A DNA stretch of 64,000 nt from positions 1 through 64,000 of the IMG/VR virus record IMGVR_UViG_2706794597_000005; one strand, 5' to 3'. A program made the position numbers and the translations under genes. Below, one piece after another: positions 1 to 64,000 of this stretch (the stretch's first letter is position 1; each line of letters begins with the position of its first letter). A model generated the notes under the pieces. The model saw only the letters and a list, made by a program, of their open reading frames with translations, searched no databases and was not told the DNA's origin. The stretch is from a virus (lineage: Duplodnaviria; Caudoviricetes).

Positions 1-1716
1 TTACTCAGGAGTTTCATTTCTACGCTCCAAAGTAATTTCTGTGTCTTTTTGTTTTTCAACTAATGACATTATATACTCTTGAGCATCGTCACCAATCAAA
101 GGAAATAATTCGTTAATTGCCATATCTATTGACTCATACTTCTCTATTTTAATATCAATGTCATTTTCAAATGGTTTCTTTAAATAATAATCATCAAATG
201 ACTCCCCCATTATGGTTTCAAGTGAGCCCCCGAATGTTTCGGTATTTGGTTTTGACACAGTTGTGATATTATGTGTTAATGATATTTCACCTTCAGAACT
301 AACTTTCTCTCTCAAAATAGATACATTATTCTTAGATATTTCTCGTACAATAAAAGCAGAGTGAGTCGCAATAACAGCATATGATTTAGTTTCTTTGAGA
401 ATTCTTTTGAGCATTTTTATCAAACCGACTTCCAGTGAAGGATGTAGATAAAGTTCCGGCTCATCAAGAACTAACAAAGTTTCATCTTCAATCTCTGCCA
501 TTATAGAAGGTAACATATAAGAGTACATCATTTGTCCAGAACTTAATTCTATAACCTCACCTCCCTTTACAAAGCATATCCCTTTTTTAATATTAACCTT
601 ATCAAGGTCAATATGTTTTTCATTATCAATATTTATTATTTCATCATTTTTTTTATATAATCCAATGTAGTCAAATTTTAATGCCAATGATAATGTTTCT
701 TTCAGTAACTCATACCTTCCCTTATCTGCCCACCATGAGTTTTCGTTATCATAATCAAGTATATTTAAAATAGATTTTGCAGTTTTTTCCTTCGGCCACT
801 CTAAATCAAACTTATTTTTATCATTTTTAAACCCAATGTAATCATAAGCATTAATTCTTAGCGAACGAGACTTTTTAGCTTTATTTGATAAAGTTTTTTT
901 ACTATATTTTGAGTCAAGCTCATCCAACAATTTATCTTTAGTATGAAAAGTTTCAAATGGAGAATACGCTACCACAATTATTTTATGGAATAGCCCACTA
1001 ATTTCATCGTTTCTTTTGAGGCCAGTTATCCCATCTATAATTTCCTTTAGAATAAATGTCTTACCCAGTCCATTCTTACCTATGATCACATTTATGTTAT
1101 CAGCACTTATCTTTTTATTTTTGTTAAACGATAGTTCAATAGGTTCAAACGTTTCAGGAAGATCCAAATTATTAATCTTTATTTTTTCACTTGAGAAATC
1201 TTTCCCATTTGCAATTTGATAACCTTTTTTTATTAATGTTTCAGCTGATGATATATTTCGCAAAAATGCATCATGGTAGCCATCCCATTTGCTATAAATC
1301 TCACGCATCTCATAATAATATCCTGCATCACAGCAGTTAATTAAAAAATCATCTACTTCAATATTGTGTTCTAAACAAATAACTGATAATTTTTTATAAT
1401 AATCAACGCCATCTCCAATTGAAACTATTTTCGTCACCTCCATGAGGTCGTTTATAAGTAGTATTTCCTTTTTTTCTTTTTTTTCAATTCCATTATCAAT
1501 AAAATACTTAGCTGTAATATTTACTCCATCAATAAGGATTTTGGTCATGCCGACTTTTATTTTGTCGGTTTCATTAATAACAAGGAAAACTTGGAATAAT
1601 ATTTCAAATCCAAAGTCATCCCAAGGTGCATTGTGACCAGTACCTATATGATCTTGAATGAAATGGATTCCAGGAAATTCACCTATACTTTTAGTCTTTG
1701 AAAAAAAAACATCCAT
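1..1716 (-). CDS. ABC/AAA_21-type ATPase with N-terminal extension, Septu PtuA-like putative anti-phage protein
   Basis: Walker A GKNGLGKT, signature LSSGQ, Walker B/D-loop LVLDEPELYLHP, H-loop IATHS, C-terminal ETFG motif; AT-rich; starts 18 nt after int stop. Confidence 0.75.
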   Translation of the reverse strand: MDVFFSKTKSIGEFPGIHFIQDHIGTGHNAPWDDFGFEILFQVFLVINETDKIKVGMTKILIDGVNITAKYFIDNGIEKKEKKEILLINDLMEVTKIVSIGDGVDYYKKLSVICLEHNIEVDDFLINCCDAGYYYEMREIYSKWDGYHDAFLRNISSAETLIKKGYQIANGKDFSSEKIKINNLDLPETFEPIELSFNKNKKISADNINVIIGKNGLGKTFILKEIIDGITGLKRNDEISGLFHKIIVVAYSPFETFHTKDKLLDELDSKYSKKTLSNKAKKSRSLRINAYDYIGFKNDKNKFDLEWPKEKTAKSILNILDYDNENSWWADKGRYELLKETLSLALKFDYIGLYKKNDEIINIDNEKHIDLDKVNIKKGICFVKGGEVIELSSGQMMYSYMLPSIMAEIEDETLLVLDEPELYLHPSLEVGLIKMLKRILKETKSYAVIATHSAFIVREISKNNVSILREKVSSEGEISLTHNITTVSKPNTETFGGSLETIMGESFDDYYLKKPFENDIDIKIEKYESIDMAINELFPLIGDDAQEYIMSLVEKQKDTEITLERRNETPE

Positions 1717-1734
1717 CTATAATTCCTTTATTCT

Positions 1735-2733
1735 TTAAAGAGGATTAAGTTTTACTGCATCATCTAAATGCTCTGGCGCAAAGTGCGCATAACGCATTGT
1801 CATCTTTATATCGCTATGCCCTAATATTCTTTGTAAAACAAGAATATTTCCACCACTCATCATGAAATGACTGGCAAAAGTGTGACGTAGAACATGTGAA
1901 CACTGTCTATCTGGTAGTTTTATGTTCGTTCTCTTCAGTGCAGTGCGGAAGGCGGCATAGCATGAGGGGAATAAACGACCGGTCTTTTTGGGTAAAGTGT
2001 TAAATAATTCTTCACTGATTGGAATGCTGCGATTGCGCTTCCCTTTGGTTTTTGTGTAAGTAACTTTATATGGCATTACTTGCGTATGAGTCAGGCTTTC
2101 CGCTTCTGACCAACGTGCACCAGTGGCCAGACACAACCGCACAACGGTAGCCAACTCCGGTACTGTGCTGTTTTCACATTCTTTTAGAAGGTTAACGATC
2201 TGCTCTTTGGTCAGGAACGCCATTTCTTGCTCGTGGGTTCGATATTGGCGTACACCACGGAGGGGATTGTCGTAGCGCCACTCACTCAGGCGGGATAGTT
2301 CATTAAACATCGCCCGCATGTACGCCAATTCAATATTCAGCGTGCGTGGTGTTACGCCTTTGGTACGGGTGCCACGTAATATTTTCCCATTGAGTCGTTG
2401 TTCACGGTATTGAGAAAATGCTTTTGCAGTGAAATCTATGGCACGTGGATCACCAAGGTCACGGCACATATTGAGCAAGACCTGATGACGAGATTTACCA
2501 TCGCTCAAAGTGATGCCATGCGCCCGATGCCAAATCTCGATCAGCTCTGACAACAACCGCGTGTCCTGCTTTTCACCTAACCAAGGTTTGTTGTCTACCT
2601 GCTCCATAGTGAAACGCTCAAATGCCAGCGTTTCACCTTTCGTCACAAACTGCTTTCTTACTCGCTTCCCTTCCCTACCTGCCGGATAACATTCACAAAT
2701 CCATTTTCCGCTATTCAGTTTTCTTACTGCCAT
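1735..2733 (-). CDS. int: Tyrosine integrase, 186/HP1 type
   Basis: MAVRKL..GKWICECYP N-terminus; TGARWSE, HVLRHTFASHF, LGHSDIKMTMRYAH catalytic motifs. Confidence 0.97.
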   Translation of the reverse strand: MAVRKLNSGKWICECYPAGREGKRVRKQFVTKGETLAFERFTMEQVDNKPWLGEKQDTRLLSELIEIWHRAHGITLSDGKSRHQVLLNMCRDLGDPRAIDFTAKAFSQYREQRLNGKILRGTRTKGVTPRTLNIELAYMRAMFNELSRLSEWRYDNPLRGVRQYRTHEQEMAFLTKEQIVNLLKECENSTVPELATVVRLCLATGARWSEAESLTHTQVMPYKVTYTKTKGKRNRSIPISEELFNTLPKKTGRLFPSCYAAFRTALKRTNIKLPDRQCSHVLRHTFASHFMMSGGNILVLQRILGHSDIKMTMRYAHFAPEHLDDAVKLNPL

Positions 2734-2740
2734 ACACCGA

Positions 2741-3331
2741 TCACGCTTTACTAATAACGCGTTCCACTATGCCAATGATCTTTATATCTGCCAGAGCACA
2801 CTCAAATGGGGGTTTGATTTCTCCACCACTAATTCGGACGCGACCAACCGGGACTAACTCCAAATCGCGAATACTCTTCATTCCTTCAATTTCAACCAGC
2901 CACTTACCATCTAGCACAGTTTGAAATGACTTATTTACGATATAGGTACTATCTCCGTTATTGACAGCAATGAGATCATTTTGAGACTGAAGCAATGACT
3001 TATCGAATAAAACAGCGCCAGTATCACTAAGTATCCCTTTGTCTAAATTAAATAAATTAATTTTCTGAATTTGACTGTCCGTATCTTCGAACATCTGGCC
3101 TTCCCCCGTAGCCAGCCATTGCAATGATGCCCCCGTTTCAAGTGAGCACCACACCATAACTTGTGCGGGGTAAAAATCGCGACGCCACCATGTATTGAGA
3201 GTACTGTTACTAATTCCTGTGTAATCAGATAGTTCGGTTCTCGTTTTAAATCCATAGGCTTCCATGATTCGCTTCATGGCTTCTTGGCCACCTGAATTCG
3301 GATCATATCTGTCAGCATTTTTTTTATTCAT
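2741..3331 (-). CDS. cI: 186-type CI immunity repressor
   Basis: N-terminal HTH, SLQWLATGEG motif, position upstream of int and divergent from apl. Confidence 0.92.
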   Translation of the reverse strand: MNKKNADRYDPNSGGQEAMKRIMEAYGFKTRTELSDYTGISNSTLNTWWRRDFYPAQVMVWCSLETGASLQWLATGEGQMFEDTDSQIQKINLFNLDKGILSDTGAVLFDKSLLQSQNDLIAVNNGDSTYIVNKSFQTVLDGKWLVEIEGMKSIRDLELVPVGRVRISGGEIKPPFECALADIKIIGIVERVISKA

Positions 3332-3346
3332 TTAAACGTTCACCTG

Positions 3347-3375
3347 TTGACAATGTTTTATATAAACATCATCAT
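3347..3375 (+). promoter_or_regulatory. Early lytic promoter pR with palindromic CI operator in the spacer
   Basis: TTGACA-17nt-CATCAT; spacer ATGTTTTATATAAACAT is an inverted repeat. Confidence 0.6.
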
Positions 3376-3444
3376 TCTCAAAAGTGTTCAATTAAGTATT
3401 TTTTGTCGATTATCGTTTATCGAAGCCATTGGGAATGATGCCTT

Positions 3445-3717
3445 ATGAAACCAGTGATCTCAATCAATCTTGTAATTCCTAACCCCTACCTCCCTATTGA
3501 AGAGTTCTGCCGCCAGACTGGCCACGCGAAAACAACTGTGGTTGATATGGTTAGAGACGGCAGAATCACTATCAAACGTAAAGCCGATACCATCAGTGAG
3601 AAAACCGGTAAGCCCAAAACCAAATCTAAAATTGAAATCAACATGGTCGAACTGACCTTACGTGCACTTGCTGAGTCTAATTTTGATGTTCGTTTGAACG
3701 ATAAACCATTACGGTAA
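3445..3717 (+). CDS. apl: Apl/Cox-like excisionase-repressor
   Basis: Small wHTH (PYLPIEEFCRQTG), first gene of the early operon. Confidence 0.85.
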   Translation: MKPVISINLVIPNPYLPIEEFCRQTGHAKTTVVDMVRDGRITIKRKADTISEKTGKPKTKSKIEINMVELTLRALAESNFDVRLNDKPLR

Positions 3718-3744
3718 TTCTCCTGAATTATTGAGGTTAGCGCC

Positions 3745-4263
3745 ATGTTTGCAAATGGAACTGACAAACACCCTCATTGGGATTCAGCCTTGCGACGCTT
3801 TGCCGATACTGTCGAGATAAAGCGAGTCGCCGAAACCATTGGCATGAATCCCCAAACACTGCGCAATAAGTTGAATCCGGCACAGCCGCACGAACTGACA
3901 ACAGTGGAATTGCTGCGTATTACCCACGCCACGCAGAATTACACCCTGTTGGATGGTGCGCTGGCTGAACTGGGTCGTTTACCTTCATTGCCGTTGGAAA
4001 ATCCGCAGGAAGCCACTGATATTCCAACTCAGGCTCTCAAAATCAGTTCAGCCGCAGGAGAATTGGCTGGCGAATCACTGCAATTAATATCCGGCAGCCG
4101 ACTCACTAAAAAACGCAAAGACGCTATTGTCAGCCGCGCTAATAAAGCGGTCCGTGATCTGATGCTCTTTGCGTATGCCATTGAAGAGCGCTTTCACTCA
4201 ATACCGGTTTTAACTACTACGGTCGATTTGATCCAAACCGGAAGCTTTTCCGGTCTTTCGTAG
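3745..4263 (+). CDS. cII: 186-type CII lysogeny activator
   Basis: HPHWD..., GMNPQTLRNKLNPAQPHELT motif. Confidence 0.92.
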   Translation: MFANGTDKHPHWDSALRRFADTVEIKRVAETIGMNPQTLRNKLNPAQPHELTTVELLRITHATQNYTLLDGALAELGRLPSLPLENPQEATDIPTQALKISSAAGELAGESLQLISGSRLTKKRKDAIVSRANKAVRDLMLFAYAIEERFHSIPVLTTTVDLIQTGSFSGLS

Positions 4264-4275
4264 AAGGTCTGTAAT

Positions 4276-4452
4276 ATGCAAAACCCAATCTCAATTGCCC
4301 CATTACTCTGGCGTCAACAAGGCCACAATGCTGGCCGTGTTGAGATTAAACACGGCAGAGGTAAGCCAGGCATTATTATTCGCCCTGATGGTCGCCGTTG
4401 GGCACCACCACAAGGCACTTTTACTGATTCTCATCGGAGGATTGGTAAATGA
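4276..4452 (+). CDS. Fil/DUF2724-like small early protein (58 aa, absent from ORF track)
   Basis: My translation MQNPISIAPLLWRQQ...HGRGKPGII..DGRRW; position after cII as for 186 fil; stop overlaps next ATG. Confidence 0.7.
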   Translation: MQNPISIAPLLWRQQGHNAGRVEIKHGRGKPGIIIRPDGRRWAPPQGTFTDSHRRIGK

Positions 4453-4958
4453 GCATTCGCTGCGCTTTCGGTCCAGAACACCTTCGCGCAATGCCACTTC
4501 CTTTGCGTGCCGTTATCGGTAAACACTTTGCTGGCTCTCGCTGGCGGGATACCTGCAACTTTTACGACTCGATGCCAGAACGTTACCGGGCAACCGTCTG
4601 TTTTCATGCTGAACTGAAAAAACGCCACGCCCTACTCCAACTGGCGGAAATGGATGATAACGAGCGGCAACGCATCGTCAGTGCGTTAGATGAATTACGA
4701 CATCACTTTGCTAAATATCGCAAACACGCCATTAGCAATGTCGCCTTTATTCAACGGCTGCCCATTAGCGTGCGTAAGACCCTATTTCTTCATGCTGGAT
4801 TAAGTCATAAAGAGTTTAATCAACCGGCCAGCAATCTAGAAGAAGACGCTTGCCCGTGGCGGGAAACTTTAATAGCAGCATTACATGAGTTACTTAATTT
4901 ATTCGAAGATGCACCGGATATTTTAACTGCGGTTAAACCTGACGCTTATTTCAACTAA
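4449..4958 (+). CDS. B: P2 gpB-like replication protein
   Basis: IGKHF...RWRDTC..Y, TVCFHA.LK.RH, TLFLHAGL..KEFNQP resemble P2 B. Confidence 0.88.
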   Translation: MSIRCAFGPEHLRAMPLPLRAVIGKHFAGSRWRDTCNFYDSMPERYRATVCFHAELKKRHALLQLAEMDDNERQRIVSALDELRHHFAKYRKHAISNVAFIQRLPISVRKTLFLHAGLSHKEFNQPASNLEEDACPWRETLIAALHELLNLFEDAPDILTAVKPDAYFN

Positions 4959-5025
4959 TCATCGTATTTAAATTAATTGGCGTATGACCCGCCGGGTTTC
5001 CTACGCCCTGAATAAGGCCATAACC

Positions 5026-5277
5026 ATGCACATGTATAAAACCATAGGACAAGATATGCATACCCGCGCCCTTGAACAGGCGCGCCAACACCAACTGAAT
5101 CAAGCACGTAAGGAGGCTAAAGCCGATGCAGCTATCAGTTTCTCGTCATATTTAGACCGTCTCGCTACCCATGCCGCCAATCAACAGCTTTCCAGTAATG
5201 AAATTATCGAGTTGCTGCGTCAGGAATCCGAACAATTTCAACAATGTGGCTTTGAGTGCCACCAGAGTGATTTTTAA
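5026..5277 (+). CDS. DUF2732 (P2 orf80-like) protein
   Basis: LNQARKEAKADAA..FSSYLDRLA..EIIELLRQESE. Confidence 0.8.
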   Translation: MHMYKTIGQDMHTRALEQARQHQLNQARKEAKADAAISFSSYLDRLATHAANQQLSSNEIIELLRQESEQFQQCGFECHQSDF

Positions 5278-5288
5278 GGAGATCTGAA

Positions 5289-5507
5289 ATGCCCGATATG
5301 TTCGATCACTCTCAAGAGCTGCAACAGCTCCAGTTAGAACACCAGATAGCGGCAGCCAGAACCAACACCCTGATGCCATCCGCTTTTATATGCGCCGACT
5401 GTGATTCTCCCATTCCTGAAGCACGTCGCGCCGCATTGCCGGGTGTGCAGTGCTGTGTCCACTGCCAGCAGATTAGAGAAATAAAACGCAAACACATCCG
5501 CGCATGA
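5289..5507 (+). CDS. TraR/DksA C4 zinc-finger protein (orf82-like)
   Basis: CADCDSPIPEARR.ALPGVQCCVHCQ. Confidence 0.9.
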   Translation: MPDMFDHSQELQQLQLEHQIAAARTNTLMPSAFICADCDSPIPEARRAALPGVQCCVHCQQIREIKRKHIRA

Positions 5508-7774
5508 CCTCAGTTAATCGGGGGCGCTTTGCCCCCTCGCCACCGCCGCCATTTACGGTAAGTTGCCGCGAGACTTTCGTCGGCGCTTATCCGTGGAATG
5601 CACCACGCAAAGCCATAGGTCGTGAAAGACAACTTACCCGTGAAGAATACCTTCAGGGGCAAGCTGTTTTAAATAAAATCAACAGTCTGCCGTATTTCCT
5701 GCGCTCGCTGTTTATCAGCCGCCATGCCAATCTACAAAAGCACCAAGGCCAATTAGCTGCTAATAAGTATCTGGCTCTCAACTTTATGCAGCTTATTTGG
5801 CCACGCATTCAAACCGTAAGCCAAAAGCATGGTTTAAAACACGATATCGCCCTTGGTTTTTTAAGCGAGGAAGAGACTTATTTAAGTCTGCCAGGCATGA
5901 ATGATAAAGAACTGGTTAGATTTGCAGGCCGTATTTCTGCACAGTTATTTTCTGCCTATGAAGAACTTAGCGATACCTATATTGCTGAACATAATGGTGA
6001 TAAAACAGCACTATTCAACGATAGCGCACAAACCAAACTCTATGGCCATATTGCTGGCATGGCGCGGTCATTAAATGTTACCCCGCTACACTGGCGTAAA
6101 TATCGTAAAGGTAAGTTAACTATGCGCCACGCGTTCTCCGCTATTGCCCGATTGGTCAATGATGAATGGTGGACGCGTCAGCTTAAAGCTCTGCGCACCC
6201 GTTGGCGAGAAGCACTCTTAATTGCAGTGGGCGAAGTGAATCGCCACAAATCCGGTTATGCCAGCAAGCAGGCGATTAAAGATATTCAATCGCGCCGTTT
6301 GTCTAATATGGAATTTCTGAAAGGCTGCGAACTGGAAAATGTTAATACCGGTGAACGTATCGATCTGATCGATAAAGTGCTGGCCAGTATCTCTAATCCA
6401 GAAATTCGCCGCATGGAATTGATGAATACCATCGCGGGTATTGAGAAATATGCCGCTAATATGCAACACGTCGGCATGTTCATCACCATCACAACCCCTT
6501 CCAAATACCACCCAACTCGCGTGGTAGAGAATAGTGAAAAAGAGAAAGTCCTGTTTAATCACAAATGGGATAAAGAGGCATTTACGCCCAAAGATGGCCA
6601 GCGTTACCTGTGCAAAATCTGGAGCAAGATGCGCACCGCGTTCAAAGATAACGACCTGAAAGTTTACGGCATGCGCGTGGTCGAGCCTCACCACGATGGC
6701 ACCCCTCACTGGCATATGATGCTGTTTTGTAAGCGTCAGCATCGCCGACAGGTGATCGACATCATGCGCCGTTATTCTCTAATGGAAGACGGTGACGAAC
6801 GTGGTGCTGAGCAAAACCGCTTTGAATGCAAGCGCATGAGAAAAGGCGGTGCGGCTGGCTATATCGCGAAATACATTGCCAAGAATATCGACGGTTATGC
6901 ACTGGATGGCGAACTGGATCATGAAACTGGCCAGCCGCTAACTGAAACCGCTGCTGCCGTCACCGCTTGGGCGGCAACGTGGCGCATCCCTCAATTCCAT
7001 CCAATTGGCATTCCAACTATGGGAGCTTATCGCGAATGCCGCCGCATTCGTGGCCTGAGTCTTGCAGAAAGATTCGATGATCAGGTTGAAGCGGTACGTG
7101 CTGCCGCTGATACCGGTGATTTTGCCGCCTATATCACTCAACAAGGTGGGGCCAACGTACCGCGCGAGCAGCAAACCATTCGGGTGGCTCGTAAGGTGGC
7201 CGAAGAACTTAACGCCTATGACGAAGAAGTACAAAAGGTGATCGGCATTTATGCCCCTCATCTCGGCGAATCTAAGATTTATGAAACCCGTTCAACCCAA
7301 TGGCGTATTGTCGCCAAGGCCGTTGACGTTGAGTTTTTGACTTTAAAAAGCGCCTCTGGCGCGCCTCGGAGTCCTGTCAATAACTGTGGGTTCGATGCTG
7401 AAGTAACCACCGTTGAACCGACAGAATTACCGCCTGAAAACATCTATTCACCGGTGAATACACCTATAAATTGGGATGATGAAGGCAATGTGCTGCTGAT
7501 TAAGTCAATTTTGCGCGGGCAAACTCCCACTATTAACCATAAACAGCGCCCCTATGACCCGTACCACTGTCGCGAGGCCGCGCCTTCTGCCCGCCTGACA
7601 CAAGAAGAACGGGCACGTTTGCCCCAAATTCGAGCCGAACTGACCGCTAAAGGTATCCAGCCCACACGGTGGGAGCTGGAGGCGCTGACGCGTGGAGCCA
7701 AAATCCACTTTGACGATCTGGTATTTCACTATCCACCGTTAGATACATGGGGAGACATAACTAAAGATTTATAG
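5504..7774 (+). CDS. A: Rolling-circle replication endonuclease gpA
   Basis: HUH motif VEPHHDGTPHWH, YIAKYIAKNIDG catalytic tyrosines. Confidence 0.97.
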   Translation: MTSVNRGRFAPSPPPPFTVSCRETFVGAYPWNAPRKAIGRERQLTREEYLQGQAVLNKINSLPYFLRSLFISRHANLQKHQGQLAANKYLALNFMQLIWPRIQTVSQKHGLKHDIALGFLSEEETYLSLPGMNDKELVRFAGRISAQLFSAYEELSDTYIAEHNGDKTALFNDSAQTKLYGHIAGMARSLNVTPLHWRKYRKGKLTMRHAFSAIARLVNDEWWTRQLKALRTRWREALLIAVGEVNRHKSGYASKQAIKDIQSRRLSNMEFLKGCELENVNTGERIDLIDKVLASISNPEIRRMELMNTIAGIEKYAANMQHVGMFITITTPSKYHPTRVVENSEKEKVLFNHKWDKEAFTPKDGQRYLCKIWSKMRTAFKDNDLKVYGMRVVEPHHDGTPHWHMMLFCKRQHRRQVIDIMRRYSLMEDGDERGAEQNRFECKRMRKGGAAGYIAKYIAKNIDGYALDGELDHETGQPLTETAAAVTAWAATWRIPQFHPIGIPTMGAYRECRRIRGLSLAERFDDQVEAVRAAADTGDFAAYITQQGGANVPREQQTIRVARKVAEELNAYDEEVQKVIGIYAPHLGESKIYETRSTQWRIVAKAVDVEFLTLKSASGAPRSPVNNCGFDAEVTTVEPTELPPENIYSPVNTPINWDDEGNVLLIKSILRGQTPTINHKQRPYDPYHCREAAPSARLTQEERARLPQIRAELTAKGIQPTRWELEALTRGAKIHFDDLVFHYPPLDTWGDITKDL

Positions 7775-7820
7775 CTAAATCGCCATATCCGAACAAAGTC
7801 TCATAAAAACATTGATGTAC

Positions 7821-7867
7821 TTGACTAACGAAATCGCCCGAAACAATAATACTGTATATTTATACAG
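7821..7867 (+). promoter_or_regulatory. SOS-inducible promoter with LexA box upstream of tum
   Basis: TTGACT (7821) / AATAAT (7845), then CTGTATATTTATACAG (7852-7867), matching CTG-N10-CAG. Confidence 0.85.
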
Positions 7868-7886
7868 ATAGTAAGGAGAGATAAAT

Positions 7887-8081
7887 ATGGAAAACATTGA
7901 ACAAATCTATCTTGCCCTGTCACGTATACAATTCATCGCTGAGATTTCACTCACCGCATGCTGCAAGCATGAAGAAATGGAAATGGCACTCTACCTAATC
8001 TCTGATTTAGCGGACGAATGCTTGCCAAATAATGGGCATGAGGAAGTGTTCTATAAGGCTTCACCAGACTGCACACGATGA
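7887..8081 (+). CDS. tum: Tum-like antirepressor (N-terminal domain only)
   Basis: RIQFIA...C...EMEMAL.LI.DLA resembles the 186 Tum N-terminus; LexA box upstream; follows gene A. Confidence 0.75.
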   Translation: MENIEQIYLALSRIQFIAEISLTACCKHEEMEMALYLISDLADECLPNNGHEEVFYKASPDCTR

Positions 8082-8202
8082 TTAAAAATGTTTACCAAGA
8101 GTAAATCCCGAAATAGCGTGAAACTGGCGATATTCCAATAGTAAATTCATGTTTGCTAATATGTGCCTGCATTTTTTATCAGCACACGCAGAAAGGAATA
8201 CT

Positions 8203-8268
8203 ATGAATAGCGTAATCGCTTTTTTGTCTCTGTCGCTTTTATTGATGGCCACATTAAACCGTCACTAG
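8203..8268 (+). CDS. 21-aa hydrophobic peptide, candidate type I toxin
   Basis: MNSVIAFLSLSLLLMATLNRH with SD AAAGGA; SD region GGAATAC is complementary to GTATTCC just after the stop. Confidence 0.45.
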   Translation: MNSVIAFLSLSLLLMATLNRH

Positions 8269-8538
8269 ACGTATTCCAGGCCAAAACAGTGACAAAGACC
8301 CAATCGTTAGCTCCCTTGATGGGATATAGGCCAAGCTTCGGTAAGTAACATGGGTACTTTGTCACTTTTTATCATTCAACTCATGACGCTATACCATAGA
8401 AAGTGAGGATTGATATGCATCAACTGCCTAGGGACATTCCCTAGTAGTATACCTTCAGAGTTTAAAACCTTATTTGGACCACCATAAACTACAGGTGATA
8501 TCATTAATCATCTGTAAACCTTGAGAATATGCAGCTAA

Positions 8539-9408
8539 ATGATTTCACAATATGAATACGTCGTTCGCCAATTAGCTAGGACGAAAAACAAAAAACACGA
8601 GCAATATGTCGTTACTGGCATTGTGCATAAGCTAAACCGCGACGACATAAAATTCGTTACTCAGCAGTACGTGAAAAGAGAATCAGGGCGAGCACTGACC
8701 GATCTTTATTTCCCAGCCATCAACCTGCATATTGAGATCGATGAACGCTTCCATCTCAAACAAGCCGAACACGATAATCTTCGAGAAGCCGATATTATTG
8801 ATGCTACTGGCCATGAGGTTATTCGCATCTCAGTTGATGGTTCATTACGTCAGATGAACGAACGTATAGACGATTGTGTTGCTGCAATCAAGTCTAAGAT
8901 CGGTGCATTAGGCGATTGCTTTGAGCCTTGGGATATGGATAAAGAGCTATCTATCGAACCTCATATCCGCAGAGGCTATATCGATGTGAAAGATAACGTA
9001 GCATTCCGCAGGATTACTGATGCCTGTAACTGTTTCGGCCATAACTACAAGTTTCTCCAGAAGGCCGGAGCCAAACACCCCTACCATGACGACATACTTA
9101 TCTGGTTGCCCAAACTTTTTGATAATGAGCACTGGAGCAATCAGATCTCTAATGATGAAAACGTCATTACTGAAATACCTAAGTCCGAAGATGCCCAAGC
9201 GGCTCACTTTGATAAATGGATGGCAGAAACGAGAAATAAACGTCTAGTTTTTGCAAAAGCCAAAGATAATTTAGGAATGACTCTTTACCGCTTTAAAGGG
9301 CTTTATGAGTTAAACCCCAAGAAAAGCAATCGTACCATAGGCCTATATTGGCAACGTATTTCTACTAGGGTGAAAACCTATCCATCACCGGCAAGAAACC
9401 CTGATTGA
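8539..9408 (+). CDS. PvuRts1I/AbaSI-family modification-dependent (5hmC/glc-5hmC) restriction endonuclease
   Basis: K.HEQYVV..IVH.L...DIKFVTQQ, DLYFP.INLHIEIDE.FH (Vsr-like); C-terminal IWLPKLF...WSN and LYRFKGLY (SRA-like), aligning by eye with PvuRts1I. Confidence 0.88.
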   Translation: MISQYEYVVRQLARTKNKKHEQYVVTGIVHKLNRDDIKFVTQQYVKRESGRALTDLYFPAINLHIEIDERFHLKQAEHDNLREADIIDATGHEVIRISVDGSLRQMNERIDDCVAAIKSKIGALGDCFEPWDMDKELSIEPHIRRGYIDVKDNVAFRRITDACNCFGHNYKFLQKAGAKHPYHDDILIWLPKLFDNEHWSNQISNDENVITEIPKSEDAQAAHFDKWMAETRNKRLVFAKAKDNLGMTLYRFKGLYELNPKKSNRTIGLYWQRISTRVKTYPSPARNPD

Positions 9409-9557
9409 AACGGTAGATGCTATTCGCAACCCATGCATGCATTGAGCGCATGAATTTGCATGACGATCCGCTGCCAAATTTGAGCGCACCAAGCCAGTAC
9501 TGGCGCGGATCTACCACGATCACGCAACTGCATGAAAAGCCCCCTATAAAGCGGGCA

Positions 9558-9576
9558 GGCGTGGCGGGGATAGTAT
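9558..9576 (+). other. cos site (19-nt cohesive end)
   Basis: GGCGTGGCGGGGATAGTAT closely matches the 186/P2 cohesive end; preceded by TGCATG repeats. Confidence 0.85.
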
Positions 9577-9739
9577 TGCGCGCAGAGGGTTTTGATACCC
9601 TTATTTATCGATCTTGGGCGGGCCATGATGCTGCGTTCGGTTGGGTTGGGAGGTCAATGCGTGCTCATGGGGTGCGAGGGCGTGACGGGCGTCTGGTGGC
9701 GTATGGCGCAAGGTGTCGGAATTGCTACTTTTCAGGCAC

Positions 9740-9765
9740 AAAAAAGCCGCCCGGTTCGGCGGCTA
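9740..9765. terminator. Rho-independent terminator (T-tract on minus strand)
   Basis: AAAAAA-GCCGCC-CGGTTC-GGCGGC-T hairpin. Confidence 0.65.
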
Positions 9766-10004
9766 TGATGTTCAAAACTATCAGTTAACTATTTAAAAAC
9801 GCAATATCCACACCACAGTTATGCTGTTGATATCCGCCTACTTCCATGCGCTGGTAGTAGACTCAAGTGAAGTTTAAACTGCTCGTGATTGCTATCAATC
9901 AATTCAAGCAGGTGTTTGTAATTATACCCGTTCAGTGCATGGCTGATACGGGCTCATCGATTTGTCCAAGATTCAGGAGGCTAACAGATGCCCCCTGCTT
10001 AAAT

Positions 10005-10448
10005 CTAATCACACCCAAGAGCTGAAGTCGTATCACACATCAGCTTTTCTGATAAATCACTGAGATGGTCAATACCAGCATATTTACAGTTGTAAATGGA
10101 TTCCTTCTTACTCTTTAAGTTCATTACACTGACACCACGACTCTGGTCCCCATTTTCGTAGTGACTAAATATTGTGTATTTATACCCTAGATTCATAAAG
10201 GAAATATTTAAATAGTCCGTTTGAAATCGAGAGTAATGATTGTAATTAAATCCTATGAAATCATCGCCTTTTGATTCAAAAATAAATTCATCTTTATTAT
10301 TTTTTGTTAAGCTGTACCGCAGTACACCGTTATTTTCATTTAACTTGACAACACCTTTTCCAATGTCACATGAAAAATATTCTTCATTTGCAAACGATGA
10401 AAAGCATATAAACATTGTAATAAACGTCAGTGTTTTATAATGAAGCAT
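10005..10448 (-). CDS. Periplasmic protein, putative immunity for the upstream muramidase effector
   Basis: Sec signal peptide (..FSSFA/NE), four Cys in the mature chain, start overlaps effector stop, AT-rich like the toxin domain. Confidence 0.7.
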   Translation of the reverse strand: MLHYKTLTFITMFICFSSFANEEYFSCDIGKGVVKLNENNGVLRYSLTKNNKDEFIFESKGDDFIGFNYNHYSRFQTDYLNISFMNLGYKYTIFSHYENGDQSRGVSVMNLKSKKESIYNCKYAGIDHLSDLSEKLMCDTTSALGCD

Positions 10449-12759
10449 TATAATTTTTCTCCATTTTTAAATCATAACCTTTTTGCCTTGGCCCATTATA
10501 TCGTTTGGCGAATGACAACCAATCTTTAGAGCGGATAGAGCGGAGCAAGACACCATCAGACTCGATAAAACTAACGAACGCTTTTAATTGATTTTTTTCA
10601 GATTTACTGATGGCGAGAACAAAATCCTCAGGGCTCGCATAACCTGCAGCTGCATGGTTAGATGCCAGAATCTGAAATTTCCCCCATGATGCGGATTTAA
10701 GTGCCGCACTTTTATCTAGAGCATACGCTCTTACTAGTTTTGAATATTGCACAGATATCGCACCATATCCGCCTGCGACAGAATTTGATATGTCGTCATG
10801 CTGATCATATTTTCCATCTGTATATTTATGAAAGTGATGCCTTTCAAATAATATAGCAGGAACATAATCATCATCTAGTCGGAATTTAAAGTAAGCCCCA
10901 TAAGAACCAGTTTCTGTTTTCGCTACAGCTTTAATTGCTGCAACTTCACAGCCTAATTTACTTGCAGCCTCTACATAATCTGATTCTTCGATTTCATCGC
11001 CATTATAGAAATTTATAAATTCCAAAGGAATTAGATCTTCATTGATAGGAGTTTTAGGGAAATCGCTATTTTTTAACATTTCCAAAAACTCCAACGGGTG
11101 AAAATGCCAGACTGGCTTTCCCTCCATAAACGGCGGCACCTTGCTCATCCACTCGTGCTTCTGCAAGAAAAGCTTATTCACTCCGTTCATCGGCTCCCAG
11201 CCATCTCCGAACAAGCGGCCCCAGCGCGAGTTTTCACTGCCACCATGCCAGTCGCTGTCATGCTTCACCACCAGACGACGAGTCAGTTCCGGCAAATTCA
11301 TCTGCGACGAATGCAGGACGTTAAACAGCCGTTTGTTCAGTTCGCTGCTGTCCCACTCGGTCATCCCGCCTGTATTTCTGGCCCGCAACTGACCCAGCAC
11401 CCCGTCAAAAAATGTCTTCGCTTGTGCGCTGTCCGGCCCTTTTTCAGCATCAAAATGTGACGCCAGACTCTTCACTGCTTCCGTCGCCCAGCTTTCATCC
11501 AGTGGGCGCGAAAAGTCAGTTGTCGGCTCTGCCACTATCGCGGTGAAATTCAGTTGAGTTAAATCATGCTGGCTCAGTTGCTCCACATCGTCCTGATGCA
11601 TCCATGTATGTGGGCGGATTTGAAACCAAACCACACCAGCTTTGTCCGTGAACGGATGTGTCGTTTCACGGCGGAGGATCATGTCGCCGTCTTTTCGCGT
11701 GAGGGCACTCATCGGGCTGAAAGTGGCGTCATCCCCGTCGCCGTTACGCAGATAAAAAGGCCTTTTCAGTTTTAGCTTCACATACTGAGCGCCACTTTTT
11801 ATGCCCTTTATATTCGCCAGCACGTCCGGCACATGCGCATCTGTACTCAACAACTCAATGTGAGCTTTATATTCCGTCCGGTATTCACGGGTATATCCAT
11901 TTTCACTGATGTCCTGCGCGCCCAAAAAGCCCACCGGCTCACCGGCTTTTATCGCCACTTTTAGCGGGGCAGGAGGAAGCACCACCTCATCAAAGACCCC
12001 GTGATTTAGAGCATGGAGCATCCACACCGGCAAACAAACATGACATTCCCCGTCCAGCTCCATAAACTCCGGCCGCACTGATACCCAGAACAGTGGCCCT
12101 GTCGGAATGCCGTCGGTGACCTTTTGCATCAGCCCGAACAGCTCCGAGTTGCCCTTCAGTATGAAGGACGATTCATGCAGCATCGCCAGCACATTGCCCC
12201 GACTCAGAGTTTGCGCCAAGCCGCGTTTGTCTGTCATCACGTCAGGGGCAAGTTCCCGGTCATCATCGCCGCTGCTGTGCTGCCGAAGCCGAACACCGTG
12301 GCCTTTTTCTGTCACTCGATACAGTTTTCTTTTCGGGTATTCCGACAACGGTGCCATCTGCATGTACAGATGGTAAAGATCCAGCCAGCTCGCCGCGTCC
12401 TTCTCATCCGGTTTATACACCGATTTCACCAGCAAAAAGGTCGGTGAATGGCGCAGCTCCATTTTTTCAGCGTGGTTTTCATACAGCAATGCCGGTGTGT
12501 AATCACGGCAAACTCGCCATGCGACTACCTCGCCATCAATCATGCACTGGAGCGGCACCGACTTTTCCGGCGTTTCCTGACTTAGCACAGACGCCGGTGA
12601 TGACGTATCGCCCACATGAACCCCACCATGCCAGTAGCGATTGACACCGACCAACCACAAACCATGAGCCATCTTTTGCATGTCGGTCATCAGTTCGTCG
12701 TAGTGTTCGTATTCCCGCCCGTCTGCCTTCCGTATTGGGTAACGTATTTCCATCCTCAT
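10435..12759 (-). CDS. WHIX-type T6SS effector with C-terminal N-acetylmuramidase (DUF3380-like)
   Basis: N-terminal YPI...WHGGVH; VWHFHP linker; C-terminal AIKAVAKTET, ILFERHHF, SASWGKFQI, FAKRYNGP. Confidence 0.75.
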   Translation of the reverse strand: MRMEIRYPIRKADGREYEHYDELMTDMQKMAHGLWLVGVNRYWHGGVHVGDTSSPASVLSQETPEKSVPLQCMIDGEVVAWRVCRDYTPALLYENHAEKMELRHSPTFLLVKSVYKPDEKDAASWLDLYHLYMQMAPLSEYPKRKLYRVTEKGHGVRLRQHSSGDDDRELAPDVMTDKRGLAQTLSRGNVLAMLHESSFILKGNSELFGLMQKVTDGIPTGPLFWVSVRPEFMELDGECHVCLPVWMLHALNHGVFDEVVLPPAPLKVAIKAGEPVGFLGAQDISENGYTREYRTEYKAHIELLSTDAHVPDVLANIKGIKSGAQYVKLKLKRPFYLRNGDGDDATFSPMSALTRKDGDMILRRETTHPFTDKAGVVWFQIRPHTWMHQDDVEQLSQHDLTQLNFTAIVAEPTTDFSRPLDESWATEAVKSLASHFDAEKGPDSAQAKTFFDGVLGQLRARNTGGMTEWDSSELNKRLFNVLHSSQMNLPELTRRLVVKHDSDWHGGSENSRWGRLFGDGWEPMNGVNKLFLQKHEWMSKVPPFMEGKPVWHFHPLEFLEMLKNSDFPKTPINEDLIPLEFINFYNGDEIEESDYVEAASKLGCEVAAIKAVAKTETGSYGAYFKFRLDDDYVPAILFERHHFHKYTDGKYDQHDDISNSVAGGYGAISVQYSKLVRAYALDKSAALKSASWGKFQILASNHAAAGYASPEDFVLAISKSEKNQLKAFVSFIESDGVLLRSIRSKDWLSFAKRYNGPRQKGYDLKMEKNYNASL

Positions 12760-13092
12760 TCCCTTAAGTTAAGTTTTCCCCATCCATCAGCGTTGAGGAC
12801 GTTACTATATTGCTCCTACAAATCCGGTGTAGGTTGGATCGAATTTATCACACCCTTTTACGCCAGACTTCCGCGTTAATTCAATTTCGGAAAAAACTCA
12901 ATGAAAAGGTGGGTTAACTTAAATCGAGGGATATCTGGTCAATAAACGTTAACTTATCTACCAACACTATAACTATTTTATAATTATCAACAATGTAATA
13001 CACCTAAGTTTACGAGTTCGTATTTGCTCAAATAAACATACATGACGAATCATCCCCTTTAATATGGTGGTATTGGCGCTTTACGTCCCATA

Positions 13093-14124
13093 TCACTCCT
13101 CACTTATCAGTTCATAAGGCTTGAACCCCACCACCTCCTCCCCAACCCACTCATTGACCTCTTTCATCCGTTCCTACAACGGCATTAGCTCGTTGCGCAC
13201 AAACACCTGACTGGCCTTTTCTATGTCACCAAATCCGCCGGTGTTATTGGGGATGATACCCATCATCTGCGGTGGTACGCGGTGGGCGCTGAGTAGGTCG
13301 TCGCGGCTGGCGTTTTTGATATTAAAAAAATCGTCTTTGGTGGCCACCTCGCTGAGTGGGACGATCTTGATACCGTCAGGTTTGCCATTTGGGGCGTAGA
13401 AAAACAGATTTTTAAAATTCCCTAACCCTTTGGTACTGCGCATGGCGTTGCGTAAGGTTTCTACGTCGGTATTACTTTGGGCAGCGTCGGTGACATACAT
13501 GATATAACCAGCATGTGCACCATTCTGGAAATACTTGCGACGAAATAACGTGGCCGATTCGTTCAGCCATGCTGAGTTGAGTGAGCTGAGATATTCAGGC
13601 AAACCATAAAGTTCCTGATTAATATCCGGTTCAATCAGGTGAAATACCGTGCCTGGCTCAAAGCGATGCGGTTCGCGGAAAGATTGCACGAACCAATACA
13701 CATCATCTTCTACTCCACGGCGGGTATATTTGGCCGGTGAACATTCCAGTCGCATTAATTTACCTAAGCGATTGAAGCGCTTCTCCAGAAAGGCATTGCC
13801 GAATACTAAGAAATCCAGTGCAAAGCGGCTAAACTCTTGGGCGCTAAGCAGCGGATGTGGGATAAAAGTGCTGGTCAGAATATTGCGTTTCACATACAGC
13901 GGTGAGCTGTGATGCACCGCCGCACGCAGACTTTTGGCCAACCCGGTGAAACTGATCGGCGGCTCAATCCATTTGCCGTTACCAATGCATTCGGCGTAAT
14001 CCAGAATGTCGCGACGATCCAGCACTGCGGAAGGCTCGCCAAAACTAAACACTTCCATTGGTTGCTGCGGTTGCCGAGTTAGATTGGTTGATTTTACTGC
14101 CTTGCGGCCTTTGCGTTTGCTCAT
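13093..14124 (-). pseudogene. Q: Portal protein gpQ interrupted by a premature amber codon at 13174-13176
   Basis: PBSX-type portal; after FVRNELMPL-TAG the frame continues ERMKEVNEWVGEEVVGFKPYELISEE-TGA (13093), the normal P2 Q C-terminus. Confidence 0.85.
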
Positions 14125-15887
14125 CAGTTAAAATCCAGAATTGAATATTGGGCATAACCGTTACCGGCGGTTAGCGGCTCGTTAATCATCGCGTGCATCG
14201 CCGCCCATGCGATATCTGCATGACTGGCGTCTTCGCTGCGGCTGGCTTGGTAAGTGGCACGGCCACCGCTGGCAGTCATGGTTTTGCGGATAGCCATAAA
14301 AGATTGGGTGATATCGGTGTGGCCGGAGTCATACTCCAGCCGCCCACTGGTGATCAGATCTTTGGCTTTCAGCACCAGCGCGGTTTTAATCTCCGGGCTG
14401 TAACAAATTTCCCGCACCGCCGGAAAGAACTCCCGCACCAGTTGATAGACGCCCTGCCCAATGCCCGTGGCGTCGATACCGATATATTCCACGCAGTATT
14501 TTTCAGTTAGGGTTTTGATGGATTCAGCTTGAGTGGCGAAGTCCATTCCCTTCCATTGATGGCGTTCCAAAATGCGGAATTTGCCGCCGGGTACCAGCGG
14601 TGGAGCCAATACCACGCAACCCGCACTGTCACCGGTGTGAGACGGGTCATAACCCAACCAAACCGCCCGATAACCAAAAGGTCGATAGGCGTAAGGATTA
14701 AAATCGTCCCACTCCTCCAGACTATCGACCATGCAGCCCTGCAACTCTTCGAACGGGAATACCGAGGTTTTATCATCGACGAATTCGCACATCAGCAGGT
14801 TTTGATATTCCGCTGGGCTGTATTCCAGCGCGAGTTGGTCGAGGTCAAACAAGTTACAGCCGCCCGCCAGCGCATCTTCGACAGTGACAATCTGTCGCCA
14901 CTGACCGTCGCCACACAGCGCACCGTGCATCAAATGGCTATGGCTGAGATTGACATAAATATGTTGTTCTTTGTTCTTACGCCCTTTATTAAACAGCTCG
15001 CCAGACCAAAACGGATAAGCGCTGTGGGCCAAACTGGATGGTGTGGAGAAGTAAGTGGTGCGCCATTTTTTGTGTAATGACATACCCGAAGCCACTTTAC
15101 GCAGCTCCTGAAACTTGGGTATCCAAAAGTATTCATCAAGATACAGGTTGCCGGTGTAACTCTGAGCGGTGCGGATATTAGTGCCGAGAAAGAACAGCCG
15201 CGCACCGTTGGCCAGCACCATCGGATCGCCTTTCAGGTCAACTTCTACCTGTCGGGCAAAATCAATAATGTAGTTTTTGAATACATGCGCCTGTGCTTTA
15301 CTGGCTGACAGAAAGATCTGATTGCGCCCAGTGGTTAGTGCATCTATTAGCGCTTCACGGGCAAAGTAGAAGGTTGCGCCAATTTGGCGCGATTTAAGAA
15401 TATTGCGAATACGGTGCTGCAAGCCAGCCCGATACCAACCTTTCTGATATTCAAACGTAGTTTCCAGAAAAATATCATTCAGCGCTTCAATAGCCGCGTC
15501 ACTAAACACATTCTTCTCGGCTGCCTTACGTTCCCCTTTATTACGGTTACGTATCTTCGGATTTAGATCGGCTTCATTGCCAGTTTGGTTGTAGCGATTA
15601 ACTCGCGCTAATCGCTCAATCTGGCGGCCTAGCAGGTCAATCTCTTTGTAGTCGCACCCCTCTTTGTTGTTCTTCATGATCAGTTGAATCAACCGCGCTT
15701 CCAGACTGCTCTCCACGCGGGATACCGGGGAAACATCCTCCCAGGCATCCCGCTGTTTCCAGCTCTGCACGGTTGGCGCTTTCTGGTTCAGCATCTCCGC
15801 AATCTGGCGCACAGAAAAGCCCTGCCAGTAAAACAAAGCCGCCTGCCGCCGTGGGTCGCTGATAAGGGTAGTTGGGGTCGTCGTCAT
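14124..15887 (-). CDS. P: Terminase ATPase subunit gpP
   Basis: ILKSRQIGATF, LYLDEYFW, GYDPS nuclease motif. Confidence 0.97.
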   Translation of the reverse strand: MTTTPTTLISDPRRQAALFYWQGFSVRQIAEMLNQKAPTVQSWKQRDAWEDVSPVSRVESSLEARLIQLIMKNNKEGCDYKEIDLLGRQIERLARVNRYNQTGNEADLNPKIRNRNKGERKAAEKNVFSDAAIEALNDIFLETTFEYQKGWYRAGLQHRIRNILKSRQIGATFYFAREALIDALTTGRNQIFLSASKAQAHVFKNYIIDFARQVEVDLKGDPMVLANGARLFFLGTNIRTAQSYTGNLYLDEYFWIPKFQELRKVASGMSLHKKWRTTYFSTPSSLAHSAYPFWSGELFNKGRKNKEQHIYVNLSHSHLMHGALCGDGQWRQIVTVEDALAGGCNLFDLDQLALEYSPAEYQNLLMCEFVDDKTSVFPFEELQGCMVDSLEEWDDFNPYAYRPFGYRAVWLGYDPSHTGDSAGCVVLAPPLVPGGKFRILERHQWKGMDFATQAESIKTLTEKYCVEYIGIDATGIGQGVYQLVREFFPAVREICYSPEIKTALVLKAKDLITSGRLEYDSGHTDITQSFMAIRKTMTASGGRATYQASRSEDASHADIAWAAMHAMINEPLTAGNGYAQYSILDFN

Positions 15888-15930
15888 GGGCGCAAGGCTA
15901 CGAAAACGAGTTTAATTCTTCCTCAACTCA

Positions 15931-15938
15931 CTGTTGTG
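15931..15938 (+). promoter_or_regulatory. Ogr/B-dependent late promoter element (same motif at 22353 before V and 28406 before FI)
   Basis: CTGTTGTG recurs upstream of each late operon start (P/O, V, FI). Confidence 0.5.
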
Positions 15939-16029
15939 TCAGTGATTAAAGGATTTAGAGTGGTGGCGATGGGAATTGGGAGTCAGGAAACTAGCGCTGA
16001 TTTAACTGACCCATTCACGGACTCCCATT

Positions 16030-16851
16030 ATGGCTAAGAAAATTTCTAAGTTTTTCCGTATCGGTGTCGAAGGTGATACTTGCGATGGTCGTATTATCGA
16101 CGGTAATGACATTCAGCAAATGGCCGATACCTTTGATCCGCGCGTCTATGGCTGCCGCATCAATCTGGAACATATTAAAGGTTTACTGCCTGACAGCCCT
16201 TTCCGTCGTTACGGTGATGTGGTTGAGCTAAAAGCCGAGAAAATCAACGATGATTCCGCGCTAAACGGTAAGTGGGCGTTATATGCCAAGGTGGTGCCGA
16301 CCGACGATCTGGTAGCAATGGTACAAGCCCGGCAAAAGGTTTATACCTCAATGGAGATTCGTCCGAATTTCTCCAACAGCGGTAAATGCTATCTGATTGG
16401 TTTGGCGGTGACTGATGACCCAGCCAGCTTGGGGACTGAAATGTTGGAATTCTGCGCCCGCGCCAAAACCAATCCGCTGGCGGGTAAGAAACTGGAACCC
16501 ACCGATCTGTTCTCTGTTGCCGTTGAGGCCGCGATTGAATTTGAAGAAGTTCCTGAACCCGGAATCAGTTTACTTAGCCGGGTAAAAGAGCTGTTTAATC
16601 GCAAGCAATCCTCTGACGATGCCCGTTTTACTGATATCCACGCCGCTGTGACCACTGTAGCTGAACAGCTGCAAGTTCAGGCTGATGCTAACGAGCAACG
16701 TTTTCAACAAATTGAGCAACAGATTGAAGCCAATCAGCAGCAACTTTCCCACCTGCGCGCCAGCCTTGACCAGAGCGAAAGCCTGATCCAACTGCGCCGC
16801 CCGATGGCCAACGGCGGTAATGGTGATGAAACCTTTCTGACTAACTGTTAA
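16030..16851 (+). CDS. O: Capsid scaffold/protease gpO
   Basis: SKFFRIGVEGDTCDGR, GLAVTDDPASLGTE. Confidence 0.96.
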   Translation: MAKKISKFFRIGVEGDTCDGRIIDGNDIQQMADTFDPRVYGCRINLEHIKGLLPDSPFRRYGDVVELKAEKINDDSALNGKWALYAKVVPTDDLVAMVQARQKVYTSMEIRPNFSNSGKCYLIGLAVTDDPASLGTEMLEFCARAKTNPLAGKKLEPTDLFSVAVEAAIEFEEVPEPGISLLSRVKELFNRKQSSDDARFTDIHAAVTTVAEQLQVQADANEQRFQQIEQQIEANQQQLSHLRASLDQSESLIQLRRPMANGGNGDETFLTNC

Positions 16852-16872
16852 TAACCAGACTGAGAGAGCCTC

Positions 16873-17940
16873 ATGCGACCTAATACCCGAATCAAATTCA
16901 ACGCTTACCTGACTCAGGTTGCCAAATTGAATGGCATTGAGGTGAGCGATGTGACGAAGAAATTCAGCGTCGAGCCGTCGGTTACCCAAACCCTGATGAC
17001 CCGAGTGCAGGAGTCATCCGAGTTTCTCAGCCGTATCAATATGGTGCCGGTGGCCGAGTTAACGGGTGAGAAAATCGGTATCGGCGTCACCGGTTCTATT
17101 GCCAGCACTACCGATACCGCGACTGGCGACGAGCGTGAAACCGCTGACTTTGCCGCGCTAGAAGCTCGCCGTTATCAGTGTGAACAGATGAACTTCGATT
17201 TTCATATCCGCTATAACACGCTGGATCTGTGGGCGCGGTATCAGGATTTTCAACTACGGCTACGTGATGCCATCGCCAAACGTCAGGCATTGGATTACAT
17301 CATGGTGGGCTTTAACGGGGTGAAACGTGCGGCTACCTCCAATCGTCAGCAAAACCCAATGCTGCAAGATGTAGCCGTAGGCTGGTTGCAAAAATACCGC
17401 AACGAAGCACCGCAGCGGGTGATGGATAAAGTGACCGGTAAAGAGGGTGCGATAATTTCCAGCGTCATTCGTGTCGGCGAAAATGGCGACTATAAAAACC
17501 TCGATGCGCTGGTATTTGACGCCACCAATACCATGATTGACCCGTGGCATCAAGAAGACCCCGATTTAGTGGTGATCTGTGGCCGTGAGTTGTTAGTCGA
17601 TAAATATTTCCCACTGATTAACCAAAAACAACCCAATAGCGAAATGCTGGCAGCGGATGTGATTGTTAGCCAGAAACGTATCGGCAACTTGCCAGCGGTG
17701 CGCGTGCCCTACTTCCCTGCCAACGCCATGTTAGTAACCCGTCTGGACAACCTATCGATCTATTTTATGGACGACAGCCACCGCCGCCATATCGAAGAAG
17801 TTGCCCGCCGCGATCGCATCGAAAACTACGAATCCATCAAACAGGATTATGTGGTGGAGGAATACGGCTGTGGTTGCCTGATTGAAAATATCCAACTATT
17901 GACTGAAACAAAAAACAAGCATTCAGAAACAGGAGCCTAA
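16873..17940 (+). CDS. N: Major capsid protein gpN
   Basis: P2 N motifs FSVEPSVTQ, NPMLQDVAVGWLQKYR. Confidence 0.97.
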   Translation: MRPNTRIKFNAYLTQVAKLNGIEVSDVTKKFSVEPSVTQTLMTRVQESSEFLSRINMVPVAELTGEKIGIGVTGSIASTTDTATGDERETADFAALEARRYQCEQMNFDFHIRYNTLDLWARYQDFQLRLRDAIAKRQALDYIMVGFNGVKRAATSNRQQNPMLQDVAVGWLQKYRNEAPQRVMDKVTGKEGAIISSVIRVGENGDYKNLDALVFDATNTMIDPWHQEDPDLVVICGRELLVDKYFPLINQKQPNSEMLAADVIVSQKRIGNLPAVRVPYFPANAMLVTRLDNLSIYFMDDSHRRHIEEVARRDRIENYESIKQDYVVEEYGCGCLIENIQLLTETKNKHSETGA

Positions 17941-17943
17941 GCC

Positions 17944-18600
17944 ATGTTAAGCCCCGCCAGACGGCACATGATGCGAGTTTTAGCGGCGGAGGCGGCGCAG
18001 CAGATTGAAGAGCCGCTGCGCCATGCCAATGGCTATGAACTAATGCTGTTAAAACTGGCTGAAGATCTTCGAGCCCTAAAAAATGTGCATTCAATGGAGC
18101 GCAAAGCTGAACGCAAACGGGAAATGCTGCCCTACTACGCCCCTTGGGTGAGCGGAGTGTTGAGCGAAGGTCGAGGCGCTCAAGATGCGGTATTGATGAC
18201 GGTTATGGTGTGGAAGCTGGATGTTGGCGATATTGCCGGTGCGCTGGAGATCGCCCGCTATGCCTTGCACCATCACCTCGTGATGCCGGATCGCTATAAA
18301 CGTTCTACGCCTTACTTATTGGCTGAAGATGTGGCCGATGCAGCTACTCGCGCCCACAGTGCGGGCCAGCCCGTCAATATCGACCACCTGCTGGCCACAA
18401 TGGAACTGACCGATGCCGAAGATATGCCAGATCAAGTGCGCGCCAAGCTACACAAAATCGCCGGTATCGTCCTGCGGGACAGTGGTAAAACCGAATCAGC
18501 CTTGGTACATCTCAGGCGCGCGTTACAGCTCAATAGCCATTGCGGTGTGAAAAAAGATATTGAACGGTTGGAGAGCCAACTACGCAAAGCCAGCCGCTAA
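17944..18600 (+). CDS. M: Terminase endonuclease subunit gpM
   Basis: MLSPARRH, DMPDQVRAKLHK, GVKKDIERL. Confidence 0.95.
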   Translation: MLSPARRHMMRVLAAEAAQQIEEPLRHANGYELMLLKLAEDLRALKNVHSMERKAERKREMLPYYAPWVSGVLSEGRGAQDAVLMTVMVWKLDVGDIAGALEIARYALHHHLVMPDRYKRSTPYLLAEDVADAATRAHSAGQPVNIDHLLATMELTDAEDMPDQVRAKLHKIAGIVLRDSGKTESALVHLRRALQLNSHCGVKKDIERLESQLRKASR

Positions 18601-18689
18601 CCAAACGCGCCCCGCGCCGGGCGGCACGCAAGCCGCGACAACGTACCAGATCAACGTTTGCGTCCACCGCCCTCTATTTTGAGGTTGCC

Positions 18690-19196
18690 ATGACGACAGT
18701 GATTATTTCCAAAAAAGATGAGCAGCCACATGGCGGTACCATAGTCATTCCGCCATCTGCGCATGACGAGCCACTGATAAAGAACACATTCTTCTTTCCC
18801 GATATTGATCCGAAGCGCGTTCGTGACCTGATGCGCCTTGAGCAAACCATCGCCCCAGCCCGGTTACGGGAGGCCATTAAAACCGGTATGGCAGAAACCA
18901 ATGCGGAGTTACACGATTTTCGCGAGCAGCAAGTCGCCGCTGGGTTTAACCGCCTTATCGATGTGCCGTCGGATGAGGTCGATGGGGAGAATATCCGTGT
19001 TTCCCATTATGTGCGCGCCGTTTGTGCAATGGCAACCGCGACCTTGTATGAACGTTATCGCGGCGTGGATGCCAGTGCCAAAGGCGACAAAAAAGCTGAC
19101 AGTATCGACAGCACTATTGATGAGTTGTGGCGTGATATGCGCTGGTCGGTCTCGCGCATCCAAGATAAACCACACTGTATTGTGGGCCACATCTGA
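18690..19196 (+). CDS. L: Head completion protein gpL
   Basis: IKNTFFFPDI, ELWRDMRW. Confidence 0.93.
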   Translation: MTTVIISKKDEQPHGGTIVIPPSAHDEPLIKNTFFFPDIDPKRVRDLMRLEQTIAPARLREAIKTGMAETNAELHDFREQQVAAGFNRLIDVPSDEVDGENIRVSHYVRAVCAMATATLYERYRGVDASAKGDKKADSIDSTIDELWRDMRWSVSRIQDKPHCIVGHI

Positions 19197-19399
19197 TGCA
19201 AATCATTGCACAACAAGGCGATACCCTTGACCTCATTTGCGCTCGATATTACGGGTACACAGAGGGGGTATTTGAAACGGTGCTCGCCGCTAATCCGGGG
19301 CTGGCAGAACTTGGGGCGGTACTGCCGCATGGCACTCCCGTTGAGTTGCCAGATGTTCAAACCTCACCTGTCACAGAGACTGTAAACCTGTGGGACTGA
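19196..19399 (+). CDS. X: Tail protein X (LysM-like)
   Basis: AQQGDTLDLIC.RYYG, ANPGLA, VNLWD. Confidence 0.95.
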   Translation: MQIIAQQGDTLDLICARYYGYTEGVFETVLAANPGLAELGAVLPHGTPVELPDVQTSPVTETVNLWD

Positions 19400-19401
19400 C
19401 A

Positions 19402-19611
19402 ATGGAGAAGATCAGCACATTTATTACTTACTGGTTATCAGTAGCACTTGCATGGTTCGGCACACAGACGCCAGATAGGTTTGCACTCTATATCGGTGGG
19501 AGCTGCGCCATTTTTACCGCGCTGGTTAATTTTTGGTATCGCCGCAAAACCTTTAATTACCTCAGATCTATGGGGCTTAATGAAGGGGTGACCCGTGAAC
19601 TCAATCGTTAA
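19402..19611 (+). CDS. Holin
   Basis: Two TM segments, FTALVNFWYRRK; position before endolysin. Confidence 0.85.
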   Translation: MEKISTFITYWLSVALAWFGTQTPDRFALYIGGSCAIFTALVNFWYRRKTFNYLRSMGLNEGVTRELNR

Positions 19612-20104
19612 ACGTTGCAGTGTCGGTGTAGTGCTGGCGTTGACGATATTGATGCCCGACTTTCATTTACTACATACCTCGCCGGAAGGTCTTGCCCTGA
19701 TCGCAGATATTGAGGGATGCCGTCTGCGGCCCTATCAATGCAGCGCGGGAGTGTGGACATCAGGTATTGGTCACACTGCTGGCGTTGTACCTAAAAGAGA
19801 TATTACCGAGCGTGATGCAGCGGAAAATTTAGTCGCCGATGTTCTCCATGTTGAGCAACAACTGGCGGCCTGTGTGCCGGTAGATATGCCGCAGCCGGTT
19901 TATGATGCACTTGTCAGTTTCTCGTTTAACGTCGGCACCGGAGCCGCCTGTCGCTCGACGCTAGTTTCGTATCTAAAACACCGACAATGGGAACAGGCAT
20001 GTAATCAACTATCTCGCTGGGTATATGTCAATGGAGTCAAAAGTAAAGGGCTGGAAAATCGCCGCCAGCGTGAACGTGCTTATTGTCTTAAGGGAACGCA
20101 ATGA
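19595..20104 (+). CDS. Endolysin (GH24 lysozyme)
   Basis: EGCRL.PYQCSAGVWTSGIGHT, FNVG, GLENRR. Confidence 0.95.
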   Translation: MNSIVKRCSVGVVLALTILMPDFHLLHTSPEGLALIADIEGCRLRPYQCSAGVWTSGIGHTAGVVPKRDITERDAAENLVADVLHVEQQLAACVPVDMPQPVYDALVSFSFNVGTGAACRSTLVSYLKHRQWEQACNQLSRWVYVNGVKSKGLENRRQRERAYCLKGTQ

Positions 20105-20526
20105 AAACACTCATCGTGTTGCTAATTCTGGCCGTGTTCGGTGTGCTATGGCTGTGTGACGAGAACGACAAATTAAGCCGGTCGCTTGAGGGAGCTAATC
20201 GCGTCACCAACGAGCAAAAAAGTACGATTAACATGCTGAAAAATCAACTTAGCGTTGCTGCCAACCGAGCTGATAAAAATGAGAGAGCACAGGTTACCCT
20301 ACGACAACAGCTTGACTCCGCTGGAAAACTGGCAGCACAGCGTGAACAAACCATCACAAGATTACTCAATGAAAACGAAACCTTTCGCCGCTGGTACCGC
20401 ACTGATTTGCCTGATGTTGTGCACCGGATGCACCGACGCCCCGCCTGTACATCCGCCAGTCATTGTTTACAGCGGATGCCCGAGAGTCAGCCTTTGCCCG
20501 ATGCCCGGCAGCGACCCGAAAACTAA
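20101..20526 (+). CDS. lysB: i-spanin LysB
   Basis: N-terminal TM, coiled coil, LLNENETFRRW. Confidence 0.88.
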   Translation: MKTLIVLLILAVFGVLWLCDENDKLSRSLEGANRVTNEQKSTINMLKNQLSVAANRADKNERAQVTLRQQLDSAGKLAAQREQTITRLLNENETFRRWYRTDLPDVVHRMHRRPACTSASHCLQRMPESQPLPDARQRPEN

Positions 20527-20659
20527 CGGCGATTTGAGTGCCGATATTCGTCAGCTTGAGCATGCACTCGAACGTTGTGCGTTACAGGTTGAAATTGTTA
20601 AACAATGTCAGGATGAGTTAGATGCTGAAACCCGACAGTTTGCGCAAAACCCTCACTGA
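20369..20659 (+). CDS. lysC: o-spanin LysC lipoprotein
   Basis: Overlaps lysB in another frame; lipobox LCTGC, CP.V..C, TNGDL. Confidence 0.85.
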   Translation: MKTKPFAAGTALICLMLCTGCTDAPPVHPPVIVYSGCPRVSLCPMPGSDPKTNGDLSADIRQLEHALERCALQVEIVKQCQDELDAETRQFAQNPH

Positions 20660-21089
20660 GGCTGTTCCGGTATTACGTACCAATCCCGATATGCTGCGTT
20701 TATTTGTCGATAACGGCAAAATTGCCGCCACACTGGCCGCATCACTGTCATTTGAAAAACAGTACACTCTCAATGTAGTGGTGACGGATTTCACTGGCGA
20801 TATTGATTTACTGCTGGTGCCGATAATGGCATGGCTACGTGAAAATCAGCCCGACATTATGACCACCGATGAAGGCCAGAAAAAAGGCTTTACGTGGTAT
20901 ACCGATATCAATAACGACAATAGCATTGATGTCAGTATCAACCTGTTACTGACCGAGCGTACCCTTGTCAGGGAGGTCGACGGCGCGTTACATGTGCAAA
21001 ACATACCGGAGCCACCGCGACCAGAACCGATAACGCGACCGGCAGAAATGTGGGTTAATGGTGAAATGGTGAGTCAGTGGAATGAATGA
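20622..21089 (+). CDS. R: Tail completion protein gpR
   Basis: MLKPDSLR, WLRENQPD. Confidence 0.93.
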   Translation: MLKPDSLRKTLTEAVPVLRTNPDMLRLFVDNGKIAATLAASLSFEKQYTLNVVVTDFTGDIDLLLVPIMAWLRENQPDIMTTDEGQKKGFTWYTDINNDNSIDVSINLLLTERTLVREVDGALHVQNIPEPPRPEPITRPAEMWVNGEMVSQWNE

Positions 21090-21528
21090 ATTTAAACCAT
21101 TTGAAGATAAGTTGGCTAGTCTGATTGCTGCGCTATCACCCGCAAGCCGTCGCAGTATGACTGTCGAAATTGCGAAGAAGCTACGCCAACGTCAGCAACA
21201 GCGAATCAAATCCCAAAAATCGCCGGATGGCACGGCCTATGCTCCGCGAAAGCGCCAACCGATCAAAGCGAAGAAAGGCCGAATTAAGCGGGAAATGTTC
21301 TCCAAATTACGCACCAACCGCTTTATGAAAGCCCAAGGCGATAACAGTGCTGCCGTGGTGGAGTTTACCAGCAAGGTACAGCGTATTGCCCGAGTGCATC
21401 AATATGGGCTAAAGGATAAACCGGGACGCAACAGTGCTGCGGTGGAATATCCCGAGCGTAAATTACTCGGGTTTAATAATGGTGATACCGAACTGATAGA
21501 GGATGAAATAATTAGAATGTTAAGTTAG
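21082..21528 (+). CDS. S: Tail completion protein gpS
   Basis: Q..PDGT.YAPRK, IARVHQYG, YPERKLLG. Confidence 0.93.
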   Translation: MNEFKPFEDKLASLIAALSPASRRSMTVEIAKKLRQRQQQRIKSQKSPDGTAYAPRKRQPIKAKKGRIKREMFSKLRTNRFMKAQGDNSAAVVEFTSKVQRIARVHQYGLKDKPGRNSAAVEYPERKLLGFNNGDTELIEDEIIRMLS

Positions 21529-21531
21529 TGC

Positions 21532-22302
21532 TCATTCAAAACGTCTTTCCTCATTGTTTTTAAAATCAATAAACTTATTGTTAGTATCAAAGTAAATCAC
21601 ATAACCAAGAGTTAAAAATGACGTAATTATAAAGAGCAATACAATTAGTATCATCGCCGCAATGAATGACGAATTGTTATTTTCTATTGCGGTCATTAGT
21701 TCTTTTTTCTCTGCGGGATCTTTTGTAAGAAGGTAGCCACATGCTGATATTAGAATTTTCTTATTTGTAGCGGTTGTAAGTTCCCTGCATTGTTTCGCGT
21801 TGAAATATTCATTGCTTTCGGGGTCGTAAACATAGATTTCGGAGATAAGGGCGCGTTCACTGCCTGCATTAAACGAAGCATAATTATATTTGTATGTTCT
21901 TACCGAGTTGCAAACCATAAGAATGGATGCAAAAAAAAGTAAAACTAACGCTACATAGAGAACAATTTCAGCTTTGCCATGTTTGAACTTTCCTATTGGA
22001 GGAGCAAAGGAAAGAAATCTGAAGTTTTTTTCAGATAGAATTCCTTTGCTTATGGCTTTAGATACCAGCCTCGCGTCTTTCTTGTTGAGAACATTGATGC
22101 CGTGGTAAAGCCGAAGTAATTGCAAGTCTAGGAAGTCGCCATCCAGATTTTTTATAATTCTGTCAGTAAAGTCGACTTTAAGCGGTTTAGATATTAATCG
22201 GAGTAGATAGCCAATGCCTCCCGACACAACAAGATACAAGATAATAATCAACCAAAATATTTTATAAAGACCATCAATTCCACTGCCAATAAAATCAAAC
22301 AT
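21532..22302 (-). CDS. Accessory inner-membrane protein of unknown function (moron)
   Basis: AT-rich, antisense between S and V, three predicted TM helices with a Cys-pair loop. Confidence 0.75.
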   Translation of the reverse strand: MFDFIGSGIDGLYKIFWLIIILYLVVSGGIGYLLRLISKPLKVDFTDRIIKNLDGDFLDLQLLRLYHGINVLNKKDARLVSKAISKGILSEKNFRFLSFAPPIGKFKHGKAEIVLYVALVLLFFASILMVCNSVRTYKYNYASFNAGSERALISEIYVYDPESNEYFNAKQCRELTTATNKKILISACGYLLTKDPAEKKELMTAIENNNSSFIAAMILIVLLFIITSFLTLGYVIYFDTNNKFIDFKNNEERRFE

Positions 22303-22421
22303 CTTGGATTCCTTTTCAAATTATTCAGCTTTCAAAACATCGTAACGATTACCTGTTGTGTAGTTTACTGCCCAATAGCATCACGTTGCCATCAAATGGC
22401 CACACCGGCATCCTCTCCGTT

Positions 22422-23057
22422 ATGAACACACTCGCAAATATTCAAGAACTTGCCCGCATGCTGCGCAATATGATCCGCACTGGCGTGATTGTTGAAACCG
22501 ACCTGATTGCTGGCCGCTGCCGTGTGCAAACGGGGGGTATTTATACCGACTGGCTCCAGTGGCTGACTCACCGCGCTGGAGGTTCTCGCACATGGTGGGC
22601 ACCCTCGGTGAGTGAGCAGGTATTAATTTTGGCGGTCGGTGGTGAACTTGATACGGCTTTTGTGCTGCCGGGGATTTTTGCCAACGACCATCCTGCGCCG
22701 TCTGCCTCGGCGGATGCCTATCACGTTACTTTTCCCGATGGTGCTGTGATTGAGTACGAACCGGAGAGCAGTGCATTAACCGTCAGCGGCATTAAAACCG
22801 CCAACATCACTGCATCGCAAACTCTTATCGCCTCCGTGCCAGAGGTACGGGTTAGCGCATCAACCCGTATTACTCTCGATTCGCCCGAAGTGATTTGCAC
22901 CAATACGCTGATCACTGGCTCACTGGAGGTACAAAAAGGCGGCAAGATGAGCGGCAATATTGAACATAGCGGCGGTTCATTGTCGTCAAACGGCAAAGTG
23001 TTGCATACCCACCAACATCCAGGCGACAGCGGCGGCACAACAGGAGCGCCACTATGA
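22422..23057 (+). CDS. V: Baseplate spike gpV
   Basis: NMIRTG, RTWWAPS..EQV, HTHQH iron-binding tip; ATG 22422 preferred to the upstream alternative start. Confidence 0.95.
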   Translation: MNTLANIQELARMLRNMIRTGVIVETDLIAGRCRVQTGGIYTDWLQWLTHRAGGSRTWWAPSVSEQVLILAVGGELDTAFVLPGIFANDHPAPSASADAYHVTFPDGAVIEYEPESSALTVSGIKTANITASQTLIASVPEVRVSASTRITLDSPEVICTNTLITGSLEVQKGGKMSGNIEHSGGSLSSNGKVLHTHQHPGDSGGTTGAPL

Positions 23058-23401
23058 CCGCAGGTTACATCGGTATCAGTCGCACTACTGGTCGGGCGAT
23101 CACCGATGCGGAGCATATTCGTCAAAGTGTGAGTGATATTTTGCTTACGCCCATTGGCTCACGAGTGATGCGCCGTGATTATGGTTCGTTGCTGTCTTCA
23201 ATGATTGACCAGCCGCAAACTCCCGCCCTTGAGCTGCAAATCAAGGTGGCTTGTTACATGGCGATCCTCAAATGGGAGCCGCGCGTAAAGTTGACCTCGG
23301 TGACCATAGAACGCCGGTTTAACGGTCAGATAATGGTCAACTTGACTGGCCAGCACGCTGAAACGGGCGAAAGTCTTTTGTTAACCCTTCCTGTGAGTTG
23401 A
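23054..23401 (+). CDS. W: Baseplate protein gpW
   Basis: HIRQSV.DILLTPIGSRVMRRDYGS, WEPR. Confidence 0.95.
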   Translation: MTAGYIGISRTTGRAITDAEHIRQSVSDILLTPIGSRVMRRDYGSLLSSMIDQPQTPALELQIKVACYMAILKWEPRVKLTSVTIERRFNGQIMVNLTGQHAETGESLLLTLPVS

Positions 23402-23405
23402 AACC

Positions 23406-24314
23406 ATGCCGATTATCGACCTGAACCAGCTCCCCGCACCAGATGTGGTAGAGAAGCTTGATTTCGAAACCATCCTCACCGAGCGCAAAGCGACACTGAT
23501 TTCTCTGTTCCCCGAAGAACAGCAGGAAGCCGTTGCACGCACGCTGGCACTGGAGTCAGAACCGCTGACCAAATTCCTTGAAGAAAATGCTTATCGTGAG
23601 GTTATCTGGCGTCAGCGAGTCAACGAAGCGGCCCGCGCCAATATGCTGGCCTATGCCGTTGGTCATGATCTTGACGTGATGGCGGCAAACAACAATACCG
23701 AACGGCTTACCATCATCCCGGCAAATAACACCACTATTCCACCTACACCGGCAGTGATGGAGTCTGACACCGATTTGCGTCTGCGAGCACAGCAGGCATT
23801 CGAGGGGCTGAGTGTAGCGGGGCCGGTCGGGGCTTATGAATATCATGGTCGTAGCGCTGACGGGCGTGTTGCGGATATTTCTGTGGTCAGTCCTACCCCT
23901 GCTTGTGTGACCATCACTGTGCTATCACGTGAAGGTGACGGCACCGCTAATTCTGATCTACTGGCTGCTGTAGAAAAAGCGCTCAATGCTGATGACGTGC
24001 GCCCGGTGGGCGACCGTGTAACAGTACAGAGCGCCAAGATTGTGCCATATCAGATTAATGCGACGTTATATTTTTACCCCGGCCCCGAGCAAGAACCCAT
24101 TAGACAAGCGGCAGAACAGCAACTCAAAACCTATATCAGTTTGCAGCATCGGATCGGGAGGGATATTCGCCTGTCTGCCATCCATGCCGTGCTTCACGTC
24201 GAAGGAGTGCAGCGTGTGGAACTGGCTTCGCCAGCCCATGACATGGTGCTCGATAAATACCAGGCATCTTATTGCACCCAATACACGATCACCGTAGGGG
24301 GGACGGATGAGTGA
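23406..24314 (+). CDS. J: Baseplate protein gpJ
   Basis: IDLNQLPAPDVVE.LDFE, SVAGP.GAYEYH. Confidence 0.96.
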   Translation: MPIIDLNQLPAPDVVEKLDFETILTERKATLISLFPEEQQEAVARTLALESEPLTKFLEENAYREVIWRQRVNEAARANMLAYAVGHDLDVMAANNNTERLTIIPANNTTIPPTPAVMESDTDLRLRAQQAFEGLSVAGPVGAYEYHGRSADGRVADISVVSPTPACVTITVLSREGDGTANSDLLAAVEKALNADDVRPVGDRVTVQSAKIVPYQINATLYFYPGPEQEPIRQAAEQQLKTYISLQHRIGRDIRLSAIHAVLHVEGVQRVELASPAHDMVLDKYQASYCTQYTITVGGTDE

Positions 24315-24912
24315 TAATCGCGTGTTGCCAGTGGGCTCGTCGGTGCTGGAAGTCGCCACCGCAATGGCTGCGGCTGAAATTACCCGAGTGCCAGTGCCGC
24401 TGCGCACATTGTGGGATCCGTGGCAATGTCCTGTCACACTGTTGCCTTATTTGGCGTGGGCGCTGTCGGTTGACCGGTGGGATTTTAACTGGTCGGAAGC
24501 GACTAAACGCCATGTTATTGCATCCTCATTTTTTATCCATCAACACAAAGGCACTATCAGTGCATTGCGGCGGGCGGTGGAACCGCTTGGCTATCTGATT
24601 GAGGTTAAAGAGTGGTGGCAGTTTAACGAGGAACCCGGCACTTTTCGCCTCGTTATCGGAGTGCTCGACAGTGGTATTACTGACGAAATGTATCAGGTGC
24701 TCGAGCTTTTAATTAATGATGCCAAACCGGCAAGCCGTCACCTGATTGGCCTTAATATCAGTCTAAGTTCAACCGGTAGCCTATTTGTCGGTACAGCCTG
24801 TTATCACGGCGAGATACTGACCATCTACCCCTATATAGCGGATGAAATCATCGTCGGGGGCGAGTTCTTCCCAGCTTCAGCTATACATTTAATTGACTCA
24901 CTGAACGTGTAA
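24307..24912 (+). CDS. I: Baseplate/tail protein gpI
   Basis: LLPYLAWALSVD.W, HKGT, AKPASRH. Confidence 0.95.
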   Translation: MSDNRVLPVGSSVLEVATAMAAAEITRVPVPLRTLWDPWQCPVTLLPYLAWALSVDRWDFNWSEATKRHVIASSFFIHQHKGTISALRRAVEPLGYLIEVKEWWQFNEEPGTFRLVIGVLDSGITDEMYQVLELLINDAKPASRHLIGLNISLSSTGSLFVGTACYHGEILTIYPYIADEIIVGGEFFPASAIHLIDSLNV

Positions 24913-24916
24913 ACCA

Positions 24917-26389
24917 ATGACTACGAAATATTTTGCAATTTTGACGAATCAGGGGGCGGCCCGGTTGGCCAATGCGGCAGCATTAGGGACAACGTTAAAA
25001 ATCACCCATATGTCTGTCGGGGATGGGGGCGGAAAGGCGGTAACGCCAAATCCAGAACAAACAACGCTAATAAATGAAGTCAGGCGAGGCGTAGTTAATA
25101 TGCTCTCAATTGACCCGCAAAATATAAATCAGATAATTGTCGAGCAGGTTATTCCCGAAAATGAGGGCGGCTGGTTTATTCGTGAAATCGGTCTGTTTGA
25201 CAGTGAAGGAATGTTAATTGCCGTCGCAAACTGCCCTGAAACATACAAGCCATTGTTACAAGAGGGAAGCGGACGAACTCAAACTATTCGAATGATTTTA
25301 ATTGTTTCCAGTGCCAGTGCGGTAGAGTTAAAAATTGATCCGTCAGTGGTGCTGGCAACGCGTCAACATGTTGATAATAAAATCATTGAGGTTAAACAGT
25401 ACGCCGATGCTTTACATCAAAAGCATATTGATGCCGCGAACCCACATAGCCAATACGCGTTCAAACACAGCCCAGCTTTGACGGGAATACCAACAGCACC
25501 AACACCAGTACAAAATACCAATAATCAGCAAATAGCGACCACCGAGTTTGTGCGTACATGGATTAGCCTTCTGAAAGGTAACGTTCCGGTTGAACTTGGC
25601 ACCCTGAAAGCATTAGCGGACTCTCTTGGTACTAAGTTGGCGAAAGGTAGTAATGGCGCTGATATTCCCGATAAACCACGTTTTGTCGATAACCTTGGCT
25701 TGCGAGATACCGTCAATAAAGCGGCAGGCGCACTGCAAAAAAGCCAGAACGGCGCTGATATCCCCGATAAAACACGTTTTGTCGATAACCTTGGCTTGCG
25801 AGATACCGTCAATAAAGCGGCAGGCGCACTGCAAAAAAGCCAGAACGGCGCTGATATCCCCAATAAACCATTGTTTACTCGTAATATTGGGGTTTACAAC
25901 AAAGCTGAAAGTGATGCCCGTTATTTACGCGTGCCAGATAATTTACCTGTCGGTATTCCACTGCCGTGGCCGTTAGCTACACCCCCAACAGGTTGGATAA
26001 TTTGTAATGGTCAGCCATTTGATAAAGCGCGATGCCCTCAATTGGCAAAGGCCTATCCAAACGGCGTATTGCCTGATTTGCGCGGCGTGTTTATCCGTGG
26101 CTGGGACAATGGGCGAAACCTTGATGGTGGACGTACATTGCTCAGTTTTCAGGGAGATGCCATCAGGAACATTACTGGGTATTACGTTCAAAGGTTGGCC
26201 GGTAACTCATATTGGACTGACTGTGGAGGAGCGTTCTATCAGGAAGGTAAAGCTTTTGGACACAATGCTATTAATGATGGTGGTAATGGAGCAACAACCA
26301 AGAAATTTGACGCTTCCCGCGTCGTCCCAACAGCCAAAGAAAACCGTCCGGTTAATATGGCGTTTAACTACATTGTGAGGGCTGCATAA
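24917..26389 (+). CDS. H: Tail fibre gpH
   Basis: KYFAILT..G N-terminus, tail-collar PVGIPLPWP...LPDLRGVFIRGWD, ENRPVNMAFNYIVRAA. Confidence 0.95.
   Translation: MTTKYFAILTNQGAARLANAAALGTTLKITHMSVGDGGGKAVTPNPEQTTLINEVRRGVVNMLSIDPQNINQIIVEQVIPENEGGWFIREIGLFDSEGMLIAVANCPETYKPLLQEGSGRTQTIRMILIVSSASAVELKIDPSVVLATRQHVDNKIIEVKQYADALHQKHIDAANPHSQYAFKHSPALTGIPTAPTPVQNTNNQQIATTEFVRTWISLLKGNVPVELGTLKALADSLGTKLAKGSNGADIPDKPRFVDNLGLRDTVNKAAGALQKSQNGADIPDKTRFVDNLGLRDTVNKAAGALQKSQNGADIPNKPLFTRNIGVYNKAESDARYLRVPDNLPVGIPLPWPLATPPTGWIICNGQPFDKARCPQLAKAYPNGVLPDLRGVFIRGWDNGRNLDGGRTLLSFQGDAIRNITGYYVQRLAGNSYWTDCGGAFYQEGKAFGHNAINDGGNGATTKKFDASRVVPTAKENRPVNMAFNYIVRAA
25655..25869 (+). repeat. 96-bp tandem repeat (about 2.2 copies) within tail fibre
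   Basis: GGCGCTGATA units start at 25655, 25751 and 25847; encodes GADIPDK.RFVDNLGLRDTVNKAAGALQKSQN. Confidence 0.92.
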
Positions 26390-26391
26390 TT

Positions 26392-26970
26392 ATGGCTTTT
26401 GTCATGTCTGACAAAGAACAGATTGTTACTGTTTTTAATTATCATTATGAGACTAAAGAATTTGTTGGGGAAAGTGATTACTATATTGCTCCCTATACTG
26501 GGCTACCCGCATCCTGCACGGAAATAAAACCTTTGCTCGCCAGAAAGGGATATGCAGTTATTTTTAATGAAGAAACCCAGCGATGGGAATATGTCGAAGA
26601 CCATCGCGAAACCGATGTTTACAACACGCAAACCGGTGAGCCACAGACCATCAATCAGCTTGGTTCGCTGCCAGAAAACACCACCCTACTGGCCCCAACC
26701 AGTCCATTTGACCGTTGGAATGGCACTAAATGGGTTAAAGACAGTGAGGCGGAAAAACAATATTACTTAGCCGAAGCAAGGCAAAGGAAAAGTATTTTGC
26801 TGGACGATGCCAATACTCAAATTGAAATTCTCAAAGACAGTATTGAGTTTGATATGTCCACCCCAACCGCCGAAACTGAGTTAGTAGCATGGCGTAAATA
26901 TCGCGTTCAACTTAATCAGCTAGATATATCAGCGGCACCGGGTATTGATTGGCCGAAAAAACCGGCGTAA
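26392..26970 (+). CDS. G: Tail fibre assembly chaperone (gpG/Tfa)
   Basis: GLPA.CT, WEYVEDHR, WRKYRV.L, IDWP..P. Confidence 0.93.
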   Translation: MAFVMSDKEQIVTVFNYHYETKEFVGESDYYIAPYTGLPASCTEIKPLLARKGYAVIFNEETQRWEYVEDHRETDVYNTQTGEPQTINQLGSLPENTTLLAPTSPFDRWNGTKWVKDSEAEKQYYLAEARQRKSILLDDANTQIEILKDSIEFDMSTPTAETELVAWRKYRVQLNQLDISAAPGIDWPKKPA

Positions 26971-27080
26971 TTCAGGCGAGCGCTCGCCCGCTTACTCCTC
27001 TGACAAACTCACGTTTTATTGAGTTCTGTATTTTAGTGCACAAAGGTTAAGATAACGATATGTTTATTTTAATAAGTTAA

Positions 27081-27770
27081 TTATGACATAAGAGGAAATG
27101 AACCTGTGGCTGCGAAGAAGCTTTGGGGTATATAGTTATTTATTTTATTCTCATAACAATACTCGATTAGCTGTTTTTTACTGGTAACATTAATTTTCCC
27201 ATAAATATTCTGAATTATGTTACAGATTGTCCTCGGTGATAAATGGATTTTTTTTGATATCTCCTTGCTGGTAAATGATTGCATGATATAAAAAATAACT
27301 TCCCACTCTCGTTTTGAAAACAGTTCAGATGGAGGTGTAAACACCAGTGAGGTTGGGATTTTTATTTTATACAAATTCTTCAGTAAGAGATTATCGACCG
27401 GTCTTCCATGGAAAATCGTTCCTTGTGAAACGCCGTCTTTACCTATTAAAGGATATTTATCAAAAAACCAAGCTTGAAAATAGGTTTGCCCGTCAAAAGC
27501 ATGTATTTCAATTGATGTTATACGGTCTTGCAATAGCTCGACTTTGCGGTCATGCTGCTGAAAATCTGTTTGAAATTCAGCGGTAGGCGCTGGGAGTTCT
27601 CCGTCAAATCGTCCTTCAACGCAAAATTTGTTTGGTAATGCCAATAAGGCTTTGTATTTATCATTTGCATAAATAAACTTTGATTGATTATCTTTGGCCC
27701 CCCAAGGCTCAGAACTGAGTTGCCAAAAATGTATTAATAACTTGAGTGAGTCGTATAGGGATTCATTCAT
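27081..27770 (-). CDS. PAS_4 + LuxR-HTH transcription regulator, VqmA-like
   Basis: WGAKD..SKFIYAN..Y, ELPAPTA....FQQHDR, FDK.P, QGTIFHG, then FSKREWEVIF...HLSPRT HTH. Confidence 0.88.
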   Translation of the reverse strand: MNESLYDSLKLLIHFWQLSSEPWGAKDNQSKFIYANDKYKALLALPNKFCVEGRFDGELPAPTAEFQTDFQQHDRKVELLQDRITSIEIHAFDGQTYFQAWFFDKYPLIGKDGVSQGTIFHGRPVDNLLLKNLYKIKIPTSLVFTPPSELFSKREWEVIFYIMQSFTSKEISKKIHLSPRTICNIIQNIYGKINVTSKKQLIEYCYENKINNYIPQSFFAATGSFPLMS

Positions 27771-27813
27771 TCAATTCACCTTTTAGTGTCGTAATTATAT
27801 TTTAATTATTAAT

Positions 27814-27885
27814 TAAATAGGTAACCATTTATCTTGTTTTTATATTTAAGTCGTGATTGTTTAATTATTAAATAGCGGTTACCAT
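27814..27885. promoter_or_regulatory. Two related boxes in the divergent PAS-LuxR/cupin promoter, candidate operators
   Basis: TAAATAGGTAACCATTTA (27814-27831, near-palindrome) and TAAATAGCGGTTACCAT (27869-27885), each close behind TTAATTAT. Confidence 0.45.
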
Positions 27886-27924
27886 CAGCTGTCTAGGTCA
27901 TTTTTTACTCTGCTAACAAAAAGG

Positions 27925-28320
27925 ATGTTTGGCATGATAATTTTTTCAAATTTTGGTGGTAATAAAATAAAAGAAGACCACGTAGTGGGTATATCAATTA
28001 TAGAAATGTTTAAGAAAAAGGGTTTACAGGCCTATGGTACAATAATTGAACAAGGAAAGTATGTTGGCTGCCATAGTCATACTGAGGGTGAAGAATGGTA
28101 TATCATCCTTTCGGGGGAGGGTTCTATTTGGACAGCAGATGTTTTAGAGGGGATTTTAAAAAATCACCGAGAGGATAAATTTAGCAAAGGTTCTGTATTT
28201 TGTATTTATCCCAATACTGCACATCAACTCACCGCGAAAACAACGGTAGAGTTCGTATTTTTATGTCCAGAATCGCATGTTACCGATGACAGATATATGT
28301 TTGAAAATATTTTTAGGTAA
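27925..28320 (+). CDS. Cupin-domain protein
   Basis: Metal-binding cupin motifs GCHSH...EEWYIILSGEG and IYPNTAHQL. Confidence 0.88.
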   Translation: MFGMIIFSNFGGNKIKEDHVVGISIIEMFKKKGLQAYGTIIEQGKYVGCHSHTEGEEWYIILSGEGSIWTADVLEGILKNHREDKFSKGSVFCIYPNTAHQLTAKTTVEFVFLCPESHVTDDRYMFENIFR

Positions 28321-28498
28321 TATGGGCAGATGGTCCACGCATAAAACCACTTTCCGGATAAGTGCTGCTTCGACTTTGCATGCCTAATGATTGTGTCACT
28401 GCCTGCTGTTGTGCCAGACCTTAACCAATTCAAATAAATAGCCTTTCTTAAAACCAACCGGACAATAACACTCATCTCTTAACCACGGAGTTAAACGG

Positions 28499-29689
28499 AT
28501 GAGTGACTATCACCACGGCGTACAGGTCATCGAAATCAACGACGGTACCCGTGTCATTTCTACTGTCTCAACCGCGATTGTTGGTATGGTCTGCACGGCC
28601 AGCGATGCAGATGCAGCAACATTTCCCCTCAATGAGCCGGTGTTAATTACCAATGTACAGAGCGCCATCGCCAAAGCCGGTAAAAAAGGCACATTGGCCG
28701 CAGCATTACAGGCTATTGCTGACCAGTCGAAACCCGTCATTGTTGTTGTGCGTGTGGAGGAGGGTTCCGGCGATGATGATGAAGCCAAACTCGCGCAGAC
28801 AGTTTCCAACATCATTGGCACCACTGACGAAAACGGTAAATACACCGGCCTGAAAGCCCTACTCACCGCCGAGGCGGTCACTGGTGTTAAGCCGCGTATT
28901 CTTGGGGTACCGGGACTGGACACCAAAGAGGTCGCTGCCGCACTGGCACCAATCTGCCAGAAACTACGTGCATTTGGTTATGTCAGCGCGTGGGACTGTA
29001 AGACTGTTTCCGAAGCGAAAGCCTATCGCGAGAATTTCAACCAGCGTGAGCTGATGGTGATCTGGCCGGATTTTCTGGCATGGAATACTGCGACTAACAC
29101 GACAACTATTGCCTACGCCACCGCTCGCGCACTTGGTCTGCGTGCCAAGATCGACCATGAACAGGGCTGGCACAAAACGCTGTCTAACGTCGGCATCAAT
29201 GGCGTCACCGGTATCAGCGCCTCGGTATTCTGGGATTTACAAGAACCGGGTACTGATGCCGACCTGCTCAATGAATCCGGTGTCACCACGCTGATCCGCA
29301 AAGATGGTTTTCGTTTTTGGGGCAACCGTACCTGCGCGGATGACCCACTATTCCTATTTGAAAACTATACCCGCACCGCACAGGTTATCGCCGATACCCT
29401 GGCCGAGGGGCATAGATGGGCGGTGGATAAACCTGTCACCGCCACATTGATTCGCGACATCGTAGATGGCATCAATGCCAAATTTCGCGAGCTGAAAACT
29501 AACGGCTATATCATCGATGCAAGCTGCTGGTTTGATGAAGAAGCCAATGACGCCGAAACCCTGAAAGCCGGAAAACTGTATATTGATTATGACTATACGC
29601 CGGTACCGCCACTAGAAAACCTGACCTTACGCCAGCGTATCACCGATAAGTATCTGGCAAATCTAGTCTCCTCGGTTAACAGCAAATAA
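28499..29689 (+). CDS. FI: Tail sheath gpFI
   Basis: MSDYHHGV, GFRFWGNRT, PPLENL. Confidence 0.97.
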   Translation: MSDYHHGVQVIEINDGTRVISTVSTAIVGMVCTASDADAATFPLNEPVLITNVQSAIAKAGKKGTLAAALQAIADQSKPVIVVVRVEEGSGDDDEAKLAQTVSNIIGTTDENGKYTGLKALLTAEAVTGVKPRILGVPGLDTKEVAAALAPICQKLRAFGYVSAWDCKTVSEAKAYRENFNQRELMVIWPDFLAWNTATNTTTIAYATARALGLRAKIDHEQGWHKTLSNVGINGVTGISASVFWDLQEPGTDADLLNESGVTTLIRKDGFRFWGNRTCADDPLFLFENYTRTAQVIADTLAEGHRWAVDKPVTATLIRDIVDGINAKFRELKTNGYIIDASCWFDEEANDAETLKAGKLYIDYDYTPVPPLENLTLRQRITDKYLANLVSSVNSK

Positions 29690-29701
29690 GGAGCCTGAAC
29701 A

Positions 29702-30220
29702 ATGGCAATGCCACGCAAACTGAAAATGATGAATGTGTTCCTGAATGGCTACAGTTATCAGGGCGTCGCCAAGTCAATTACGTTACCCAAACTGACCCGT
29801 AAGCTCGAAAACTATCGCGGTGCGGGCATGAATGGCAGTGCTCCGGTCGATCTCGGTTTGGATGATGATGCCCTGTCAATGGAATGGTCGCTTGGCGGTT
29901 TCCCTGATGCGGTTATCTGGGAGTTGTATGCTGCCACTGGTATCAATGCGGTACCGATTCGTTTTTCTGGCTCTTACCAGCGCGATGATAGTGGCGAAAC
30001 GGTGGCCGTCGAAGTCGTGATGCGCGGTCGCCAGAAAGAGATCGACACCGGCGAAGGCAAAGAGGGAGAGGATACTGAAGCGAAAATCTCGGTGGTCTGC
30101 ACTTACTTCAAACTGACGCTGGACGGTAAAGAATTGGTCGAAATAGACACCCTCAATATGATTGAGAAGGTGAATGGCGTCGACCGCCTCGAACAGCATC
30201 GCCGCAATATCGGCCTGTAA
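29702..30220 (+). CDS. FII: Tail tube gpFII
   Basis: MAMPRKLK, LPKLTRKLENYRGAGM. Confidence 0.97.
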   Translation: MAMPRKLKMMNVFLNGYSYQGVAKSITLPKLTRKLENYRGAGMNGSAPVDLGLDDDALSMEWSLGGFPDAVIWELYAATGINAVPIRFSGSYQRDDSGETVAVEVVMRGRQKEIDTGEGKEGEDTEAKISVVCTYFKLTLDGKELVEIDTLNMIEKVNGVDRLEQHRRNIGL

Positions 30221-30281
30221 TCTTTACCCGGTCAGTCAGGCTGGCCGGTTTCCCCTGACAACTAAGTGAAACGAGAAAATC

Positions 30282-30563
30282 ATGACGAAAGAAAACGAGA
30301 ATATCGTCACTTTGGAAAGCCCGGTTAAACGTGGCGGGCAGGAAGTTGCGAGTATCACCCTGATCAAACCCAATGCCGGGACCCTGCGCGGTGTCAGTCT
30401 GGCGGCAGTAGCGAACTCTGAGGTTGACGCGCTGATTAAGGTGCTGCCGCGTATGACTTATCCGTCACTGACTGAACAAGAAGTCGCCGCATTAGAACTG
30501 CCAGACCTTGTGGCACTGGCTGGTAAGGTGGTGGGTTTTTTATCGCCGAATTCGGTGCAGTAG
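30282..30563 (+). CDS. E: Tail assembly chaperone gpE
   Basis: L..PVKRG, KPNAGTLRGVSL. Confidence 0.93.
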   Translation: MTKENENIVTLESPVKRGGQEVASITLIKPNAGTLRGVSLAAVANSEVDALIKVLPRMTYPSLTEQEVAALELPDLVALAGKVVGFLSPNSVQ

Positions 30564-30715
30564 ATTTCCCGAAGAAACTGTCGGTCGATGATTTGATGGC
30601 AGATATTGCCGTGATATTCCACTGGCCACCATCAGAGTTATATCCCCTGAGTCTGACTGAACTCATCACATGGCGCGAAAAAGCGCTCCAGCGAAGTGGA
30701 AATACCCATGAGTAA
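30533..30715 (+). other. Programmed -1 frameshift site and E' extension (gpE+E')
   Basis: GGGTTTTTT at 30533-30541; the -1 frame reads ..LSVDDLMADIAVIFHWPPSE...WREKALQRSGNTHE*. Confidence 0.88.
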
Positions 30716-33152
30716 CAACGTTAAGTTACAGGTATTACTCAAGGCTGTTGACCAAGCAACGCGCCCGTTTAAATCCATTCAGACAGCGAGTAAATCGCTG
30801 TCTGGGGATATTCGGGAAACACAAAAATCATTACGCGAACTGAGCGGTCAGGCATCCCGTATTGAGGGATTCCGTAAGTCCAGCGCACAGCTTGCCGTCA
30901 CCGGTCAGGAGCTGAAAAGAGCAAAAGAAGAAGCTCACGCGTTAGCTATTCAATTTAGAAACACCGAACAGCCGACCCGCGCACAGGCTCAGGCGATGGA
31001 GGCCGCCCGCAAAAATGCCGCCGCTCTTCAGCTCAAACATAATAGCTTACGACAGGCAGTACAGCGCCAGCGTCAGGAACTCAGTCAGGCGGGTATTAAT
31101 ACACGCACATTGGCGGCGGATGAACGACGTCTGAAAAGCGCCATCAGCGAAACCACGGCACAGCTCAATCGTCAGCGTGAAGCGCTGGCGCGAGTCAGTG
31201 CGCAACAGGCAAAACTCAACGCGGTAAAGCAGCGCTATCAGGCGGGTAAAGAGCTGGCGGGTAATGCGGCATCAATCGGGGCTGCTGGTGTAGGGATTGC
31301 AACATCTGGCACGTTAGCCGGTGCTGCGCTGCTGAAATCCGGTTATGACTTTGCACAGAAAAACTCCGAGTTACAGGCGGTGCTCGGCGTGGCAAAAGAC
31401 TCCACAGAAATGGCGACATTACGCAAACAGGCGCGCCAACTTGGCGATAACACCGCAGCCTCTGCCGACGATGCTGCGGGTGCACAGATTATTATCGCCA
31501 AAGCGGGCGGCGATGTGGGTGCCATTCAGGCTGCAACGCCAGTCACGCTAAATATGGCTCTGGCGAATCGACGCACGATGGAGGAAAACGCCGGATTGCT
31601 GATGGGGATGAAATCAGCCTTTCAGCTTGCAAACAATAAGGTCGCGCATATAGGTGATGTGATCTCAATGGCCATGAATAAGACCGCTGCTAATTTTGAT
31701 GGCCTCAGCGATGCATTGACCTACGCCGCCCCGGTGGCGAAAAATGCCGGTGTCAGTATTGAGGAAACCGCCGCTATGGTCGGCGCACTACATGATGCAA
31801 AAATCACCGGTTCAATGGCGGGTACGGGGAGTCGTGCAGTATTGAGTCGCTTACAGGCACCGACCGGTAAGGCGTGGGATGCAATAAAAGAGCTGGGGGT
31901 AAAAACTGCCGACCCCAAAGGCAACACGCGGCCAATTTTTACCATCCTGAAAGAGATACAGGCCAGTTTTGAGAAAAACAAACTGGGTACTGCCCAACGC
32001 GCCGAATACATGAAAACTATTTTTGGCGAGGAAGCCAGCTCGGCCGCGGCGGTTTTAATGACCGCTGCGGTAACCGGTAAACTCGACCAGCTTACCGCTG
32101 CTTTTAAAGCTTCTGACGGCAAAACCGAGGAGCTGGTCAACATTATGCAGGACAACCTCGGCGGCGACTTTAAAGCATTTCAGTCGGCATATCAGGCTGT
32201 GGGGACTGACCTGTATGACCAACAGGAGTATTCACTGCGCAAACTGGTACAAACGGCCACCCAATATGTATTGAAACTGGATCTCTGGATCCAGAAAAAC
32301 AAAGGTTTGGCTCAGACATTAGGCACTATTGCTGCGGTGGAGCTTGGCGTTGTCGGCATAATTGGGGCTATTGGCCTCGTCGCGTGGCCGGTTATCACTG
32401 GTGTGAATGCCATTATCGCTGCGGCTGGCGCGCTAGGCACCGTGTTCACCTCGGTATGCGGCGCAATTATGACTGCCATTGGTACGATCAGTTGGCCGGT
32501 GGTGGCTGTTGTGGCAGCCATTGCCGCCGGAGCGTTACTTATCCGTAAATACTGGCAACCTATCAGCGCATTTTTTGGTGGTGTAGTTGCAGGACTCAAG
32601 GCAGCATTTGCACCGTTCAGTGAAATGTTCGCGCCGCTTAAGCCGATGTTTGATTCTCTCGGCGAAGGCCTGCAAAAGGTCTGGCAATGGTTTAAAGACC
32701 TCATTGCACCGGTGAAATCCAGTAAAGAAACACTCGACAGTTGTCGCAATGCAGGCGTGATATTTGGTCAGGCGCTGGCTGATGCGCTGATGCTACCGCT
32801 CAATGCCTTTAACAAATTGCGCAGTGGTATTGATTGGGTGCTGGAAAAGCTCGGTATTATCAATAAGGAATCCAGCACACTTGACCAAACTGCGACTAAA
32901 GCCAGTGCCGTGACCCAGGGCAGCTCCTACATTCCAGCGACCAGTACTTATGGTGGCTATCAGACCTATCAGCCAGTTACCGCACCTGCGGGTCGTTCTT
33001 ACGTTGACCAGAGCAAAAACGATTACCACATCACGCTCTCTGGTGACGTCTCAACGAGTGACAATCTTAACCGCCAGTTCCGCGATGCTCTCGAACAATA
33101 TGAACGGGAAAAACGCGCCCGTATGCGTGCCAGCATGACATTCGATGGATAA
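30708..33152 (+). CDS. T: Tape measure protein gpT
   Basis: MSNNVKLQVLLKAVDQATRP, TP901-type core, long Ala-rich helical protein. Confidence 0.96.
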   Translation: MSNNVKLQVLLKAVDQATRPFKSIQTASKSLSGDIRETQKSLRELSGQASRIEGFRKSSAQLAVTGQELKRAKEEAHALAIQFRNTEQPTRAQAQAMEAARKNAAALQLKHNSLRQAVQRQRQELSQAGINTRTLAADERRLKSAISETTAQLNRQREALARVSAQQAKLNAVKQRYQAGKELAGNAASIGAAGVGIATSGTLAGAALLKSGYDFAQKNSELQAVLGVAKDSTEMATLRKQARQLGDNTAASADDAAGAQIIIAKAGGDVGAIQAATPVTLNMALANRRTMEENAGLLMGMKSAFQLANNKVAHIGDVISMAMNKTAANFDGLSDALTYAAPVAKNAGVSIEETAAMVGALHDAKITGSMAGTGSRAVLSRLQAPTGKAWDAIKELGVKTADPKGNTRPIFTILKEIQASFEKNKLGTAQRAEYMKTIFGEEASSAAAVLMTAAVTGKLDQLTAAFKASDGKTEELVNIMQDNLGGDFKAFQSAYQAVGTDLYDQQEYSLRKLVQTATQYVLKLDLWIQKNKGLAQTLGTIAAVELGVVGIIGAIGLVAWPVITGVNAIIAAAGALGTVFTSVCGAIMTAIGTISWPVVAVVAAIAAGALLIRKYWQPISAFFGGVVAGLKAAFAPFSEMFAPLKPMFDSLGEGLQKVWQWFKDLIAPVKSSKETLDSCRNAGVIFGQALADALMLPLNAFNKLRSGIDWVLEKLGIINKESSTLDQTATKASAVTQGSSYIPATSTYGGYQTYQPVTAPAGRSYVDQSKNDYHITLSGDVSTSDNLNRQFRDALEQYEREKRARMRASMTFDG

Positions 33153-33166
33153 GGAGATAACACACC

Positions 33167-33646
33167 ATGATGCTCGCACTCGGTATGTTTGTTTTTATGC
33201 GGCAAACACTACCCTACCAGAATTTTCAGCGTAATGCGGAGTATCGCTGGCCGTCTAATAGTCGGGTTGGTCAGCGTGATGCTTTTCAATTTCTTGGGGT
33301 TGGCGAAGAGAAAATCACACTTGGGGGTGTGCTTTATCCCGAACTCACCGGCGGTAAAATGACCATAACTACGCTTAGACTGATGGCTGAAGAAGGTCGC
33401 GCGTGGCCATTGCTGGATGGTACCGGCATGATTTACGGTATGTATATCATTAACTCGGTGAATGAAACCGGTAGTGTGTTTTTTGTCGACGGCACCCCGC
33501 GCAAAATCGATTTTACGCTAACGCTCACCCGCGTGGATGAATCGCTTGCAGCGCTATATGGCGATATAGGTAAACAGAGCGAAACGCTCATTGGCAATAA
33601 CGGCGATATGGTCGCAAAACTGGCTGGCGCAGTGGGGGCGAATTAA
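33167..33646 (+). CDS. U: Tail protein gpU
   Basis: MMLALGMFVF...TLPYQ, ITL.GVLYPE. Confidence 0.95.
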   Translation: MMLALGMFVFMRQTLPYQNFQRNAEYRWPSNSRVGQRDAFQFLGVGEEKITLGGVLYPELTGGKMTITTLRLMAEEGRAWPLLDGTGMIYGMYIINSVNETGSVFFVDGTPRKIDFTLTLTRVDESLAALYGDIGKQSETLIGNNGDMVAKLAGAVGAN

Positions 33647-34806
33647 TGTTAGATGTGCTGACAAAAGATGCGGGTAGCATATTGATGCCGGATTTTATGT
33701 TAACGCTTGATAGTCGTGATATTACCGGCAATATCAGCAACCGCTTGATAAATCTAACGCTGACTGATAATCGCGGCTTTGAAGCCGACCAGCTTGATAT
33801 TGAACTTGATGATGCCGATGGGCGGGTCGCGCTGCCGCTACGCGGTGCCGTTTTGACGCTGTTTCTCGGCTGGAAAGGATTTGCGCTGATCGATAAAGGC
33901 AACTTTACCGTTGATGAAGTGGAACATCGCGGCGCACCGGATACCGTGACCATCCGTGCCAGAAGTGCAGATTTTCGTGGAACGCTAAATTCCAGACGCG
34001 AGGAATCATGGCATGACACCACGCTCGGCGCTATCGTTGAAGCCATCGCCACGCGGAACAAACTCATTGCCAGCGTAGCTCCAGCATTAGCCTCAATTAA
34101 AATTCCGCATATCGACCAGTCGCAAGAGTCCGACGCTAAATTCCTCACTCGCCTTGCCGAACGGAACGGAGGCGAAGTCTCCGTCAAAGCGGGGAAGCTG
34201 TTGTTTCTCATAGCTGGCCGCGGCGTAACGGCCAGTGGTCACCCCATTCCACCAGTCACCCTCACCCGCAGCGACGGCGATCGGCACCAATTTGCCATCG
34301 CTGATCGGGGCGCTTACACCGGTGTTACAGCTAAGTGGTTACATACCAAAGACCCGAAGCCGCAAAAGCAAAAAGTGAAGCTCCAGCGCAAACCCAAAGA
34401 ACAGCATTTAAGGGCGTTACAACACCCCAAAGCGAAACCGGAAGCGAAGAAAAAAACCACTAAAGAGCAGGAAACGCGCGAGGGTGAATATATGGTGGGC
34501 GAAGCGGATAACGTGTTTGCCCTAACGACGGTCTATGCCACACAAGCGCAAGCCATGCGCGCCGCTCAGGCAAAATGGGATAAATTACAACGTGGTGTGG
34601 CTGAGTTTTCTATTACGTTGGCCATTGGCAGACCCGAGCTTTACCCGGAAACCCCTGTCAAAGTGAAAGGATTTAAGTCGGTGATCGATAACCAGTCGTG
34701 GATAATTACTAAAGTTATTCATTCGCTCAATAATAGCGGTTATACGACAAACCTCGAACTTGAAGTTCTATTATCAGATATAAGCTATGAAGCTACTGAT
34801 GGATAA
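33646..34806 (+). CDS. D: Baseplate hub gpD
   Basis: LTDNRGFEADQL, HIDQSQESD, LQRGVAEFSI. Confidence 0.95.
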   Translation: MLDVLTKDAGSILMPDFMLTLDSRDITGNISNRLINLTLTDNRGFEADQLDIELDDADGRVALPLRGAVLTLFLGWKGFALIDKGNFTVDEVEHRGAPDTVTIRARSADFRGTLNSRREESWHDTTLGAIVEAIATRNKLIASVAPALASIKIPHIDQSQESDAKFLTRLAERNGGEVSVKAGKLLFLIAGRGVTASGHPIPPVTLTRSDGDRHQFAIADRGAYTGVTAKWLHTKDPKPQKQKVKLQRKPKEQHLRALQHPKAKPEAKKKTTKEQETREGEYMVGEADNVFALTTVYATQAQAMRAAQAKWDKLQRGVAEFSITLAIGRPELYPETPVKVKGFKSVIDNQSWIITKVIHSLNNSGYTTNLELEVLLSDISYEATDG

Positions 34807-34889
34807 CTTGTTGAATACAAACAGATGATTTATTCATTTGAATAATTTAAAATAGTCAATAAGCTCAAATGAACGTTGAGGTGTTTATT

Positions 34890-35108
34890 ATGATGCGATG
34901 CCCTATTTGCCGTTGCACAGCGCATACTCGCTCCAGTCGTGAAATATCTGCCGAAACTAAAGAGAGATATAATCAGTGTACCAATATTAATTGCGGACAC
35001 ACCTTTATTACAATGGAGACATTTATTCGCTCTATTATGACTCCGGGTATTATTAATAAAGTTCCGCCACATTCAACGGCTCAAAGACAATCTACGCTCA
35101 ATTTCTAA
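34890..35108 (+). CDS. ogr: Late gene activator Ogr/B (C4 zinc finger)
   Basis: MMRCPIC...AHTRSSR, ERYNQCTNINCGHTF. Confidence 0.95.
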   Translation: MMRCPICRCTAHTRSSREISAETKERYNQCTNINCGHTFITMETFIRSIMTPGIINKVPPHSTAQRQSTLNF

Positions 35109-35126
35109 TTATATTATTTGGCTAAA

Positions 35127-35154
35127 AAACAACCTGCGAACTCGCGGGTTTTTT
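35127..35154 (+). terminator. Rho-independent terminator after ogr
   Basis: AACCTGCG-AACT-CGCGGGTT-TTTT. Confidence 0.65.
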
Positions 35155-35262
35155 AGCGTCAAAATATCGCCATTGCCACAGATTTCTGTCGCCATTTTGT
35201 CGCCACTACTTTTGGGAGTTTTAACTGAGGGTTTTGTAATTTGTTGATATTTAGGGATTTGT

Positions 35263-35309
35263 TGGTGGGTCGTGCAGGGTTCGAACCTGCGACCAATTGA
35301 TTAAGAGTC
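35263..35309 (-). other. att core: 3' half of tRNA-Lys(CTT), shared junction of the two prophages
   Basis: Minus strand GACTCTTAATCAATTGGTCGCAGGTTCGAACCCTGCACGACCCACCA = anticodon arm, T arm and CCA; 5' half absent; arm-like direct repeats on both sides. Confidence 0.9.
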
Positions 35310-35660
35310 CCTAGAACCACATGTAACACACTGTTTTTAAAGCCTAAAACTGCATTCACACTGTGTATTTAGGAAAACAATGACCATTTAGCGACACTTT
35401 TGCGGCACACTCTTGCGTCACGAAAATGGCACGCACCAACATCATCTCACTCAATGCTACCTTGGCGCTTTGATTGTCCGCGATATGCAATTTTTCGTCA
35501 TGCCTTGGGCACAAATCTGACACACCTATCCCCACCCTGCGATCAATAGCTGACCATAAGCATCTCAAATGCTACACTCTTGCCGTCCGTTTTTGATAGC
35601 GATGCCTCAATGACGGAACCGTATCCAGTGATAACTATTCAATTAATTAAAGAGTTTAAA

Positions 35661-36746
35661 ATGAAGCAAGAAACAGGGATTTACCTGGATAGAATCGACC
35701 ACTTACGGTTTTTTGCTGCACTTCTAGTTTTTGTCCGCCACTTCAACGGTGGATATACATTTAATGGGTCAATTGACTCTATCAGGGGAATTGTTGGTGC
35801 GATCTTCTCATATGGTGTGACTGGGGTAAGTTTATTCCTTTTTATGTCAGGATTTTTGTTTTGCATCATATGTGATGCTGGTAAAAAAGATATAAATTAT
35901 TCTGGTTTTATGAGAAACAGAATATTAAGAATATTTCCACTTCTTACGTTTTCTATGTTTATAGTAATAAGTATGAGCGCTGGAACTTCATCGCCAATGG
36001 ATATATTTAGGCTTCTAACGCTACAGCTTAATACTGGAGGAATCAGCTGGGGAGTTGATAAATTCAATCTTTGGCCTATATGGACAATTGCTGTTGAATT
36101 TCAATTTTATCTAATATTCCCATTTATAATACGAGCATTTAAAAATGGCGGATATAAATATATAATTTCTCTAATGGTATTGATGTTAATAATTAGGCTG
36201 ATAATAATAGAGACATATCAGGCCAAATCTGGAGATATATTTTATAATTCACTAATAGGCAGGCTTGACCAGTTTTTGGTGGGTATTATTTTTGGGAAAA
36301 TGTATTTGAATGGATGCTTTTCTTGGTGTAAAAGAAAGATAATGGCAATACCCACAATGATTATTTGTTTGATTCTTATATTTTGCTATTTCTACTTAAG
36401 AAAACCATACATGAATTACGCCAATAGCCTTGGTTTCATTTTTGAAGCTTTACTGTGGGGTTTATTTGCAATGGGATATATTTCAATGTCAGGAGTGATA
36501 AATAGAACAATAAATACTATCCTTTCAAAGTTGGGAGAGATAAGTTTTTCATTCTACTTACTTCACTTCCCTGTTATGGTTGCTGTAATTAGCTATTTTA
36601 AAGTTAACTTTCAATCTCAGTATAGCGAAAATGGATTGGCTGTAACGTTATTAATTGGGCTTCCTTGCGTGATATTTGTTTCATCATTATCTTATTATGT
36701 TATTGAAAAGCCTTTTCTTGGAATGAGAAAAAAGTATAGCAAATAA
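35661..36746 (+). CDS. Acyltransferase_3 (OafA/Oac-like) O-antigen acetyltransferase, probable seroconversion gene
   Basis: IDHLR..AA..V..H, GV.LF..SGF, RILRIFP, WTIAVEFQFY, GEISFSFYLLH, YYVIEKPF; AT-rich; between att and tailspike. Confidence 0.9.
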   Translation: MKQETGIYLDRIDHLRFFAALLVFVRHFNGGYTFNGSIDSIRGIVGAIFSYGVTGVSLFLFMSGFLFCIICDAGKKDINYSGFMRNRILRIFPLLTFSMFIVISMSAGTSSPMDIFRLLTLQLNTGGISWGVDKFNLWPIWTIAVEFQFYLIFPFIIRAFKNGGYKYIISLMVLMLIIRLIIIETYQAKSGDIFYNSLIGRLDQFLVGIIFGKMYLNGCFSWCKRKIMAIPTMIICLILIFCYFYLRKPYMNYANSLGFIFEALLWGLFAMGYISMSGVINRTINTILSKLGEISFSFYLLHFPVMVAVISYFKVNFQSQYSENGLAVTLLIGLPCVIFVSSLSYYVIEKPFLGMRKKYSK

Positions 36747-36771
36747 AAACCGCCCATTACAGGGCGGTATA
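36746..36771. terminator. Bidirectional terminator between acyltransferase and tailspike
   Basis: ACCGCCC-ATTACA-GGGCGGT between convergent stops. Confidence 0.65.
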
Positions 36772-36772
36772 A

Positions 36773-39343
36773 TTAAACGTTATAGCCAGAGATATTAAAG
36801 CGTTGTCTTAATGAAGAGGCTGTTTTGATAGATACTCCACTACTAGATATAATGCAATTAACACTGAATAGTGCAGATACGCCAACATTCATGCTGAATG
36901 TCCCATTATCTACACTGGTTTTCTTAATTACGGCGGCCCCGCTTGCGTCAGTAAATGCAATGCTCGTAGTTGTAGCGTCTTTTGTTATCGTGAACTTAAT
37001 AACACGCGTTCCTGAAGACCCGTTGTCAATATTAATGTAGCGATCTCCTGTTGCTACATTCATTGCGGTAGGTATTCCTGTCTCAAAAATAGTAATAGGG
37101 GAAGGCCCATTTGCAATGCACCCTATCTCTATTCTACCTTGAGTGTTCCACAGAGCTCCAAACGTAATAACATTCCCACTCAGATAATTGTTAGAGCACA
37201 TTGATAAATCAAACAGGTTTGTCGGGGTGCCACTCCCCGTAAGGAATAGATTACCTGATGATGAAATCTTGTTGTCACTTATAGATAGCATCATGTTCGC
37301 GTACCCAGTAGCTAGAGTTGTAAAATCACTAAATACTTGAACATTAGAGAACCGGCCGATATTATTTGAAAAATCAACAACCCCAGAAAATCCCCCGCCA
37401 CCTGACAGGTTACCATTGGAGATTCCTATAATTGCTGATACCGTTGCTGATGGTATATTAAATCTATTATTACTTACTGTAATTTGTTGATAAAAGTTGA
37501 ATGGGTAGCACGACAGTTGAATGAAGTTAGTATTAAGTGTTGATAATGAGCTGAAGTGGTTATTCGTAAGCCTTATGTTATTATTGACTGGATTCCCATG
37601 TATATGTCCTAATCTTATCAATTCAATATCACAGTTATCTATATGAATAAACCTATTGCCATATTCAAGGGGGCCAATAGGCTCATTATGCCAATCGTCA
37701 GTTTCAGGAAAGAAAAATGTCCCTGTACTATTGGTTTCATTTGCAGTAGGGAAAATAGCCTTGATGGCAGAAACGTAAGATCTCCTGTAGTACCAGCGCT
37801 TATTTTGGCTTGTGTACTGGTATGAACTCTTTATTTTATGAGGAAAAACATGCCAATCATTCCAAGCATAGCAGTCAATGACCGTAATATCACTTTCTGT
37901 TACCAGTCTGGCACCATTATAAATATCATAAACAGAATTTCCATTAACCCGTATTTTCACCCCTGACTGATAACCATTGTAGTGATTAAGACTCCAGCAC
38001 TCAAAAACCCCAACGCATGTATAACTATAAATTCCATCCGCCCAAAACGTATCATCATTTATGATGCTATAATCATGAACTGAAACCGTGTTCATGGACT
38101 TCTGTAGTTGACGCTCAAAAAGCCCCTCGTTTGTTGTGCCAGCGTTAACTAAAGTGCCTGCCATGTTATGCACGGTAAAATTAGCAATATCCATTGTTTG
38201 GAACGGCCAGTCAGATATCTCTAAGATAAATTCGAATGGCTCTTCACAATGAAAATTAGTCATAGATATAGAGTTGCAACCGAAATCAGTAGTTTCTGGG
38301 TTTACATTTAATTTCCCAAGCCCAGAGAAAAGAATAACTCGCCCATGAGTTGTAAACTGTGAAAATGAAATATCCTTAATTTTGTATGCACTTCCAAGCT
38401 CGACACCACACATGCGAGTTGATTTTGCGCTGCTGGGAGCGCTGCCTTCAGCATGAAAGTTTTTTGCATTAATAAACCCCCCGGGATTAAGTACAAAACC
38501 AAGGCCTAACCCAGGATAAATAGTACCCCCGCCCCAAATATCCAACGATGACACATGTAAATTCATATCATCTGGCAGATATACAGACTCGCCCATCAGG
38601 TTGAGATTTACCCCGCCAAATGTTGACTCCATCTCAGCGAACGCCGCTTTGTTCAATGCGCCCGCTGTAGCATTGCTATACTTCCCGCCAAATGCTGTGA
38701 TGTCACCGTTCCGCCAGGCGAGATATTTGCTTAGTGGTTCATTGGGGAAGTTCTCACCACTATGATGTACAAGTCCAGACCCAGTGGGTTTTGCTAGCTC
38801 AATCATGACATCGGAGGCGCTCCCACTCTGGGGGAGAACACCGATTGGTCTCCCTCCAGCAATCGCAACTAACTTACCCTCCATTTCTGCAAGTGGTGGC
38901 ATTTCAGGTATATAGGTTTCAGGGATGCGAAGGGAACGCTGAAATATGTTTGGGTCGCCGCTAAATGGATATGTTGAGCGGAGGTTGATTTCTGAGTAGC
39001 CAACCCTCACCGGGTCTTCTGCTTCAACTTGCCAACAGTCACCGTAAATAGAAAATACCATAGTGCCATTAACGACATCACGCGCGCCGTCAAAGTCAGG
39101 AGATCGTCGCCATGTGGCTGGGGATGCAACCCAGATACCATTATCGATAGGGTTATCTTGCCCCATAACAAGAACTCGCATTCCCGTTGTTGTTGTTACG
39201 GTTCTAGTCCCTGTAAATGTTGATGATGTAATTGTTTGCTCGCCAAACAATGTTATGTGGTAGTCAGACGAGATGGCTACAGCTGGCTTTAGTGCAACAC
39301 TCGTCGTTAAACCGTATAGCCGATCTTCTTGCGTAGCTGGCAT
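36773..39343 (-). CDS. Tailspike/receptor-binding protein (beta-helix-like)
   Basis: Conserved-type N-terminal anchor (RVLV.GQ....NGIW), then Asn/Ser/Gly-rich beta-rich body; last late gene. Confidence 0.85.
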   Translation of the reverse strand: MPATQEDRLYGLTTSVALKPAVAISSDYHITLFGEQTITSSTFTGTRTVTTTTGMRVLVMGQDNPIDNGIWVASPATWRRSPDFDGARDVVNGTMVFSIYGDCWQVEAEDPVRVGYSEINLRSTYPFSGDPNIFQRSLRIPETYIPEMPPLAEMEGKLVAIAGGRPIGVLPQSGSASDVMIELAKPTGSGLVHHSGENFPNEPLSKYLAWRNGDITAFGGKYSNATAGALNKAAFAEMESTFGGVNLNLMGESVYLPDDMNLHVSSLDIWGGGTIYPGLGLGFVLNPGGFINAKNFHAEGSAPSSAKSTRMCGVELGSAYKIKDISFSQFTTHGRVILFSGLGKLNVNPETTDFGCNSISMTNFHCEEPFEFILEISDWPFQTMDIANFTVHNMAGTLVNAGTTNEGLFERQLQKSMNTVSVHDYSIINDDTFWADGIYSYTCVGVFECWSLNHYNGYQSGVKIRVNGNSVYDIYNGARLVTESDITVIDCYAWNDWHVFPHKIKSSYQYTSQNKRWYYRRSYVSAIKAIFPTANETNSTGTFFFPETDDWHNEPIGPLEYGNRFIHIDNCDIELIRLGHIHGNPVNNNIRLTNNHFSSLSTLNTNFIQLSCYPFNFYQQITVSNNRFNIPSATVSAIIGISNGNLSGGGGFSGVVDFSNNIGRFSNVQVFSDFTTLATGYANMMLSISDNKISSSGNLFLTGSGTPTNLFDLSMCSNNYLSGNVITFGALWNTQGRIEIGCIANGPSPITIFETGIPTAMNVATGDRYINIDNGSSGTRVIKFTITKDATTTSIAFTDASGAAVIKKTSVDNGTFSMNVGVSALFSVNCIISSSGVSIKTASSLRQRFNISGYNV

Positions 39344-39437
39344 TTATTTTTCTCCAGACGTGAGGAATCCCCACAGAGCAAATCTGCGGTGGTCTATTTA
39401 AGGAAAAAAAAACCCCGCCGGAGCGGGTTAGGTAATA

Positions 39438-39644
39438 TTAATTATTTCGTTTTTTCCTTGCCTCTCGCTTCATTAGCCACACTCCAGCAGCCAAGCCAGC
39501 AAAAAGCATCGCACCAGCGGAAAGGCTTGAATTAAAAAATACCATATCTAATATCGCTGCAATAATTAGGGCGATTGCTATATGTTTCATTAATCGCTCC
39601 GAGCTGTCAGGGTAATTATCTTTATTCATATAATTAATTCCCAA
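39438..39644 (-). CDS. Small two-TM membrane protein of unknown function
   Basis: AT-rich 68-aa ORF with two hydrophobic helices, followed by a terminator. Confidence 0.55.
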   Translation of the reverse strand: MGINYMNKDNYPDSSERLMKHIAIALIIAAILDMVFFNSSLSAGAMLFAGLAAGVWLMKREARKKRNN

Positions 39645-39656
39645 TATTATATTAAT

Positions 39657-42197
39657 TCACTTGCCAAGCATAAACTGAGATGGAGGGATTAAGAAATCGT
39701 TTCCTTGGTTTTTCCTCACATTTTGCTCAAATCTATGTAGTGAACCTGGAGATAATGACTCCTGGATCTGGTTTAGGATTAGATAATTCATAATTGGCCT
39801 TGCCCAGAACACGTTAATGAATGGCGTGTGGTCAACGGTAAATCTAAATGCATCACCAGCCTTTGCGTCACCAGACCGCGCTTTCTGGAACAAGGTGATG
39901 AGACTGCCAAAGTTACCAGCAACCGGGCCAAGCATTGCGGTTACGGGATCGTTACCGAATCTATTTGCTTCCCCAAATAAGAAATCACCAAACAAACCCA
40001 GACCGCCACCTTGCGCTGCCGCTGCCAGAAATGTTTTGCTATCTGCCGGGCGCGGGGTTTGTCCTTTAATCATCAGCTTAGTCTGCATCGACAGATAACC
40101 GAATGTGGTCATCCATAAAAACATCTGCGCCAGACCAAGCATTTCACCCTTACCACTTTTGAATAGAGCGCTTTGCAGATTGCCCCACCGGCTTTCTCCC
40201 AGCGGCACAGGCGTATAGCCGCGCCCGAATACTTCCCGCCCCAGAGCTTGCTGCATGAATGAAGCGGTAAATGATTTGTACTGCCCGATAAACCGGAGTA
40301 ACTCACCCTCCACTGTGCCTGGTTGTGTTCCTTGCTTCATCATGGCTCGCGTCCGCGCGCCGGGCTCTGTCATTGCGACTATCACGCGATCGAGAATATA
40401 ACCTCTCAACTTACCGGATAATTCTTCCCGCCCCGCCTCAATGCTTCGCTCATTAACCTTGATGTTTTTGTCAGAAACATACTTGGCGATCATCTCATCA
40501 GGTATTGAATCAATACCATCAGGCGTCATGAACTTGCGGCCTTCCGACCCTTTCAAATCCATTGACCGATAGACTGACCATTCGGCGTCTCCGATGCCAT
40601 GTAGGTCTAACGCACGTTTAAGATTGCTATTAAGCGCCCCATGTGGCGTGGCAGAGTTATCTGCAAGCCAGTGAGATATCATCGTTGCAGTCGTATTGCG
40701 AGACGCGTCAGTCCACCAACTCAGTCCATTCATTTTAAAGAATTGGCGCTGTAAGTTAGCAACCTTGCCGGGGAGTGTGACGTCACCTGAAAATCGCTGA
40801 AGTATTTCATCACGCATACTGTCAGCGTACACGCCAAGAGAGCTTAAAATCTGTTTCTGCTCGTCAGTTTTAAAGCGCTTTAATCGGCCAGAAAGCGATT
40901 CACTCAGTGCTGACATGAAGTTTTTACCCTGATACCTAAGTTCCAGAGCATTACTTGCAAGGTCGTTGAATGACGAGATCATAGCCCCGCCGAGCTTTAT
41001 CGTGGAGTCGATGGCGCGGGTAGTCGAGCCGAACCTTGCTAAAGTGGTTGAACCAGGAATGTTTGTCTGACCGGTCACCTCTTTCATTTCATTCTTGATG
41101 TTGCTCCGACGCCTGTCAGTGAACGCCCTCAGCGCCTTCTCATTACCTTTTAAATCTGCTGAGATTGTATCGGCAAGGTAATTAAGCATGTTCTCTGGAT
41201 TGGTTCCAAGCACTCGCATGAGGCCCGTATTCCGTGCAGAACTTTCAAGCCCACCATAAATAGCTTCACGCAGACTACCAACACCGAATTGCTTGTTGTA
41301 ATCAGACCACGCAACTCCATCTGCGAAATGAAGCACACGCTCTTGGCTGGCTTTCTTGGCGACGTTCTGACTTCCCTTGAACCCTTTCATCCAGTCTGGT
41401 TTTTCTGATGATAGATGAACACCAGAAGCTAACCCGTCATAAACGTTTTGCAGGAAAGCATTCTGATCGATAACACCATCAAAGGTGGACTTATCAAGCC
41501 TGGGTAGAATCGCATTTCGCCACGTATCAAAACCAGCGGCGCGGATCTTCATCATATCGTGGCCCTGCCGAGCGATATACCCAGGCATTTTACGAACCCA
41601 TGCGCCAGCACGGTTAGCATCAATTCGCGCCGACTCCTGCCACTTCGTGATTATTTGAGCAATTTTCACTGACTCATTAGTCATCCCGGCAGTAGATTCA
41701 TTTTTCCCAATACGCCACATAGCATCAGCTATTTCAGTATCATTGCTGCCACTGGCGAGGAATTTAATTAACCCCTCTTTATCCAGATCATGATTTAATC
41801 CAGAGAGATATTTAGAGCGGAGCTGAAATTGCTCACTGGAGGCAGATGACCGGCTACCAGTTCGCGCCTCATTGCGCCCAACAAGAATGGCTGACAGTCC
41901 AATGTCGGGGCGATCTGGGAAACTATCGCGGATAAATGTCAGACGCTGAGCGGCAATGCGGGTATTAATAGCTTTATTCCTGGCTTCAATGACGCGCGCC
42001 AATTTTTCTTCGTTGCCTAATTCATTGGCTGCCCGTAGTGCTGCTTCTTCCAGTGAGATACCTTCATTCTCAGCACGAATACGCTTAACAGTCGTTTCCA
42101 TGTTGTTAATCAGCGATTCCATTTCACCTTCTGAAAGCTCTCGCCCGGCGGCCTTATTCACTACCTGCTCACACGCGGTTAGAAACTGGTTAGCCAT
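39657..42197 (-). CDS. Internal virion/DNA ejection protein
   Basis: Large helical protein at end of ejection cluster; GGGLGLFGDFL motif; start MANQF overlaps upstream stop. Confidence 0.8.
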   Translation of the reverse strand: MANQFLTACEQVVNKAAGRELSEGEMESLINNMETTVKRIRAENEGISLEEAALRAANELGNEEKLARVIEARNKAINTRIAAQRLTFIRDSFPDRPDIGLSAILVGRNEARTGSRSSASSEQFQLRSKYLSGLNHDLDKEGLIKFLASGSNDTEIADAMWRIGKNESTAGMTNESVKIAQIITKWQESARIDANRAGAWVRKMPGYIARQGHDMMKIRAAGFDTWRNAILPRLDKSTFDGVIDQNAFLQNVYDGLASGVHLSSEKPDWMKGFKGSQNVAKKASQERVLHFADGVAWSDYNKQFGVGSLREAIYGGLESSARNTGLMRVLGTNPENMLNYLADTISADLKGNEKALRAFTDRRRSNIKNEMKEVTGQTNIPGSTTLARFGSTTRAIDSTIKLGGAMISSFNDLASNALELRYQGKNFMSALSESLSGRLKRFKTDEQKQILSSLGVYADSMRDEILQRFSGDVTLPGKVANLQRQFFKMNGLSWWTDASRNTTATMISHWLADNSATPHGALNSNLKRALDLHGIGDAEWSVYRSMDLKGSEGRKFMTPDGIDSIPDEMIAKYVSDKNIKVNERSIEAGREELSGKLRGYILDRVIVAMTEPGARTRAMMKQGTQPGTVEGELLRFIGQYKSFTASFMQQALGREVFGRGYTPVPLGESRWGNLQSALFKSGKGEMLGLAQMFLWMTTFGYLSMQTKLMIKGQTPRPADSKTFLAAAAQGGGLGLFGDFLFGEANRFGNDPVTAMLGPVAGNFGSLITLFQKARSGDAKAGDAFRFTVDHTPFINVFWARPIMNYLILNQIQESLSPGSLHRFEQNVRKNQGNDFLIPPSQFMLGK

Positions 42198-43879
42198 TAC
42201 ATTCTCCTGAGCATGCAAGTAGCATAGGCCTGAAGGCCTTTGAATATACTTTCGTCATTTGCTTCGCGGGTTGCTGCTTCAATGGCCCCTCTTAACTCAG
42301 GCGAGTCAATATCGTTAACCATGTTGGTTGCCAATTCCATTTCAGCGGTGAAATCTTCCTGGGCATTAACCAAGTCAGCGTTATCTCTATTTGCTCTGGC
42401 AAGGTGCGCATCAGCATCACGACTGGCATTAACTGTCGAAGCATCCGCATCTGCTTTGGGCCCCTGCTGAATCTGAGCGATTGACGCATCCCTCAATTGA
42501 GGGTCGCCCAGGTTAAACACCGGTTCTAAATCTGGCGTTTTCCCTTGCATCATATGAGATAACCCTGCCCGGAAAGCATTTTCTCTTACCGTCCAATGGG
42601 ATTCATCAATGCGCTGGGAGGCGTTTTTAATCCCTTGGGTAATGTTGTTAATTTTCAATGATTGCCTGATTTCATCAGCCCGATTATTTATCGCAGTCTT
42701 CAAGTTATCGGGAATTTCACCACGCCTAACGGAAGCTATTTCGCCTCTGGCTACCTCTGATTTAGAGTCAGATGATAATGACTCTTCAATCTCACTACGC
42801 CTTGATAGCAGAGCTTCTTTTTCGATAGCGATATCATTCACAGCCTGATTTCGGGCTTCCTTAAATTTCATGTTCTGCTGTTGATATACCGCAGTGCGCT
42901 CAGGCAATGACTGGTCAATAACATCTATAGCTCGGTTAGTATCGACAATTTCCTTTTGCAACCCAGCAACATCATCAACACGAAACGATGATGCGGCCTC
43001 TTGCTGAGCTAAATAGTCAGGAACGACATCATCGTATGCCTTGCTGTATGCGTAGCTGTCCATATCCCTGGCTATAGTTTCACTCAGGATTGGCGTTGTC
43101 CCGCTTTCATTGAATTGGCGCGAAACTGGTCTTGTGGATTCAGGCGTAACAAATGATTCAGTATTCATTACCGGACGTTCTACAGCATCAATAGTGGTAG
43201 TTGCCGCTTGAGTTCTGCGCCCCCTAACCATGTCAGCAATAACCCCGCCGCCAGCATGCATAATCCCGCCGCCAACTGTACCCATGAAGATATTCTCCAT
43301 CGCATTGGCCATAGAGTAATCTTCGCCTTCTGCCGCCGCAGCTTGAGCAGTGAACGGGATTGTTACTGCTGTTTGAGCGGCGCCCATAGCGGCACCCTGG
43401 ACGAATCGCTCTCCCACTCGCCCAAGCATTGTCGCGGCCTTTGCCTGTCCAGCAAACGGCACCAAGCCAATGGCAAGGTTTGCCGGGTCAGCCATTGACC
43501 CAGCAAGCCCTGCCATAAAGTTAAGTGGGGTATTGATAAATCCAGAGGGTGCTGACTGAGCTATTTGTTGCTTCGCTAATGACTCTTTTCGTGATTCGCT
43601 GACATGGTCAAGGTAGGATTTTGTTACTCCAGAATCGGGAATGTTAATGCTTTTAACGCCTAACTCTCGTAGCTTTGCATCAGCTTCAGACTTGCTTACA
43701 ATTACTGAGTTTGGGTCGTTAGCCAGATTATCAGCCTCAGAATAGCGAATTGCTGAAACCAAAGGCCCCTCCCTAAGCCCTGAATCAAAAGAAGCCTCCA
43801 ATGCATCGCCAAGACTGGAAGGAACATTACTGATTGGCTGGTTTATTCCCTGTCCCGGATCTCTGGTGTAGATTGGCAT
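42197..43879 (-). CDS. Internal virion/ejection protein
   Basis: Gly/Ala-rich hydrophobic segment then coiled coil; position in cluster. Confidence 0.7.
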   Translation of the reverse strand: MPIYTRDPGQGINQPISNVPSSLGDALEASFDSGLREGPLVSAIRYSEADNLANDPNSVIVSKSEADAKLRELGVKSINIPDSGVTKSYLDHVSESRKESLAKQQIAQSAPSGFINTPLNFMAGLAGSMADPANLAIGLVPFAGQAKAATMLGRVGERFVQGAAMGAAQTAVTIPFTAQAAAAEGEDYSMANAMENIFMGTVGGGIMHAGGGVIADMVRGRRTQAATTTIDAVERPVMNTESFVTPESTRPVSRQFNESGTTPILSETIARDMDSYAYSKAYDDVVPDYLAQQEAASSFRVDDVAGLQKEIVDTNRAIDVIDQSLPERTAVYQQQNMKFKEARNQAVNDIAIEKEALLSRRSEIEESLSSDSKSEVARGEIASVRRGEIPDNLKTAINNRADEIRQSLKINNITQGIKNASQRIDESHWTVRENAFRAGLSHMMQGKTPDLEPVFNLGDPQLRDASIAQIQQGPKADADASTVNASRDADAHLARANRDNADLVNAQEDFTAEMELATNMVNDIDSPELRGAIEAATREANDESIFKGLQAYATCMLRRM

Positions 43880-46640
43880 TTGTATCCCTCATACCTTCAG
43901 CCATTGATGGCGTTTCTGATGTGCCTTGTCGCCCAAGTTGCCGCGCAGTTTCCTCATTACGAGCCTGGGATTCTTTAGCTGCCTGCCCTGGTGTATAAGC
44001 TCTCGGTTTATTCACTTCTTTTGATAGCTGATTGAAGTAGCCACGATTGGTCGAGCCCAACTGAGCCAAATCAGCAAAACTGGCCGTAACTGGGTTGCCG
44101 TCTGCCCCACTAACAATCAATCCATTGAGAGTGAGCATTAATCCAGTTTCATCTGCATTGGTTACCCATTCAGCATTATCTTTGATGCGATTTAGGCTTT
44201 GTTGCTGGTTAACTTCATTGCTTAGGCGAGGGTCGCCAATCAATGGTGTAATGTCTGCTGGCTTAAGCTTGCTCATAAATGCATCTACGCCATCCGATAC
44301 ATCATTCATATCAGTATTGGCAGCAACCGGTAGTCGCCAAGTTCCTTTAGTCTGGTACTGGCTGCCTAAAATATCCTGATAGGCTTGTGAAGCAGCATCC
44401 GAAGCGCTCATGCCTTTCTGCATATTGAGATAGGTAAGGCGGCGGCCTTGGTCATTAAAATTATTCCAAACAGGAACCCCGCCAGGCTGTCCAACCATCG
44501 TTGCTGAAAAGTCTTTGGATTGAGAAGCCCATTCAGTATCGGCACTTTCTGCCGCGCCACTGGAAGCCGAGTTTATTGAGCTGCGTAATTCTGCTGTTTT
44601 TACATCGCGGTTTTGCCAAAGCGCATTGGCAGCACGTGGGTTATTGGTCGCCATGACAACCTGAAGCACTGGCCCTGATTTCTTCTGAACTTGTTGCATA
44701 ACTTGCTGAGAATATGGCCCGAACTGCTGCCCAAGAGACTGGATTGCAGCAACATCCTGCTCCTTGTTATTGTCAATCTGCTGAAGAATTCCATTAACAA
44801 GCGAGTCGGGAAGGACATCTTTGTTTTTAATGCCCAGCCGTTGCTTCTCCATTAGAACCTGGTGGGCTAACTGAGCACCTGTTGATGGGTCGCTCTGGTA
44901 ATTCTGATATGCCTCACTCACCGTCGGAATGTTTTGCACCATCCAACCACCTGGATCCTTCTCCCTTGCGGCTATAACTTGCTGGTACTTCTGTGCAACA
45001 GCAGTATAACGCTGCTGTTTGAAAGCAAAATCAGCGTCGCCAGTAGCAGGCATCAATCCATTAACCGTCTCTATGCCGACATTAGCCGGGCTTGAGATAA
45101 CGGTCTGATATGCAGGTTGTAGGGCCAGCGTCTGCTGATATTGATTGAATTGCTGATAGGCTTGCGCACGGTCAGCAGGGGTAGAGTTAAGCTGTTGTGC
45201 TGACGTAAAGTCAGAAATGGTAACAGGGTTTTCTACTGGCTTCCCAGAATTTACCCTGGCAACATCATCCTGCATTCGTTGTTGAATATTAAACCGCTGT
45301 GCAGATGTCGCTGTATCAATGACGTTATAAGTCTGCTCAACCGCGCGGGTTTTCTGCACCCCATCCAGATCTGCAAACTCAGGCGAATCTATAATTGATT
45401 TTGCAGCACTTAATTTTGAGGCGTTACTCAGCACTGATGAAACATAGTTCTGCGTTTCCGCATAAGGGATTGAATTAGCAAATGACTCATCTGTGATTTG
45501 CCCTTTACGCGGATCACCAAATCGGCTAATCCATTCATCAACTTTACCCGGCCCAGCATTATATGCAGCCAGCGCCAGAACGGGATTACCACCGTATTTT
45601 TTAAGCTGCTGGTTGAGATACGCCTTGCCAAGGGAGGCGTTATAATTAGCATCATTCTGGTGGCGAGCAGGATCCCACGGCAAACCAGCTAATGCTGCGG
45701 CCTCTGGCCCGGTAGCTGGCATCACCTGAGCAATGCCGGTTGCACCTTTCCCTGATGTAAGTGGCTTACCATCATTCCCAAATTGACGCCCCCCACTTTC
45801 CTGCCCAATCACGGCAGAGAATAAGTCATCCGAATTAATCGCATTGCCCACTTTAAAACCAGATAGAGCCTCTGGGTTCATGAGCGAAATTTTCACATTA
45901 CCAATGCGCTCGTTTACTGAATCCCACGCAGCCTGATCCAGCATTTTTTTTCTGGTGTCTAATGGGATTAAAGCTGCAATGCCAGCACCAGATTTTAGCG
46001 CGCTGACTTGCTCTTTTGGGGTTAACGATGAAACTGATGCTGTTGCATAGTCTACCGCTGACCGTTGCTTTATTTGCTGTGCTTGCTCTGCTGAAATGTA
46101 CCCCCGACTATGTGCGCCGATAATAGCGTCATTGGTCGCGTTGATAAGCCCCATTCGGGTTGACTCATCTTTAGCACTGATTGCTGCTTCCCGATTTGAT
46201 GTGATTGTCTGGTCGAGAGTGGCCCGCCCAAAATCAACCTCTTTATTTCTAACCAACCCGCGAACCTGGTCATAACCACGAGCAATGTCATTGTTTGACT
46301 CAATTTCAAATAGTCGCTTATCTGAATTGCTAACCAACAATCCAGCAGATTCTTCTCTGGCCTTGCTGATTTGTTCGTTGTACCGGTCACCAAAAGTGGG
46401 GTAATCATTGTCACCATCAAAAGATGCCATAATATCAAGCTTCCTTTTCAGGAAGTTTGACTGCGCTTCAGCATAGTTAAACTGATCTTCCTTTTGCTGA
46501 ATCTGGCCGCCAACCCGCTCAAGTGATTGTCCTAATCCTTGCAGTGCTCTGGATGGGGCTGTTATGTCTGCGCTAGCGACTCCGCGCGCCACATCAGGAA
46601 TGCGGCGGCCAATATCATTTGCATCAGGAATACGAGCCAT
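43827..46640 (-). CDS. Ejection protein with lytic transglycosylase (SLT) domain
   Basis: QESGG, GIAQVMPATG, ALAAYNAGPG, ETQNYV. Confidence 0.88.
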   Translation of the reverse strand: MARIPDANDIGRRIPDVARGVASADITAPSRALQGLGQSLERVGGQIQQKEDQFNYAEAQSNFLKRKLDIMASFDGDNDYPTFGDRYNEQISKAREESAGLLVSNSDKRLFEIESNNDIARGYDQVRGLVRNKEVDFGRATLDQTITSNREAAISAKDESTRMGLINATNDAIIGAHSRGYISAEQAQQIKQRSAVDYATASVSSLTPKEQVSALKSGAGIAALIPLDTRKKMLDQAAWDSVNERIGNVKISLMNPEALSGFKVGNAINSDDLFSAVIGQESGGRQFGNDGKPLTSGKGATGIAQVMPATGPEAAALAGLPWDPARHQNDANYNASLGKAYLNQQLKKYGGNPVLALAAYNAGPGKVDEWISRFGDPRKGQITDESFANSIPYAETQNYVSSVLSNASKLSAAKSIIDSPEFADLDGVQKTRAVEQTYNVIDTATSAQRFNIQQRMQDDVARVNSGKPVENPVTISDFTSAQQLNSTPADRAQAYQQFNQYQQTLALQPAYQTVISSPANVGIETVNGLMPATGDADFAFKQQRYTAVAQKYQQVIAAREKDPGGWMVQNIPTVSEAYQNYQSDPSTGAQLAHQVLMEKQRLGIKNKDVLPDSLVNGILQQIDNNKEQDVAAIQSLGQQFGPYSQQVMQQVQKKSGPVLQVVMATNNPRAANALWQNRDVKTAELRSSINSASSGAAESADTEWASQSKDFSATMVGQPGGVPVWNNFNDQGRRLTYLNMQKGMSASDAASQAYQDILGSQYQTKGTWRLPVAANTDMNDVSDGVDAFMSKLKPADITPLIGDPRLSNEVNQQQSLNRIKDNAEWVTNADETGLMLTLNGLIVSGADGNPVTASFADLAQLGSTNRGYFNQLSKEVNKPRAYTPGQAAKESQARNEETARQLGRQGTSETPSMAEGMRDTNANLHQRSGTGNKPANQ

Positions 46641-46650
46641 TTAGTTGTCC

Positions 46651-47175
46651 TTAGAAAACGCTTCTTGTGCCTTTGGCGGCACTTATTTTTGCCGCCTTTG
46701 GTGTGGGTGAGCTTCCGCCAAAGCGGTCATAGAGAGAGCCACCTGTTTGTAGCAATGAAGACATAGCATTTATTTTCCCAGCCTTTTTTGCCGCATCCCC
46801 CTCGGCCCTACGAACTGCTGCCTGATTATTTAATTGATTACCTTGCTGATTTCCTCCCCATAGCGACGTAAGAGCATTTAACTCACCCTGCGATTCCATG
46901 TTAGAGATATTGTTAACGAAGGATGTTGAATCAGCAGCAGCACCAGATGCAGCCCCAACTGCCAGAGCGCGAGACTCAGCCAGCCTAGCCTGACGGCGGT
47001 CTTCCATTGCTTGGAGTTGAGATTGTGCCCTTACGCTATTTGCTTGCTTGTCTAGCTGCGACGCTTCTCCGTAGGCTTGTTTTTTTGCGGCCTTCCCCTG
47101 TGAGTATTGGCTGCCCGCATTGAGCAGTGAACCGCCAATCATAGCCCCCATAGCTATTGTGAATGGGTCTGCCAT
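46651..47175 (-). CDS. Small internal virion protein (T7 gp14-like)
   Basis: MADP.T.AMGA N-terminus, Ala/Gln/Gly-rich. Confidence 0.7.
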   Translation of the reverse strand: MADPFTIAMGAMIGGSLLNAGSQYSQGKAAKKQAYGEASQLDKQANSVRAQSQLQAMEDRRQARLAESRALAVGAASGAAADSTSFVNNISNMESQGELNALTSLWGGNQQGNQLNNQAAVRRAEGDAAKKAGKINAMSSLLQTGGSLYDRFGGSSPTPKAAKISAAKGTRSVF

Positions 47176-47513
47176 ATCATCACCTTTTCGTTTAATGGAA
47201 CAAAACCAAGCCTTCGCAAATACCTCGGAGCTGACTCATGCTTATCGCTTTCAATCGCGAGTATGGGCTGGTGATATTTTGAAAATATCTCTTTCACTGC
47301 CAGGCGGGATGCTTTCATTATTGCTACTGGGTATTGCTGGGCATCATCTTTCATGTCCATGAATGCCATGTAGTGATCAGATTGATGCATCACCCCGCAT
47401 ATCATTTTTGGGTCATCATCAACTTCCATCACGATGGCGCGCATAGTCGCAGGGATTCGCCCATACCAATTCCGTATGTCATCCTCATTGGCATGTCTGA
47501 TGTTATTTGTCAT
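47154..47513 (-). CDS. T7 gp13-like/acetyltransferase-fold virion assembly protein
   Basis: RYLRRLGF motif; position after tail tubular B. Confidence 0.6.
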   Translation of the reverse strand: MTNNIRHANEDDIRNWYGRIPATMRAIVMEVDDDPKMICGVMHQSDHYMAFMDMKDDAQQYPVAIMKASRLAVKEIFSKYHQPILAIESDKHESAPRYLRRLGFVPLNEKVMIWQTHSQ

Positions 47514-50163
47514 GAGTGGTTAGCCCTATAATTGCAGCCAATATTGTTGCTGGGCGAGGTGCCGCTGCCTGTATGCAGATACGTGAGTCCGTATCCCATT
47601 CACCAGGGAACTCAATAGCATCGTTATCGTATGCGTCCCAAATTTTCCCATCAGCAACAAACTCACCACGCTCTTCACGAGGCATGTCATCTAGATAGTT
47701 AAAATCAGGCCCATATTGGATACCCTGAGCGTGCGTATCAGCAAGGATCAACCCAACTCGCTCAACACGCTTTCGCTGAGTTAACGCAGTCCCCATTCCC
47801 GCTGAGTAAGCTAATTTAGTGCTTTTAAATTTAGCTTTATAACCAAGCCCGGCGGTAACATTGCTTTTACCAGATGTAAAAGTAATCTTCCCGTCGGTTA
47901 CTATTAGCTCACCAACATCAAACCCGTCAGCCCAAACAACAACGGAGCGGCCTTCGAGGTGGTTAAGCCCTGATATTTCAGTGATTGGATCGCCTGAGTA
48001 GGATATAAATGAGTCTGCAAGTTTAGATAACTGACCGCCTCGGCACTCGGCCTCTTGTGCCCACTTTTCCAAGCAGCGAACGCCGTTGCGATTAACAACG
48101 TAATAGACCTGATCCTCTATCTTGCCAGGCAATGTAACGACTTCCTCAACGAGTCCATCAGTCTCAAATAGCACCCAACACTTAACATTTTCGTTTCTGT
48201 CAAAAACTTGAACTGCTACAGCGCCATCAGAACGAACGCAATGAATACGCGTGTCAGGCTGCCTCTGGGCATCGATCGCGATGATAGATGGCAGTCCCAT
48301 CTCAGGGCATAAACTCATCATGTCTGCGCTAGCATAGTCATAAATACTTGAGTCGTAATTCAACTCAAACACTCTGGCACCGCTGCGCTGGACAAAGATT
48401 GCACCGCTATCGATTTTTAAAGCTGCAACAGAGTCACTTCCCTGAGTTGATGGATATTTAATGCCGAAGTTAGTAGGTGTCAGTGGCTCATCGAATGATG
48501 ATGACCTAAGTGATGCTTCTGCGCCCTCAGTACCAACAATTAAGCGTAGCAGCGGTACAAGCCAGTTAATTGTGTCAACTGGTCCAGATCCAATAGTCCC
48601 AGATATAGGGCCGGAGTCCCCCTCTGTTTCATCATCAAATGACGAGAATGCATCCGATACACTGCCCCAAAATTTATCCCCGCCTGCCCACCATAGTCGC
48701 CCCTCGTACAGAGCAACCGCGCTAGGCCAGCCTTTTTTGTCTGACCAGTCACCCTCGAACCAAATATCTGTAGAACCTGTCCCGCCGAGTTGACTGAGCA
48801 CAACGGCGCTAACACTTGTTCCAGAGTTAAACTCGATAACCTTAACTATCCCCGTCCGACTACCTCCTGCGAACTGGAGAGAAACACTGATATTCCCGCT
48901 AGTCCAGTTGCCTGTTTTGAATCCAAGGCGATAATAAATAATCTGATTATTAAGGTTGTCGTTATAAGTTGTCGCGCCATTAGTCATGCTGTACGTGGTT
49001 ACATCAACCCATGCACCCGGTTCGCTGACAGATCTTTGAAGTGTTAACGTTCCATTCCAGGGCCCAGACCCTGACTGAGTTAAAATAATAGTGACATTCC
49101 GTGATGCCTCGATACCTGTCACTTTGATGTAATCAGTGAATTGGCCCTCGCCACCAAGTAACGCATTTACTGTTTGCCCGCTTGATTCAAGCCGGAATAG
49201 AGACCCAACATGAGTGGTTCGGAATATTGGTGCTGATGCTGTTAGATTAATCACCCCAGATATCCCACTGGGAGTCAACCTAACGCCCGACACGTTTTCT
49301 ATACCAAACGGGCCATCGGTTGATTCATATGTCACCACTGACCACGAACCGTTGGCCCGGCGCTCAATTCTTCGTTGTTGCTTACCCCGGCAAGCTGCAA
49401 AAATGACATCGCCGCTCTGATCGTAACGGATCATGCCCAAATCAGACTCAGACCATGGCGTAGGCAGCTCAAGAACACCTGCTGCCTCAATAGCGATAGA
49501 GCGAGCGATGACCGGGTAGTCTGTTCTATTCGATATCTGAATATAGAAATTTCCTGTTGGGGTAAAAGTGAGTGAGTTAACCCCTGTGCCAAGGCTTGTT
49601 TCAGTTACATAGTTATCGCTGCCGGAAGATGAACCGACTCTTATCGTTACTGGACCTCTTGCAATATTCACCCTTATAGCGTGCTGTTTGTTTGCATCTG
49701 AACCAGAGACGGTAACTGATTGGCGAATGATGGCAGAGTTAAATCCAGTACCTTGTAATTGCGCGCCAGCGGTTGTCCATTGTGATACAGCGCCGGTCTC
49801 ATCAACGTCAGTCCATCCTGATAGATCAGATGTGAACCCAGAGTTGACTACCGTGGTGGATACAGCAGGCCTTGTCACTAGTGCGTCATTTACCCAAATA
49901 CGCATCACAGAATCAGTAAGCTCAAGCAGCGCACTATCATTAGTGGCAAAGATAAACTTTAGATATTTAGCTTTCTTGTTGCCTTTGGTTTGCCCAATGT
50001 AGCCAGTTCCAGGGCGCAACATCATTGAACCAAGTATTCGCGGCATCCAATTTGTTTGAACTTCAGCAGATAGAGCAATGCGATCAATATCGGTACGCGC
50101 TAAAGCTAGCTTGGATACAATGCCCCGGTTGAAAGCCAGAAGCGGTATGTTATTGCTCGGCAT
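47503..50163 (-). CDS. Tail tubular protein B (nozzle)
   Basis: FNRG.VS..., GWPSAVALYEGRLWW, FVQRSG. Confidence 0.88.
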   Translation of the reverse strand: MPSNNIPLLAFNRGIVSKLALARTDIDRIALSAEVQTNWMPRILGSMMLRPGTGYIGQTKGNKKAKYLKFIFATNDSALLELTDSVMRIWVNDALVTRPAVSTTVVNSGFTSDLSGWTDVDETGAVSQWTTAGAQLQGTGFNSAIIRQSVTVSGSDANKQHAIRVNIARGPVTIRVGSSSGSDNYVTETSLGTGVNSLTFTPTGNFYIQISNRTDYPVIARSIAIEAAGVLELPTPWSESDLGMIRYDQSGDVIFAACRGKQQRRIERRANGSWSVVTYESTDGPFGIENVSGVRLTPSGISGVINLTASAPIFRTTHVGSLFRLESSGQTVNALLGGEGQFTDYIKVTGIEASRNVTIILTQSGSGPWNGTLTLQRSVSEPGAWVDVTTYSMTNGATTYNDNLNNQIIYYRLGFKTGNWTSGNISVSLQFAGGSRTGIVKVIEFNSGTSVSAVVLSQLGGTGSTDIWFEGDWSDKKGWPSAVALYEGRLWWAGGDKFWGSVSDAFSSFDDETEGDSGPISGTIGSGPVDTINWLVPLLRLIVGTEGAEASLRSSSFDEPLTPTNFGIKYPSTQGSDSVAALKIDSGAIFVQRSGARVFELNYDSSIYDYASADMMSLCPEMGLPSIIAIDAQRQPDTRIHCVRSDGAVAVQVFDRNENVKCWVLFETDGLVEEVVTLPGKIEDQVYYVVNRNGVRCLEKWAQEAECRGGQLSKLADSFISYSGDPITEISGLNHLEGRSVVVWADGFDVGELIVTDGKITFTSGKSNVTAGLGYKAKFKSTKLAYSAGMGTALTQRKRVERVGLILADTHAQGIQYGPDFNYLDDMPREERGEFVADGKIWDAYDNDAIEFPGEWDTDSRICIQAAAPRPATILAAIIGLTTHDK

Positions 50164-50174
50164 TTATGCTGCCC

Positions 50175-50789
50175 TCATCCACGTGAATATCTTGCCGATC
50201 CCCCTTGGCGTGATCGAACCCAGCGGCCAGTCGGGAATATTTTAGTTGGTTCTTGAATCGCATCTTTTGTGAGTGCGTCAGTCTTCGCCATTTTGTACTC
50301 GCGCGCCAACCACTCCCTGTCTGAGCCATTTTTAAGGCGCGGTGCTATTTGCGTAGCAAGATAGGCAGCCACGAAGCTGCTAAATGTTTCTGGCCAGAGA
50401 GAAGAATCAAGGCCGAATGACTGGTCGTTTGATACATAGCGAATAAAAATCTCATCTAAGTCGCAGAACCAAAACCCAGCTTCATCTGTGTATTGAATAA
50501 TTGGGCTATTGAAAAACGGGTCTGATGCAAAGGCCACTGTCCGAACGTAATCATCTGGCTTATTGAATGCCCGACGATAACCGAACGGTGGCTCTACTGA
50601 AGGTGAGTAATTGACGCGCACAGAACGGATAGCAAAGTTCCATTGCCCTTGCTCAAGACAATATTTCAATGCTCCGTCCCAGACTGCATCAAGCAATCTA
50701 CGCGGCTCCCTGTTTTCAGTTAGAGATACAAGTTGCCGCTCTCCTACCAGCCGCAACGCATCGTTATAAACATTGAGCTGGTTCGACAT
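50175..50789 (-). CDS. Tail tubular protein A (adaptor)
   Basis: N.AL..VGE, WNFA, PDDYVR, YLA..IAP. Confidence 0.88.
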   Translation of the reverse strand: MSNQLNVYNDALRLVGERQLVSLTENREPRRLLDAVWDGALKYCLEQGQWNFAIRSVRVNYSPSVEPPFGYRRAFNKPDDYVRTVAFASDPFFNSPIIQYTDEAGFWFCDLDEIFIRYVSNDQSFGLDSSLWPETFSSFVAAYLATQIAPRLKNGSDREWLAREYKMAKTDALTKDAIQEPTKIFPTGRWVRSRQGGSARYSRG

Positions 50790-50790
50790 A

Positions 50791-51234
50791 TCACTCTCCT
50801 GATTCGTTCAACTTGTCAGCTTTAGCCTGGGCATCCTCTTTTGTCTCAATGCCGAGTTCAACAATCTCTTTGTCAGAAGTGCGGATGATTCTCCACTTGT
50901 GTTTTCCTGCAAACTCACATGTATATGCTTGCTCTTTTTCAATTGACTTATCAGTTCGTTTGCTAAGTTCCACATATGTAAAGAAATGGATGTGTGCAGA
51001 TACTTTAGTGACCTTGATAACAATACCTTCAGCAAAGAAAGAGCCATCTTCTGCAACAATCTCTACTCGGTCGAATTTGCGTAGCGTATTAGATACATGA
51101 GCCCATGAATCAGGATCTTTGAAGTCTTCGAAAGTTTGTCCGTGCTTGGCGGTAACGCTAAAAACTGTTCGCACATACTCAGATGGCTTGATAAGCGTGG
51201 GTAAAATTTTCATATAAGCCTTTTGAAGGGGCAT
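50791..51234 (-). CDS. Hypothetical virion-cluster protein
   Basis: Co-oriented ORF tightly packed between capsid and tail genes. Confidence 0.7.
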   Translation of the reverse strand: MPLQKAYMKILPTLIKPSEYVRTVFSVTAKHGQTFEDFKDPDSWAHVSNTLRKFDRVEIVAEDGSFFAEGIVIKVTKVSAHIHFFTYVELSKRTDKSIEKEQAYTCEFAGKHKWRIIRTSDKEIVELGIETKEDAQAKADKLNESGE

Positions 51235-51255
51235 TTCTGCCCCTGGTGAAATTAG

Positions 51256-51513
51256 TTAAGCTAAGGCGGTAACGGTCACTGCGCCGGTTGAAGCATTGAT
51301 CGCGGTTACTGATGCAACAGTTAGTACACCTGTGGTATCAACTACTGCATTGACAACATCGCCAAGCTTCATGCCTAGCTTTTTGCCATTAGTGAAGTAA
51401 CCCGCCCCAATAACTGCGGCTCGCGCATCTGCTGAGATGTAAGACCAGATAGCTCCGCCGCCCATGATACGGTCTTGCAGCAACGCGGGTGGGTTAGTGG
51501 TTGAATAAGCCAT
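51256..51513 (-). CDS. Putative capsid decoration protein
   Basis: Small beta-rich protein directly after capsid; AGYF...GM..GD motif. Confidence 0.6.
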   Translation of the reverse strand: MAYSTTNPPALLQDRIMGGGAIWSYISADARAAVIGAGYFTNGKKLGMKLGDVVNAVVDTTGVLTVASVTAINASTGAVTVTALA

Positions 51514-51525
51514 GTTTATCTCCTG

Positions 51526-52359
51526 TTATGCGAATGCAGAACCATCATGGATGATTTTTACAACGCCTTTGTTTTGCAAAAGTTTGCCGCCCATGTATGC
51601 CGTGGCGCGTGCCCATGAATAATCCTGCTCTTCGTCGTAACCGACTGGGGTTTGCAGGCCTTTAATATCCATGCCGTGGCCAATTGCATTGCGGTGATAC
51701 AGGAAGCAGGTCTCGGCGTTTGTGCCTTTACCTGGCAGGTTGGGATGGACGATCCAGTTAACACCAGCCCAAGTGAATGACTTCAATGAGCTATCAGAAA
51801 CAGTGAACGGTTTGTTATTCACGTAATCAACAGAGCCAAACTCTTTGGTCTGCATCAGGTACGCTTCAGCAGCTGGGGTGATCAATGCAAATAACTGGTT
51901 GTCGGCCGGAACCTCGTTATTACCAAGAATAACTTTGGCTTTCATAGCTAAAGCCAGTGACATTACGGCAGTTGCACCGGTTGTTTGCGTTGCTGCCGTC
52001 AATTCACCAATAATGTCTTGGTCAATTTTTCGGTTAAGCACTGCCATGGTGGTGCCTTGCATAATTGCTCGCTGGTCACCTTGGCTTGCAAAGACGTTGT
52101 AGTTCGTCTTGCGAACCAAGTCATGCCATTCAACCAAGGTTGCAATCGGTTGATTCAGGTTATCGCCACGAGCGGGGATCATGCCATTGACGCCACGAGT
52201 GACTGCTTCTGCGCCACCGGAATCAGCAACTAAGAACACAATCTGATTGCCCTTAACAACACCTTCAGTTGTTACAGTCTGCCGAACCAGTGATTGGCTC
52301 TGTTCAAAACCAGCAATAAACTCATTGCGGTACATTGTTTGGAAAGCGGTATTCGCCAT
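51526..52359 (-). CDS. Major capsid protein
   Basis: Follows scaffold; AVLNRKIDQDII, FTWAGVNWIVH, GVVKI. Confidence 0.88.
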   Translation of the reverse strand: MANTAFQTMYRNEFIAGFEQSQSLVRQTVTTEGVVKGNQIVFLVADSGGAEAVTRGVNGMIPARGDNLNQPIATLVEWHDLVRKTNYNVFASQGDQRAIMQGTTMAVLNRKIDQDIIGELTAATQTTGATAVMSLALAMKAKVILGNNEVPADNQLFALITPAAEAYLMQTKEFGSVDYVNNKPFTVSDSSLKSFTWAGVNWIVHPNLPGKGTNAETCFLYHRNAIGHGMDIKGLQTPVGYDEEQDYSWARATAYMGGKLLQNKGVVKIIHDGSAFA

Positions 52360-52496
52360 TTTAATTTCCTCATCGGGTTATATGTCGCTCCGACGGGGTG
52401 TCCTTTCTTCAGGCAATAGTGGGGTGTCCCAAGTGAATGGGGGCCGATTGACTGGGGAATGGGGCCGTTTTACGCGTTGGTGTAAAAGATTGGTTA

Positions 52497-53465
52497 TTAG
52501 GAGTTGAAACGCTCTTTTGCTTCCAGGAGTTGCATATAGCGCTCCTGCATTTTTGTGTCTTTGTTATAAGCAGAACGGTTATCTTTCATAACCTTTTCAA
52601 TCTGCTCAAGTTCTGAATCTACTGCACTGATGTTTGTTGCGCCGGTGACTACAGTCCCAACCGGGTTAACCTTGCGAGCCATGTCAACCATCCAGCGCAT
52701 AATGTCTGGGTTGTTGAATAACGCGGTACCATCAATCGCTCTAGCCCCAGCAAATACATCACGAGCAGCTTCCGGCAACGTAGCAATGACGCCATTCACC
52801 AGATTGATATTTCTCTTGAACTCTGGCCCCCACTCCGCGCGCAGGGCTTCCTCTGTCTGTTCTTGCAGGTCAGCGTTGCGGTCGTAAACCTCTTGCCGCT
52901 CTGTTTCAATCTTGTTCTGGTTCCACTCGATAGCCGCCTGAACAACATCTTTAGAAACATTCTTGCCGTGCATGGTTTCGATAAAAGAGTTAACTCGCTC
53001 CTTATCTTCATCACCAATAATGACCCCAGATGGCATACCGCTCAGGTAATCAGCGGCCTTTTCTGGGACGTCATTCTCCTTGCGCCACGCTGCCAGATCT
53101 TCTGGAGTTGGGTTTTCTGGCAACTTCGCCGCTTTCAGTAATTCACCGGAGCTGACTTTGCTCTGTAGCTCTTTGTGAGCCTTAGCTAACGCTTGAGGTG
53201 ATGCATAGCGCTCCAACTGTTTGCGGTATTTCTGGTCATCACCCGCTAACTTATCGCGCCAGTCTTCAGGGAATTCCGCTACTACTGCCGGAGCAGCTTT
53301 ATCTGGGGCGTTTAACGTACTTGGCTGGGGTGCAGCTTCGCCGGTTGGGGTTGATGGCGTAGCATCAGCCACTTCAGTTACTGGGCCACCACCACCCTCC
53401 CCCCCCTCGGTGTTTAATTCATTACAGTAGCCGCGAAATGGGGATAGATTCATAAAGAGATTCAT
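52497..53465 (-). CDS. Capsid scaffolding protein
   Basis: Acidic Pro/Ala-rich N-terminus, DWR, LRAEWG; between portal and capsid. Confidence 0.8.
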   Translation of the reverse strand: MNLFMNLSPFRGYCNELNTEGGEGGGGPVTEVADATPSTPTGEAAPQPSTLNAPDKAAPAVVAEFPEDWRDKLAGDDQKYRKQLERYASPQALAKAHKELQSKVSSGELLKAAKLPENPTPEDLAAWRKENDVPEKAADYLSGMPSGVIIGDEDKERVNSFIETMHGKNVSKDVVQAAIEWNQNKIETERQEVYDRNADLQEQTEEALRAEWGPEFKRNINLVNGVIATLPEAARDVFAGARAIDGTALFNNPDIMRWMVDMARKVNPVGTVVTGATNISAVDSELEQIEKVMKDNRSAYNKDTKMQERYMQLLEAKERFNS

Positions 53466-53499
53466 GTGTAAGCCTCAATAAAAAACCCGCCGGAGCGGG

Positions 53500-53787
53500 T
53501 TATTTTTTGTTTTTTCTCTGCTTTGATTGTTCAATCACGGCAGCCGGTAAGTTAATTATCTTCACTATGGACGCGCCAATATGCCGCTTACCCTCCGCGA
53601 ATGCCGTGTCTCTATCACTGTTAGGCCGATAACTCAGATCGTAATAACCGGTCAATGTCATCAATTCCTTAGTGATTAGTTTCTGCTGGGCATCCGTTGC
53701 GGTTCCTTCGTGAAGTGCTTTAAGCGCATAAACGAATGGGAGATTGTCAGCCCACGGATAGGGCTCATATGGCGGTGGTATCGTCAT
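53500..53787 (-). CDS. Bbp19-like protein
   Basis: TAFAEGKR.IG motif; follows portal. Confidence 0.7.
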   Translation of the reverse strand: MTIPPPYEPYPWADNLPFVYALKALHEGTATDAQQKLITKELMTLTGYYDLSYRPNSDRDTAFAEGKRHIGASIVKIINLPAAVIEQSKQRKNKK

Positions 53788-55394
53788 CCAATAGCCTCCG
53801 CAGCCTGAGCTGCTGCTGCAACGTTTTGCATCACGCTAGCACCTTGCTGCACATCATCAACGGCCGCCTGAGCTTGTTCTTGCTGCGCTTGTTGCTGAAT
53901 TAACTGGTTAGCGTCATCTTCGCTGCGCATCCATTTAGCTGGCACACCGAATCCATCCATTGCATCACGGAACGCAACACGGATATCCACATCAGCAATA
54001 ACGGTTGGGTCAATCTGCGCGGCAACGCCAAGCATCTGGGCTGCATTCTGGAGTAACCCTTGCTTCTCTTTGCCGATAGCGTCTTGTAATGGACTCTGGA
54101 AAGTGAACTTAACCTCTTGCCCGCGAAGTGATTCCGGTATATCCATCGGAGAGCCGAACGCACCGCCGCGCATGAGAATGTCGAATGACATCTCGCACAG
54201 GTCGCCACTGTATTCATATTCGATTGGCGCAAAGATTGGCAGGGCTTGACGGATATACTCTTGAACGCGCTGACTGACTTCATATGCTGTCATCTCGCGA
54301 ACTGATGGCAACGTTAGCTTATCAAGATAGAACGCTTGAGAAATCATCTCGCGCACATCATCGCGTATGTTTATGCCTGCTGGCAGTGATGTGTTCTTGC
54401 CAAACTCCGCAATCACTTTGCGAATATCAGTATCCATCTCAATATCGGCCCAAGTGATTCCGCCAGCCATCAAGTTGAAGTCATCGCGGAATACTTCACG
54501 GCTGGCTACCATCGGTGGGTCAACCGCTTTCTCGCCAGCTTCAAGCAATACGCGGCTGATTGACTGAATTAGTCGTGCATCAGGCAATGCAACTATGGTC
54601 GCAGGGGAGTAGGCATATTGAGAGCCAGCAACAGTCTGCCATCGCGGTATAACATACATCCGGTGAAATATTGGCACCTCTTCCATGACATGCTGATTCT
54701 CTACGTCAATGTAAACTGAGATATAGGGAGCTGCGTTTTTGTCGCCGTACTCTTCAGATGGCACGACAATGTGACGGCATTCGAATTCCCGGTAAGGCTC
54801 TTTATCAAATGAGACATTTACTTTCGCGTGAACCTTATCCCCAAATGTGGCTTTGAGGTCTCTGGCTGTTGGCTTCCACTTGCGATGTACTGTATCGATA
54901 ATGCCTTCTGAGTTTTCAGCCCAAGCCAAATCACGCAGGTGCCAACAGCGGTAAAGCAATCCGTCTGCATTCTTGTTTAGCTCAACACTGATAGCGCACT
55001 GGCCGAATGCTGCATAGTCATGATCGGCTTCCTTAGTCGCTCGCACAAACTGAGTGCGGCGGTCATACATCGCCTTGAACTGTACATCTCTGGCCCATTC
55101 AAGCCACACTTTAGCCGAGTGATCGTTTGAGTCATCATCGCCAGTGTTCAAATTGAACCACTTATCACGACGAAGCATTGATGCAAATGAGTTACCCAAA
55201 TCACGGCGAGCCATAACCGGGTAAGATGTCATGAGGTGATCTGCAAATTCAGTACCAAGCGAACGGCAAACAGTGAAGTCGGCGCGCTCCGGGTAGAACT
55301 GTTCTGCTATTTCTTGCCACAAATTGAGGATTGGTGACTTTTTGCCGAACAGGTGATCACCCTGTTTAATTAATTGCTGAGCGCGAGCTTCCAT
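53784..55394 (-). CDS. Head-tail connector (portal)
   Basis: WQEIAE..YP, PRW.......Y..SP, MTAYEV..R, F.F.SPL. Confidence 0.92.
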   Translation of the reverse strand: MEARAQQLIKQGDHLFGKKSPILNLWQEIAEQFYPERADFTVCRSLGTEFADHLMTSYPVMARRDLGNSFASMLRRDKWFNLNTGDDDSNDHSAKVWLEWARDVQFKAMYDRRTQFVRATKEADHDYAAFGQCAISVELNKNADGLLYRCWHLRDLAWAENSEGIIDTVHRKWKPTARDLKATFGDKVHAKVNVSFDKEPYREFECRHIVVPSEEYGDKNAAPYISVYIDVENQHVMEEVPIFHRMYVIPRWQTVAGSQYAYSPATIVALPDARLIQSISRVLLEAGEKAVDPPMVASREVFRDDFNLMAGGITWADIEMDTDIRKVIAEFGKNTSLPAGINIRDDVREMISQAFYLDKLTLPSVREMTAYEVSQRVQEYIRQALPIFAPIEYEYSGDLCEMSFDILMRGGAFGSPMDIPESLRGQEVKFTFQSPLQDAIGKEKQGLLQNAAQMLGVAAQIDPTVIADVDIRVAFRDAMDGFGVPAKWMRSEDDANQLIQQQAQQEQAQAAVDDVQQGASVMQNVAAAAQAAEAIG

Positions 55395-55637
55395 TTATCC
55401 ACCTAACTTGTCACTGCCGCCGCTTAAAATTGTGCTGGTTCGCCCGCTTCTCTGTTGCTGCTCCGCTGTCTTGCGTCGCCGGGCGCGGGTGACCGCATCA
55501 GTATCTTCCGTTGGCATTGTTTCATCTGCCGCTGGCTGAATGATTGTTGTATCTGCTGATCCACCGCCAAGGATGTCGCCAACAGGCTTTAAAATTGAAC
55601 TAAGTGCGCTGGAGAAAAACTTCCCAATCCCGCCCAT
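55395..55637 (-). CDS. Small virion-associated protein
   Basis: GRTSTIL...LG C-terminus typical of the gene before portal in these podoviruses. Confidence 0.7.
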   Translation of the reverse strand: MGGIGKFFSSALSSILKPVGDILGGGSADTTIIQPAADETMPTEDTDAVTRARRRKTAEQQQRSGRTSTILSGGSDKLGG

Positions 55638-57235
55638 TACCGTTTCCTCTTAGTTGATGAGTGACCTAAATTAACCTTTGGTGCCACGCCTATCCTGACC
55701 TTGTAGCCACCTCTGACGTTTTCTTGCTTTTCACCATCAGACCAAGCCATCACAACAGCGTCACCGTCATCGGGTGAGCGTCCAAGCCTATTGCATAACT
55801 TGTCTTTTGCTTCGAGATGAATAACGCCGCCGCCAGCGCCACGCTTAACTTCATAAGTTGGGGCAGTTAGGTCAGAGAGAAGTTTTGGATCGTCAGGGAG
55901 AGCAATGTCAGATCCGCCCGGCTGGTCAGGGTTTAATGCCTCCCTGAATTGCCAGTATGCCTGCGTACGAATATTAGAGAATGATAGAAGCTTGTCAGAT
56001 GTTCGCTTGTGTGATGCCTTGATGCCCATATATGACGCAGCATCAACGCCGTTCTCGCGAAGATGTCCGTAAGCATCGCCCCCCCATCCTCCGCCAATAT
56101 CAATAATTACCTTGGCATTGTTGCGACGCTTAGAAATGACAAGTCCCGCCACATCAGAGCCGCCGGGAGTTTCTTTCCCCGGTACAGATTGAGTTTTGTC
56201 GAACCATGAACCATAACGAGCTGCCAACACCGTGTTATCTTTCCCGCCTTGCGCGACGTCGACGCCGATGGCACTCATATCCACACCTATTGGTGGCTGA
56301 GGCTTCCAGCGAGCCATTGCAGCTTTAACCCATGCTGTAGGAATGCACTGGAATGCTTCGTCTTGCAGTGATGCAGCGAAATGTCCATCACGATAAGCAT
56401 CACGCAATTCTTTAGGAAGCGAGTTTAATATTCGCGAATACTCACCGTCTGCTGCTAAATCAGGGTTATCACTTAGCTTTGCAGGGATGAATGTTCGTGA
56501 CTTTGCAAATACCGGTGAGCCATCTGGTGCATTCCCATGAGGGCCTCGTCCATCAACCTCAACTTCTTCATCAACTTCACTCCGAATATACCAGCGCAAT
56601 TCCCCTGGCTTGGCTGGGTTTGGGTGTGAGGGGTCTAACCATGCGCCCCAGCGCTTGATTACCCATAGCCCAGACGCAGAGGTTGGGGGGTTACCAGTAC
56701 AAACAACTCGGCATCTTTGTCCTTTCGTCGTTGACCGGTTCCAAATGGTTATGAACTCATATTGAGATTCTAGAAAGTCGGTAATTTCATCAAAACAAAT
56801 CAGGTCGTGCGGGTCGCCTTTATAGCGTTGCTTGTCCGTTTCAAGTTCGCAGCCACCGAACTGAATAAGTTTCTTTCCTCTTCGCCAAACTAGGTCAGAT
56901 CCGTTCCAACCATCACGACTGCCGTCAAATAGATTCCCAATTAACTCAGCCTCAGCCAGTTTCTTAGCATCTTCGCGAATGCGCCGGAGTATTAACGTGC
57001 GTTCGTGTTGAGTTACAGCCAGCCCGTTAACCAGAGCTGACTTCCCGCCTCCAGCTTGACCGCCGTAGAAAAGCTCATCAGCTTCACAATAATAAGCGTC
57101 AGTCTGGGGGCCGGGATTAGGTATCCATATCTGATCTCCCGTCGCGCTAATTACCTCTTTAGCTACCTGTTCTAAAGATTCAGGCGATAGGCCGGTAAGC
57201 CGATTGAGTACATCGTCGAATGAGATTGCAGACAT
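55637..57235 (-). CDS. Terminase large subunit
   Basis: PNPGPQ, GGQAGGGKS, CFDE, TGNP, GVDVAQGGKD, SPDDGDA. Confidence 0.95.
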   Translation of the reverse strand: MSAISFDDVLNRLTGLSPESLEQVAKEVISATGDQIWIPNPGPQTDAYYCEADELFYGGQAGGGKSALVNGLAVTQHERTLILRRIREDAKKLAEAELIGNLFDGSRDGWNGSDLVWRRGKKLIQFGGCELETDKQRYKGDPHDLICFDEITDFLESQYEFITIWNRSTTKGQRCRVVCTGNPPTSASGLWVIKRWGAWLDPSHPNPAKPGELRWYIRSEVDEEVEVDGRGPHGNAPDGSPVFAKSRTFIPAKLSDNPDLAADGEYSRILNSLPKELRDAYRDGHFAASLQDEAFQCIPTAWVKAAMARWKPQPPIGVDMSAIGVDVAQGGKDNTVLAARYGSWFDKTQSVPGKETPGGSDVAGLVISKRRNNAKVIIDIGGGWGGDAYGHLRENGVDAASYMGIKASHKRTSDKLLSFSNIRTQAYWQFREALNPDQPGGSDIALPDDPKLLSDLTAPTYEVKRGAGGGVIHLEAKDKLCNRLGRSPDDGDAVVMAWSDGEKQENVRGGYKVRIGVAPKVNLGHSSTKRKR

Positions 57236-57256
57236 GGGTACCTCGGTGAGATAAAG

Positions 57257-57643
57257 CTATGCAGTAACGCCAGCGTTTTTATCTGATGCGATAGTCGCGT
57301 TCTGTTTAGCTGCTAATGTAGCGATATCATTTTTAATTGCAGTGAGTGCGGAGTTGACTGATGTCAATGAAGCGGCTGAAGTGTCTGTTGTGGCCGCAGT
57401 CGCTACCGGGACTACCGCTACAGTGTTGCCACCAGACGTACCGCCAGAGGAATCAGTCAACGGGGTAATCGCTGATTGTTGCAATACACCACCACGAACA
57501 GATGCAGTTGGTGCAGGGATGGTTAGCGTGACGCCAACCCCTGCAACAATCTCACCATCCAGAACAAGCGAGCACTTACCGTTTGAATCAGGCGCTGTAA
57601 TGCCCAATCGCTTACCGTGCAATGAAACTAAGATATCAGGCAT
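57257..57643 (-). CDS. Putative head fibre/decoration protein
   Basis: PAPTASVRGGVLQ repeat-type motif, C-terminal short coiled coil. Confidence 0.55.
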   Translation of the reverse strand: MPDILVSLHGKRLGITAPDSNGKCSLVLDGEIVAGVGVTLTIPAPTASVRGGVLQQSAITPLTDSSGGTSGGNTVAVVPVATAATTDTSAASLTSVNSALTAIKNDIATLAAKQNATIASDKNAGVTA

Positions 57644-58286
57644 TTTGTTGCTCCCGCGTTGATTGCGTTAAGATGAATGCAACACGGCGCGCAATGTCCG
57701 TCGTGTTGAGGTCTTTCTTGAGTGGGTCATCAGGGTCTTTCGCTACTTCATCGAGGTTGTACGCTTGACGCTCAAGACTGATTAGGTTTTTCAATGCATC
57801 GCTGAGCGCTTTAACCGACTTGACGCGATCAGGCATACTGATTATTTTCTGATAGATTTCATTCAATCTATCCTGACCTTTATCGTCAGGTTTAAACATC
57901 AGCTCACCCAGCTTTTCTAAAGCAGGAACATCAGCGCACTCGGCACTTAGTTCATCGAATAGCGTATTAGTAATTTCTCTGGCCCGACGAATGTCACCAC
58001 GATGTTCCATGCGGACGCTGGCAATTACCTCAGCGCTAGCTTCAATGAGTACGCGTTCGGTCAGTGTCGTTTCAGTGCGTACCTGTTTGCGTACCTCTTC
58101 TTTGCGTACTAAATCCTCGGCGCGTTCTTTTATCTTTGCAGAGAGGTCACGCGACCAATCATCACGCTTTGCTCGCTTCCTTACTGCACCCTCACTGATA
58201 TTGTGTTGTGAGGCTATTTCACGCAGAGACATCAAGCCGGCTCGGTACGCCGATTCGATGGCCTCCCAATCTGCTGGTTTTGCCAT
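57636..58286 (-). CDS. Terminase small subunit
   Basis: DWEAIESAYRAG..SLREIA..H.ISEGAVRKRAKR..W HTH. Confidence 0.88.
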   Translation of the reverse strand: MAKPADWEAIESAYRAGLMSLREIASQHNISEGAVRKRAKRDDWSRDLSAKIKERAEDLVRKEEVRKQVRTETTLTERVLIEASAEVIASVRMEHRGDIRRAREITNTLFDELSAECADVPALEKLGELMFKPDDKGQDRLNEIYQKIISMPDRVKSVKALSDALKNLISLERQAYNLDEVAKDPDDPLKKDLNTTDIARRVAFILTQSTREQQNA

Positions 58287-58485
58287 GATTGTCTCCGTTG
58301 GTTGGCATTATCACAGGCACTCGTAAATGCCTGCTGTAATGTCAGTTATCATTTGTTCGCAGCTTTGCCACGCCTTCACAGAGTTGCTCTGCTACTTCTC
58401 GTCTTTCCGAGCCGTCAAGATAGGCCCAGTGAAACAGGCGATCACCTCCATCGAGAGAAGCTATCTATTCCTTGTCGGGGGAAAT

Positions 58486-58947
58486 CTACTTAGCCAGGCA
58501 CACGTTAGTGATATACGCCTGCAAGCCGTTTATTTGGCTTGTGGCAATTCCGATGCGCTCTCTGAGATGGAGATAATCCCGTTGAGCGGACTCAGTAAGT
58601 CGGGCGCTGGCATCATCAGGGACGCTGGCGGGTCCGGTGGTTTTGGACACTGGCTTTGTGCAAGTCGCGTTGAGCTGCAACCGCTTAGCGCCAGAAGCGA
58701 TATCAGCACGAAGGCGCTCGTTTTCAGATTTGGCATCTGCCAACTCCTTTGTGTATTTGATATCAATAGCGGCTACTGCTTGGCGCTGGGTCTCTATCTG
58801 GTCAAGAGTGGCTTGTTGCTGCTTGGCTACTTTGTTTAACTCAGCTACATCACGATTGAGTGATTGCACTCGGTAATGGTAGTAAGTCAGTCCAAACAGT
58901 GAAGCGATAAGCACAGCAACCAGAACGGCGGTTAATTTGCCAGACAT
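58486..58947 (-). CDS. Rz: Rz i-spanin
   Basis: N-terminal TM, D.KYTKELADAK, RDY..LRERI, LQ.YI...C. Confidence 0.93.
   Translation of the reverse strand: MSGKLTAVLVAVLIASLFGLTYYHYRVQSLNRDVAELNKVAKQQQATLDQIETQRQAVAAIDIKYTKELADAKSENERLRADIASGAKRLQLNATCTKPVSKTTGPASVPDDASARLTESAQRDYLHLRERIGIATSQINGLQAYITNVCLAK
58530..58736 (-). CDS. Rz1: Rz1 o-spanin lipoprotein nested in Rz
   Basis: Lipobox LSGC, Pro-rich CPKPPDPPA. Confidence 0.88.
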   Translation of the reverse strand: MPNLKTSAFVLISLLALSGCSSTRLAQSQCPKPPDPPASLMMPAPDLLSPLNGIISISESASELPQAK

Positions 58948-59444
58948 AACGCCTTCTCCTTTTCACGCCGGATGACTAAACCAGGCAATTGCTTCCCGCC
59001 ACCGTACGTCCATCGAGGGAATTGATAACAGGCCTCAGTAAACTTCCCTTCTCGCAGCATTCGATACATCGTTGATTTCTGCATCTGGGGGCAACCCGCG
59101 TTAAATGTGATGGAAGTAACCGCATCGAACTGGCCCTGATTCAGCTTGTTGCCATTGCCAAATTTGTTTACACAACGTTCAGCTTCAATAATATTTTTCT
59201 CCCAGTCTGCGGCGATCTGCTCATCAGACTTTCGGATGCCCTGCTTAACGCCATGAGTATTACCAATGCCATCGGTCAGCACTCCGGCCGGACATACGTA
59301 TGGGTCACGGCGGCATGATTCAGCATTACCAATAAGCTCTAAACCTTTCTCGCTAGTCCTAACCGTTCCGTTAGATACGACGATTGCAATAATAGCTGAT
59401 ACAGCGCAGGCGGTACCGGTAGTGACGCGCTTTAGTGCTGACAT
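58932..59444 (-). CDS. SAR endolysin (GH24 lysozyme)
   Basis: Weakly hydrophobic N-terminal SAR segment; ESCR..PY.CPAGV.T.GIGNT, LPGLV.RR. Confidence 0.92.
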   Translation of the reverse strand: MSALKRVTTGTACAVSAIIAIVVSNGTVRTSEKGLELIGNAESCRRDPYVCPAGVLTDGIGNTHGVKQGIRKSDEQIAADWEKNIIEAERCVNKFGNGNKLNQGQFDAVTSITFNAGCPQMQKSTMYRMLREGKFTEACYQFPRWTYGGGKQLPGLVIRREKEKALCLAN

Positions 59445-59731
59445 TAATCAGCCTCCATTCTCTGCAAAGCCTCATTCACCACAGAGATTGCTTCAGGGTT
59501 AGTCTCGGCTGTCTTATCTTCCAAGAATTCACGAAGCAATTGAGTGCGCTTCTGCTCTTCCTTGAGTTGCGCATCCTTTTCACGCCGGTTCGCGTAATAC
59601 GTTTTTATTGTGAACCAGGCACTAATCAAAGCGCCGACAATAAAAATGTAATCCTGAGTGCTCAAAACAGAGAACGCGGCAAGTGACCCCGTCCACCAAT
59701 ACTGTAATTGGCTTGTGTCGTTCATTTTCAT
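59444..59731 (-). CDS. Holin with Met-Lys-Met dual start
   Basis: ATG AAA ATG after GGAGG; hydrophobic segment, charged C-terminus; precedes endolysin. Confidence 0.8.
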   Translation of the reverse strand: MKMNDTSQLQYWWTGSLAAFSVLSTQDYIFIVGALISAWFTIKTYYANRREKDAQLKEEQKRTQLLREFLEDKTAETNPEAISVVNEALQRMEAD

Positions 59732-59868
59732 GACCCACCTCCCCATCCGGGGAATTATCTTCCCGGCGATTGGTCGGGTTCGTATGCTGTTTTGGGAATA
59801 GCCCTGCCGCCGTTTCCACTTTTCGCTAGAGGGCGTTTGCGGTTGATTGGTGTAGGCGGAGGGCTAAA

Positions 59869-60192
59869 TTATTTAAACGAGGCGTTACGCTTCAACATCT
59901 GCGCAATGCTCATGTCTTGGAACAAAATCTCAATTTCAAGCTTTTCAGCTAAAGCATATTCAGCTCGAGCACCGGCACTAGATTGCCACCCATCGAGCAT
60001 GTAAATAGCATCAGCTCGTTGAAGCATTGCTATGCAAATACACATGTAGTCAGGTTGAGATAATCCGTCAGGGAGAATTGCTGGGCTCAATGTGACGTGA
60101 CCAGATTCTGCTATCTCTTTGGCTGCCGCATTGAATGCAGAGCGATTGAAATCAGGCAAGCCAGTCATGGGGCCAGCGATATAAGTTTTCAT
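59869..60192 (-). CDS. DUF4406 (nucleoside deoxyribosyltransferase-like) protein
   Basis: YIAGPMTG...FN..AF, ML..ADAIYML.GW..S.GA..E. Confidence 0.85.
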   Translation of the reverse strand: MKTYIAGPMTGLPDFNRSAFNAAAKEIAESGHVTLSPAILPDGLSQPDYMCICIAMLQRADAIYMLDGWQSSAGARAEYALAEKLEIEILFQDMSIAQMLKRNASFK

Positions 60193-60376
60193 TGTTCTGG
60201 CTCCGTAAATAAAAAAGGCCCACCGAAGTGAGCCTTAAAAGTTGGTTATGCGTGGAGTTACTTAACGCATAAGAGAAATAGGTTAACGCATTCGGCTGGG
60301 TACTGTTTCACAACGATTGGATTAACCAACCCAGTACCCATGCGAATATCATTTTAATATTTATGATGTATATCAC

Positions 60377-60405
60377 TTGATGCGTAGTCTGTTTTCGATT
60401 ACATT
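60377..60405 (+). promoter_or_regulatory. acr promoter with candidate Aca operator
   Basis: TTGATG-17nt-TACATT; imperfect inverted repeat GTAGTC...GATTAC overlaps spacer and -10. Confidence 0.6.
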
Positions 60406-60437
60406 AATCACATAGACAACGCGACGAGGCAAGCAAA

Positions 60438-60896
60438 ATGAAATTATTCCACGGCTCTTACAGCAACACCGCACCAGTTATCAAAGTAGGACAGTTCGCA
60501 ATGAGCGGTGATAACGTGTTTGATGGTCTGTTTGCTTCTGCTGAAGCAGAAATAGCAGAGTCACATGGTGATTTCATTCACTCTTATGAAGTTGATTCAG
60601 TCGCAACTAACTCAGATTTGAACGCCAGCATTGAAGAAGTGATTTCGTTCTTATCTTCTGAAATCGAAGCCGATGCTGATGAAATTGAATCACTGGCTAA
60701 CGCAATTGCTGATGATGAGTGTGATGATGCTTTTGAACACCTGTTAGCGCCTCGCTCTTGCACTGGCAACGCCTCATGGGAAATGCAGCGGCTGCGTGGT
60801 CGTGTTGCCGCTCACCTCGGTTTCGATGCGGTAGAAATGGATGACGAGCACGGCACTTCATACTTAATCGTAAATCCAGCAATCACGGCGGCTTGA
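60438..60896 (+). CDS. acrIF11: Anti-CRISPR AcrIF11-family ADP-ribosyltransferase
   Basis: LFHGSY, VF.GLF, A.SHG, WEMQRLRG..A..LGF..VEM.DEHGTS match recalled AcrIF11 motifs; acidic; followed by an aca gene. Confidence 0.9.
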   Translation: MKLFHGSYSNTAPVIKVGQFAMSGDNVFDGLFASAEAEIAESHGDFIHSYEVDSVATNSDLNASIEEVISFLSSEIEADADEIESLANAIADDECDDAFEHLLAPRSCTGNASWEMQRLRGRVAAHLGFDAVEMDDEHGTSYLIVNPAITAA

Positions 60897-60897
60897 T

Positions 60898-61068
60898 ATG
60901 GAACTAATCGAATATATCAAACTAAATTTTTCAGCCAATCAATCTGAGTTTGCCCGACACATGGGTGTTGACCGACAAAAAATCCAAGTGTGGATAAAGA
61001 GTGAGTGGATTGTTGTTGGTAATAAGCTTTACGCCCCACGCCGAGAGATTCCTGAAATTGATATGTAG
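60898..61068 (+). CDS. aca5: Anti-CRISPR-associated HTH repressor Aca5 (56 aa, absent from ORF track)
   Basis: My translation MELIEYIKLNFSANQSEFARHMGVDRQKIQVWIKSEWIVVGNKLYAPRREIPEIDM; starts 1 nt after acr stop. Confidence 0.85.
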   Translation: MELIEYIKLNFSANQSEFARHMGVDRQKIQVWIKSEWIVVGNKLYAPRREIPEIDM

Positions 61069-61112
61069 AAATGCAAAAAGCCCAACCGGTTAGGGCTGGG
61101 CCTTGAATACTT

Positions 61113-61199
61113 GCTCGGCTCACTCCCCAACACTGTCATGACATTATGGGGACTACGAAGTTGTCATGACCGGATACCTACTTGCCGAGCGGTGGTATC
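61113..61199. ncRNA. Candidate double-pseudoknot structured RNA in the late leader
   Basis: Four perfect interleaved complementary pairs (6-9 bp) within 87 nt, between two terminator hairpins. Confidence 0.45.
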
Positions 61200-61212
61200 G
61201 TACGCTCTTTAT

Positions 61213-61310
61213 AAAAGCCCCGGCGATTAACCGAGGCTTCAAGTGCGTCAACAATGGACAAATTCCCACTGTTAGAAACTTTAACCCCAACTTTCGGAAA
61301 AGTAAATAGC
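61213..61310 (-). promoter_or_regulatory. Late promoter pR' and terminator tR'
   Basis: Minus strand TTTACT-17nt-TAAAGT just after Q, then hairpin GCCTCGG-TTAATCG-CCGGGGC-TTTT. Confidence 0.6.
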
Positions 61311-61343
61311 TATAGATAAAATAATTAACTATTTTCTAATTCA

Positions 61344-62114
61344 TTATTTGGTTACCTCCTTAAGCACCCTTTCTGCGTTACTTTCCTCGACATCAAGCTG
61401 ATGAATCAATGAGTCATAAAACGGTTTTATCGTCTTATCCCACGTTGCCGCACTAATTAAATCGGTGAATGCACAAATTGCCCTGAATGCGTCTGCTGCC
61501 GGTATTCGCTCATACCCAAGCCCGTTGCAGCGCTTGCAGTCACGTAGAACTGGAACACCTTGTCTCTCCGTTTCTTTTTGGTCAACAGCAACTCGCCTGC
61601 CACGGCAATCACGACACGCCACCGAAAGATGCCCCTTGCCATTACAGTGAGTGCAAATTTCGTCTACAACTTCGACCTTGGTTTTTGCTGGTGTTTTATC
61701 CCCGCAACCAGGGTGCTTGATAACGTTCTTTGCCCCGCTGATAAACTTCTTTCCCTTACATCGCGGACACTCTTCCACCCCAGAGGCGCTGCGGCAATAA
61801 TCCTTATAGGCGAAAGTTGCGAGCTTTTGCACTACCTTCACTTTAATCTTGGTGTCTAGCTTGCGTAAGGCTGCAACCTTGTCGCAATGCTTCATTCCAT
61901 ACTGAGTGAGTAATTGAATTGCACGTTTAACATCATCCTGACTTAGCCCTAGCTTTCCCCAAAAAGCTTTAATGCCAAGCTCCGCCCTCGACTGGCACAT
62001 TCCGAAAGCACCCATATGATCGGTGCCGGTAAGAGTGTCGCCAGTACATCTAGGTGAGTCAGTGAAGGACTGAGTTTTGCAGAAGAAATATTTTGATGCT
62101 GATTCTAAGCTCAT
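61344..62114 (-). CDS. Q: Late antiterminator Q with zinc-finger repeats
   Basis: AY.DYCRSA, CxxCxGxG repeats, W....KPFYD.L; precedes lysis cassette. Confidence 0.9.
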   Translation of the reverse strand: MSLESASKYFFCKTQSFTDSPRCTGDTLTGTDHMGAFGMCQSRAELGIKAFWGKLGLSQDDVKRAIQLLTQYGMKHCDKVAALRKLDTKIKVKVVQKLATFAYKDYCRSASGVEECPRCKGKKFISGAKNVIKHPGCGDKTPAKTKVEVVDEICTHCNGKGHLSVACRDCRGRRVAVDQKETERQGVPVLRDCKRCNGLGYERIPAADAFRAICAFTDLISAATWDKTIKPFYDSLIHQLDVEESNAERVLKEVTK

Positions 62115-62302
62115 TCTGACCTCTTCCTGCCAGTTGTCCCGACCATCAGCCGACCATTAACAATGGCGTGCCGTTCGCCTTTAAAGTCATTGGCGTATTT
62201 CTTTACTGTTGAGCGCTGAGTGTTTAGCTGGACCGCAACAGTTGATTGGTTTCCATAAGCGGAAATTAGTAACTCGGGAATAGTTTTCACATCTGCTTTC
62301 AT
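62111..62302 (-). CDS. ninH: NinH-like protein
   Basis: TIPELL...YGNQ..VA, HAIVNG.LMV. Confidence 0.88.
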   Translation of the reverse strand: MKADVKTIPELLISAYGNQSTVAVQLNTQRSTVKKYANDFKGERHAIVNGRLMVGTTGRKRSE

Positions 62303-62943
62303 GCGGCCTCCTGAAGTTTTTTAAGCGATCGGGTTTTTGCCCTATATTCGTCACGAATGCGGATATAATCATCACGCCGGTAATGATTCATTTCGTGCGG
62401 ACCATCAAGCCAATCAACCAATTCTTGTCCAAACTTCTTTGCCAGCGATTCCCTGTACATCTTCTCAACCGTTGCCGCCTTGCCGCCGTACTTAGCTGAC
62501 CCGGCATTGCACGATTTGCACTGCCGATAGGCATTGCACTCAACGAACCGGAGTTCAGGGAAGCCGCCGACAGTTTTAAAATGACCACAATCCCACTGGC
62601 CACCGTGCAGATCTGGCGGGTTGGTTTCGCCGCAGCTAATGCAGGGCTGGTCGTGGTCGCGGGTTCGGATGTATTCGTTGAAGGCTTGCTGGGCTAACTT
62701 TTTGAAGTGACTATCTGGCTTGAGTTCTAACTTGCGGATTTTTAGGCTTTGCCTTTCGGCTTGGGTTTCCTTTTTTCGTCGCTGTTCATCTTTCTGTATC
62801 GTGTTCTGGCGGGCCTTAACTGCTAACTGCTTTATGTATTCCTCTTTGTGTTTTTCATCGCACCACCACTCATACTGCGTCGCTGGCTTGAACCTCGTTT
62901 TGCATACTTTGCAGTTACGATGGCTCGGTAGCTTGTTTATCAT
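62299..62943 (-). CDS. ninG: NinG/Rap junction endonuclease
   Basis: AFNEYIR.RD, CISCG, DCGHF, ELRF...N...QC..CN. Confidence 0.93.
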   Translation of the reverse strand: MINKLPSHRNCKVCKTRFKPATQYEWWCDEKHKEEYIKQLAVKARQNTIQKDEQRRKKETQAERQSLKIRKLELKPDSHFKKLAQQAFNEYIRTRDHDQPCISCGETNPPDLHGGQWDCGHFKTVGGFPELRFVECNAYRQCKSCNAGSAKYGGKAATVEKMYRESLAKKFGQELVDWLDGPHEMNHYRRDDYIRIRDEYRAKTRSLKKLQEAA

Positions 62944-63064
62944 CGGCTTCCTCCAACATTTCTATTGAAGCGTTTTCCTGATCGCACTTATCACACGAAT
63001 AAACTTCATCGGGCTTTAGCGTTGCGCGGCAGAACGCGCAGACTGAGCGCTGTAGTTCAAGCAT
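62915..63064 (-). CDS. NinF-like small zinc-finger protein
   Basis: My translation MLELQRSVCAFC...L.PDEVYSCDKC. Confidence 0.65.
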   Translation of the reverse strand: MLELQRSVCAFCRATLKPDEVYSCDKCDQENASIEMLEEADDKQATEPS

Positions 63065-63230
63065 TCTTTCTACTCCTGAGTCTTAGCCAGCGTTTAGCTA
63101 ATAACGGATAGATGGCGTCATATGTGGGTATTTCGCTGGCGGGGATTTGTTTGGTTAGCTTGGTTCGGGATGTCTTGCGGAATATCAGGTTATCTATGGC
63201 GATCTGTGTCGGGCTACGTTGTCGGCTCAT
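63057..63230 (-). CDS. ninE: NinE-like protein
   Basis: My translation MSRQRSPTQIAIDNLIF...IP.SEIPTYD. Confidence 0.75.
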   Translation of the reverse strand: MSRQRSPTQIAIDNLIFRKTSRTKLTKQIPASEIPTYDAIYPLLAKRWLRLRSRKNA

Positions 63231-63403
63231 TCATGCCGCCTTCCTGATTTTCTTAGGAAAATCCAATAGGGCCATGTGATGCCAATGCAAAATGCCCTCG
63301 CATACCCCACGACTGTTTCTTTACTGCCTTGAATGTCATGAGCCCATTCAGATACAACTCCAGCCATCCAGAAATATGCTGCGACTAATATCAGAGTAAT
63401 CAT
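63227..63403 (-). CDS. Small hydrophobic nin-region protein
   Basis: MITLILVAAYFWMAG...ITWPYWIF; stop overlaps ninE start. Confidence 0.55.
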   Translation of the reverse strand: MITLILVAAYFWMAGVVSEWAHDIQGSKETVVGYARAFCIGITWPYWIFLRKSGRRHE

Positions 63404-63412
63404 GCTGCCACC

Positions 63413-63862
63413 TCAGAAGTAGCTATAAAGTTGGTTGATAATGTTCTGGTCAGTCGTTCGACCAAACAGGTGTTTTATTGCGGCGTTAACCATCGCGTTG
63501 TAACAGCGTTCGAACTCGTCAGGCTCCATGTTCGCGTAAGCCAAACTCTTTGCTTCCGTCCTGATATCACCATTCAGCCTCATCGTTTGCTCATAGAATC
63601 CCGCCAGAATGGTTAAGTCCTTTCTGAATCGGTCAAATTGAGTGGATTCATCTGCGTTGGCCAGCGCCGTTTTATCAGCAGACCAGTGGGAAAAGCAGAA
63701 ATTGAATAAGGCGAACATTTTTCGGTGAAAGGCGGGGTTGCGAGTTAGCTTAATGTCGGCGGTGTACATCTCGCCGTTTTTGAACTTGGTTAACCTAGGT
63801 AAGTCATGATCGAAGGCTGGTACAAAAACGCCACCGGCATTCTTGACCATTTCGATTTGCAT
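63413..63862 (-). CDS. DUF1367 family nin-region protein
   Basis: RNPAFHRK.FAL, FDRFRK.LTI.AG.Y, KSLAYANM...EF. Confidence 0.85.
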   Translation of the reverse strand: MQIEMVKNAGGVFVPAFDHDLPRLTKFKNGEMYTADIKLTRNPAFHRKMFALFNFCFSHWSADKTALANADESTQFDRFRKDLTILAGFYEQTMRLNGDIRTEAKSLAYANMEPDEFERCYNAMVNAAIKHLFGRTTDQNIINQLYSYF

Positions 63863-64000
63863 TAAAAATCTACCTGCTCGGGTGAGTTAGCCAAATTAGC
63901 CATACGAAGAATATTCCGGAACATATGGCACCTAAGAAATAAAACCACTCACTGGTCATAGTGGCCTCTCCGGCGAGTCAGGTAGTTGTGCCCAATATGT

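Follow-up and report, generated by a model that had tools for sequence, protein, structure and literature searches.

Four perfect RNA helices encoded downstream of the late antiterminator gene Q in a lambdoid provirus belong to a conserved family of phage RNAs. The window analyzed is a stretch of 64,000 nucleotides (positions 1–64,000 of IMG/VR record IMGVR_UViG_2706794597_000005), with its late genes encoded by the minus strand. The helices occupy positions 61105–61205, where an initial annotation had proposed a structured RNA with a double pseudoknot. That proposal is borne out by compensatory changes in all four helices among 35 distinct phage and provirus sequences, which were found by pattern scans of IMG/VR and by blastn. 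Each of these relatives carries a type I hammerhead motif within the four-helix scaffold. The window element is a copy that lacks the hammerhead, and on balance we regard it as probably a recent, non-catalytic remnant that can still fold but has no role of its own.

Structure of the window element

The RNA sense of the element is the minus strand, although the initial annotation had written it on the plus strand. All four arm pairs, their interleaved order, and the TACTT repeats before both A arms are present in the sequence exactly as that annotation had listed them. On the plus strand the order is A B C B' C' D A' D', with TACTT at 61108–61112 and 61179–61183, and the helices together comprise 28 perfect base pairs in 101 nucleotides. 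Coordinates of the element, its parts and the neighboring genes are given in Table 1. In 2000 dinucleotide shuffles of the 101 nucleotides, the mean number of perfect helices of at least 6 bp was 0.62, compared with the 4 observed. Four helices were reached by 3 of the 2000 shuffles and a 9-bp helix was present in 18, while none reached 28 bp. The folding energy of nested structures alone is ordinary, with z-scores of -0.96 for the minus strand and -1.61 for the plus strand, as is expected because the helices cross one another.

Table 1. Positions of the element, its parts and neighboring features in the window.
Feature	Positions	Strand	Remarks
Whole element, scaffold without ribozyme core	61109–61211	-	cmsearch match to model R1
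Helix A, plus-strand letters	61113–61119 with 61184–61190		GCTCGGC with GCCGAGC
Helix B, plus-strand letters	61124–61129 with 61147–61152		TCCCCA with TGGGGA
Helix C, plus-strand letters	61135–61143 with 61162–61170		GTCATGACA with TGTCATGAC
Helix D, plus-strand letters	61173–61178 with 61194–61199		GATACC with GGTATC
Helix D, 5' strand, GAUACC	61194–61199	-	Partner 61173–61178
Helix A, 5' strand, GCUCGGC	61184–61190	-	Inside the loop of hairpin D; partner 61113–61119; H-type pseudoknot
AAGUA linker, single-stranded	61179–61183	-	Between A 5' and D 3' strands; invariant in 37/37 rows of alignment A5
Helix D, 3' strand, GGUAUC	61173–61178	-	
Helix C, 5' strand, GUCAUGACA	61162–61170	-	Second "palindrome" of the initial annotation
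Junction ACUUCGUAG	61153–61161	-	Site of the ~50-nt type I hammerhead of relatives (alignments A3, A5)
Helix B, 5' strand, UCCCCA	61147–61152	-	Partner 61124–61129
Helix C, 3' strand, UGUCAUGAC	61135–61143	-	Inside the loop of hairpin B; second pseudoknot
Helix B, 3' strand, UGGGGA	61124–61129	-	
GUGA between B and A 3' strands	61120–61123	-	In 36/37 rows of alignment A5
Helix A, 3' strand, GCCGAGC	61113–61119	-	
Late antiterminator Q	61344–62114	-	PF03589, E 1e-37; phrog_127
Terminator-like hairpin 1, then UUUUAU	61213–61240	-	Upstream of the element, at the tR' position of relatives
Intrinsic terminator 2	61077–61104	-	Directly downstream of the element; scan reports 11 pairs, then a U-tract
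AcrIF11-like anti-CRISPR homologue, 152 aa	60438–60896	+	phmmer against PDB 6kyf chain A (AcrF11)
Helix-turn-helix protein, 56 aa, Aca-like by position only	60898–61068	+	HTH_28, E 0.001; phrog_10103

A search of Rfam 15 over positions 60300–62200 with E-values up to 10 gave no match in the element; the only match at its edge was the XIST A-repeat (15.6 bits, 61080–61115). Rfam 15 holds no family for the scaffold, and the initial annotation, which had proposed this search, recognized none either. It had also judged that the element fits neither a tRNA nor the HDV fold, and we concur. ARAGORN found no tRNA or tmRNA gene in the window, and neither tRNA nor HDV families matched in the Rfam search of 60300–62200. 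HDV-like and theta ribozymes are likewise double pseudoknots located by tRNA genes of tailed phages, according to the available text of Kienbeck et al. 2024 (PMC10879173), and with the minus strand read as RNA, helices D, A and B could take the places of P1, P2 and P4. That assignment leaves only 5–6 nucleotides (AAGUA plus a G) for P3 and L3 and gives helix C no HDV counterpart, and the catalytic motif of the relatives is a hammerhead.

Relatives in phages and proviruses

Searched by blastn against GenBank phages, positions 61170–61211 match intergenic DNA by tRNA genes of Klebsiella and E. coli phages (19 records). When these matches are placed side by side, helices A and B differ by compensatory changes, and about 50 extra nucleotides occupy the middle of the element. 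The first 42 nucleotides of the minus-strand element, from 61211 down to 61170, are identical to one relative, L068. We built a covariance model, R1, from 15 hammerhead-bearing members with the window excluded; it describes the nested helices A, C and I–III only. A cmsearch run with R1 recovers the minus-strand element with a score of 80.3 bits (E 2.2e-17) over model positions 1–147, with an internal deletion. The copy in the provirus locus L056 is 96.5% identical to the window over 201 nucleotides. Contigs from a wastewater run, labelled RNA-Seq and probably DNA, hold 60786–61215, and no difference is listed inside the element.

Among 18 loci that encode an AcrIF11-like protein, only L016, which is on the same contig as L056, has the element, and it is absent from 13 loci with relatives of Q (11 in IMG/VR and 2 in genomes). 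No second copy exists within the provirus record, and none was found in the plasmids searched. An exact 37-mer scan of genome and viral contigs returned no matches, L056 being missed by one mismatch. In 401 Enterobacteriaceae genomes, blastn gave just four matches of 19–33 nucleotides, which we judged to be chance, and R1 had no matches in 151 Enterobacteriaceae genomes. In 28 Yersinia genomes the terminators and the leader found matches, but 61105–61205 never did. The element of one relative in a lambda-like leader, L069, is absent from 5426 E. coli genomes. Two further sets of candidates were set aside: a metagenome pattern match, L057, was unrelated by eye, and a loose helix-D pattern returned at least 117 stretches, 74 of which were compared with R1 and gave 13 weak matches (13.7–18.6 bits), again judged to be chance.

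Covariation of the four helices

Covariation was assessed on alignment A5, which has 37 distinct rows: the 35 full members, the window and L056. The full pseudoknotted structure is paired in 95.2% of 1410 cells, whereas controls in which one partner was slid are paired in 34–42%. Of 39 pairs, 31 are changed on both sides, a number reached by none of 500 shuffles (24.0 +/- 1.7). All four helices contribute, with changes on both sides in 5/6 pairs of helix D, 7/7 of A, 8/8 of C and 6/6 of B. The alignment was not fitted to helices D and B, because both lie outside the model. Helix D is invariant in the first set of members, a set that was found through D, and it covaries in members that were found via the hammerhead pattern. 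MAFFT alignment A1 misplaced the gap of the window, and the model-guided alignments were used. In A3 and A5 the 5' strand of the window's helix B sits one column off register, since B is outside the model, and two of its cells therefore count as unpaired, even though the sequence itself forms six perfect pairs there.

The same data determine the strand and the nature of the repeated 9-mers. The hammerhead core reads only on the strand equivalent to the minus strand, and G-U cells (22) outnumber A-C cells (7). In relatives helix C takes other forms, including GUCAAGAC/GUCUUGAU and GUGAUC/GAUCAC. A compensated change in the helix of the GUCAAGAC/GUCUUGAU subgroup yields a self-complementary strand and with it the two "palindromes" seen in the window.

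A type I hammerhead within the scaffold

In 35/35 relatives a type I hammerhead lies between helices C and B. The order of the family in RNA sense is D5' A5' AAGUA D3' C5', then the hammerhead (stem I, core, stems II and III, UH cleavage site, stem I), then B5' C3' B3' GUGA A3'. It follows from this order that the four helices prolong the open stem I of the hammerhead as a double pseudoknot. The relatives share the canonical core, three stems, open stem I and UH cleavage site of type I hammerheads (Rfam clan CL00010). The core was tallied in 15 members; the further 20 came from a pattern search in which the core was obligatory, and it is visible in their alignment. In the tallied members the core is CUGAUGA in 14/15 and CUGACGA in 1/15, and GAAA, the A15.1-U16.1 pair and the C-G pair beside the core are present in 15/15. 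The nucleotide at the cleavage site is A in 6, C in 5, U in 4 and G in none. In full members such as L069:2538–2683, L068:5211–5350 and L061:12136–12275 (all minus strand), the predicted cut would follow the UH located just before GCGUAG (GCAUAG in L068). At pair 10.1-11.1 of stem II, 4 of the 15 have G-C, one has G-U and 10 are mismatched, and for this reason we describe self-cleavage by full members as predicted. Several relatives have GNRA-like stem II loops of the GCAA, GUAA and U-GAGA-U types. In Rfam the relatives score below threshold, with 26.2 bits for HH9 (gathering score 52) and 23.8 bits for HH3 (gathering score 48.5).

The relatives reside in phage and prophage DNA, as do many bacterial hammerheads in the portion of PMC3088659 available to us. 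Hammerheads in prophages are reported there, and the pseudoknots described in that portion link stems I and II (Perreault et al. 2011). In the relatives, unlike these, stem I continues into a double-pseudoknot platform. The platform is undescribed in the literature searched, as far as the text available from its sources goes (these include PMC3088659, PMC10879173 and PMC8782182), although Dataset S1 of PMC3088659 may list some members.

The D/A pseudoknot, the AAGUA linker and GUGA are highly conserved in sequence across Ackermannviridae, Schitoviridae, Stephanstirmvirinae and lambdoid proviruses, and the 5' half of the platform shows more sequence conservation across unrelated phages than do the hammerhead's own stems. 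The only exception to GUGA is L187, the lowest-scoring row (74.2 bits), which has gaps and GG at that site. The A5 row of the window has all of the conserved unpaired motifs of the scaffold, namely the GAGC-UAC 5' flank, the AAGUA linker and GUGA before the A 3' strand.

The full form is a type I hammerhead whose open stem I is extended by a compact four-helix platform. The loop of hairpin D carries the 5' strand of A, and after it come the 5' strand of C, the hammerhead, and hairpin B with the 3' strand of C in its loop. GUGA and the 3' strand of helix A then close the platform, such that two interlocked pseudoknots tie the 5' and 3' ends together. In full members the platform would hold stem I and may also receive the loop of stem II, and self-cleavage would leave a 2',3'-cyclic phosphate on the upstream product and a 5'-OH on the downstream product.

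Sequences flanking the family vary and give it a modular appearance. In many family members the 5' flank forms a small hairpin with CACCA after it, as in GCCGG-AGAUCAGCA-CCGGC-CACCA (L060 and L073–L075); this unit resembles a minihelix with a CCA end. In the 3' flank of L183, L219 and L234 there is a hairpin with a GAAAGAC-type loop. A variant between tRNA-Asn and tRNA-Gly genes (L064:485–610, minus strand) has the same D hairpin and AAGUA linker with a different interior and no hammerhead core; it has no relatives among GenBank phages and is not detected by R1. Separately, L068 carries the DUF2815 RNA motif of Rfam at 2676–2735 on the minus strand (59.5 bits, above the gathering score), upstream of an ssDNA-binding-like gene.

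Loss of the hammerhead from the window copy

The hammerhead is present in 35 of the 37 rows of A5 and absent from the window and L056. These two share one gap of about 50 nucleotides that removes the 5' strand of stem I, the CUGAUGA core, stems II and III, GAAA and the cleavage site. CUGANGA and GAAA are absent from the RNA-sense stretch 61205–61105, and no hammerhead matched in the Rfam search of 60300–62200 at E up to 10. A stub of the 3' strand of stem I, CGUAG at 61157–61153, is left over without a partner. The shared gap, together with the high identity of the two copies, indicates a single deletion event. Compared with a type I hammerhead, the window copy is thus without core, stems II and III and cleavage site, and because these are gone it cannot cleave itself by the hammerhead mechanism.

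Genomic setting of the window element and its relatives

On the minus strand of the window, genes for NinG, NinH and Q are followed by genes for DUF4406, holin, lysozyme, Rz and the small terminase subunit. The late promoter pR' would lie at about 61285–61320, just downstream of Q, as placed by alignment with the leaders of Q relatives. The initial annotation had put the element after a tR'-like hairpin in a Q-dependent late leader, and gene order and leader alignment agree with this placement. Both of the bounding hairpins that it had described exist, but they have terminator shape on the minus strand only, and of the two the terminator scan reports only 61104–61077. Hairpin 1, which the scan did not report, has a short U-tract; of the 28 Yersinia genomes searched, 8 contain sites that match its 28-mer at 97–100% identity. 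Since the element lies between two minus-strand terminators, we infer that it is transcribed only by Q-modified, terminator-resistant polymerase. This polymerase would read through 61240–61213, and the element would then form part of the late-operon leader.

The terminators share AAAAGCCC (61076–61092 and 61213–61229). The close relatives L026 and L027 each have a single terminator, one or the other, at the same junction, and the element plus one terminator therefore behaves as a 137-nt indel flanked by AAAAGCCC. The indel looks like the product of an exchange at the terminators. The pR' leader and hairpin 1 (61213–61338) are 72% identical to an unannotated stretch of Erwinia phage phiEt88 (44043–44177). 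Five loci with the same Q type (L009, L010, L002, L006 and L007) have about 100 nucleotides between two terminators or after tR'; these stretches downstream of Q are unrelated in sequence and have no match to R1.

Next to the element, the plus-strand gene for the AcrIF11-like protein (phrog_11282, function unknown) converges on the late transcript. Its product matches residues 1–145 of AcrF11 (6kyf chain A) with an E-value of 7.2e-15, which upholds the anti-CRISPR neighbor named in the initial annotation. The HTH_28 match of the 56-aa protein is below the Pfam cut-off. "Acr operon," the term used in that annotation, is a reasonable one, because the AcrF11 homologue and the helix-turn-helix protein converge on the element. 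The acr homologue and the HTH gene (60438–61068, plus strand) make up an insert that runs opposite to Q and the lysis genes on either side of it, and minus-strand terminators flank it at 61104–61077 and 60236–60215. Upstream of the acr-like gene, 60246–60347 contains the inverted repeat TTATGCGTGGAGT / ACTTAACGCATAA, the sequence TTAACGCAT in two copies spaced 21 nucleotides apart, and a 16-nt inverted repeat (60290–60305 with 60332–60347). These repeats are candidate operator or leader elements, and part of the region recurs downstream of the HTH gene of L028.

The relatives adjoin tRNA clusters where the host genome is a virulent Klebsiella or E. coli phage, and in lambdoid prophages they occupy the interval between Q and the lysis genes. 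Nine of the 33 hammerhead-bearing loci scanned have a tRNA gene near the element, and the tRNA-adjacent loci are L058, L059, L060, L066, L072, L186, L193, L208 and L064. In L065, L069, L207, L227, L234 and L240 the element lies between a Q-type gene and holin or lysis (lysozyme) genes. Other members are near replication or ssDNA-binding genes. The link to an acr locus and to anti-defense that had been suggested for the element is not supported: the relatives whose neighbors were inspected adjoin tRNA genes or lie in Q-to-lysis leaders, and no acr gene was noticed nearby.

Lambda has a leader at the same site, from pR' to tR', known as 6S RNA. Like the leader that contains the window element, it comes after Q and pR' and before the lysis genes, and it ends at an intrinsic terminator. 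The window element differs in lying after, rather than before, the first terminator-like hairpin. In L069 a leader that is 96.7% identical to lambda 44503–44715 runs up to the element, and a terminator comes after it. Lambda itself is without the element, and the match between L069 and lambda stops where the element starts. No hammerhead in a lambda-type late leader is described in the available text of the literature searched.

Weighing alternative explanations

The main competitor of the remnant reading is that the platform is itself the functional RNA module, for example a nuclease-blocking or factor-binding structure at the head of late transcripts, with the hammerhead as an accessory and the window copy as a working variant. 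All 28 pairs are intact in both the window and the L056 copy, and the three substitutions between the two in 101 nucleotides all fall at unpaired positions, a weak point since (45/101)^3 is 0.09. The wastewater contig carries an identical element. Conservation of the platform's 5' half, with the D/A pseudoknot, AAGUA and GUGA, across phage families and lambdoid proviruses hints at a role beyond scaffolding, and L064 combines the D hairpin and linker with no hammerhead. What speaks for a remnant is that all other members of the family have the hammerhead and that the two exceptions derive from one event; L064 is a singleton; the stub that is left of stem I looks more like decay than design; and no independent promoter was found. 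Given the intact pairs, the wastewater copy, the D/A conservation and L064, we assign the competing reading a minor but real chance. The platform would then be an undescribed autonomous phage module, perhaps a nuclease-resistant cap or a factor-binding structure, usually armed with a hammerhead and used in tRNA arrays and late leaders, and the window would demonstrate that it survives and functions when the ribozyme is gone.

The remaining explanations fare less well. A separate small RNA gene that has its own promoter and ends at terminator 2 would fit the strong intrinsic terminator directly after the element, but in a promoter scan of 60200–62200 the minus strand showed no sigma-70-like site ahead of the element, the upstream interval is taken up by the hairpin at 61240–61213, and the relatives lie inside longer transcription units (tRNA arrays and late leaders); we consider such a gene improbable. 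It is more doubtful still that the two TGTCATGAC palindromes are DNA operators, for instance for the neighboring Aca-like HTH protein, and the other complementarity incidental. Two copies of a 9-mer palindrome 28 bp apart beside an acr-HTH gene pair do invite that idea, which the initial annotation had raised. The palindrome, however, is absent from the acr promoter region (60180–60460) and in exact form from the rest of the window, where allowing up to one mismatch gives 4 matches compared with 2.64 expected, and a terminator separates the sites from the operon, downstream of which they are found. They are instead the two strands of helix C, which in the relatives are non-palindromic yet mutually complementary and change on both sides in every pair. 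Chance complementarity, in spacer that mosaic recombination had left behind between two terminators, would agree with the indel-like behavior of the segment (L026 having only terminator 2 and L027 only terminator 1), with the AAAAGCCC flanks of the extra segment and with the unremarkable z-scores of nested folding. The failure of every shuffle to reach 28 bp, the E-value of the R1 match and the covariation of all four helices run against it, and we count this reading as already refuted.

Discussion

We favor the interpretation that the window element is a copy of a conserved phage RNA that has lost its hammerhead and, by inference, its function. RNA anti-CRISPRs offer another comparison for a non-coding RNA candidate beside an acr gene: Racr RNAs are solitary mimics of CRISPR repeats, according to the available part of PMC10651486. 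The likeness is one of position, and it is offset by two differences from the Racr RNAs of that source, as members of the family occur without acr genes and the structure is not a repeat hairpin but the pseudoknotted platform of a ribozyme.

Although the window element is probably inert, it leads to a conserved family of hammerheads in which stem I is joined to two interlocked pseudoknots. The family falls below the threshold of Rfam 15 and spans very different enterobacterial phages, in which it accompanies tRNA genes or occupies the site of the lambda pR'-tR' leader. This distribution raises the question of whether a self-cleaving RNA serves to sever or stabilize late transcripts and tRNA precursors. 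The hammerhead-less copy in turn constitutes a natural deletion mutant for the role of the platform alone.
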